A stretch of DNA of 39,213 nucleotides, from NCBI GenBank assembly GCA_037137755.1, contig JBAXJR010000022.1, positions 1 to 39,213 on the forward strand, in the 5' to 3' direction. The notes beneath the pieces are model-generated. The model searched no databases. It was given only the letters and a program-made list of their open reading frames with translations, and was not told where the DNA came from. Within the stretch, counting starts at the first letter, position 1, and every line of letters starts with the position of its first letter. The translations under genes and the position numbers were made by a program. Source of the DNA: Methanomicrobiales archaeon. GTDB lineage: Archaea; Halobacteriota; Methanomicrobia; Methanomicrobiales; Methanospirillaceae. Positions 1 through 39,213 of the stretch are shown here, piece by piece.

Positions 1-2
1 AG

Positions 3-602
3 GGTTCGCTCGGGGCGAACTTTCCCTGGGTGATCAGGGAGATCAAGTCCATCTCAACCAAACCGGTGAGTGCAGCGATTGGCGATTTTGACTATAAACC
101 CGGTGGTGCGAGCCTGGCGGCCTACGGAGCTGCCTGTTCCGGGGCGGACTATATCAAGGTAGGGCTGATGTTTGACGGGATAGAGAAAGCATCAGACCTG
201 ATTGAGTCAGTTGTGAAAGCAGTAAAAGATGAGTTCCCGGAAAAAAAGGTCGTGATATCTGCATATTCGGATTACGTGCGACTCGGAAGTATCTCCCCGT
301 TCGATATGGCCCCGCTCGTTGCAGAGGCCGGGGCAGACCTCGCAATGATTGACACCGGGATTAAGGATGGAAAGAGCACGTTCGACTTTATGGATGAGGC
401 AGCACTGACCCGCTTTACCTGGAAAAACCATGACATGGGTATCGGTACAGCAATTGCCGGTGCGTTGAAAATGGAAGATATCCCCCTGCTGAAACGTATT
501 AATCCGGATATTATCGGCGTTCGGGGTATGGTATGTGGTGGCGACCGGAATGCATCGATCCGTGAAGAACTCGTCCAGAAACTGATGATGGTGGTGAAGT
601 AA
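3..602 (+). CDS. mfnB: (5-formylfuran-3-yl)methyl phosphate synthase (methanofuran biosynthesis), 5'-truncated by the window edge
   Basis: Frame is open from position 3: GSLGANFPWVIREI...VSAAIGD...GADYIKVGL...AMIDTGIKDGK...AGAL...PDIIGVRGMVCGGDR, characteristic MfnB motifs. Confidence 0.9.
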   Translation, partial: GSLGANFPWVIREIKSISTKPVSAAIGDFDYKPGGASLAAYGAACSGADYIKVGLMFDGIEKASDLIESVVKAVKDEFPEKKVVISAYSDYVRLGSISPFDMAPLVAEAGADLAMIDTGIKDGKSTFDFMDEAALTRFTWKNHDMGIGTAIAGALKMEDIPLLKRINPDIIGVRGMVCGGDRNASIREELVQKLMMVVK

Positions 603-2072
603 ATGTTTGTTGAAAAACTGGAAGCTGCAACCCTCGCTCTTACGTTTGATGATGTTCTCCTGATACCTGCCGAATCCTATACCGATCCTGACCAGACCGT
701 GGTATCCTCACGTTTTTCAACGAATATTCCCCTGAACGTCCCGCTTGTCAGTGCCGCCATGGACACGGTGACCGAGTCGATGATGGCAATTGTGCTGGCT
801 CACGAGGGGGGTATCGGGGTTATTCACAGGAACATGCTGGCTGAGCACGAGGTAGAGGAAGTCCGTGCCGTGAAACAGGCGGAAGAACTGATTGAAAGGA
901 GAGTTCTCACGGTGGGCCCGGAATCAACAGTCTCCGACGTGGAGCGCCTCATGAACGAGCACCGGATTGGCGGGGTGCCGGTCATCGATAACGGAAAAAT
1001 TATCGGTATTGTCAGCCGTCGAGACGTCCGTGCCATCGCATCAAAACGCGGGACAGAGATGATCCAGGCGATCATGACAAGGGACCCTATCACTGCGGAC
1101 GTCAACATAACCATGGACCAGGCGCTTGAGACCATGTATACCAATAAGGTCGAGCGCCTGCCGGTTGTTGACCAGTCAGGGAAACTGATTGGGATCATCA
1201 CGATGCAGGACATCCTTGAAAAGCGCCAGTACCCAAAGGCAACACGGGACAAGAAAGGCAACCTCCGCGTCGCTGCAGCGGTCGGTCCGTTCGACTTTAA
1301 CCGGGCGATGCTCCTCGATGAGGCTGGTGCAGATGCTCTGGTAGTCGACTGTGCACACGGCCATAACATGAAGGTTGTTGCAGCGGTGAAAGATATCAGG
1401 GCAAGTGCAAAGGCAGACGTGGTAGCAGGAAATATAGCCACCTCCAAGGCGGCCCGCGAGCTCGTCGACCACGTAAACGGCCTAAAAGTTGGCATCGGCC
1501 CCGGGTCCATCTGTACAACACGGATTGTCGCCGGAGTAGGGGTACCACAGATTACCGCAATTGCTTCGGTCGCGGACGTCGCACGGGAATCCGATGTCCC
1601 GGTGATCGCAGACGGCGGTGTCAGGTACAGCGGCGATGTAGCCAAGGCGATCGCAGCAGGAGCAGATTCAGTAATGATGGGCAGCCTGTTCGCCGGGACC
1701 GATGAAGCACCGGGGAGGGTCATAACCATTAAGGGACGACGGTACAAGCAGTACCGTGGCATGGGTTCACTCGGCGTGATGAGTTCGGGAGTCTCAAGCG
1801 ACCGTTACTTCCAGCCAAAGGATATCGGGAGAACAAAGTTTGTGCCCGAGGGCGTGGAAGGAGTTACCCCCTACGTGGGTAATGTAGCGGACATCATCTA
1901 CCAGCTCGTGGGAGGGCTGAAATCAGCGATGGGTTATACCGGATCGAAGGACATACAGGAAATGCATGAAAAGGCAGCACTTGTCAGGATTACGCCGGCC
2001 GGACATTTCGAGAGCCACCCGCATAATATCCTTATCACCGATGAAGCACCCAATTACCGGATTAGCGATTGA
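603..2072 (+). CDS. guaB: Inosine-5'-monophosphate dehydrogenase with CBS pair
   Basis: LTFDDVLLIP, SAAMDTVTE, catalytic KVGIGPGSICTTR, IADGG, YRGMGS, VPEGVEG; ATG directly follows the mfnB TAA. Confidence 0.97.
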   Translation: MFVEKLEAATLALTFDDVLLIPAESYTDPDQTVVSSRFSTNIPLNVPLVSAAMDTVTESMMAIVLAHEGGIGVIHRNMLAEHEVEEVRAVKQAEELIERRVLTVGPESTVSDVERLMNEHRIGGVPVIDNGKIIGIVSRRDVRAIASKRGTEMIQAIMTRDPITADVNITMDQALETMYTNKVERLPVVDQSGKLIGIITMQDILEKRQYPKATRDKKGNLRVAAAVGPFDFNRAMLLDEAGADALVVDCAHGHNMKVVAAVKDIRASAKADVVAGNIATSKAARELVDHVNGLKVGIGPGSICTTRIVAGVGVPQITAIASVADVARESDVPVIADGGVRYSGDVAKAIAAGADSVMMGSLFAGTDEAPGRVITIKGRRYKQYRGMGSLGVMSSGVSSDRYFQPKDIGRTKFVPEGVEGVTPYVGNVADIIYQLVGGLKSAMGYTGSKDIQEMHEKAALVRITPAGHFESHPHNILITDEAPNYRISD

Positions 2073-2191
2073 GACGGGAAATAAAATTCTTCGTTTAAAC
2101 CTATTTTTTACTTTCACCCCGCGTCCGGCATCATTCGATATACCCCTATCCCAATTTTATTTTCATGTTTATTGCGAACGAATGGAAGGGC

Positions 2192-2371
2192 ATGGTGGTA
2201 CCGGGTAAGAAATACCATGTAGTTGCACAATTTACTGACCAAGACCTCGAATTTATGGGTACTGGGGCAATTGGAACCGAATCTCAGGATCAGGTATTCA
2301 TGACGACAGGTCAGATAACGATGATAATTCCATGGGAGGCTATTGAAACACTGGACCCCGTTGAAGAGTAA
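2192..2371 (+). CDS. Small hypothetical protein (59 aa)
   Basis: ATG 2192 follows purine-rich GGAAGGG; fills an otherwise empty gap; acidic, beta-rich sequence; no family recognised. Confidence 0.55.
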   Translation: MVVPGKKYHVVAQFTDQDLEFMGTGAIGTESQDQVFMTTGQITMIIPWEAIETLDPVEE

Positions 2372-2499
2372 TAGCATCAATGGATTGTGGTGTGCTGGGT
2401 ATCGGTATTACAAATGCCGTTTTTTAACAGCAATCCTTTACATCACGCAGCTGCCGACAACTTGACAGACCCACCTACATACACCATAATATACCATAA

Positions 2500-2517
2500 A
2501 ACCTAACATTAGGTTAT
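2500..2517. promoter_or_regulatory. Palindromic operator, HSR1-like box, immediately upstream of the ArsR-family gene
   Basis: AACCTAA-CA-TTAGGTT inverted repeat (2500-2515), also readable as CTAAC-N5-GTTAT (2503-2517); TATA-like ATAATATA at 2486-2493; ATG at 2520. Confidence 0.65.
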
Positions 2518-2519
2518 TA

Positions 2520-3140
2520 ATGCTGAACAGCATCGACGTTGCCCGCGTTCTTGATATCCTCGGAAACAGGAACCGGAGGCGGATTATAGAACTCCTACGG
2601 GAGAGACCCTGCTTTGTCACCGAGATCTCTGACCGGCTTACGCTCTCCCCGAAAGCAGTTATCGAGCACCTTCAGATGATGGAACGGGAAGAGATACTTT
2701 CATTCCAGATGGATGAACGGCGGAGAAAATACTATTTTATTTCCCACGATATCAGCATCGAAGTAAACCTGCTGAAACAGGAAAATTCTGAATTTTCAAT
2801 GGATCTTGATGCAGGGACTATATTCCAGCGGTCCCTCCATACCATGCGAAAGATGGTGCAGGCAAGGGATGAACTTGTTACGAGGGCAGGGCACCTCGAT
2901 GACGATATCGAGGAACAGATGCGTGAGATTGCAAAAAAGGGAAAAAATATCCTTCAGAACGAAACAGAACTCAACCTGGTGATTGCACTATCCCATTATC
3001 CTCTCACGCTTACCGACCTTGTCGAGCTGACCGGTGAAGATGAGGCCGGAATCATCCCGGTTGTCGAAGGCCTGGTCGCCAGGGGAATCGTTGAACAGGA
3101 AGGCCTGGAATACCGCATCAGGGATATGTATGCCGGATGA
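2520..3140 (+). CDS. ArsR-family wHTH transcriptional regulator, HSR1/Phr-like archaeal heat-shock regulator
   Basis: LDILGNRNRRRIIELL...PKAVIEHLQMME...RRKYY N-terminal wHTH, then a coiled-coil region and a probable second C-terminal wHTH. Confidence 0.85.
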   Translation: MLNSIDVARVLDILGNRNRRRIIELLRERPCFVTEISDRLTLSPKAVIEHLQMMEREEILSFQMDERRRKYYFISHDISIEVNLLKQENSEFSMDLDAGTIFQRSLHTMRKMVQARDELVTRAGHLDDDIEEQMREIAKKGKNILQNETELNLVIALSHYPLTLTDLVELTGEDEAGIIPVVEGLVARGIVEQEGLEYRIRDMYAG

Positions 3141-3552
3141 TGAAAACCCGTACGAAGAATTTCTTAAATCCCTTGCAAAAATAGTAGAGGACATTATGAA
3201 GGACATGCCCGACGAGGAGCATGCAAGGTTTATAGGTTGCACGATCATTGCCGGGGGAATCCCGGGAACTCCTCCGTTTTTCCAAGGAATGGAAGTCAAC
3301 GACAGGGAGATCAGGTATGAAATCATCGAGTCCGAGGAACGGATCTATATAACCACCCAACTTCCACCTGACATAAAAAATGCCCCGTATGCAGATATTG
3401 ACCCGGATTCGGTACGGATTTGTATTGATGACCGGGATGCCCTGATCCCGATGCCGGTACCTCTCGATATCATCCACAGCTTTTACATTGTCAGGCACGG
3501 GGTGATGGATATTGTGCTGAAAAAAAAGCCCACCTACCCGGACATCAACTAA
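3130..3552 (+). CDS. Hsp20/alpha-crystallin-like (CS-domain) small protein
   Basis: ATG 3130 overlaps the regulator's 3' end; YEIIE..ERIYITTQLP ... VRHGVMDIVLKK resembles the Hsp20 C-terminal NGVLxI strand. Confidence 0.65.
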   Translation: MPDDENPYEEFLKSLAKIVEDIMKDMPDEEHARFIGCTIIAGGIPGTPPFFQGMEVNDREIRYEIIESEERIYITTQLPPDIKNAPYADIDPDSVRICIDDRDALIPMPVPLDIIHSFYIVRHGVMDIVLKKKPTYPDIN

Positions 3553-3591
3553 TTAGGGCATCAGAGACGCAAAAATACAGGTAATCAGGGT

Positions 3592-3608
3592 TCCCGGGTC
3601 CCCCGGGA
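3592..3608. terminator. GC-rich hairpin between convergent genes
   Basis: TCCCGGG-TCC-CCCGGGA in the 65-bp gap between the stops at 3552 (+) and 3618 (-). Confidence 0.35.
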
Positions 3609-3617
3609 GGTACAAGT

Positions 3618-5801
3618 TCAGACCTTCACATGGGCATCCGTCGTTGCCCACTCGGTAATTTTCCGCTCTTTCCTGTCATATTCATGGAACTGGCGGAGCG
3701 AGACCGTGAGATCCCTGGTAAATGCGAAATACCCGATCTGGGTACTGCGACAAAGTTTCATCGCCATGTCCATCAGGCCACGGGGGTCAGGTCTCGATTC
3801 ACCCAGCCAGATATGGAAGATATTTCCCCCGTCCACGATCGGGAAGAAGACATGTTCAATCTCCATGCGCTGTGCGAGGGTAATCCTCGCCCCGGGGGCG
3901 ACATGCGTGCCGTTCGTATAGTAGATGGGGAGGTCCCGTGTGGTCCCTATCTTATCCAGCGAACCTTCTAGATCGCCCTTGATAACCTTCTTAGCCTGTT
4001 CACGGAAGGCCTTGTTCAGCAGGTCTGATACAGCAAAGCGCTGACCTGTCGTTTCGGCCGGCGTTCTTGCGAGTGCGATGGTCATCCCGTGTTTTTCCGA
4101 TAATGCCCTTGCATAGAGTTCCATCTCGGTCATCGCCCGCACGGCGAGTTTGAATGCCTCTTTCGACTCGTGCAGCTGTGAACCCACATGGGCCTGCACC
4201 ATCTCATTCACACCGACGATTCCGATCGTGTAAACCAGTCCCTCGAGGTCCACGGCAATTGCACCACGTTCTCCCGTGGCCGGGTCTTTTGGCCGCTGCA
4301 TCGCAAATGGCATCCGCCCATGTGCCCGGATAATTTCAAGCCATCTTCGCTTGATATTGAAGACCTCGACTGCCACGTCCATCATCGCACGGAGTTCCGA
4401 AAAGAGCCGCCCGTCATCACCTTCGGCCTTATACGCAGCACGAGGGCAGTTTAAGGAAACGACCTGCCAGGAACCCATCGAAAAATGCCGGCCATCCTCG
4501 AAATACAACTTCTTATCAAAATCAGAGTCATCTTCCGCAACACAGGAGAACTGGTACGCACAACACTGGTAACAGGAGATGCCCTTCCCCGCACCGCGAT
4601 ACCCTGGTATCTGGTTATCATAATAGGGTGTGCCGAATTTCGAGGCCAGTTCAAATGTAAGAAGGTAGAGTTCGCTATAGGTAGGAAGATCGGGATGTGT
4701 TTCGTTATATTCGGTCATCTCCTTCATAAATTCCGGTTCGATGCTGATTTCAGGTTTCGGGAAGGAAAATGGCTTACCCCAGGAGTCCCCTTCGAGCATG
4801 ACCTCCATGAGCGCCTTGAAGAGGAGCCGCACCTCACGTTCGAACTCCAGGTAGGTGCGTTTTGGCGCAGTTTTTCCATCCCAGATCTTTCCCTTGTAGA
4901 CACAGGGCTTGTCTTTCCATAGCGCAGGTACACCCGGGCATAGTTGAACAGATGAAAATACGAGCTGACCTCCACGTGCAACCATCATCTGGGTCATCTC
5001 GTAGACAAACATCTGCATCATCTGCTTGATCTCGCTATAGGGCATTCCTTCGAAGTAGGGTGCCAGGAATGTCAGGAAATTATAATACCCCTGCCCTCCT
5101 GCGAAATTTGTCTGGGCGCTCCCGAGTGCCTTGACCGCATGGAGCACGGCTACTTCTGCGCGCCTTGCCGGACCGGCCACTGACGCTTTTGTTCCGTTGC
5201 CATCCGGCATGAGCCCGTAGTAAAAGAAGTACCTGAGGTCCCAGTCCTGGCAGAACGGGCGTGTCCCGAAATACTCAAGGTCATGGATATGAATATCCCC
5301 TCTCAGGTGGTGGTCAGCAAGTTCGGGGGGCAGTTGAAGGAGATATTGCTCCTTGCTGATCTTGTCCGCCTTTTTCTTGTGAGAGGTCTCAGCGTTTTCC
5401 TGGAGGTTGGCATTGTCTTTTGCCTCAAATCCACGCCCCACATCGATAAGATGCGCATCATACACCGGCGTACCTACCCTGGTGCAGACATTCCGGTATT
5501 GTACAAGACCCCGCTCAAGGAGCGAGATATTCATTATTTCGCGTATCAACGGCCCTGAAAGCGATTGGAGCCCCATCGACAGAATCCGTCGTTCAACAGA
5601 CAGCGCGATCTCCCGGGCGAGTTCTTCATCCGCGCTCTTGTACCCGTAAAATGTCTCGACGAGACGGGTTTCCTCCACTATCTGGCGGACAATCCGCTCC
5701 CGGTCCCACTCTATAATATGCCCGTCCGATGTCCGGACTGGTGGCAACGGGGAGATGAATATGCCATCAAGGGTCTTCTGGCGGGTATCGCGCTTCTGCA
5801 T
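3618..5801 (-). CDS. nrdD: Anaerobic (class III) ribonucleoside-triphosphate reductase, lacking the C-terminal Zn/glycyl-radical domain
   Basis: N-terminal ATP-cone (VRTSDGHIIEWDRERI), H.RGDIHIHDL, RPFC, FAGGQG, FSFPKP, finger loop YQCCAY, TPAE, YYTNG, GGNIFHIW; no CxxC pairs or R(I/V)TGY at the C-terminus. Confidence 0.92.
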   Translation of the reverse strand: MQKRDTRQKTLDGIFISPLPPVRTSDGHIIEWDRERIVRQIVEETRLVETFYGYKSADEELAREIALSVERRILSMGLQSLSGPLIREIMNISLLERGLVQYRNVCTRVGTPVYDAHLIDVGRGFEAKDNANLQENAETSHKKKADKISKEQYLLQLPPELADHHLRGDIHIHDLEYFGTRPFCQDWDLRYFFYYGLMPDGNGTKASVAGPARRAEVAVLHAVKALGSAQTNFAGGQGYYNFLTFLAPYFEGMPYSEIKQMMQMFVYEMTQMMVARGGQLVFSSVQLCPGVPALWKDKPCVYKGKIWDGKTAPKRTYLEFEREVRLLFKALMEVMLEGDSWGKPFSFPKPEISIEPEFMKEMTEYNETHPDLPTYSELYLLTFELASKFGTPYYDNQIPGYRGAGKGISCYQCCAYQFSCVAEDDSDFDKKLYFEDGRHFSMGSWQVVSLNCPRAAYKAEGDDGRLFSELRAMMDVAVEVFNIKRRWLEIIRAHGRMPFAMQRPKDPATGERGAIAVDLEGLVYTIGIVGVNEMVQAHVGSQLHESKEAFKLAVRAMTEMELYARALSEKHGMTIALARTPAETTGQRFAVSDLLNKAFREQAKKVIKGDLEGSLDKIGTTRDLPIYYTNGTHVAPGARITLAQRMEIEHVFFPIVDGGNIFHIWLGESRPDPRGLMDMAMKLCRSTQIGYFAFTRDLTVSLRQFHEYDRKERKITEWATTDAHVKV

Positions 5802-6070
5802 TATACACCTGCAAGGAATTGAGTGACGTTATCTTCCCGGACTGTACCCCCGGAAAACAGATCATGGGATGTGAGGAAGTGGTCACCATTCTGGAGGACG
5901 GGGGCCTCGCTGACAAAGATTCCATTAATACGGAGTTCGGTCAATGACTCGGCCGTGGACATGTCCCTTTCCTGAAACGGGATCCCGTGTCCTTTCAGAT
6001 ATTCTTTTAATAGTTCGCATTTGGGACAAAGCTCAAGTGTATAGATGGTCAGTTGCGGTGAATCTGCCAA
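5801..6070 (-). CDS. nrdH: NrdH-like glutaredoxin/redoxin
   Basis: IYT...CPKC, APVL cis-Pro motif; TTG start with GGGGGTGA SD; TAATG 1-nt overlap with nrdD. Confidence 0.85.
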   Translation of the reverse strand: MADSPQLTIYTLELCPKCELLKEYLKGHGIPFQERDMSTAESLTELRINGIFVSEAPVLQNGDHFLTSHDLFSGGTVREDNVTQFLAGV

Positions 6071-6207
6071 TATATCACCCCCCTATCTCATTTACAATAG
6101 TGCTTAATTTTAAAAAAGTGTTCGATAGTTCTCCGGGACTAAAAATTAATTAATTCCCTACCAGACACAAAGGTATAACCATGCAGGAGAAAGGATGGAC
6201 CTAAATC

Positions 6208-6747
6208 ATGGTCAGGGCATTTGTGGCAATCGACCTGTCACCCGAACTACGTGAGAAGATGCGTGAACTCCAGGTGGCAATCAGGCAGAGCAGGGCACGA
6301 CTTAATCTTGTTGATCCTTCCATTATTCATATAACAATAAAATTTCTCGGGGAAATCGAGGCGACGCGGGTAGGACCGGTAAGTGAAGCACTCAGGGGTA
6401 TTAGATTTTCGCCATTTGATCTCACGATAACGGGTCTTTCCACAAATAACACCCGGAACCCCCGTGTGGTATGGGGGACAGTGGGGGACAGGGGGCAATG
6501 CAGGCTCCTCTTTGAACAGGTTGAAACGGCACTCGCTGCCCTTAAGTTTCCACGTGAGGAGCGCGGGTTCACACCCCACGCGACAATCGCAAGAGTTAAA
6601 GAGTATGACCCGTCCCTTATGCAGTCAATCAGTCCATACCTTTCAGAAAAACTTGGGGAATGTCATATTTCCGGGTTCAGCCTTAAAAAAAGCACCCTTA
6701 TGCCGGCAGGACCGGTGTATGAGAATATTATGGAGGTCACGTGGTAA
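6208..6747 (+). CDS. thpR: RNA 2',3'-cyclic phosphodiesterase (2H phosphoesterase, 2'-5' RNA ligase family)
   Basis: RAFVAIDL, two HxT motifs (HITIKFLG, FTPHATIAR), KSTL...GPVY. Confidence 0.93.
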   Translation: MVRAFVAIDLSPELREKMRELQVAIRQSRARLNLVDPSIIHITIKFLGEIEATRVGPVSEALRGIRFSPFDLTITGLSTNNTRNPRVVWGTVGDRGQCRLLFEQVETALAALKFPREERGFTPHATIARVKEYDPSLMQSISPYLSEKLGECHISGFSLKKSTLMPAGPVYENIMEVTW

Positions 6748-8132
6748 CCAGATCTGCACTTGAAACATCAGTGCTCGAAAGAATCAGGCCGCAGGCTGAT
6801 GAAAGGGTGCATATCCATAACGTCGCAGGAATGCTGATTAAGGCCGTCAACCGGAGCGGGAAAGCGACCGGTATGATCGTTGGATCCGTTGCACGGGATA
6901 CATGGATCCGTGGTGACCGGGACCTCGATATTTTCATGCTGTTCCCACCGGATCTCCCAAGGGAAGAGCTGGAAGTTGAAGGACTTGGACTTGCGAGGAG
7001 GGTTACAGAATCTGCGGATGGCACATGCCGTGAAAAGTATGCAGAACACCCGTACATCAATGCGACCATCGATGGCCTTGATGTCGACATCGTCCCCTGC
7101 TACGAGGTACCTGATGCAACTGCGATCCGAAGTGCCGTGGACAGGACACCCTTCCATACGCGGTATATAAAAGACCGGATCTGCACCCTTATCGATGATG
7201 TGCTCCTCCTTAAACAATTTACAAAAAATGGCGGAATATATGGTTCTGACCAGATGACCGAAGGGTTCTCGGGGTACCTTTGTGAACTCCTGGTGTACCA
7301 TTACGGGGGTTTCATCCCGCTTATTGCGGCCGCATCAGACTGGTGGCCGGGAGTCCTCATCGATATTTCAGACCACCGGACAAAAACATTTCATGAACCG
7401 CTGGTCGTGGTTGACCCTGTTGACCCGGGCAGAAATGTTTCCGCCTCGGTATCACTCACCCGGATGTGTGAATTTATCGAGCTGTGCAGGGGTTATCTCG
7501 AGCGGCCTTGTGAAGGATTTTTTTTCCTTCATACCCCACACCCGGGATCAATAAAAAAAGCACAGGTGCTGGTGGAGAAGCGGAAAACCGCAATGTATTC
7601 GCTAACCTTCCCGACACCACCATATATCGAGGAGATTGTAGTCCCCCAGCTTCGGAAAAGTCTTGAAGCGATCTCCGCACTCCTTGCCCGGCATGAATTC
7701 GTCGTGAACCGTGGTGCCTATTGTATGCAGACAGACCGGTGCATGCTGCTTTTTGAATTGCTCACCGATACACTGCCACCCGTAACACGCCATTTCGGCC
7801 CGCCATTATGGGCCCGGGAAAATGCGAAGCAGTTTTCTGAAAAATATATCAGGGGAATGGAGGAAGGACGAATTTTCTCAGGTCCGTATATTGAAAACGG
7901 AGTATATGTCGTGGAACTGGCACGACGCTTTGCAAACGCCGGGGACCTTCTCGCGTCCCCGGACCTTCTGGAAGTGGGTCTCGGGCGTCATGTAAGGTCG
8001 GAAATCCGGGATTCACTCACGGTTAAATGCGGTGTCGACTGCATGGAAGAAGAGTTTGCCTCCTTTATCACCACATTTCTTGAAAAGAGATCCCCCCTCA
8101 CACAGATCAGGCAACTTGATAATAGTGGCTAG
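6741..8132 (+). CDS. cca: Archaeal class I CCA tRNA nucleotidyltransferase
   Basis: GSVARDTW..GDRDLDIF, YAEHPY, DVDIVPCY, SAVDRTPFH, GFSGYLCELL, DPVDPGRNV. Confidence 0.95.
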   Translation: MVTRSALETSVLERIRPQADERVHIHNVAGMLIKAVNRSGKATGMIVGSVARDTWIRGDRDLDIFMLFPPDLPREELEVEGLGLARRVTESADGTCREKYAEHPYINATIDGLDVDIVPCYEVPDATAIRSAVDRTPFHTRYIKDRICTLIDDVLLLKQFTKNGGIYGSDQMTEGFSGYLCELLVYHYGGFIPLIAAASDWWPGVLIDISDHRTKTFHEPLVVVDPVDPGRNVSASVSLTRMCEFIELCRGYLERPCEGFFFLHTPHPGSIKKAQVLVEKRKTAMYSLTFPTPPYIEEIVVPQLRKSLEAISALLARHEFVVNRGAYCMQTDRCMLLFELLTDTLPPVTRHFGPPLWARENAKQFSEKYIRGMEEGRIFSGPYIENGVYVVELARRFANAGDLLASPDLLEVGLGRHVRSEIRDSLTVKCGVDCMEEEFASFITTFLEKRSPLTQIRQLDNSG

Positions 8133-8320
8133 GTGTTGAAGATGCAGGCATCATTTTTTCACAGATTACCACCGATTAGGCGTGCCACGTTGGCGGCCAT
8201 CGGATCCCGGCTTTGAGATACCTTCATATCTCCCCAAATTAGAAGATTCAATAATTAAATCCCGGCAGGACTCCGGAGCGGGGCATAAAGCCTCCCGTGG
8301 GTGCCAACGGGCGGAGGAGC

Positions 8321-9877
8321 ATGAACACTGAAGATGCCTTATCGAGAACCTCGATCATTGTCATCGTAGTATCGATCATTTTGATCGTCGCCGCTGCAGG
8401 GGTGATGATCTTTTTCTCATCGAGCCCTGACAAAGTGCCGCGTATGAATGCAACGGTAGAGGCATCGGGAAACGTGGTATATCTCTATCATGACGGGGGG
8501 GACCCGTTTCCAAAGGACCGTCTCATTGTACGGGTAAACGGAGACGATGTCCCTGACAGCCAGGTCTCACTGCTTCACTCGCAGGACTGGCCTTGGACTG
8601 CAGGAAAGACAATAAAAGTCCAGTATTCAGGTAGCGCAAGCCCGGATACGGTCCAGGTTATCTACAGGAACGGTCAGAAACAGACCGTTGTAGTCTCCCA
8701 ACAATTGAACAGTGGTATCCCGGCCCAGATTACCCCCGTAATCACCATCGTACCAACAATATCGCCATCCGCCACACTGCCTGGAGAACCCGGGGTTACA
8801 CCAGGGATTGTCATACCAGTCGAGACATCGGAAATCCCGGTTATCCTTCCAATAACGATGGTCATCCCGCAGGTTACTCCTACACCACCGCATGCCAATT
8901 TTGCTGCAATGCCAACTTCAGGCCATCTCCCGCTCGATGTGCAGTTTACAGACCTTTCAACAGGCATCCCGACAAAATGGTCATGGAATTTTGGAGATGG
9001 AAGTGTATCCACTGAACGAACCCCGGTACATCGATATTCCACCCCGGGCAGTTATACGGTAAGCCTCGTGGTAGAAAATAAATTCGGGTCTGATAAAAAG
9101 TCCATTCCAGGATATATCTCTGCAGGCATTGCACCGGTTGCGAATTTTGCGGCTTCACCCCGGGATGGCACTGCACCGTTGGAAGTCCATTTCACGGACC
9201 TTTCAACAGGACAACCCGTAGTATGGTCATGGGACTTCGGTGATGGCATGAAGTCCCAGGAAGCAAATCCGACACATATCTACTCATCAGGTGGTTCCTA
9301 CCAGGTGACCCTCACGGTTGCAAATTCCTACGGGGCTGATACAAGGATCCAGAATTCGTATATTACCACGTCCTCGTCCCCCAGCCACGATGTCTACCTC
9401 TACGGAAGCTCTTCCGGTTATCTTGCACCTGAAGGATATATTGCCTGCACGGTCATTACCACCGACTCCTGGATCAAGATAGCAGGGAGAGTGTACCGGT
9501 TTACGGAGGGGGATAATGTTCAGCTCATCATCATGGATCCTTCATCAGGGGTAATAGATGCATCTTCGTCTACCATCACCGGGTTTGACTTTAATAAAGT
9601 AGACATGTATGTGAACGGAGCCCTTGCCCAGGAAGGAATAGTCACTGACGTAGGCATCACGGGCTACCGGAATTACCGTTCCTCAACAACTCTCATAATC
9701 CCGGTAGGAGATAGTACAACCGTTTTCTTTGCAGACGGGCGCAGGACACTCATAAGCCCAGGACAACAGCTAATTATCAGGAATTTCAAACCAGACACTA
9801 CCGGCAGAATGGTCTTCACAAAAACGATCGGGGAGGTATTTTACAAAGGCGGGGCTGAATCCTGGCAGCTGGTATGA
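8321..9877 (+). CDS. Archaeal type IV pilin-like N-terminal domain fused to a Pro/Thr linker, two PKD domains and a C-terminal beta domain
   Basis: MNTEDA|LS plus hydrophobic helix (class III signal-like); LYHDGGD...WTAG pilin-domain motif; two PKD repeats (WSWNFGDG, WSWDFGDG). Confidence 0.85.
   Translation: MNTEDALSRTSIIVIVVSIILIVAAAGVMIFFSSSPDKVPRMNATVEASGNVVYLYHDGGDPFPKDRLIVRVNGDDVPDSQVSLLHSQDWPWTAGKTIKVQYSGSASPDTVQVIYRNGQKQTVVVSQQLNSGIPAQITPVITIVPTISPSATLPGEPGVTPGIVIPVETSEIPVILPITMVIPQVTPTPPHANFAAMPTSGHLPLDVQFTDLSTGIPTKWSWNFGDGSVSTERTPVHRYSTPGSYTVSLVVENKFGSDKKSIPGYISAGIAPVANFAASPRDGTAPLEVHFTDLSTGQPVVWSWDFGDGMKSQEANPTHIYSSGGSYQVTLTVANSYGADTRIQNSYITTSSSPSHDVYLYGSSSGYLAPEGYIACTVITTDSWIKIAGRVYRFTEGDNVQLIIMDPSSGVIDASSSTITGFDFNKVDMYVNGALAQEGIVTDVGITGYRNYRSSTTLIIPVGDSTTVFFADGRRTLISPGQQLIIRNFKPDTTGRMVFTKTIGEVFYKGGAESWQLV
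8890..9370 (+). repeat. Tandem intragenic PKD duplication (246-bp period)
   Basis: GACCTTTCAACAGG at 8951 and 9197, each followed by TGGTCATGG...GG.GATGG. Confidence 0.75.
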
Positions 9878-10199
9878 TTCAATAATTTTTGGCAGGGTGA
9901 AAAAAACAGGTACCCGGTACCTGGATCTTTGCGGGGGATATTTTTTTTATACGGTTGTCAGGACACGAGGAAATATAAGGCTTGGGTCCCTTTTGACGCA
10001 TCAAATAGATGGGATTCATGTATCCTGTTACGAAATAGTTATAGGACAAAACATCGCATCCAATAAGCAGATTGATCATGTCGTCTTAACAAAAACAACG
10101 ACACCACTCTGCATGATGATAACATCTGTTATACAACGCTCTGGTAGATTCCCGGTATAACAGGGAAGATTATTCATATCCCAATGGAGGTCAAAAACC

Positions 10200-11105
10200 A
10201 TGAAAAACAGATTATTGGCCATTATGTTCGCCCTTACCATTTTTGGTATGATCCTTATCATGCCCGTATCTGCAGCAGATCCGCCTATGGCATCAGCATC
10301 ACACGAGAAAGTAATCATATATGCGACTAATTTTACGACAAACCCATCATGGCAGACGAATAATCCAACCCGTTACTACTGGGAACCGCAGAAGGGGATG
10401 TATCATTATCTCGTTCAGCCAGGTACCGGAGGGTATTCATATATACCTGTTAATTATGACGAAGAGTCGTTTGCCCTTGAATATGATTTTTACCCGATAA
10501 GGACCGATAAGGAAATGTCGTTCCAGTTTGGCATGGGCAGCAACGAAATGGATATTACCAAGGGAACAAATGTTTTGTCTCTCTTTACCAACAAGAAAAA
10601 CGGAAAGCTGATGTGGCTACAGGTGATCACCCAGAACAATAACCGGGTTGATGTAAGCAGCGCCCATGACACCTATGGTGGCCCCACGACGAATTATGAA
10701 GACAACCAGACATACCATGTCGTCGTCAGGTACAATAAAGAGCTGAAGAACGCGGATATCAAGGTCAGTTATAAAAGCAACCAGACGGTTTTATGGGGTT
10801 ATTATGTTAATTTCGCCCAGGAACTCCATACCCTGAACAGGCTTATGATCTCATCAGTAGGAATGTACGGGAATACCGAATCTGTTGCAGAAGGTTTCAT
10901 TGATAATGTGGAACTGTCAACAATGCGTGATGTAATTCCAACACCGCCAACTGCGACACCGATAATCACGACACCAGTCACAACCGCAACAACAATACCG
11001 GCGACAACCACGCCGACACCGACAAAGTCACCCGGATCTCCCGTTACCTTGATCCTGGCGCTGGGAATTGCCGGGGTTGGTGCATTAATGGTTCACAGAA
11101 AATAG
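10200..11105 (+). CDS. Secreted/cell-surface protein with Thr/Pro linker and C-terminal membrane anchor
   Basis: Signal peptide ending PVSA; Asn/Tyr-rich beta domain; TPPTATP...TTTPTPTKSPG, then a hydrophobic helix and HRK. Confidence 0.85.
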   Translation: MKNRLLAIMFALTIFGMILIMPVSAADPPMASASHEKVIIYATNFTTNPSWQTNNPTRYYWEPQKGMYHYLVQPGTGGYSYIPVNYDEESFALEYDFYPIRTDKEMSFQFGMGSNEMDITKGTNVLSLFTNKKNGKLMWLQVITQNNNRVDVSSAHDTYGGPTTNYEDNQTYHVVVRYNKELKNADIKVSYKSNQTVLWGYYVNFAQELHTLNRLMISSVGMYGNTESVAEGFIDNVELSTMRDVIPTPPTATPIITTPVTTATTIPATTTPTPTKSPGSPVTLILALGIAGVGALMVHRK

Positions 11106-11185
11106 TAACCCTCTTTTTTATTGGTGTCCGTAATTTTTGTTACCAGATCGCTTAATACCGCTGAATAATAAATCACTCTCCGGGA

Positions 11186-12052
11186 ATGCTCATGGATGAC
11201 CAGCAAGACGAACATATTATCGAAGCGATAGGAAAAAGCCGTATTCTGATCAGGGATGGTAAAATTATTGAGGTGGGTAGCGCGATGATCAGCTCGTGCC
11301 CGCTGGCGGAACGTTTTGCCAAACCAGTTCACCTGATCACGCCCAAAGCGGTTGAAGAGAATTTTTCCAACAGGATCGCAGTGTATGGAATGTGCACCAG
11401 TGAACGGGAGATACTTGGCAGCGGGGAATTCGTCGGGTTTGGTGCATCAGAACTGATGAGTGCAGGGCTGAAGTTAGGGATCATAGACTGTGCAGTAATT
11501 GCTTCTGACGGGGCGGGCACCGTTATTGTCAGGAGCCCCGAACTAGTACAGGGCATAGGGGGGCGTATGTCAGGGCTTGTGAAGACTTCCCCCATTACGG
11601 GTATAATCAGAAAGATTGAAGATGCAGGGGGAATTGTCCTCGATCCGGAAACCGCACGGATTGACCAGCCTGCAGGGACAGTACTAGCTTTTACCGAAGG
11701 CTACCGCCGTATTGCAGTCACGGTTGCCTCCGCGGCAGATGCTGCGAAGATCCGGGTAACCTGTCCAGGTGCATTGATTATTGCTGTGCATACAACGGGT
11801 ATCTCCAGGGAAGATGCAGAGGGACTGGCGGTTACCGCTGATCTCATCACGGCATGCGCATCCAAATGGATACGGGAAATCGCGGGGAAAAAAGCACTTC
11901 TCCAGGCAGGTACAGCCATCCCGGTATTCGCCATGACGAGGCAGGGCAAGGATCTTATCCTCGATAAACTGAAGGCAACCAATGAACCGGTTTTTCTTAA
12001 AAGCGCCCGTCTGCCATTTGCAGGCGATATTCAGCCAGTACCGCTCATATAA
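11186..12052 (+). CDS. Methanogenesis marker protein 8 (DUF2099)
   Basis: DEHIIEAIGKSRI.IRDG...CPLA...RI..YGM...FVGFGASE...DGAGT...VQGIGGRMSGL.KTSPI...VHTTG...CASK; start may be ATG 11192. Confidence 0.88.
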   Translation: MLMDDQQDEHIIEAIGKSRILIRDGKIIEVGSAMISSCPLAERFAKPVHLITPKAVEENFSNRIAVYGMCTSEREILGSGEFVGFGASELMSAGLKLGIIDCAVIASDGAGTVIVRSPELVQGIGGRMSGLVKTSPITGIIRKIEDAGGIVLDPETARIDQPAGTVLAFTEGYRRIAVTVASAADAAKIRVTCPGALIIAVHTTGISREDAEGLAVTADLITACASKWIREIAGKKALLQAGTAIPVFAMTRQGKDLILDKLKATNEPVFLKSARLPFAGDIQPVPLI

Positions 12053-12175
12053 GAGATGGGATAAATGTACCTCCGGAATTCTATGAGGTTCTGACAACCC
12101 GGGATCTCTTTTTAGAATTATTTAACCAGGATCTGAGGATCCTGCATGGTAACAACCCGGGTAAGCAGACACGGA

Positions 12176-12988
12176 TTATTCGTTCACATGGTCATAGAGC
12201 AACGTCTCCCTTGAAATCATGAAAGCCGCCGCGATATCTCCATCGGGACCAATAATTGGTCCGGCATAAAAATACCGCGTGATCTCCCCTTCCTCCACCA
12301 TGTATACCTCTTCGTCACAGACAGGTCTGCCGGAACGAAAAACAGACCGAATCATATCTTCGATCCTGGCGGATTCTGAAGACAGAATCTGAATTTCATG
12401 GGGAAACTTCCCTATGAATTCCCCGGCTCCGATCCCTGCAGACTCTGCCTGGGCCGTGTTTACAAACATGAAATGGCATTCCCCATCAAAAATACTGATT
12501 TCATCGGGGAATTTTTCAATGATCTGGTGGAGCAGGTCTCGTTCTGCCCTGGCTTCAAGGAGCAGTGATTCAGGTTTTGGGTCCTTCCGTTCCCATTTAT
12601 CTGTTTCGAGGAGGTCAAGAAAATAAATCAATGCCCCGCAATACGATCCGTCTGCCCTGTGAAGGGGAAGGGTCCGGGAGACCACGAGCAGGGTTGACAG
12701 GTCCTTCCGGAGTACTTTGTGGAGCGTATGGGCACCTTCTTTATCAACGACCTTGTTACCTGATGCCTCAGAATCTGCAAATGTAAGGTACTCGACCGGT
12801 GAGTGTCCAATCATCTCTTCCTGTGAACAACCAACCATGGCTGCGCCTTTCGGATTTACTACGATTATGTGATTGTTCTGGTCAAGGTACCAGATCCCCT
12901 CACCGGCATTATCAATAATGAAATGGACCAGCGATGGCGGAAACTCTCCCCGCCAGTGAATTTCGTGTGGGCGCTCCTTCTTATTCAT
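12176..12988 (-). CDS. Tandem PAS-domain protein without output domain
   Basis: PAS1 IIDNAGEGIWYLD...VN...EEMIG...DGSYCG; PAS2 IIEKFPDEISIFD...FVN...FIGK...PIIGPDGDI; ATG 12988 preferred over 13042. Confidence 0.8.
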   Translation of the reverse strand: MNKKERPHEIHWRGEFPPSLVHFIIDNAGEGIWYLDQNNHIIVVNPKGAAMVGCSQEEMIGHSPVEYLTFADSEASGNKVVDKEGAHTLHKVLRKDLSTLLVVSRTLPLHRADGSYCGALIYFLDLLETDKWERKDPKPESLLLEARAERDLLHQIIEKFPDEISIFDGECHFMFVNTAQAESAGIGAGEFIGKFPHEIQILSSESARIEDMIRSVFRSGRPVCDEEVYMVEEGEITRYFYAGPIIGPDGDIAAAFMISRETLLYDHVNE

Positions 12989-13246
12989 AGGATTAACCAG
13001 TTCTGATCGATTCGTGGAATATTTATGTCCCTTTGGAAGCATTTTTTTTGCTGGGTTAAATTAGGGTCAATATCTGAAGAAGATATCTTTAAGGACAATG
13101 AAACGTAGGGCAGGTGGTGGTATATCCCGGTTACAAGGGCCGGATTCCGACCATGCATTCAGGGGTAGTACTGGCAGCGGATACATGGCACAGGAGATCA
13201 GGATCAACGCTAATCAGGGTTGATATTCCGGGGCCACTGCCAAAGA

Positions 13247-14071
13247 TCAGGAGTACAGCGTCTTTGCAATCGTCCCCACTGCAATCAGGATAAACATCAC
13301 GGCAATTATCTTCTTTAACGATTCCGCAGAGATCCGGGGGGCAAGTCTTGACCCGATTTGTGCTCCGAAAAAACCACCTGTTGCAAATGTGACCGCAAGA
13401 ACCGGCAGGATGTGGCCAAGTGCAAGATGTACTGCGGCACCCGATAGCGAGGTGAAAAAGATAATAAACGTGGAACTTGCAGCAGCAAAATGGATTGGCA
13501 TACCAAGGATGAACAAGGCTGGCACGTTGATAACTCCACCCCCAAGGCCACATACCGCACCTATCAGTCCTGAAAGGGCCCCCCAGATAATGAGGTGGAG
13601 GTAATACATCCTCATCGTTACGCAGGTTGAAAACCGGTCCCTGCACTCCTCGCTAAAAGACGGTCCGAACGTAATCGGAAAAATCAGCGTGCGGTCTCCG
13701 GAAAGCATGGCGACGGCGAAGAGAATTATTACCCCGGAAAAGATCAGGGCAAGCCATGAACCCGGTAGTAACGCGGTGAGAAGGCCCCCTATAACCGCAC
13801 CGATAATTCCCGGAATAATCATAACAATGGCGGCCCGGTAGAATATCCTCCCCTGCCGGGCGAAAGAAAACGACCCGGAAAAGGATGTTGCAACAATTAC
13901 CGCAAGGCTCGTCCCAACAGCCATCTTCTGGTCAAGACCAAAAAGGATGGTGAATACCGGGACCATCAGGAACCCGCCACCGACTCCAAGGACCGCTGCA
14001 AGTATTCCGATTCCGATTGCTATGATTATTGCAATAATATATTCGAGCAGTATACCATCTCCTAACGGCAA
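13247..14071 (-). CDS. Sulfite exporter TauE/SafE (TSUP) family membrane protein
   Basis: Duplicated motif LGVGGGFLMVP...AVGTSL and CGLGGGVINVP...AAASS; about 8 TM segments. Confidence 0.9.
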   Translation of the reverse strand: MPLGDGILLEYIIAIIIAIGIGILAAVLGVGGGFLMVPVFTILFGLDQKMAVGTSLAVIVATSFSGSFSFARQGRIFYRAAIVMIIPGIIGAVIGGLLTALLPGSWLALIFSGVIILFAVAMLSGDRTLIFPITFGPSFSEECRDRFSTCVTMRMYYLHLIIWGALSGLIGAVCGLGGGVINVPALFILGMPIHFAAASSTFIIFFTSLSGAAVHLALGHILPVLAVTFATGGFFGAQIGSRLAPRISAESLKKIIAVMFILIAVGTIAKTLYS

Positions 14072-14340
14072 CGTACCTGAACGAAATAATGTGAGGTAAC
14101 CGGATAAATGGTTGGAATTTGAACCATGGTGACGTCCATCACATCATGGTATTAAACATTTCCGGGAAAATCCGCTCGTTTGAAGGGAGTTCAATCTCAA
14201 AGGAACACACCGCATTGCTGCTGATTGCAAGGATTCCAATTAAAAAGGAGGGGATTGCGTCGGGATAATACGTAGTGGAACAGAGTCAACACCGTGCAAA
14301 ATACTTCAAATGGAAAGATACTTTTGACACAACCAAAAAA

Positions 14341-14721
14341 TTAAAGATTTTTAGGCTTATTAGACCACAAGCCATGTTTATTGCAGTACGAACGGGCTTT
14401 CACATCAGTTGAGGTGACGGGAAATTCCGCTTCCGGTGAATCACCCGGTTGAAGACCCTTAACATAGAGGTAACTACCTGATGTAACTTCGATCCATTCA
14501 ATGTGGTGTTCTCCCTCCATAGGGTGCGGGACGGAACCGACTTTTACCGTGATCCCATTTCCTGTCTTCTCGACAACGGGCAGGTGTTTTTCTTTTCCCT
14601 GGTCTTCTGCCTTTTCAATTTGCAGTTCCATCGGTTGGTTGCAACAGACTGATATACCCACTCCGCTGTGGATTACCATGACAATCTTACCGCATACGTT
14701 ACATTTCATTACTTCAAGCAT
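14341..14721 (-). CDS. dfx: Desulfoferrodoxin (2Fe superoxide reductase)
   Basis: Desulforedoxin CNVCG...CC; active-site EKHLP, PHPM..EHHIEWI, YCNKHGLW. Confidence 0.93.
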   Translation of the reverse strand: MLEVMKCNVCGKIVMVIHSGVGISVCCNQPMELQIEKAEDQGKEKHLPVVEKTGNGITVKVGSVPHPMEGEHHIEWIEVTSGSYLYVKGLQPGDSPEAEFPVTSTDVKARSYCNKHGLWSNKPKNL

Positions 14722-14932
14722 ATGGTTTGCCTCTGTAGTAGGGAGCTATCCATTGAGATATAATTGTATCGATAGGTCTGATTTGCCAGAGAAGGGGGGG
14801 TAGCAATAAGGCCCGGGTGGATAGATCGGCCCACAGCCCTTTATTTCACTGCCAGTCACTGACGAAAATTGGTATCTACATTGAGCACCTATGGTAAAGG
14901 TGACTGCTTGACCAGCCAGAATAAACGGGAGG

Positions 14933-16018
14933 ATGTTTTGTCTCATGTATTCGTGCCGCTATTACCGGATATATGATATCGGCCGGGAAATTAACCTCGA
15001 ACTACTCGAAAAAGCTCTTGCTGAAGCGCTGGCAGCAAATTATTCACTGGGTCGTGCCAGTTTCCAGCGGGTCCAGCCTAAATCGATTATGATGGAGGAA
15101 CCACCCCTCATGCTCAGAATGGATACAGTCCGTGTGAGCCGGGGTGGGCGGGACTTTGGTTTCTGGGTTATCGCGAAGGTCTACGATATCGGGGCGATAA
15201 GTCTCTGTTTTGTGTATGAAAACAGCGAATCCCCGATGAAAGACCTGGAAGATACTGCAATCCTCTTCTACGGGCAGGAGGGACTGGCAGGTACTTTCCA
15301 GCAATACCTGACAACAATAGGGAATATTCTCAGACCGTACCTCAGGGATTTGACCATTGATCATGAATTTTTTGAGGATTACACAATCTACGTAATGGAC
15401 AGGATTGACCACACCATCGACCCGGTCACCCTTATGACCGGAGAGCGGGCAAATATTTCACCTCAGATGCGCGAGGAGATCACAAGGAACTCACTTTCCT
15501 ACCGTACCGATGACCTGGCCATCCTTTCATGGGATTCAGCCCTTTTATGCGAACCTGAAAACCCTACCGATATTATTGACCTGATAGAATTTGCAAACGT
15601 TCAGGTACTTGAACTCCGGTATTATGACCGTGAACTGACACGCCAGATGGAAAAGATGTACGATGATATCGACCTTGCGGACAAACTTCCAGGGTTCCGC
15701 CGGAGCAGGCAGTACCATGCAATTATGGCCGGGCAGGTGAGGACCTCCGCAGAAATATCGGAGATAACGGAAAAAGTAAATAACCTCATCAAGGTCACGG
15801 AAGACGTCTATTATGCCCGCGTGTATGACATGGTACTTAAGGTGAGCCGGAGCCGCCAGTGGAGTGACAGTGTCAGCAGGAAAATTGAAGTAATCCAGGA
15901 GACCTACTCCATGTTATCAGACGAAGTGCGGATCCAGCATTCCAATAACCTGGAATGGGTTATTATCGTGCTTATTGCACTCGAATTTGTGTTAGCGATC
16001 TGGCAGACACTTAAATAA
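14933..16018 (+). CDS. Hypothetical protein, RMD1/DUF155-like, with C-terminal TM helix
   Basis: 361 aa; helical C-terminal half ending H SNNLEWVIIVLIALE, typical of RMD1-family termini; start may be ATG 14945. Confidence 0.65.
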   Translation: MFCLMYSCRYYRIYDIGREINLELLEKALAEALAANYSLGRASFQRVQPKSIMMEEPPLMLRMDTVRVSRGGRDFGFWVIAKVYDIGAISLCFVYENSESPMKDLEDTAILFYGQEGLAGTFQQYLTTIGNILRPYLRDLTIDHEFFEDYTIYVMDRIDHTIDPVTLMTGERANISPQMREEITRNSLSYRTDDLAILSWDSALLCEPENPTDIIDLIEFANVQVLELRYYDRELTRQMEKMYDDIDLADKLPGFRRSRQYHAIMAGQVRTSAEISEITEKVNNLIKVTEDVYYARVYDMVLKVSRSRQWSDSVSRKIEVIQETYSMLSDEVRIQHSNNLEWVIIVLIALEFVLAIWQTLK

Positions 16019-16120
16019 GCCGGATCCCTGGATTTCTTGTATTTTCAAGGAGTGCGAAAATGGTGGTGAGGTAAAAGGGGTAACCAATCCCACCTACTAC
16101 CAGAGGATAACGTGGTATGA

Positions 16121-16591
16121 ATGGCATTCAATTGTAAACTGTGCGGGACATGTTGCATGTACCTCGGAGATTATATTGAGATTGACCGGCAGGTCGGCCC
16201 GTTTGAATTTGAATGTAGTTCTGTCTCCACCGGGACGCCATTTTTTGCAAGGGTTGACGAGGATAAACGTGCCCTCTTCCTCGACAGGACATGGATTCAG
16301 GAACACCCGTCAGCATGCCGGTTTCTTCGCCCTTCCGGTGAACGGATCGTATGTACAATCCATGAAACAAGTGCAGCACAGTGCAAATTCTACCGGTGCG
16401 TGGTTTTCCGGGTGTATTCACCTGAAAGAAAGTTCCTGGGAACGGTGACCGGGACTCTGGCATTGCATACAGAGGATAAGGAGTTACAATCTGCCTGGGA
16501 GAGGGGAGACAGGGTCATTCCATGGGACTCACCTGATGTGGAGGACAGGATAGCGGCCTATCTCGTTGAAAACGGATATATCCCGGAGTAA
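16121..16591 (+). CDS. YkgJ-family cysteine-cluster (CxxCxxCC) protein
   Basis: FNCKLCGTCC ... CRFL ... CTIHE ... QCKFY. Confidence 0.88.
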   Translation: MAFNCKLCGTCCMYLGDYIEIDRQVGPFEFECSSVSTGTPFFARVDEDKRALFLDRTWIQEHPSACRFLRPSGERIVCTIHETSAAQCKFYRCVVFRVYSPERKFLGTVTGTLALHTEDKELQSAWERGDRVIPWDSPDVEDRIAAYLVENGYIPE

Positions 16592-16745
16592 TCTCAACGC
16601 GTTAAGATTGCAGGAACGTTGCTCAAACGGGAAGGATTGGCAGTGAGCAAAAACCCTGTGGATGCTTCGGGATCCAATCCGGGCGCCCATTTTTCGTCTT
16701 ACTCCGGAATGTTAATTGCTTCAGGTGGAGAATTGGCAGTTAGCT

Positions 16746-17654
16746 ATGATCCCACGCGAGGTTGTCACCGGTACAGTCTTTGCGGGACACGACTGTGCCG
16801 GTCACCCGGAATCCCAGTCAAGGCTGCTCTGTGCGATGAAAGGTATTCCCGGGGATGTAAGGGTCCTCAAACCCGAAATGGCTACCCCTGAAGACCTGGC
16901 AAGATCGCACGATGAAGGATATCCTGAGATGGTAGAAGAGCGTTGCCGGGAATGTCTTCCGGGAAAGTGCCTTCACCTGGACTCTGACACGTACATTACC
17001 AGTAAATCCTATAATATTGCACGGCTGGCTGCAGGATCTGCGATAACAACCGTTCAGCGGGTCTTTGAAGGCAGCCATTGCTTTGCTCTGGTCAGGCCAC
17101 CGGGCCATCATGCAGGTCGCAGGCAGGCGATGGGATTTTGTATATTCAATAATGCAGCAATCGCGGCCTCATATGCACTGTTGCGATGTGACAGGGTCGC
17201 AATCGTTGACTGGGACGTACATCACGGCAACGGCACCCAGGAAATTTTCTATGATTCCCCTGAGGTACTGTATTGTTCCATCCACGAGGCAGGCCTTTTT
17301 CCCGGCACGGGAACGCCGGATGAAACAGGTTCCGGGGCAGGAAAAGGGTTCACACTGAATGTTCCGCTGCCCGCCGGATCATCCATCATTGAGTACCAGG
17401 CAGCATTTGAACACATCATTATCCCGGGACTGCAAAAATACCAGCCCGAGGTCATTATTGTCTCTGCCGGCCAGGACTGTCTATCAGATGACCCTCTTGG
17501 GGATATGGCCCTCAACCCTGCAGATTTTGGTGAGATGACAAGGTGGCTGTGTGAATGTGCCGGCGGGCCGGTGGCGTTCATCCTTGAAGGGGGGTACGGC
17601 CCGTCACACGGTGAGGCCGTTGCGGAAATTTTCAGGGCCTTGGGACGCGGCTGA
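16746..17654 (+). CDS. Histone deacetylase-family Zn-dependent amidohydrolase
   Basis: HPE...RL, RPPGHHA, GFCIFNN, VDWDVHHGNGT, SAGQD...DPLG, LEGGY; ATG 16746 preferred over TTG 16716. Confidence 0.93.
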   Translation: MIPREVVTGTVFAGHDCAGHPESQSRLLCAMKGIPGDVRVLKPEMATPEDLARSHDEGYPEMVEERCRECLPGKCLHLDSDTYITSKSYNIARLAAGSAITTVQRVFEGSHCFALVRPPGHHAGRRQAMGFCIFNNAAIAASYALLRCDRVAIVDWDVHHGNGTQEIFYDSPEVLYCSIHEAGLFPGTGTPDETGSGAGKGFTLNVPLPAGSSIIEYQAAFEHIIIPGLQKYQPEVIIVSAGQDCLSDDPLGDMALNPADFGEMTRWLCECAGGPVAFILEGGYGPSHGEAVAEIFRALGRG

Positions 17655-17932
17655 TAAGACGGGATCCTCGTGATTACATTCTCAAGGTCAGGACAATAAT
17701 GGTCTGCCCGGTAGAAGAATGGGACCTGGCCGGCCTGGACCAGGTGCACTCCTTTCCTTTTTCCGGCATACCGTTTTGTTAAGCAGAACTGGAGATTATT
17801 TTTCCCGCCAAAGGTAACGTGCCCCAGGATTTGCGAAGTTACTATGCATGGCATTATTGAAAGGCAAATATTCATCACTCGAAGCTTCAATCCCATCTAT
17901 ATCCCAGGTGATGGGATGTTGGGGGGAAATAG

Positions 17933-18364
17933 ATGAAGAGCGGATCGAAGGATACATGGGACCTTACCATGAACCTGAAGCGGGAAGGGCTTAATAATAT
18001 TCTCGCAATATGTGGCAGCAGGGCTTTCGAATATCTGGTGACAAGCCTCTGGGATCAGGACAAATGGGTACGGATTGCAGCTGCAGATGCACTTGCCGGA
18101 TTAAAGGATATCCGGGCCTACCGTTACATGGTAGCGCTCCTCGGGGATACGGACCCTGATGTCAGGTTTGCTATATCGGTGTCCCTCGGAAAACTGGGGG
18201 ATGCGCGTGCAATCAGGCCTCTTGAGTCTGCAAGCCATGACAGGAATTACTTTGTACGCCAGGGCGCAGGGGAATCATTGAAACTACTCAATGAAATCAC
18301 TGCGGGCAGAGGATGGCAGCGCGGGAATAATACCGCGGGACCAGCCTGTCCCGGTTCAAATTAA
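17933..18364 (+). CDS. HEAT (PBS-lyase-type) repeat protein
   Basis: Three repeats: L.D.DKWVRIAAADAL, L.DTDPDVRFA...LGKLGD.RAI..L, DRNYFVRQGA..SL. Confidence 0.85.
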   Translation: MKSGSKDTWDLTMNLKREGLNNILAICGSRAFEYLVTSLWDQDKWVRIAAADALAGLKDIRAYRYMVALLGDTDPDVRFAISVSLGKLGDARAIRPLESASHDRNYFVRQGAGESLKLLNEITAGRGWQRGNNTAGPACPGSN

Positions 18365-18702
18365 TCCAGCCTTAAATAGAGGAAAATATTCATCCTTATA
18401 TTTTCGCGGCATTCATATACCAAAACCAGTTGCATTCCATTTTTCCCAGCCCCTGATCACCGGGACAGGCCCATTGGTAGTAACCGGGGCACTCGCGGGA
18501 ACAAGTCCTGAAGGTGCACGGGGTCCCTTTGATACCAGGCGATTATAACCCGGCCAAAACCCTTCCACCTTACGGATCTCCACCCTTGTATAAGGTAATG
18601 CTGCTACCACCGGTATCAGGTGGGAGACGCTACACCTTCTTTAACAGCAAACCGGTATAAAAAAAGGTTTCCAGGTAAAGAGGGGTATTTTCGTGCCCCT
18701 GC

Positions 18703-20415
18703 CTATACAATAAAAAACGGGATGCCAACTAGCTTTTCGAAAAATTCAGCCTTAATAACGGCCTTTTGCTTTTCAGGAATGACATCCTGGGTCGGGGTAA
18801 TTATGCATTCCACCCTGTCCGGGTGGATAATACAATGCGCCGACTCCACAGCCCCCTTGTGCCGGAAATCAAGCCCGTCAGCGATTCGGAGGAGCGCGGA
18901 AAGTATGTTAGTCCGCTGCTGGTCCCCGGGTGAAAGAATGGAAAACAGGACATAGACAGGAGGACATTGGCTTCCCTGGTGAGTTCCTGCAACAAGGCTG
19001 ATAATTGAACGTTCCGCAACACCGAACGGGATATGTTCATCTGACAGGATGAGTTCCCTGATTTCCTCGCCGTGTCCTTTTTTTCCTGATTTCCAGCCAA
19101 TATCATGAAGAATCGCAGCACATTCGAGGAGAAAACGGGAACGCTCATTCATCTGGTGAAGCGGCACGAGATCGTCAAATAGTGCAAGTGCCATCGCAGT
19201 CACCCGGCGTGAATGGAGTAACCCTTCCGGATAGACCATGGCAAGTTGCATGACAGCCAGGCGGGATGCGTCGATATCTGCACCTTTTGGAAGATACTGG
19301 TTTTTTACACCTGTTACCAAAACCTGCCGGAGGTCGTTCCAGGTACCGGAACGAACGATTGTTTCCCAATACCGTACAAACTTGCGGTAAAGGGCAGTCC
19401 GTTCTTTTTCCCGGTTCGCTAGGAATAATTTCAGACCGGTAATTTCTATTGAAGAGGGGCGGTTTGACTCAGTAACAGGCCGGAGCCGGGAACGTTCTTT
19501 TAAAAGGATGCGTGTCACCCTGTCTATCCATACATCACAATCGTGGAGATTGCCAAGGATTTCCTGGAGTTGTGTGACCCTTCCGGCGGGTTTTCTTAAC
19601 CCTAACCGGTACACCTGTGCGTAGACTTCCATCGTATAGCGGAGTTTTTTTGTTGCGATCCTCATAGCATGGTGTTCTGCTATGGCATCAGGGTGATGTA
19701 CCCAGGGCGAAAAGGAGAGCAGTGCATCAAGTTGTCTCACGATATGGTCAGCAGCTACCGGGGGGATACCACTAACTGATGCCTTTTTTCTTCCGGTTCC
19801 AGACCGATCAATCAGGGACTGGGCCATTCCCCGCATGGCAGAAAGATCCTGGCGCTTTTCGAGGCGTTCAACTGATGCAATAACATCCTGTTGCAACAAG
19901 ACCCTCCGGTTTTTAAGGCCTGCCAGGAGGTAGTCAATACCCGGGACCAGTGGCGTACCGGGGGAGGAGACCACTCCAGCCAGCGATTTTTGGTGCGCGA
20001 TTGTCCGCTTCCGGAATTTTTTAAGGAATGCGACCTGGACATCTATATCCCGTGCCTCGCCAAGCACCCGGGTTATCTGCCGGACTTCTTCCAGCCACGC
20101 ATCGTATTTCTTACCAGGAAAACATAACGCGAAAAGGGGCATTGCAGCCCGTAAACGCCGGCTTGCAACCCTCATGCGGTGAATGCACTCAATATCCTCT
20201 GCCTCTTTTACACCGTTCGTTTCTGCGGTAAGGGCATCGATCTTGGGGACCAGCTGATTTGCTCCATAAAGACACATCCCCCGGACCCTGGCAGGTTGAA
20301 GAGACGGCCCCGCCACACCTTGAGCCCCGGATGTTTCAGGTATTAAGCCCATATCCCGGGTATTGACGGGAGATGGGGCTGCAGGTTCTGCATTAGATAG
20401 ACGGGGTGGTGACAC
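18703..20415 (-). CDS. CHAD domain fused to a Ppx/GppA-like HD domain
   Basis: CHAD: IHRMRVASRRLRA, LGEARDIDV, HAMRIATKKLRY, LQEILGNLHDCDV; HD: HSRRV...AAILHDIG...H...H...LRIADGLD; start uncertain (GTG 20415 or a downstream ATG). Confidence 0.9.
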   Translation of the reverse strand: MSPPRLSNAEPAAPSPVNTRDMGLIPETSGAQGVAGPSLQPARVRGMCLYGANQLVPKIDALTAETNGVKEAEDIECIHRMRVASRRLRAAMPLFALCFPGKKYDAWLEEVRQITRVLGEARDIDVQVAFLKKFRKRTIAHQKSLAGVVSSPGTPLVPGIDYLLAGLKNRRVLLQQDVIASVERLEKRQDLSAMRGMAQSLIDRSGTGRKKASVSGIPPVAADHIVRQLDALLSFSPWVHHPDAIAEHHAMRIATKKLRYTMEVYAQVYRLGLRKPAGRVTQLQEILGNLHDCDVWIDRVTRILLKERSRLRPVTESNRPSSIEITGLKLFLANREKERTALYRKFVRYWETIVRSGTWNDLRQVLVTGVKNQYLPKGADIDASRLAVMQLAMVYPEGLLHSRRVTAMALALFDDLVPLHQMNERSRFLLECAAILHDIGWKSGKKGHGEEIRELILSDEHIPFGVAERSIISLVAGTHQGSQCPPVYVLFSILSPGDQQRTNILSALLRIADGLDFRHKGAVESAHCIIHPDRVECIITPTQDVIPEKQKAVIKAEFFEKLVGIPFFIV

Positions 20416-20634
20416 AGGTAGTCAGGATAACCATTATGCTCTGCATATATTAGTGTTTATTTTCTCATTGAAGCGTCGGGTAACAGACCTCACTTCCTGT
20501 TTTGATATTTTTTGTACCCGTGGGTGGGTACCTGCATAACCTGATGCAACCCGATATGTTCACTCAACCGGATTTCCATCGGAGGTCTACCTTCCTTTGC
20601 ATAGATTCTTATTTTTTAACATGCCTTTTCTGGT

Positions 20635-20985
20635 ATGGACATACCGCTGTTCACCGATATAATCCGGGTATTTACAAATTTTTTTGGAATTGTCGGGGCA
20701 GCAATTATTATCTTTGGCGGGATCGCGGCAACAGTGAATATCATTCTCCTCGAAGCCAGGAAGAAAAAGATCACTTACAATGAAATAAGGGCGGATTTAA
20801 CAGGAAAAATTGTATTCGGGCTCGATTTTTTTATCGCGGGCGATGTTCTCACCACAGTCCTCAACCCTTCAATGAGTGACCTGTTTACCCTCGGGGCCGT
20901 AGTAGTTATCCGGACAATCCTTGGTTATTTCCTGTCAAAAGAAAATAGTTCACTGGAACCGGTAACTCCATCCGGGCCGGGGTAA
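20635..20985 (+). CDS. DUF1622 membrane protein
   Basis: IR..L..KIVFGLDFFIAGDVLTTV.NPS...LGAVVVIRTILGYFL.KE. Confidence 0.88.
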   Translation: MDIPLFTDIIRVFTNFFGIVGAAIIIFGGIAATVNIILLEARKKKITYNEIRADLTGKIVFGLDFFIAGDVLTTVLNPSMSDLFTLGAVVVIRTILGYFLSKENSSLEPVTPSGPG

Positions 20986-21130
20986 TTTCAGGCCCCGTAT
21001 TTAAATCCCGACGGGGCAGATCAGGAATAATCAAGCACCCCCTGGTAACCAGTAGATGTGCCGGGGACGGTTGCACGATATCTGGTTTTAAATCCAGCCC
21101 GGTCAGATAGTATAACAAGGGACGGATGAA

Positions 21131-21748
21131 ATGGCATTTACATATTTTTTCAGGGATCGCCACCCGCTTGAACGGGCTATTGATTACCTGCTGCCGTCGA
21201 TTATCAGCTCATCACATGTCCAAATCTGGAGTGCCGGTTCTGCAATGGGGCCGGAACCCTATACCATCGCGATCCTTCTCCGCGAACGGCTTGGCTACCA
21301 CCAGTTTCGCAATATCAAAATATTGGCCACTGATATTGATATTTCTAATAATTTTGGAAAAACAATCACCGCAGGGAGCTACCATACTAGTGATCTCCAG
21401 CGACTCCCACCGAATATATACGATCGGTACTTCAGCCCGGACCCACAAGCCCCTGAATACTCAACAATATCAAGCGAATTGCGTTCTGCCGTGGAATTTC
21501 ATCGTCATGACCTCCTCACCTATAACCCGGTAGCTACCGGGGTCAAGCTCATTGTCTGCAAGAATGTCCTACTCCATTTCACGGATGAGGAACGGGTCCA
21601 TGTCCTCACAATGTTCCATCATGCACTTTCAGATGATGGCGTACTCCTCCATGAACATACGCAGAAGATGCCTGCTGAACTTGATGGGATGTTTGAACAG
21701 GTGTTTACCGATGCCCAGATTTTTCGAAAAAAGGGGGTGAACGTATAA
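21131..21748 (+). CDS. CheR-family SAM-dependent methyltransferase, catalytic domain only
   Basis: Starts directly at TYFFRD; IWSAG..MGPEPYTIA; ILATDID; F.RHDLL; LIVCKNVLLHF. Confidence 0.88.
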   Translation: MAFTYFFRDRHPLERAIDYLLPSIISSSHVQIWSAGSAMGPEPYTIAILLRERLGYHQFRNIKILATDIDISNNFGKTITAGSYHTSDLQRLPPNIYDRYFSPDPQAPEYSTISSELRSAVEFHRHDLLTYNPVATGVKLIVCKNVLLHFTDEERVHVLTMFHHALSDDGVLLHEHTQKMPAELDGMFEQVFTDAQIFRKKGVNV

Positions 21749-22347
21749 AAATTAAGAACCTGACCCCCAATAGCGACGTGTATACTTCAAATGTATACCT
21801 GGTAACGGGAACAAATAATGCGATTTCAGATGTTAATACCCTGGTCGATGTGGGAAGGGACCCAAAAATTCTTGAAAGCCTCCCAAATGAATCTACCGGG
21901 ATCGGGAAACGGGCCGTGGAACAGGTAATTATCACCCATAACCATTACGACCACACCGGTATGCTCAAACCGATTATCGAGCGGTACCATCCACGGGTAT
22001 GTGCCTTTTCACACAACCTCGCCGGTGTAAGTATTCTTCTTAAAGATGAGGAGGAATTTATTGCCGGTGACCGTCAGTTTGAGGTAATGCATATCCCCGG
22101 ACATTCGAGTGACTCAATCTGCCTGTATTGCAGAGATGACGGGGTCCTTTTTGCAGGTGATACACCGGTCATAATCCGGTTTGCTGGAGAAACCTATACA
22201 GCATCCTTCCTGCAGGCACTTGAGAAGATTTGCCGGAAAAATGTCAGGATAATCTATTTCGGGCACGGCCCACCAAAGACCGATGGATGTAACCAGGCCC
22301 TTGCCGAATCACTTCTCCATGTCAGGGAAAGCACGATCATCCCCTAA
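21745..22347 (+). CDS. Metallo-beta-lactamase-fold hydrolase
   Basis: SNVYLV, LVDVG, THNHYDHTG, HIPGHS, LFAGD, YFGHG; the best SD-supported start is ATA 21745 (the ORF track uses GTG 21778). Confidence 0.88.
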   Translation: MKIKNLTPNSDVYTSNVYLVTGTNNAISDVNTLVDVGRDPKILESLPNESTGIGKRAVEQVIITHNHYDHTGMLKPIIERYHPRVCAFSHNLAGVSILLKDEEEFIAGDRQFEVMHIPGHSSDSICLYCRDDGVLFAGDTPVIIRFAGETYTASFLQALEKICRKNVRIIYFGHGPPKTDGCNQALAESLLHVRESTIIP

Positions 22348-22461
22348 AAAGTAGGAACGGGTTTTTCCCGTTGACTGATATCCTGGAACATCCCGACGGA
22401 ATCTGATTTGCCTGGTTCATGCTGTAGATTATGTATATATAGCCTATTGTAAAATTGGAGT

Positions 22462-22653
22462 GTGGCATTTCACCCTCCACCTGTTGATATCCATGCAGAC
22501 CAGGACGCAACAACACCACATATTCCCCATGCGAAAAATGGTGATGGTGTTCAAAAACGAAGTGATACTATCAAGGTAGTGGAATTCCTCCTGGGCGATG
22601 AACATTTAGCCGTCGACCTCTTTTTGAAAAGTTATATTACATTTGGAACGTAA
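22462..22653 (+). pseudogene. Truncated cheW fragment
   Basis: IKVVEFLLGDEHLAVDLF (22570-22623) matches the first two strands of CheW; similarity then stops and the frame ends 9 codons later. Confidence 0.65.
22624..22639 (+). promoter_or_regulatory. Putative archaeal BRE/TATA promoter for the zinc-ribbon-TPR gene
   Basis: TTGAAAAG-TTATATTA about 32 bp upstream of ATG 22671. Confidence 0.45.
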
Positions 22654-22670
22654 TGTCCTTTACGATTGCC

Positions 22671-23165
22671 ATGTACTGCCCTGGTTGTGGAGAGAAAAAC
22701 TGTGATACCGATGCCACCTGTACGAAGTGCGGGTTAGACCTCGCCCGACTCAGAATAGTCATCGCAGAAGGTGACATGTATACCGGTAGTACTGGGGGGG
22801 GAGAGGCGTTTCCTGATGAAGCCATTCTTCCCGAAAACAGCACCACGGCAGATAATAACACAGGGGACTGCCATAAGGGGGATATTGCCCCTGAATTATC
22901 CGTCGAACCGGCAGTTTTAGATCATTCAGATCCGGTCCAACTGAAAGAACGCGGGAACGAGCTGTTCAGGGAGGAGAAATTCATGGACGCATTGGATTGC
23001 TATGAAAAGGCACTCGCTATTGACCAGTTCTACCAGGAGGCATGGTATAATAAATCGATCGTCCTCAAAAAAATTGGCCGTCAGGACCAGTCAAAAGTAT
23101 GCTGGGGCATCTATAAACGGCTCAGTTCGGGTGTACCCAAAGCACAAAAAAACAGTCAGGAATGA
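22671..23165 (+). CDS. Zinc-ribbon plus TPR protein
   Basis: MYCPGCGEKN...CTKCG; acidic linker; TPR KERGNELF...ALDCYEKALAID...AWYNK. Confidence 0.82.
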   Translation: MYCPGCGEKNCDTDATCTKCGLDLARLRIVIAEGDMYTGSTGGGEAFPDEAILPENSTTADNNTGDCHKGDIAPELSVEPAVLDHSDPVQLKERGNELFREEKFMDALDCYEKALAIDQFYQEAWYNKSIVLKKIGRQDQSKVCWGIYKRLSSGVPKAQKNSQE

Positions 23166-23295
23166 TCTTCCCCATGGATACCGGCAATGTTATCACCCTC
23201 GAGTACCCGCGTATACCCGTATGGTTCGTTCAGCAGAAGCCATTTATTACTTCCCGTTCCAGCTTGGGTAAGAATATGATAGTGGAGTGGTAAGA

Positions 23296-23712
23296 ATGAA
23301 GAAACAGAAAATAATGTTTATTGCCCTGATGCTGGGGCTTGCGGTCCTGGTAGTCCCGATAGTGTCGGCATCAGCCTTCCCCTTTGGAAACAGCGTGATT
23401 AAAAGCGAATCCGAATTTTCCGGCGATGCCGTTGTGAATGAGACCATTGATCTGAAATGGACTACAGGGACGGATACCTATGAATGGGGCCAGTCATCCG
23501 TGTACAACAACACGTTGGGCCAGAAGACCCAGTCCGTCCTGAATATCAGGCAGGAGAATGGAAGTATGACCTGGTCATACCAGAGAAACGGCAATAGTAT
23601 CCCATTACAGCCATCGGTGAACCATTATACAGATAATCAGGCTATCATAAAACCACAATACCGCCTCCCATATCCGGCGATCAGGTTTTTGCCAGGCATC
23701 CAGTTCATCTAA
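23296..23712 (+). CDS. Secreted hypothetical protein
   Basis: MKKQK plus hydrophobic stretch ending VSASA; GGAGTGG upstream. Confidence 0.7.
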   Translation: MKKQKIMFIALMLGLAVLVVPIVSASAFPFGNSVIKSESEFSGDAVVNETIDLKWTTGTDTYEWGQSSVYNNTLGQKTQSVLNIRQENGSMTWSYQRNGNSIPLQPSVNHYTDNQAIIKPQYRLPYPAIRFLPGIQFI

Positions 23713-23892
23713 TAATTACATAATTTTTCCAATGAAAATTTTTGATCCAACAACGCTATGGGTGTAAAAAAATGGCCTTTCAAATTTTCATTGCTTTGGT
23801 GCGAAGCCATCCAGCTTCATGCAAGTTTTTTTTAGGAAATTGTTTTTTTTAGACCCGGGTTTCATTTCCCGTAACCAGCAAAATACACAACG

Positions 23893-24384
23893 TTACGCTT
23901 TCCCACTCCTGCTAATGAGAGACTTCCTGACTTCCTCTGCATGACCCTTTACCCTGACCTTTCGCCAGACTTCTACAATCTTGCCCTCAGGGCTTACCAG
24001 GAAGGTATCACGTTCTGTCCCGAGCAATTCCTTTCCGAACATGACCTTCGGCTTCCATGCATCATATTCCTTCAGGACGTGGTGGTCGGTGTCACTCAGT
24101 AAAATTACGGTAAGGTTATGTTTCTTGGCAAACCGCTGGTGACTCTCGGGGGAATCCCCGCTCACACCAATAACCTGGGCACCGAGCGCTGCAAACTGTT
24201 CAAGCGCGGCTGAAAACGTGATAGCTTCAAGAGTACATCCAGGGGTATTATCTTTCGGATAAAAGTATAGTATGACCCATTTCCCACGAAATGACTGGAG
24301 ACATACCTCTTTTCCCTCTGCATCGGGAAGACAGAAACCCGGCGCCTGCCGGCTGATGAACTCGTCATTATCTGTTGTTACCAT
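23893..24384 (-). CDS. bcp: Peroxiredoxin, BCP/PrxQ family
   Basis: LYFYPKDNTPGCTLEA, GVSGD..ESH..F, LLSD, RDTFLV..EGKI, V.GHAEEV. Confidence 0.92.
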   Translation of the reverse strand: MVTTDNDEFISRQAPGFCLPDAEGKEVCLQSFRGKWVILYFYPKDNTPGCTLEAITFSAALEQFAALGAQVIGVSGDSPESHQRFAKKHNLTVILLSDTDHHVLKEYDAWKPKVMFGKELLGTERDTFLVSPEGKIVEVWRKVRVKGHAEEVRKSLISRSGKA

Positions 24385-24574
24385 TGCAACCAGTTCGATA
24401 ATAGCCCATTAGGGTATTTCAATGTATGGCAGGCTCAATCAGGTATGGATTCTGCCATAAAAGAACCGGGTTAGTGGATTTTCTCTGACTAGCATCCTTC
24501 AATAGAAAGATGCCCCCTGCCCTGTCGCAGATTTCATTTCAACTGGCAACTGGCGCACATATTCCAGATACTCC

Positions 24575-24925
24575 CTACTTTTCCGCCTCATTATCCCCGC
24601 TGGCTTTTTCACCGGTCTCCTCCCGGAAGAAATCAACCCATGCCTGCCGTGCCTCTTTCTGGATTATGTTTTCTCTGAGATACATAAAGAGGGCATATAT
24701 TACAAGGAGGTACGCGAGCGTCCGGATGATAATTAACGGCAGGGTAAGAGGTACCTTCAGCCCGGCAAGTGTCGCTGCATGCGACACCCCGAAAAGGCCG
24801 AACGCAACCCCTACAAAGAGGGGAAGTTTTTCACCGCTCTTTTTAAAAATGAGGAACCCAAGTACCAGGATGATCATACAAAGTACCAGGTTGATGAAAA
24901 TAATCGGGTCCCATTCTATTGCCAT
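24575..24925 (-). CDS. Small 3-TM membrane protein (116 aa)
   Basis: ATG 24925 with GGTGA SD; three hydrophobic segments with FGLFGVSH and IRTLAY; charged C-terminal tail. Confidence 0.8.
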   Translation of the reverse strand: MAIEWDPIIFINLVLCMIILVLGFLIFKKSGEKLPLFVGVAFGLFGVSHAATLAGLKVPLTLPLIIIRTLAYLLVIYALFMYLRENIIQKEARQAWVDFFREETGEKASGDNEAEK

Positions 24926-25056
24926 ACCATGCTCACCATTGAAATAATCTATCTGTATATAGTCGCAATTTGATATTAATCTGGAAGGTATGGAATTTTC
25001 AGAATTACCCGGCACATGGGATGCGGGGTGTACCGCATTACAGGAGTAATCAGAGG

Positions 25057-25410
25057 GTGGAGATAACGGATATAACGAGAATTGGAACGATTGATACGGT
25101 AACCATGATGGGGAGAGTTGATTCCGACACCGCAGGAACTCTCGAAAAAACACTTACCGATCTCATGTCAGCCGGATCTAAAGAGATTGTTTGCGATTTC
25201 TCATCAACTACCTATATCAGTAGTGCAGGCCTCCGTGTTCTGCTCTCGGTGACAAAAACACTGGTCCGTTCGCAGGGGAGGATCGTCCTCTGTTCACTCC
25301 GCCCCAATGTAGCTCTGGTATTTACCATTGCCGGGTTCAACCAGATAATGAAGATATATCCGACGCGGGATGCTGCAATCAAAGTTTTGGCAGGAGATTC
25401 CGGCCCTTGA
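25057..25410 (+). CDS. STAS-domain protein (anti-sigma-factor antagonist, SpoIIAA/RsbV-like)
   Basis: GRVDSDTA..LE, IVCDFS...YISSAGLRVLL (phospho-acceptor Ser motif), VF.IAGF...IY; GTG 25057 preferred. Confidence 0.9.
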   Translation: MEITDITRIGTIDTVTMMGRVDSDTAGTLEKTLTDLMSAGSKEIVCDFSSTTYISSAGLRVLLSVTKTLVRSQGRIVLCSLRPNVALVFTIAGFNQIMKIYPTRDAAIKVLAGDSGP

Positions 25411-25577
25411 TATCTTGTTGAAGTCCCCTTTTTTCGGTTCCACGACAGGAACATGTACTGCATAGCCACGACCTGGTAAAGTGGTGCATTTAATCATAGA
25501 TCTGTGGTGTATATCCGATGTGTTTGCGCGATCCTACCCCCACAGTAAACAAAGTATCTTCCTGCCATATCGATATA

Positions 25578-25682
25578 TGGTGCGCCAATGCACCAGGATC
25601 ACGATTGCAATGCACAGTTTTTATTAAGATGCACCACAAAATGTTCAGAAGGTGCACCATTAGAGGATTGCACTTAATGCAG
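25578..25682. promoter_or_regulatory. Cluster of TGCAC(CA) motifs around a TATA-like box upstream of satP
   Basis: TGCAC at 25589, 25611, 25630, 25653 and 25669; palindrome TGGTGC-N6-GCACCA at 25578-25595; TTTTTATTAA at 25618-25627. Confidence 0.5.
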
Positions 25683-25813
25683 GCTGTAAATCAGGCCAGG
25701 TCTCCTGATGATCCCTTGCAGGACGGTCTCTGGCCCCAGGTATGGACCAGGATTATCCTGAGGAGGTCAAAAGGCAACCCGTTTAACAGCTTGTTTACCA
25801 GGAGAGGACATTA

Positions 25814-26404
25814 TTGACCGAAAACAAAGAAGTTGGAAGGAACGATATCTTCCTGACCGATAATACAGCCAACCCGGCACCACTCGGACTCTGTGCATTT
25901 GGTATGACGACATTGTTATTGAGCATTCACAATATTGGACTCACAACGTTGTCAAGCCCGATTCTTGCCATGACGATCTTTTACGGTGGGCTCGCACAAG
26001 TCATTGCCGGCATTATGGAATGGAAAAAGAATAATACATTCGGACTTGTTACATTCGGGAGTTTCGGATTTTTCTGGATCTCGTTTGCTACAATCCTGAT
26101 GCTCCCGGTACTTGGACTTGCAAAAGCACCAGGTCCTGCTGAATTCGCCGCATTCCTCGGTGTCTGGGGCATCTTTGCATTCGGGCTTTTTATCTGCACG
26201 ATAAAAATGCACAAGATCCTGATGATCACGCTCCTGGCAGTCGTGCTGCTGGTAATCCTCCTCATCGCAGCACAGTTAACTGGCAATCCCCTAATCCTCC
26301 AGCTCGGTGGTGCAATGGGGATCATCGCAGGCGGACTGGCACTTTATATTGGAATTGGACAACTTGTCAATGAGATCCATGGAAAAAAAGTGTTCCCGGT
26401 TTAA
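25814..26404 (+). CDS. satP: Acetate uptake transporter, SatP/YaaH/GPR1/FUN34 family
   Basis: Signature ANPAPLGLCAF, FYGGLAQ.IAG..E...NTFG...FG.FW; 6 TM; TTG start after GGAGAGGA. Confidence 0.92.
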   Translation: MTENKEVGRNDIFLTDNTANPAPLGLCAFGMTTLLLSIHNIGLTTLSSPILAMTIFYGGLAQVIAGIMEWKKNNTFGLVTFGSFGFFWISFATILMLPVLGLAKAPGPAEFAAFLGVWGIFAFGLFICTIKMHKILMITLLAVVLLVILLIAAQLTGNPLILQLGGAMGIIAGGLALYIGIGQLVNEIHGKKVFPV

Positions 26405-26669
26405 TCCCTTTTTTTATAACCCGGAAGGAATTTCCACCTACCAGGCAGTTTATTGTAACGGACCCTTTTTCCCTTTAAGTAAACCCGGGCCTGCTGAATC
26501 AAAAAGGTGAACTGACGCTGAACAGATAACCCGGAAACGACCCCCTGGTCTCCCTCAAACACCCGGCCAAAACGCTGCCAAAGGACCAGCCATCTTTTTT
26601 TTACCCATGCCTGACGTTCATTCGTTGGAATACAGCCGGTTTCAGCAATAACCAGGGCTATGGAGTGAT

Positions 26670-28697
26670 TCATGGTTCAATTGCGTTGTTGCCGTTTTTT
26701 TTCCCGGCCGGGGAAACAGCTAAGCGATATTTTTCTTTCGGCACCCCTAATTCAAATCTTACCCCTTCCCCTTCGGTCCCGGTCTCCATTACGGTAATAC
26801 CAGTAATGGCGAGGATTTCCCGGACAAGGAATAACCCTAATCCCGTATTTTTACCAAAGCCCCGCTGGAAGATCAGCTCCTTGTCAGACACAGGTATACC
26901 CACCCCGTTATCTTCATAGAAGATAGTAAGTTGTCCCTGGGATTCCTTCGCAAAAATCCGGATCGCGGTGACTGAAACACCGTGGCGGGTCGAGTTCTCC
27001 ATGAGGTTGTAAAACACTTTGGAAATCAGTGGGTCCGCAATAACAATAATCCCGGATAGAGATACGGTCAGCGAAATACCATGTATTGGAAGATTAACTG
27101 CCTCCTCACTGACGATTCTCTCAATATTAAACCATTCTGGTGCCTGGACCCCGATATCCTGGTAAAATTTTGTAAACTGGATCTGGTTACGGATTGCCTG
27201 CGCCGCTTCCGACTGCTTTCCTATATACGAAAGCAACAGGGGATCTGTGGTCAGGTCTTTTTCTATCTCCATGTACCCGGTGAGTATGGTTAATTTATTC
27301 AGGATATCATGCCGGGTGACTGAAGAGAGAATATTTAATTTTTTATTGGCTTCTGTGAGAGCATCGGCGACGTGCTCCATTTCCTTTGAGTGAAATTCCA
27401 TCTCCCATTCCAGCTGTTTTTGATCAGTAATATCATGCAGGATGCAATGCGCCCGGATAAAACGACCGGTAACTGTTTCCCGCTGAACCCGTCCCGTGAG
27501 AAGGGCTACAAACTGATCACCGTTTTTGCGGACCAGATGAATTTCCTTGTTGAGAATGGTGCCTGTTTCCATGAATTCTGCAAATAGCGCGGAGAACAGG
27601 TGTCGGGTCTCGGGGGACAAGATTTCCTCAAATGATTTGCCAATAATTTCGTCGTGCCCGTAACCGAGCAGCAGGCACCAGGGCTCATTGGTGTCAATTA
27701 TTCTCCACATCTCATCGAGTGACTGGTATGATACAGAGAAATAATCAAAAATAGACCGGAACCGGGCCGGGTTTGTATCACTCACCCGTCCATCGTCGCC
27801 AATCGTTTTATCGGGAAAAACCTTGTGGATAATCTCGTCCTGTTCATCGATTATGCTCGAATATTGCTGAATTGTTTCTGCAAGTGTAATTTCCGTCTGA
27901 ATCCTGTCGCTGATATTACGGAGAGACTCAATTGCTCCAATCACCTCCCCGTGACTATCATACAGTGCTGATGCAACTACCCAGAAAAATGCCCCTTTCC
28001 CCCCATAAATATGGGAAATAAATATTTCTGCTACAATTTTATCAGCAACTCTCCTGATAGAGGTGTATTTTTTTGCTGTACCTTCATCCCAGTTCAGGAC
28101 CAGGTCAATCAGTACCGGTCTTTTTTCTTCATAAAACGGGACGGAATAGATATAATCTCCTTTTCCTATCACGTCTTCGGCTGAGAGGCCCGTCATTTCC
28201 TCCATTGCTTTATTCCAGGCAATAACACGACCTTTGAGGTCGACTGCAAACATCCCATCCGGGAGAAAGCTAATAATATCCGTCTGAAGTTGCCGGGAGT
28301 CCTTCAGTTCCCGTTCCATCCGGCAGCGCCCGACTGCCTGGTGGATTTTATGGATCAGTTCCGCATACTGCGATTTCGGGTCACCACCTTTCTGGAGGTA
28401 ATAATCTGCACCACTGTTCAGTGCCTCAATGACCACTTCCTCCCTTCCCCTGCCGGTAAAAATAATGAACGGGGTATAGACGGAATGCGACCGCACTTTT
28501 TTCAGAAAATCTATACCGTTCATCCCAGGCATTTCATAATCAGAAACAATAATGTCAAATTTCTCTTTCTCCAGAAGTGCCAGGGCAGAGGCTACACTTT
28601 CACAGGGTGTGACCCTGCACTCTGCGTCCCTTTCTATGAAAAGCCTCGAAATTGTCAGAAGGGTTGGCTCATCATCGACGTGCAGGACAGAAATCAT
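26670..28697 (-). CDS. Hybrid sensor histidine kinase (REC-PAS-PAS-HisKA-HATPase)
   Basis: VLHVDDE...IVSDYEMP...FTG...YLQK receiver; two PAS; H-box TRHDILN; N-box NLMENS; DNGVGI, F.RGFGKNTGLGL. Confidence 0.93.
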   Translation of the reverse strand: MISVLHVDDEPTLLTISRLFIERDAECRVTPCESVASALALLEKEKFDIIVSDYEMPGMNGIDFLKKVRSHSVYTPFIIFTGRGREEVVIEALNSGADYYLQKGGDPKSQYAELIHKIHQAVGRCRMERELKDSRQLQTDIISFLPDGMFAVDLKGRVIAWNKAMEEMTGLSAEDVIGKGDYIYSVPFYEEKRPVLIDLVLNWDEGTAKKYTSIRRVADKIVAEIFISHIYGGKGAFFWVVASALYDSHGEVIGAIESLRNISDRIQTEITLAETIQQYSSIIDEQDEIIHKVFPDKTIGDDGRVSDTNPARFRSIFDYFSVSYQSLDEMWRIIDTNEPWCLLLGYGHDEIIGKSFEEILSPETRHLFSALFAEFMETGTILNKEIHLVRKNGDQFVALLTGRVQRETVTGRFIRAHCILHDITDQKQLEWEMEFHSKEMEHVADALTEANKKLNILSSVTRHDILNKLTILTGYMEIEKDLTTDPLLLSYIGKQSEAAQAIRNQIQFTKFYQDIGVQAPEWFNIERIVSEEAVNLPIHGISLTVSLSGIIVIADPLISKVFYNLMENSTRHGVSVTAIRIFAKESQGQLTIFYEDNGVGIPVSDKELIFQRGFGKNTGLGLFLVREILAITGITVMETGTEGEGVRFELGVPKEKYRLAVSPAGKKNGNNAIEP

Positions 28698-28780
28698 TGC
28701 AATACACCGGTTATCGGTTGAACAATTACTAAATGAGGCTGTAAGGAATGGCTGACCGGGAAAACGGGTATCTGACGATA

Positions 28781-29149
28781 TTACCCGGTTCCCAGCACCG
28801 ATTCGACGGCACTGATGAGGGCTGCCTTGTTGAGAGGTTTCAGAATAAAACCGTCAGCACCATTATTTCGTGCAGTCTCGGCATCAATGCTAGAACTTTC
28901 TCCCGTCACCATCAGTTTTTTCATACCAGGGTCGATCTGGTGTATCTGCCTGACCAGTTCAGTCCCATGCAGATCAGGAAGATTAAGGTCAAGGAGGCAG
29001 AGATTATACTTATTTAATCCGACTTTTTTCAGGGCTTCTTCCGCTGTGGAAGCCGTGTCAACCTTGTAGCCCTTGCTCTCCAGTACCAACCGGAAAATAG
29101 TGAGGATATTTTCCTCATCGTCTACCAGGAGAATTTTTTTTCCTTCCAT
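28781..29149 (-). CDS. Single-domain response regulator (CheY-like receiver)
   Basis: ILLVDDE, LLDLNLPD..G, MVTG, GADGFILKP; ATG 29149 preferred. Confidence 0.92.
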   Translation of the reverse strand: MEGKKILLVDDEENILTIFRLVLESKGYKVDTASTAEEALKKVGLNKYNLCLLDLNLPDLHGTELVRQIHQIDPGMKKLMVTGESSSIDAETARNNGADGFILKPLNKAALISAVESVLGTG

Positions 29150-29526
29150 ATGACCGGCCCTCCCCACTGTCATTTATAACTGTATGATAAAACTGGATTT
29201 TACTACTACATAAAAGTATTAAAATCAACCTGCTTTGATCGTGAATCCGGTTTTTGATAGGGATTATCATTCTCCAGGGTAGCAAAATGTACCATAAGAC
29301 GGCGAATGATTATGTCAGCCAGAACCAGCTGGGGGATACACGCATAGTTACGGGTTGTTTATGACGAATATCAACAGAAAATTGCAGCAGCCAAATAATG
29401 GCAGTATGTAAAAAAATCGCAGGAGATCGGGACCAGTTGTGATCACCCTGATTGTTGAAACGTTATTGAAGGGTCCAATCCGGGAGAACACAATCATATT
29501 CCAGTGACGGTAATACACATAATGAA

Positions 29527-30192
29527 ATGCCAGCCCTGGACACATCCATTCTGGGTATATTCATCTTTGGTCTCGTAGCTGGCATATGTCCCTGTAACAG
29601 CGTCCTTTGCCTTGGGTTGATAGGGTATCTCAGCAGTGGAAAAACAAAACTTTCCCCTGCAACGATCTTCCTGCTGGTCCTGGCATTTTCAGCCGGCACG
29701 ATACTTGTATTATTACCCCTTGGAGTAATCGCCGGGTTAATCGGAAGTTACCTGCTGTTTTTAGACACCACCGTGGCATGGTCTTTTGGCGGGATCCTGA
29801 TGATCGCCATGGGGGTCCAGCTCCTTCACCTGTACAAACCACCAATCCGGAAAATATTCTCGTTGTTAAAGGCCCCAGTCTCCTACACCGTCACGGGAAC
29901 CTTTCTCCTTGGCCTTTCATTCGGGGCAATAACGATCGGACGCGGGGCCCCGATGCTCATAATCGTGCTGACCTATATTGCCCTGTACCAGACAGGAATG
30001 CAGGGATTTTTTACCATGGTACTATATGGAATTGGTCTCAGTATCCCCCTCATTGTTATCAGCACAATTGGCGGTGCTTTTGGACAGAAAATCAAATCTG
30101 CAAGCAGGTTGAGCGGTGAATTTTTCGACCGGATCATCGGGATTATAATAATAATTATCGGGATTTATTTCATCTACCTTGCATTCCGGTAA
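29527..30192 (+). CDS. CcdA/DsbD transmembrane-domain family protein (atypical)
   Basis: FIFGLVAGICPC, F..G, GG.LMI.MG, FLLGLSFG, LYGIGLSIP; 6 TM; second PC motif absent. Confidence 0.8.
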   Translation: MPALDTSILGIFIFGLVAGICPCNSVLCLGLIGYLSSGKTKLSPATIFLLVLAFSAGTILVLLPLGVIAGLIGSYLLFLDTTVAWSFGGILMIAMGVQLLHLYKPPIRKIFSLLKAPVSYTVTGTFLLGLSFGAITIGRGAPMLIIVLTYIALYQTGMQGFFTMVLYGIGLSIPLIVISTIGGAFGQKIKSASRLSGEFFDRIIGIIIIIIGIYFIYLAFR

Positions 30193-30347
30193 ATTTTGAA
30201 AATGTCAGGAGTTAGGGAAAATGTCGCAGTTATTACCTTACCGGTGGTTGTACCGGATTACAAAGATTGTAGGTAAAATGATTCCTCGCATTTTTCGTTA
30301 CCAGGCAGTTACGCACCATGGATCATCTTTGTCCGGTATCTATGTTC

Positions 30348-30962
30348 TTAATGGACTTTACGACAGGTATAACCACATGAAATGATAACTGCGCTGATAA
30401 CGAGGATTATCCCGTAAAATGGGGCAAAGGGAATATTTTTTGGCGCTGTCTGACTCGGTGCCGGGCCCGATGAAGGGTATTGATTGTAATCTACCGTGGT
30501 CGGTGTTACCTGGATACCAAGAGATTCCAGGTTCCTTTTCGCTTCGATATTGTTCGGATTGATAAGCAGTGTTCGTTTATATGCAGTAATAGCTAGATCG
30601 TTCCGGTTCACCGAAATATACACTTCGCCTTTTTTCAACCATGCCTGTTCATCTTTCGGGCTGAGATCTGTCGCGCGATCGAGCGCCTGTATCGCACCTT
30701 CCTTATCGTTTAATGCAGCACTTGCCAGTCCCTTCCCGTACCAGGGCCGGGAGGAATACGGGTCAAGGGCAATGGCCTTTTCAAACGAGCTCAATGCATC
30801 TTTGTACCGGGCCGCCTTATAAAGGTCAAACCCTTTTATCGTAAGGACCGTTGCATCCTCACCCGGGTTGTCACTTGATGCTGATACAAACAAGGGGATT
30901 CCAATGAGTGAAATTACCAGGACGAAAACAATATACAGTTTTGGGTTAAGGAACCGGCGCAT
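30348..30962 (-). CDS. Secreted TPR protein with C-terminal membrane anchor
   Basis: Signal peptide ending VSA; three TPRs (FEKAIALDP, WYGKG, AWLKKG); Pro/Thr/Ser linker, hydrophobic helix, basic tail. Confidence 0.85.
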   Translation of the reverse strand: MRRFLNPKLYIVFVLVISLIGIPLFVSASSDNPGEDATVLTIKGFDLYKAARYKDALSSFEKAIALDPYSSRPWYGKGLASAALNDKEGAIQALDRATDLSPKDEQAWLKKGEVYISVNRNDLAITAYKRTLLINPNNIEAKRNLESLGIQVTPTTVDYNQYPSSGPAPSQTAPKNIPFAPFYGIILVISAVIISCGYTCRKVH

Positions 30963-31100
30963 ACTTAGTATTTTTCCAGCAGTTTAATAATGGTTTATCC
31001 CGGAGGACACCCTGATGGATGGTTGCCGGGACCTTGCACCTGATGTTCAACGAACCACTACGTTTTTTATCCTTGCATCTCCTTTCCATAAAATGAAAAT

Positions 31101-31700
31101 ATGGCCGGAAATGAACAATCCAGGGTGATCCTTGACCAGATATCCATTCAGGTAATGAATTGCCGCCGCTGCCCGTTATGGGAGGAGGCGACACACGGCG
31201 TCCCGGGAGAGGGTAGTATGTGTGCAAAGGTGATGTTTATCGGTGAGGCACCAGGCCAGCAGGAAGATACCCTTGGAAAGCCATTTGTCGGTAGGGCGGG
31301 AAAGGTGCTTGACTCCCTTCTTACCGGGACAGGGCTCTCACGTGACGACGTCTTTATCGGGAATATTGTAAAACACCGTCCACCCGGCAACCGTGACCCG
31401 AAACCCGATGAAGTCCTCGCCTGCACCCCGTGGCTTGAGCAGCAGGTCAATACTATCCGGCCTCCATTACTCGTCCCGCTCGGCCGGCATGCGACCCGCT
31501 ACGTACTTGGGAGAATGGGGGTTGAGTTTGTGAAGATCACAGATATTTCCGGGACGGTGTTTGAAGGCGAACCATTCGGGTTCCCCCAGAAAATAATCCC
31601 TGCCCTCCACCCCGCGGCAACGCTTCATAATCCATTGAGCAGGGATCACCTGAAGGAAGATTTCAGGCGACTGGGGGAGATCCTTAAGGAAATGGAATAG
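31101..31700 (+). CDS. Uracil-DNA glycosylase family 4
   Basis: CRRCPL, VPGEG, FIGEAPG, PFVGRAG, NIVKHRPPGNRDP, LG..A, HPAA. Confidence 0.95.
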   Translation: MAGNEQSRVILDQISIQVMNCRRCPLWEEATHGVPGEGSMCAKVMFIGEAPGQQEDTLGKPFVGRAGKVLDSLLTGTGLSRDDVFIGNIVKHRPPGNRDPKPDEVLACTPWLEQQVNTIRPPLLVPLGRHATRYVLGRMGVEFVKITDISGTVFEGEPFGFPQKIIPALHPAATLHNPLSRDHLKEDFRRLGEILKEME

Positions 31701-31741
31701 GGAATTATATCGTAATCAGAAGGGAATAGTAGTTGGAAAAA

Positions 31742-33364
31742 TTATAATAACCTTAGTTTCTGGCCAAACACCGGGAGGAAATCTTTTTTCCTCGACATTA
31801 CGCCGTCAAGCCTGACAGGTTGTATGGTATATTCAAGCCCGAGGAGCGTATTCTTATCCCCTGCTGCGAAGAGGTAACTGGTATTTCCCATTACGTTGGT
31901 AAAAAGGGCAAGGTACAGGTGAACACCATGTTCTTTCCTCAAAATTTCCAGTTCATTCCTGACCTCTTCAGCACGGTTCACCGGATAATCATCTGATGCC
32001 ATCATCACCTGTGCGATGATCACGTCCCGGCCAAAAAGCGTGTAATGTTTTGTATCTGCCGTGAGAAGGTCTCGGGGTGTTGCATGGACAAGGTTCATCC
32101 CCTGCTTTATCAGGGCGGTCCCGAATTCTGCAGGGTCGAGCCCTGTGAGACCAGCAAGGAAGGAAACGGCTTTTTTGTCTTTATCTGTAGTCGTCGACAT
32201 CCGGAGCCCGAGCGTATCAGAGAGAATTCCTGCAAGGAGCATGCCGGCTGCCGGGACGGAGGGAATCAGGCCCATATCCATAAATTTATGGGTGATAATT
32301 GTCGACGTTGAACCAACGGGCTCATTCAGAAACGAGACCGGTTTTAATGTTGTTATCGCCCCAAGCCGGTGGTGGTCGATAATCTCGAGTATCTCAGCAG
32401 ACTCGATGCCATCGACAGACTGGGTGAATTCGTTATGGTCAAGCAGGATTACGGACTTATGTATCTCCTCGAGGAAGGTGTTTCTTGATATCATCCCCAG
32501 GAGGAGACCCTCCTTGTCCACAACACATGCAGTCCGGTACCTGGAATTGGAAACCATCTGTTTGGCATAGGAGAGCGGGTCTTCAGGCCTGACAATCGGT
32601 ACATCCGTTGCCATCACCTGGCCCGCGGCCCGTGATAGGTGGATCATCCTTCCCACGCTGAATGCGTCAAGGGGTGTCGCAAGGATGGAGACGTTCCTGG
32701 CCTGTGCCACGGAGATAACCCGGTCACCCACGGGAGCACCTTCCGCAACAATCAGGGCTGCAATCCCGGCAGAGATAAGGGCCAGCTGGGAGGGTTCATT
32801 ATCGCCCGTAATCGCTACATCACGGCCCGTCAGAGATGACAGGGCGTTGTGGAGCGCATCGATGGCAATGATCACCCTGCCATTCAATTCCCCGCAGCAG
32901 GATACAAGGACATCGGCCTCAAGGATACGGGCAAGGGTAGCCGTGGATATCGGTCCGATGACCAGCTGTTCGCGTCGTTCCGGGGTGACATATGCCTTGG
33001 CAAGCCCGTACTCGCTGACAAGACCGATCACCCTCCCTTCCCGGTTGATTACCGGTATGTTCCTGATGTCGTGTTCATCCATCATCAACGCCACATCGAT
33101 GGCCGGCATCTCCTCGGGAGCATGGTGTGGGTAAAGGAACGGGATATCTGCAACCGATGGCTCAACCGATTCAATCAGTTCAGGTGGCTGAAGATGAAAT
33201 TCTGACAGGACAAAACGGGTCTCCGGGTTCAGCTCCCCGCACCGTACAGGGATATACCGGCCAGGATCATGCCTGTTGAGTAACTCTGCATAACCAATTA
33301 CACTTGCAATACTATCGGTGTCAGGATGGCAGTGCCCGACCACATATACCTTCTGGCGGCTCAT
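31742..33364 (-). CDS. ppaC: Mn-dependent (family II, DHH) inorganic pyrophosphatase with CBS-DRTGG-CBS insert
   Basis: GH.HPDTDS, LLDHNE..QS, IIDHHR, PVGSTSTI, ILSDT, DTK.Y, GVMSRKK; CBS and DRTGG-like (ITGD) insert. Confidence 0.93.
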   Translation of the reverse strand: MSRQKVYVVGHCHPDTDSIASVIGYAELLNRHDPGRYIPVRCGELNPETRFVLSEFHLQPPELIESVEPSVADIPFLYPHHAPEEMPAIDVALMMDEHDIRNIPVINREGRVIGLVSEYGLAKAYVTPERREQLVIGPISTATLARILEADVLVSCCGELNGRVIIAIDALHNALSSLTGRDVAITGDNEPSQLALISAGIAALIVAEGAPVGDRVISVAQARNVSILATPLDAFSVGRMIHLSRAAGQVMATDVPIVRPEDPLSYAKQMVSNSRYRTACVVDKEGLLLGMISRNTFLEEIHKSVILLDHNEFTQSVDGIESAEILEIIDHHRLGAITTLKPVSFLNEPVGSTSTIITHKFMDMGLIPSVPAAGMLLAGILSDTLGLRMSTTTDKDKKAVSFLAGLTGLDPAEFGTALIKQGMNLVHATPRDLLTADTKHYTLFGRDVIIAQVMMASDDYPVNRAEEVRNELEILRKEHGVHLYLALFTNVMGNTSYLFAAGDKNTLLGLEYTIQPVRLDGVMSRKKDFLPVFGQKLRLL

Positions 33365-33584
33365 GTCAACGAAAACCTCTGGTGCCGGTCACTGACCGGG
33401 CCGGGGTTCCCCGGCAACTGTCTTAGCATATCAGCTCACAACCCTATAATGATCTCGAAGGAAATAATAATAATAAAATCGTCCTGAAACATGGATAAAC
33501 ACCATAATGGCCGTGTTACCATCTTTGATACGAAAATAAAGACTTTGAAAGGGTCATTAAGAGGGGATGCTCCCGCCCTTCCTT

Positions 33585-35432
33585 TTACAGGTTAAACAGG
33601 TCATCCACTGATGAAGGATCCTTCGGTGTCGGGATAACGGGGGTCGGTATGGTTGTCGGAACGGTTGTTGGAATGATCGTGGTTGGTATTGTGGTAGGAA
33701 TTACGGTTGGTGGTAATTCGGGAATCTGGTGGAATAATTCAATGACATCCCCAAAATTCGCTACGCCATCGTTATTGTAATCAAACGCAGCAACAGGTTC
33801 ATTTTCACTAATCCAGACAAGGTTATCAAAGTAAACAATAACATCCTGGAACCCTGCGATCCCATCCCCGTTGACATCCTCAAATGCCCCGTCTCCGTCA
33901 GGATCTGTCGGGACCGCGGTATACTTTGGAAGTGGAAGTAACTGTTTTACCGGGGTGGGCACCACCCAGATCTCGCATCCTTCCTCCGGGTTTGCAGTAC
34001 CGACAAAAAATCCTTCTGGTGAGTCCAGCATAGTTCTGAACCCGTAATTATTAGGATTTCCAAACCCATTCAGGTCGACGGGTATCCAACTTGTACCGTC
34101 ACTGCTCTTCCACATATCTGCACCCCCAAGGTACCCGGCAGTAGTTGCAAGGTCCTCGTTAGATATGTACGGGCTGATATCAGTGGGCAGATCGCCAATA
34201 TATTGCCCAAGGCTGCCGATATCAAACGTACCAAGGTACATGGTTCCGTGGTAATCCTCCATGGACCACGCGTACAGATTCAATGGGTTTCCAAATCCGG
34301 ACGGCAGCTTACTTACAGGCGGTTCACGGGGAACCGTCGGGAGGGTTGGCTTGTAATTTCCTGCAACCAGTTCCCAATGGTCTCCCGTATTGATACGTAC
34401 TAGGTCGAACCCTTTTGTCCCGTTCGTTCCTGTTGCGAATGGCAGGTTCATTGATCCTACATACAGGTCCCCATCATGCGTTTCCATCGTCGCAGCGAGA
34501 ACATTCCATGCATCTCCTGCCCCGCCCGGTACTACCCTGACCCAGTCGCCCGGACCTGCCGGTGAAGTGGTAGTGCTCCTCCATACTTCGAAACCATTCG
34601 TTTCTGAGGGGCCACTTGGATTCCCGGTCCCTGCATACAGGTAGCCATTAAAACTCTTGAGGGAGGCGACCTGGAAGTTGGCCACCTTCTGCCAGGTATC
34701 TGTATCCTTTGAAGGAGAGCCGGACGCATAGATCCCATCAGCCGTCCCCATGTAGAGCCTGCCTGCATGGGAGGTCATCGCCCGGGTATCCTTTGACGGG
34801 ATACTACCGGTGTTCACCGGCACCCACGTAATCCCATCTGTCGATTTGATGATGATGACCGGCCCAAACCCGAACCCTACTCCGGCATAGAGGGCTTCTG
34901 TTCCCCCGGTATCATTGAACGTGGTCATGATACGATAACCGACTCCTTCCGGATAGGTATACCCATTCAACGGGTTGACGAACGTGGATGCCTGGTGGAC
35001 CCTTCCCCAATTGCCGTCATGGTACCGCCAGATCTCCGCCCGCATATCGTTTGACCAGGTCATCACCTCTGCTGGTGAAGGTGGTGACTGGTTTTTGAAA
35101 ACAAATGGTGGGGGGGGCACACCACCGGGATGAGTCAGGAATGGGAGTGTCATGTTTTCCGGGAATGCACCCCGGTACTTCATCCCAAGCGCAACAAAAT
35201 AGGGGATATTACGGCCTGTACCAACGTAAATATCCCCGTTGAACTCATTAATCGACCAGGCATAATTATTCTGCGGGTCCCCGAACCCGTTCTCATTAAT
35301 TTTTTCGAATGATGCAACGGACATAATTCCCTGCGTGAGGTCCCCGGTATATTGCGGCACCGCAGATACCAGACAGACCTGTGAAACAGCAATAACCAGG
35401 AGTGCTGCCATTAAAATTTTATATTGCGACAT
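33585..35432 (-). CDS. Secreted beta-propeller-like protein with archaeal dockerin-like EF-hand pair and Pro/Thr tail
   Basis: Signal peptide ending VSA; repeated GFG(D/N)P.N.YAWS...YVGT blades; Asp-box-like KSTDGITW and KSSDGTSW; DPDGDGAFEDVNGDG...FQDV / FDYNNDG...FGDV; ATG 35432 has a GGTGA SD. Confidence 0.85.
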   Translation of the reverse strand: MSQYKILMAALLVIAVSQVCLVSAVPQYTGDLTQGIMSVASFEKINENGFGDPQNNYAWSINEFNGDIYVGTGRNIPYFVALGMKYRGAFPENMTLPFLTHPGGVPPPPFVFKNQSPPSPAEVMTWSNDMRAEIWRYHDGNWGRVHQASTFVNPLNGYTYPEGVGYRIMTTFNDTGGTEALYAGVGFGFGPVIIIKSTDGITWVPVNTGSIPSKDTRAMTSHAGRLYMGTADGIYASGSPSKDTDTWQKVANFQVASLKSFNGYLYAGTGNPSGPSETNGFEVWRSTTTSPAGPGDWVRVVPGGAGDAWNVLAATMETHDGDLYVGSMNLPFATGTNGTKGFDLVRINTGDHWELVAGNYKPTLPTVPREPPVSKLPSGFGNPLNLYAWSMEDYHGTMYLGTFDIGSLGQYIGDLPTDISPYISNEDLATTAGYLGGADMWKSSDGTSWIPVDLNGFGNPNNYGFRTMLDSPEGFFVGTANPEEGCEIWVVPTPVKQLLPLPKYTAVPTDPDGDGAFEDVNGDGIAGFQDVIVYFDNLVWISENEPVAAFDYNNDGVANFGDVIELFHQIPELPPTVIPTTIPTTIIPTTVPTTIPTPVIPTPKDPSSVDDLFNL

Positions 35433-35838
35433 TTTTTCACCCATCCAAGGTATACTCTGATAATTGTTGACAGGTAATAAATTGTTTGAAACTTTTTTAT
35501 AAAAATGAATAATTCTGTTAAATTTTTGTTATTATAAGAAAAAATGCCTGATCCTGGATTATTTCATTAATGAATCATTCCGTGGGACCGGGGAAACGAT
35601 ATATTCCGTCGCTATGAATTCCCAGAGATCATTAATAGGGTCTGCCGGATCCCCAAAAGCTATTGAAATTAATTCTACCCGGATTCTAATCCCGCGTGTG
35701 AGTGAGCAGGAGACAGGAAGGAGTACCGGTGCGATTAATCAGGTCTTATTAATGACACCTGGGAAAAAACCTGCTGGCGCAAACGATCCCTTTATTGACT
35801 GTATCTCAAGAAATGTAATGATTACAATGCAAATAAAA

Positions 35839-36978
35839 ATGACATCATACCGGATATTGCCGGTGATTGCAGCCACCATAATTATTATGTGCGTCGTCTG
35901 CACCGGTGGAGCGTTCGCAGCGTTCATCACGATACCGGGTGCTGAAACAGGCCAGGTTGCAGATAGTACATTAGCCAACACCGGGTGGCAGCTGGTCTCG
36001 TATACTAGTGGAAATGCACAGGTACCGGTAGCAACCGGTTCAAAAATTACCCTCAAATTTAATGGAGACGGAAGCATCGGCGGATCCGGCGGTATTAATC
36101 TTTATTTCGGATCCTATACACAAAATGGCAATTCAATTACATTTGGTCCCCTGGGCTGTACCGAGATGGCAGGACCTGAACCGCTGATGGACCAGGAGAG
36201 CAGGTATTTCAGCCTCCTTGATTCAACCAGGACTTCCCATGCCACCGAGAGCACACTTGAGTTATCTGACGCATCGGACCGCATTGTTTTGGTATTCAGG
36301 TCAGATAATTCAGGGAGTTCAAACGGTCCTGCGGTTAAGAATCCTGCAACAGTATTACCTGGGACCGAATGGCAGCTCTCGTCGTATTCAGACGGTACTA
36401 CCGTTGTATCAGGGCAGGACATACGGACTATCACCATGAAATTTAATGATGCGGGCAATCTTAGTGGATTTGGTGGCGTGAACAGCTATTTCGGAAGCTA
36501 TACCCTGGATGGTGAAGCCATCTCCATCGGACCCCTCGCGTCAACAAAGATGGCCGGGCCTGAACCACTTATGACGCTAGAATCCACGTACCTGAACCTG
36601 CTCAATTCAGTAACAGGTGTCACTATTGCCGGGGATTCACTCAGCCTAGCCGATAATGAAGGAAATATCGTCGTAACATTCGAGCCTAAAACTACGGCTC
36701 AACAAGGCAGGTACACGGCATTTATTCCAACCGGTACGTCACATTCGTTTGTACCTCCAGCTACGGGAGGACAATTCCTGACAACAATAAAAGACCGTTT
36801 TTCTAAAACCGGCAGCTGGATAGGATCTACCGGGAGGGTTCCAGTTAAATGGGCACAGCAGGGAAAGGGTACTGTTACCGTCCCGGTTACGGGGAAAAAT
36901 CAAAGGCCATTAACTATGCCACGGATTAATGATTCGGTAATCGCACCTGTGACCTATCCTGGCGGACCTTTATTATAA
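35839..36978 (+). CDS. Secreted protein with two META (HslJ-like) domains
   Basis: Two repeats L..T.WQL.SY...ITL.F...G.GG.N.YFGSY...GPL..T.MAGPEPLM..E..Y..LL; signal-like N-terminus; start among ATG 35818, 35827 and 35839. Confidence 0.87.
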   Translation: MTSYRILPVIAATIIIMCVVCTGGAFAAFITIPGAETGQVADSTLANTGWQLVSYTSGNAQVPVATGSKITLKFNGDGSIGGSGGINLYFGSYTQNGNSITFGPLGCTEMAGPEPLMDQESRYFSLLDSTRTSHATESTLELSDASDRIVLVFRSDNSGSSNGPAVKNPATVLPGTEWQLSSYSDGTTVVSGQDIRTITMKFNDAGNLSGFGGVNSYFGSYTLDGEAISIGPLASTKMAGPEPLMTLESTYLNLLNSVTGVTIAGDSLSLADNEGNIVVTFEPKTTAQQGRYTAFIPTGTSHSFVPPATGGQFLTTIKDRFSKTGSWIGSTGRVPVKWAQQGKGTVTVPVTGKNQRPLTMPRINDSVIAPVTYPGGPLL

Positions 36979-37289
36979 ACCCCTTTTTTATAGCATATTG
37001 CTGTTTGAATAGCGAGGAAATGACCGATAGCATTTCGCGCATAACGTAATCCGGATATTAAAACAAATTCCAGGGGATTGTAAAAAAACGCTGGATTATG
37101 AGATGATCTAAAAATATAACCCATTTATGCCTTTGTTTTATTTTGCGGAAGTTTTTCTCCTGTATCATTTTTCCTTGATACACCGTTCTGAATCAATGCC
37201 TTGTGCCGGATAATTTGTAGGCCGATGGCATGGATATAATGAAAAAAACAGGGGGATATGAACAATATCCTGTCCAGTCTGTTTCAACT

Positions 37290-37961
37290 TCAGGTTTCCA
37301 CAATCTTACCGTCTTTCAGCTGGATAATCCGGTGGAAATAGTCCTTGTGCCAGTCCTCATGAGAGACCATAACAATCGTCTGTTTCATATCTTCATTGAT
37401 CTCCCTGAACAGGTCCAGCACCATTCTCGAGTTTTCTGAGTCAAGATTTGCACAGGGTTCATCGGCGAAGAGGATGTCGGGCTTGTTTACCATGGCACGT
37501 GCGATTGAGACACGCTGCTGTTGGCCACCTGACAGTTCCCGGGGGAGGTGGTCACGCCGGTCGCAGAGGCCGATCTTCTGAAGTATCCCATGACTGTCTT
37601 TGCGGGTCTGCTCTTCAGTCCGGTCCTGCCGCAGCATTGCTGGCAGGGAGACGTTTTCCATCACAGTGAGATCCGGTACCAGTGCATAGTCCTGGAAGAC
37701 ATACCCGAGCTTATATAACCTGAACATGGTCTTCTCATAATCGGTGAGAGATAAAACATCCATTCCATCAATAAGTATCTTTCCTGACGTGGGCTTGTCA
37801 AGGAGGCCGAGCATATGCAGGAGCGTTGTTTTACCACTACCACTTGCCCCCACGATACCGAGGAATTCCCCCTTTTCGATATCGAGCGAAACACCGTCAA
37901 GGGCATTGACCTCGACGTCCCCCATATGATAGGTTTTCCGCAGATCGGTAATCTCGATCAT
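37290..37961 (-). CDS. ABC transporter ATP-binding protein, LolD/MacB family
   Basis: Walker A GASGSGKT, GYVFQ, LSGGQQQRV.IARA, FADEP, VSH. Confidence 0.95.
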   Translation of the reverse strand: MIEITDLRKTYHMGDVEVNALDGVSLDIEKGEFLGIVGASGSGKTTLLHMLGLLDKPTSGKILIDGMDVLSLTDYEKTMFRLYKLGYVFQDYALVPDLTVMENVSLPAMLRQDRTEEQTRKDSHGILQKIGLCDRRDHLPRELSGGQQQRVSIARAMVNKPDILFADEPCANLDSENSRMVLDLFREINEDMKQTIVMVSHEDWHKDYFHRIIQLKDGKIVET

Positions 37962-37962
37962 G

Positions 37963-39183
37963 TCAGGCCCTCATCGCCGTCTGGATATCCTCGCGGGAGA
38001 CCTGGTAGGCCGGGACATACCCGGCAACAACTGCTGCACAAAACAGGATCACGGAGTTGGTAAAAAGATCCCATGGTGTGATATACAGATATGCAGACCA
38101 TTCAGGAGTCACGATGGGATGGACATACATGTATGCCGCGAGAGCGAGCGTGATGATGATCCCGAGGATAATGCCGAGTATGCCGAGGATTATGACCTGA
38201 AACCCGTAATTATGCATGATTACCTGCTTGTCGACGCCGATTGCCTTGAGGATCCCGATCTGCTTACGGCTGTTGAGGGTCTTGATGGTAATGACGATGA
38301 ACAGGACAACCGTCGTTATAATAACACTGACCATCAGGGACACCATATTGATGATAGCAAAGCTCTGAAGTACCTTCCCTACGCTTTTACTCAGCAGGTC
38401 TGTCATTGTCTGGACCTTCCCTTGTTCACCCACACCGTAAGAGAGGAGTTCGTTCTTGATGAACTGCTCGGAATACCCTTGTTTCGTTCTTACGGTGATG
38501 TAGTTAGCCTTGTCCAGCGTTTTTCCTTCCACCTGTTCCATATCGGTCCAGGTTACAAATGCTGCGTTGTCTACCGGACTCCATCCGGTGGAATAGATTC
38601 CCTTGACCCGGTAGTCTTTCGTATATCCATTGCCGTACTCAACCGTGATCGAGTCCCCGACCCGGACACCCCCGAGCGACTCCTGGAATTCATCTTCCTG
38701 GCGAACCGAGGAATCCCCGGCTATCGGTTTACCGATGATGATCTCCCCGGTATCGTCCTCCCCGAGATAACTGCCGGTCACCATTTTCGTGTATACCGGA
38801 GAGACCTCCTTCTCATCCGTGGGAGTTATGGCACGAACGGAAACACCGATAACCCGCTGCCGGTACTTGAAGGTAGCCCCCTTGGAATACTGGGGGGATG
38901 CCCGCTGCACCCCCGGCATACCGTTGATCAGATCGAGCGTGGCATCAAGGTCGGTGATGTACTGGTCACCCGATTTGGGGCTGACCAGGACATTTGAGAC
39001 CTCATAGTCCACCAGCTGTTTTGTGATGCCCTGGCCAATCCCGCTGAACATCGAGGGGAGAAATATCATGTTGGTAAAGCACATCCCTATAATCAGGACG
39101 GTCAGGATCGCGCTTGAGCGGCTCCCCCGCTGGAGTGAACGGAGTGCGAGGAGGAAAGCAACTTTCAGCTCTTTTTTACCCAT
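37963..39183 (-). CDS. ABC transporter permease, MacB/LolE/FtsX family
   Basis: N-terminal TM, large extracytoplasmic domain, RKQIGILKAIG, C-terminal YVPA..VSR. Confidence 0.93.
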   Translation of the reverse strand: MGKKELKVAFLLALRSLQRGSRSSAILTVLIIGMCFTNMIFLPSMFSGIGQGITKQLVDYEVSNVLVSPKSGDQYITDLDATLDLINGMPGVQRASPQYSKGATFKYRQRVIGVSVRAITPTDEKEVSPVYTKMVTGSYLGEDDTGEIIIGKPIAGDSSVRQEDEFQESLGGVRVGDSITVEYGNGYTKDYRVKGIYSTGWSPVDNAAFVTWTDMEQVEGKTLDKANYITVRTKQGYSEQFIKNELLSYGVGEQGKVQTMTDLLSKSVGKVLQSFAIINMVSLMVSVIITTVVLFIVITIKTLNSRKQIGILKAIGVDKQVIMHNYGFQVIILGILGIILGIIITLALAAYMYVHPIVTPEWSAYLYITPWDLFTNSVILFCAAVVAGYVPAYQVSREDIQTAMRA

Positions 39184-39213
39184 GGAAGGGCTCCATTGCC
39201 GTTTTTCCGCGGC
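39165..39213 (-). CDS. Possible 3' end of an upstream gene overlapping the permease start
   Basis: Minus-strand frame PRKNGNGALPWVKKS* ends with TGA at 39165, a basic tail overlapping the permease ATG; only 16 codons visible. Confidence 0.3.
   Translation of the reverse strand, partial: PRKNGNGALPWVKKS

Follow-up and report, generated by a model that had tools for sequence, protein, structure and literature searches.

A class III ribonucleotide reductase of Methanomicrobiales with a probable separately encoded glycyl-radical subunit

An NrdD core that lacks the radical domain

The window analysed here is a 39,213-nucleotide stretch of DNA from a Methanomicrobiales archaeon (contig JBAXJR010000022.1, here C22), which encodes a class III ribonucleotide reductase (RNR) behind a small redoxin (Table 1). 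The 727-aa translation of nrdD carries RPFC (181-184), YQCC (411-414) and TPAE (580-583) motifs, with no Met upstream of the YQCC finger loop, and its barrel passes the curated NrdD family models, matching profile positions 1-511 of 562 of Pfam NRDD (PF13597; 443.8 bits, cut-off 26.2) and positions 1-529 of 581 of TIGR02487 (473.4 bits, cut-off 326.35). The NRDD match ends ahead of the zinc/glycyl-radical domain, and in alignment with the NrdD of P. copri (8p23) the core corresponds to chain residues 12-674. In an alignment of 24 NrdDs, both split and fused, two cysteines (C184 and C414) never vary and C413 is near-invariant. The original prediction had described both the ATP-cone and the barrel residues as intact. 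This holds for the barrel; the ATP-cone is divergent and falls below its cut-off (18.3 versus 25.8 bits, E 0.0034, residues 22-102), and a precomputed PF03477 match is present in relatives 78-80% identical to the core.

The C-terminal end of the core reads ...IGYFAFTRDLTVSLRQFHEY... and then stops. Inspection of the translation past residue 683 found no Cys and no RxxGY, as had been claimed. The final conserved strand spans residues 694-702 and is followed by a poorly conserved 25-aa tail. The glycyl-radical loop, R(V/I)xGY, is absent from this chain and present in trans on a 120-aa open reading frame (ORF) of contig C4. The spacer downstream of nrdD has the predicted length, contains a CCCGGGGGACCCGGG palindrome and a T-run, and cannot accommodate a radical domain; no Pfam family was found for the convergent ORF beyond it.

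The upstream ORF matches the Glutaredoxin family (28.7 bits), and its TAA stop shares bases with the nrdD ATG (TAATG), in agreement with the proposed translational coupling of nrdD to an NrdH with a CPKC motif. The TTG start of this ORF is preceded by a GGGGGTGA motif, which resembles a ribosome-binding motif. The NrdH-like protein is presumed to be the reductant of the core; reductants of NrdD2 and NrdD3 are treated in PMC9669993. Profile searches returned no NrdG-like match on contig C22, consistent with the earlier statement that nrdG is absent from the window.

Table 1. Positions of the components of the reductase and of flanking features.
Feature	Position	Strand	Size or product	Details
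nrdD core	3618..5801	minus	727-aa class III RNR catalytic body	ORF and profile matches; divergent ATP-cone ~22-102; barrel C184; finger-loop C413/C414; TPAE 580-583
nrdH-like/glutaredoxin-like redoxin	5801..6070	minus	89 aa	CPKC; TTG start
Spacer	3553..3617		65 bp	nrdD stop to end of convergent ORF 3034..3552
Region upstream of the nrdH-nrdD pair	6071..6207	minus	A/T-rich stretch	GGGGGTGA 6 nt before TTG
Small radical subunit (putative)	G000:C4:30736-31098 (= L002:1489-1851)	minus	120 aa	NRDD tail match
nrdG	G000:C21:21798-22538 (= L003:1471-2211)	plus	activase	TIGR02495

A putative small radical protein and an activase are encoded elsewhere

A separate Cys-rich SR(I/V)TGY protein and nrdG had both been expected outside the window, and each was found on another contig of the genome. 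The 120-aa ORF, located between pyrF and a cbiZ-like gene, contains CPLC-x4-CPEC followed by SRVTGY with Gly95. Its residues 56-117 match NRDD profile positions 509-562, residues 77-116 align with residues 697-737 of 8p23, and PF01228 (Gly_radical) gave no match at E<=0.01. Among 32 sequences, 19 of the 120 columns are invariant and 30 near-invariant. dN/dS is 0.06-0.17 in the four pairs with estimable dS (most other pairs were saturated at synonymous sites, and four void G011 rows were left out). The putative zinc site, which is found on the small subunit only, is formed by C71, C74 and C79 (invariant) and C82 (near-invariant). The core and small genes are unlinked, a point against the two-subunit reading.

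The N-terminal ~70 residues of the small protein contain extra conserved Cys/His zinc-knuckle motifs and match zinc-ribbon families, with no intein or Hint family detected there at E<=0.01. From the conserved Cys/His residues, each small subunit would be expected to bind two to three Zn. This module was found in no fused NrdD, as a search for longer proteins yielded six matches that each covered 34-36% of the query. When an AF2 model of the isolated small subunit was searched against the PDB with Foldseek, nothing matched at E<=0.001; the top returns were generic zinc ribbons (Nop10, Spt4/RPABC4-like and the eIF2-gamma knuckle), P. copri NrdD came 48th, over 30 columns, and we therefore describe the N-terminal module simply as generic zinc ribbons. 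In the model of the small subunit folded alone, the radical segment is a long helix (pLDDT 56-74) and not an NrdD-like loop.

The NrdG on contig C21 scores 157 bits against TIGR02495 (cut-off 131.15). Profile searches of the contigs found no NRDD match besides those of the core and the 120-aa ORF, and the only other glycyl-radical domain in the genome lies within the 899-aa frame of a pyruvate formate-lyase (PFL)-like enzyme on contig C52. The prediction would have been refuted by a genome that had no stand-alone RxTGY protein and drew its dNTPs from another RNR; here the 120-aa ORF is present and no class I/II RNR (PF02867) was found, although with 106 contigs and 90.56% completeness such a gene may be missing from this draft alone.

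Metatranscriptome contigs from one study jointly span the whole small ORF with 0-1 differences, and one of them joins the small gene and the cbiZ-like gene by 37 nt. These matches hint that the ORF is transcribed, with the proviso that DNA carry-over is possible and that strand and level are not given. Two further RNA runs contained only 90-99% matches, which derive from relatives and are uninformative for this organism.

The two chains are complementary

Coverage of the NRDD profile is complementary, with the core accounting for positions 1-511 and the small ORF for positions 509-562. In the alignment, fused relatives read ...FTKDMTVC..FH...C..C(G/S)S...SR(V/I)TGY; the core ends after ...FTRDLTVSLRQFHEY plus its variable tail, and the small subunit resumes with CPLC-x4-CPECGSHDVVQISRVTGY. 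Ser701 of the core is a Cys in the fused relatives, and FH is found at core positions 705-706. Most likely, the split falls inside the zinc site, and the core keeps a decayed first half. The small subunit would have acquired, after fission, a new CPxC pair and a docking module at its N-terminus.

Co-folding of the core and the small subunit, a check proposed alongside the prediction, gave a median ipSAE of 0.84 (runs of 0.86, 0.84 and 0.83), against 0.00 for the best of three controls. Of 157 solved complexes, 116 reach the calibration mark, as do 2 of 215 mismatched pairs; the use of our own alignments and of riding Zn ions places these runs outside the tool's calibration. The runs shared >=93% of contacts, partner pLDDT was >=83, and the predicted interface comprises core residues 414-415, 581-584 and 693-708 and small-subunit residues 86-120, with the Gly loop modelled at the finger loop. 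The co-fold may echo solved single-chain NrdD structures, and we therefore take it as a sign of likeness to them, not of binding.

The split is found in all NrdD-bearing genomes sampled from the order

Of 61 genomes sampled from the order, 56 encode NrdG (E<=1e-25) together with a truncated core and, unlinked to it, a tail gene. In these 56, the core match extends no further than profile position 519, and the tail matches in another frame, of 42-242 aa. Five genomes, all of one genus, have none of the three; each of these has a PF02867 class I/II-type RNR. Every NrdD-bearing genome is thus split (56/56), in line with the suggestion that the trait might extend across Methanomicrobiales, and the whole order appears to share the two-gene design. 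Core and tail genes share a contig in 18 genomes, where ~89 kb or more separates them, and single-contig genomes show the same split. Outside the order, 69 of 102 genomes of the phylum have an NRDD match, and wherever such a match extends to the C-terminal part, it does so in the frame that encodes the barrel, up to profile position 560-562. Elsewhere in the phylum, genus g57 has a stand-alone radical ORF beside two full-length NrdDs.

In a phylogenetic tree, the 16 split cores group together in a single clade (SH-aLRT 100), itself nested in a clade (SH-aLRT 99) that also holds fused relatives; the core is 54-70% identical to these five fused NrdDs, which come from sister families of the phylum. 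The arrangement most likely goes back to a single fission event in the ancestor of the order. Core length is 725-732 aa in most of 120 relatives among the matches listed. The cores of many relatives bear inteins at two sites, seen as 1161-1743-aa frames in which the profile is broken near positions 60 and 263, and one relative (P0199) has Intein_splicing and LAGLIDADG domains.

Full-length NrdDs in close relatives, together with relaxed selection on this copy, had been named as grounds for a pseudogene. No full-length NrdD of this type was found in the 61 genomes, and the gene is strongly conserved. Some alignment rows (A1, A2; minus-strand references) are without a start codon; the first sequences are unaffected.

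Interpretation and alternatives

We favour, with a probability of roughly 0.88, an obligately two-subunit class III RNR made up of the core and a separately encoded 120-aa zinc/glycyl-radical protein. Both polypeptides would be needed for activity, a point on which co-occurrence, co-loss and the co-fold prediction bear, and, as in the NrdJa/NrdJb type, the catalytic chain is spread over two ORFs that are both conserved. There is a small chance that the core makes its thiyl radical otherwise, with an adenosylcobalamin-type or other cofactor, and that the small protein has another role: in several families the small gene lies directly upstream of genes for CbiZ (adenosylcobinamide amidohydrolase) and a zf-like protein, and an RNA contig bridges the small gene and the CbiZ gene. 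Against this, core, tail and NrdG accompany one another in all 56 NrdD-bearing genomes and have been lost as a set in the other five, the core keeps C184, C413/C414 and the strand pairing with the radical domain, the co-fold sets the Gly loop at the finger loop, and a Pfam profile search found no B12-binding family on the core. Only a slight chance attaches to an optional spare of the GrcA/YfiD type for an enzyme with its own radical domain. The small protein does resemble GrcA, which serves pyruvate formate-lyase as a small stand-alone radical domain (PMC13450708), and the g57 ORF stands next to full-length enzymes; yet the core is without any glycyl motif or zinc site, the genome has no second NRDD enzyme, and its other glycyl-radical domain is that of the PFL-like enzyme. 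As the core has no radical domain of its own, we rejected the optional spare and read the small protein, from sequence, as an obligatory subunit. This reading refines the original prediction, which had pointed to GrcA.

That the chains are rejoined, by split-intein trans-splicing or by read-through or frameshift, is very improbable. Inteins do occur in the NrdD cores of relatives, P0199 among them, but at two other sites (near profile positions 60 and 263), whereas the core tail past the last conserved strand is 25 aa long and poorly conserved and the N-terminus of the small subunit matches zinc ribbons and no intein or Hint family. Read-through is impossible because the halves are unlinked, and on these three grounds we rejected rejoining. 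Finally, the truncation could stem from gene decay or from faulty assembly or binning, as the draft genome is in 106 contigs and its contamination is estimated at 1.6%; we consider the likelihood negligible. Most of the 120 listed relatives have cores of 725-732 aa, the split is present in single-contig genomes, the catalytic residues are invariant, and the GC contents of C4, C21 and C22 (0.507, 0.492 and 0.492) are set against a genome mean of 0.498 (sd 0.020). Recurrence, single-contig genomes and invariant catalytic residues led us to reject this explanation, short of one error common to all these assemblies.

In the two-subunit enzyme, the radical on Gly95 would be formed by NrdG, a radical-SAM activase whose gene lies at a third locus. 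The small subunit would then dock through strand pairing (its residues 86-91 with residues 698-702 of the core), and the Gly loop would insert beside finger-loop C413/C414. Catalysis might proceed as in single-chain NrdD, with the active-site cysteines re-reduced by the NrdH-like redoxin.

Comparison with known enzymes

Single-chain NrdD/NrdG systems (P. copri 8p23, T. maritima 4coi/4u3e and phage T4 1h78) share with the split enzyme the catalytic barrel, the finger-loop cysteines and a dedicated NrdG. Also common to both are the R(V/I)TGY loop, with WN.GK.ELKDR after it, and a CxxC zinc motif ahead of it. Unlike in these systems, the radical domain is here a separate polypeptide whose gene lies at least ~89 kb away, and the small subunit has an N-terminal extension of ~70 residues, absent from fused NrdD, in which Cys/His motifs are conserved. 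To our knowledge, all characterised glycyl-radical enzymes have the radical glycine on the catalytic chain. Free-standing radical proteins like GrcA also include Y06I of phage T4. According to a 2026 review, spare-part radical proteins are known for formate lyases only, and the existence of others is left open (PMC13450708). As described there for GrcA/YfiD of E. coli, the small subunit would be a small free-standing radical-glycine protein that docks in a large body and needs the activase of the enzyme; GrcA replaces a damaged domain that PFL itself has, whereas the core here has none. The small subunit also belongs to the NRDD family and not to Gly_radical (PF01228).

In P. aeruginosa, the genes for the class II pieces NrdJa and NrdJb are reportedly adjacent. 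This enzyme is likewise an RNR chain divided in two, with both pieces needed, and its C-terminal piece NrdJb has a distinct mechanistic step, dithiol exchange, with no radical (PMC4520616). By contrast, the small subunit here carries a putative radical glycine, and the RNR class differs. The halves are also unlinked, unlike the nrdJ pieces of Thermus phage phiYS40, successive ORFs with a 12-nt gap, and the nrdA pieces of Aeromonas phage Aeh1, which flank an inserted endonuclease gene (PMC3653736 for both). Our literature search, which extended to few subscription journals, found no description of a split NrdD, and the two-gene design appears to be previously undescribed.

Implications

Relatives of the small subunit also occur on viral contigs, and no core was found in the five larger viral records searched. 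Glycyl-radical enzymes exposed to oxygen are cut at the radical glycine. A tentative reading, which we hold to be possible but less than even, is that the small subunit is an exchangeable radical cartridge, that fission was adaptive under transient oxygen and that viruses carry the cartridge to raise dNTP. With such a design, only the 120-aa protein would be lost to oxygen, because cleavage occurs at the radical glycine, and a fresh, separately activated subunit could re-arm the 727-aa body, which in relatives can reach ~1700 aa before its inteins are removed. Viruses would then carry only the cartridge gene, in DNA-metabolism modules, raising host dNTP during infection, and the small subunit would be the first obligate, virus-exploited GrcA counterpart outside the formate-lyase family.

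The finding also exposes an annotation gap, as the 120-aa protein has no NCBIfam model and goes under various names at present ('oxidoreductase', 'RPABC4/Spt4', 'hypothetical' or the name of the full enzyme). The presence of the small subunit alone in viruses suggests a new kind of auxiliary metabolic gene. More broadly, there appears to be an order of methanogens whose sole RNR depends on a detached radical subunit, which may offer a natural system for activase access to the radical domain, docking and undocking, and oxygen tolerance by subunit exchange.

A NrdD core without its radical domain

The 727-aa ORF is unambiguously NrdD by its profile matches, to PF13597 (443.8 bits) and TIGR02487 (473.4 bits; cut-off 326.35), and it carries the motifs RPFC (residues 181-184), finger loop YQCC (411-414) and TPAE (580-583). 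Both matches break off early (PF13597 after position 511 of its 562, TIGR02487 after position 529 of its 581), and the chain closes with IGYFAFTRDLTVSLRQFHEY and about 20 further residues that contain no cysteine and no RxxGY. The radical domain is missing, as the original prediction had stated. The catalytic motifs that it listed, the 65 bp between the nrdD stop and the end of the convergent ORF, and the coupled CPKC NrdH-like redoxin, whose TAA overlaps the nrdD ATG (TAATG), were also confirmed, but the ATP-cone that it described as kept is divergent (18.3 bits, below the 25.8 cut-off). For the convergent ORF no Pfam family was found at E ≤ 0.01; as called, it shares about 107 nt with an ArsR-type regulator gene at 2520-3140.

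Coordinates of genes and frames discussed in the text
Feature	Location	Strand	Description
NrdD core ORF	window 3618..5801	-	727 aa; PF13597 and TIGR02487 matches
NrdH/glutaredoxin-like ORF	upstream of nrdD		89 aa, CPKC; TTG start behind GGGGGTGA
Convergent ORF beside nrdD	window 3034-3552	+	172 aa
Small subunit ORF	L002:1489-1851 = G000:C4:30736-31098	-	120 aa; NRDD profile
CbiZ (adenosylcobinamide amidohydrolase) fused to Cys-rich zf-like domain (PF04071)	L002:589-1470	-	downstream of small gene
NrdG activase	third contig, C21		TIGR02495, 157 bits (cut-off 131.15)
PFL-like glycyl-radical enzyme	G000:C52:1747-4239	-	899-aa frame, own Gly_radical domain
Radical-SAM activase-like gene	C52:670-1398	-	beside PFL-like gene
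Interrupted core frames	G004, G010, G052, G058		1673-1743 aa
Interrupted core frames	G002, G003, G038		about 1200 aa

The missing domain is encoded on another contig

The window's own genome (G000) is an assembly of 106 contigs at 90.56% completeness. In it the NRDD profile has exactly two matches, the core and a short-frame ORF on contig C4 that covers profile positions 517-562. The 120-aa product of this ORF, here called the small subunit, contains CHTC...CPKC...CPLDHCHC and CPLC-x4-CPEC, followed by GSHDVVQISRVTGY and WNAGKQQELKDR. Pfam places its residues 56-117 on NRDD positions 509-562, and with a profile of its family residues 77-116 fall on 697-737 of the P. copri NrdD structure 8p23, to which the core aligns at residues 12-674. 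Because the two proteins cover complementary stretches of both the NRDD profile and 8p23, they are halves of one NrdD; the separate polypeptide that had been postulated is thus this SRVTGY ORF. It is inconsistently named across databases and scores below the cut-off of every NCBIfam model.

The search for nrdG was also successful, and the three contigs carrying small subunit (C4, GC 0.507), activase (C21, 0.492) and core (C22, 0.492) lie inside the genome's GC range of 0.498 ± 0.020. No class I or II ribonucleotide reductase (RNR; PF02867) was found in this 90.56% complete genome, and the sole further glycyl-radical enzyme is PFL-like, carries a radical domain on its own chain and has an activase gene next to it. 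Such an enzyme is unusual in a methanogen; its contig, C52, measures 14,982 bp with a GC of 0.491.

The chain is cut inside the zinc site

Fused (single-chain) NrdDs of sister families (L012, L015-L018) end in ...GYFAFTKDMTVC..FH...C..C(G/S)S....SR(V/I)TGY. In six families of the order Methanomicrobiales, the cores instead read ...GYFAFTRDLTV(S/C)L(K/R)QF.EY and then 17-20 unconserved residues, and small subunits take up at YCPLC...CPECGSHDV.Q(I/V)SRVTGY. Since the motifs of the fused enzymes are shared out between the two chains, the cut falls inside the zinc site. The first half of the site survives in decayed form in the core, as Ser701 and the FH at 705-706. To the second CxxC pair the small subunit adds a new CPxC pair shortly before it and around 70 N-terminal residues.

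No fused protein with this N-terminal module was present among the six matches of a search for longer proteins, which span just 34-36% of the small subunit, namely its radical part. P0244, a 612-aa protein on a 3306-bp metagenome contig, combines PriA-type helicase domains with a C-terminal NRDD match 88% identical to the radical part, and may be either a genuine fusion or a product of faulty gene calling.

The two halves are predicted to dock

When the small subunit, three Zn ions and residues 126-727 of the core were co-folded with custom alignments, ipSAE values were 0.86, 0.84 and 0.83 (median 0.84) versus 0.00 for the best of three controls; in calibration, 116 of 157 solved complexes attained the ipSAE mark, as did 2 of 215 mismatched pairs. 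The runs shared at least 93% of contacts, with a partner pLDDT of at least 83. The lowest-error contacts pair small-subunit residues 86-91 with core residues 698-702, the hairpin severed by the fission, and the radical segment (86-120) contacts the core at 414-415 (finger loop), 581-584, 623-627, 635-642 and 661-672. Residues 28, 33-37, 42-43, 58-69 and 77-80 of the N-terminal part also contact the core, suggesting that the added module may be a docking clamp. In a fold of the small subunit alone, pLDDT averaged 78.8, and the radical segment was modelled less confidently, as a helix. Because single-chain NrdD structures exist, the co-fold may have passed by reproducing them, and the model indicates likeness to the fused enzyme rather than demonstrating binding. 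Assembly of the halves and placement of the radical on the small subunit (G95) are predicted from sequence and modelling.

The split is a trait of the order

The original prediction had raised the possibility of a lineage-wide trait, and this is what the order shows. In 61 genomes sampled from the order, for which every match row was read individually, 56 had NRDD matches, and in each of these the core match ends at or before profile position 519 and a separate tail match lies elsewhere (start 462-524, end 560-562, frame 42-242 aa). Core and tail share a contig in 18 genomes, never less than about 89 kb apart. Just one match is full-length (profile 1-560, 569-aa frame). It lies in genome G003 (C1:590703-592373) and represents an additional, cone-less fused NrdD that is of a different type (565 aa, ...RRVSGY). 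In genome G046 the core gene is present twice, 14 kb apart (C1:285076-286791 and 300796-302511), with a single tail gene.

NrdG was detected at E ≤ 1e-25 in exactly the 56 NRDD-bearing genomes. The five genomes with no NRDD match and no NrdG (G024, G030, G042, G048 and G054) all belong to genus g18, and all five encode a PF02867-type RNR of 737-745 aa; this genus has lost core, small subunit and NrdG together, with the PF02867-type enzyme instead. Core, tail and activase thus occur together in all 56 NRDD-bearing genomes and are jointly absent from the other five, a pattern and not a statistic, as the genomes are related. A class-level sample (101 genomes, all of this order) gave matches in 92, the nine misses all being g18; tail counts refer to the 61-genome sample. 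Names of database homologues likewise point to Methanomicrobiales (Methanoregula(ceae), Methanofollis, Methanolacinia, Methanospirillum and Methanogenium).

Outside the order, 69 of 102 genomes of the phylum had matches, and among the matches listed those reaching the C-terminal part share the barrel's frame (profile end 560-562); in G184 and G129, matches run into a contig end, at positions 517 and 528. In genus g57, four genomes (G148, G155, G166 and G201) have a stand-alone tail ORF besides two full-length NrdDs. This ORF (118-131 aa; L020:967-1320, minus strand) has CPxC-x3-CPxC...SRVTGY as in the small subunit and a different N-terminus, and represents a true 'spare-part'-like case or possibly a prophage gene.

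In many relatives the core is interrupted in frame near profile position 60, position 263 or both, as would fit one or two inteins. Intein_splicing and LAGLIDADG domains are present in P0199.

A probable single fission and strong conservation

In a maximum-likelihood tree of 24 NrdDs (quick method, rooted on a long-branched outgroup), the 16 split cores formed one clade (SH-aLRT 100) nested in a larger clade (99) with five fused relatives. This is read most economically as a single fission at the base of the order. Identity of the core to these five relatives is 54-70%, with 66 invariant columns kept; most full-length close homologues, among 120 listed, measure 725-732 aa. Of 343 candidates for the small-subunit family, 338 match at E ≤ 0.001, and 32 aligned members have 19 invariant and 30 near-invariant columns of 120, the conserved ones including C29, C32, C41, C44, C53, C60, H62, C71, C74, C79, C82, H85 and SRVTG. 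Four pairs with estimable dS gave dN/dS of 0.06-0.17; synonymous sites between families are mostly saturated.

Context of the small gene and viral relatives

The small gene is flanked by pyrF (OMP decarboxylase), with deoxyhypusine synthase beyond it, and by the CbiZ plus zf-like gene. At least three other families likewise have a CbiZ-like gene directly after it, and at least one of them also has pyrF before it. Two metatranscriptome contigs from one study (L002:1433-1672, 0 differences, and 1651-1876, 0-1 differences) jointly span the whole ORF, the first running 37 nt into the cbiZ-like gene. They are a weak hint of transcription, because they reveal no strand and no level and may stem from carried-over DNA.

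IMG/VR contains 24 contigs (L031-L054) with small-subunit relatives (41-73% identity, many including the N-terminal module). Five larger viral records (L034-L037 and L046; 38-90 kb, two estimated 100% complete) had a tail match and no NrdD core; in L034, the tail gene sits between Cas4-domain exonuclease and helicase-methyltransferase genes, next to Sak4-like (annealing protein) and SSB genes. A virus carrying the radical subunit alone fits a role of that subunit as a consumable or limiting part.

Comparison with known split enzymes

Functionally, the split enzyme is a class III RNR. It has the radical loop, whose place on the catalytic chain is a defining feature of NrdD, solely in trans; RNR-family surveys place this domain C-terminally (PMC9669993). 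Split RNRs on record include P. aeruginosa NrdJa/NrdJb (PMC4520616) and phage nrdA and nrdJ, the phiYS40 nrdJ pieces being consecutive ORFs (PMC3653736). In the characterized NrdJa/NrdJb case, the detached piece serves dithiol exchange and is not a radical carrier (PMC4520616). GrcA/YfiD is similarly a free-standing radical domain, but the small subunit belongs to a different Pfam family and is no spare for an enzyme with its own domain. A 2026 review of glycyl-radical enzymes describes spare-part proteins for formate lyases only, the existence of others being 'yet to be determined' (PMC13450708). In full-text searches of main articles outside subscription journals, we found no description of a split NrdD.

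The split is real, and the inference of a two-chain NrdD agrees with every available test, sequence-based and modelled. The finding is of high interest for specialists in RNRs and glycyl-radical enzymes.
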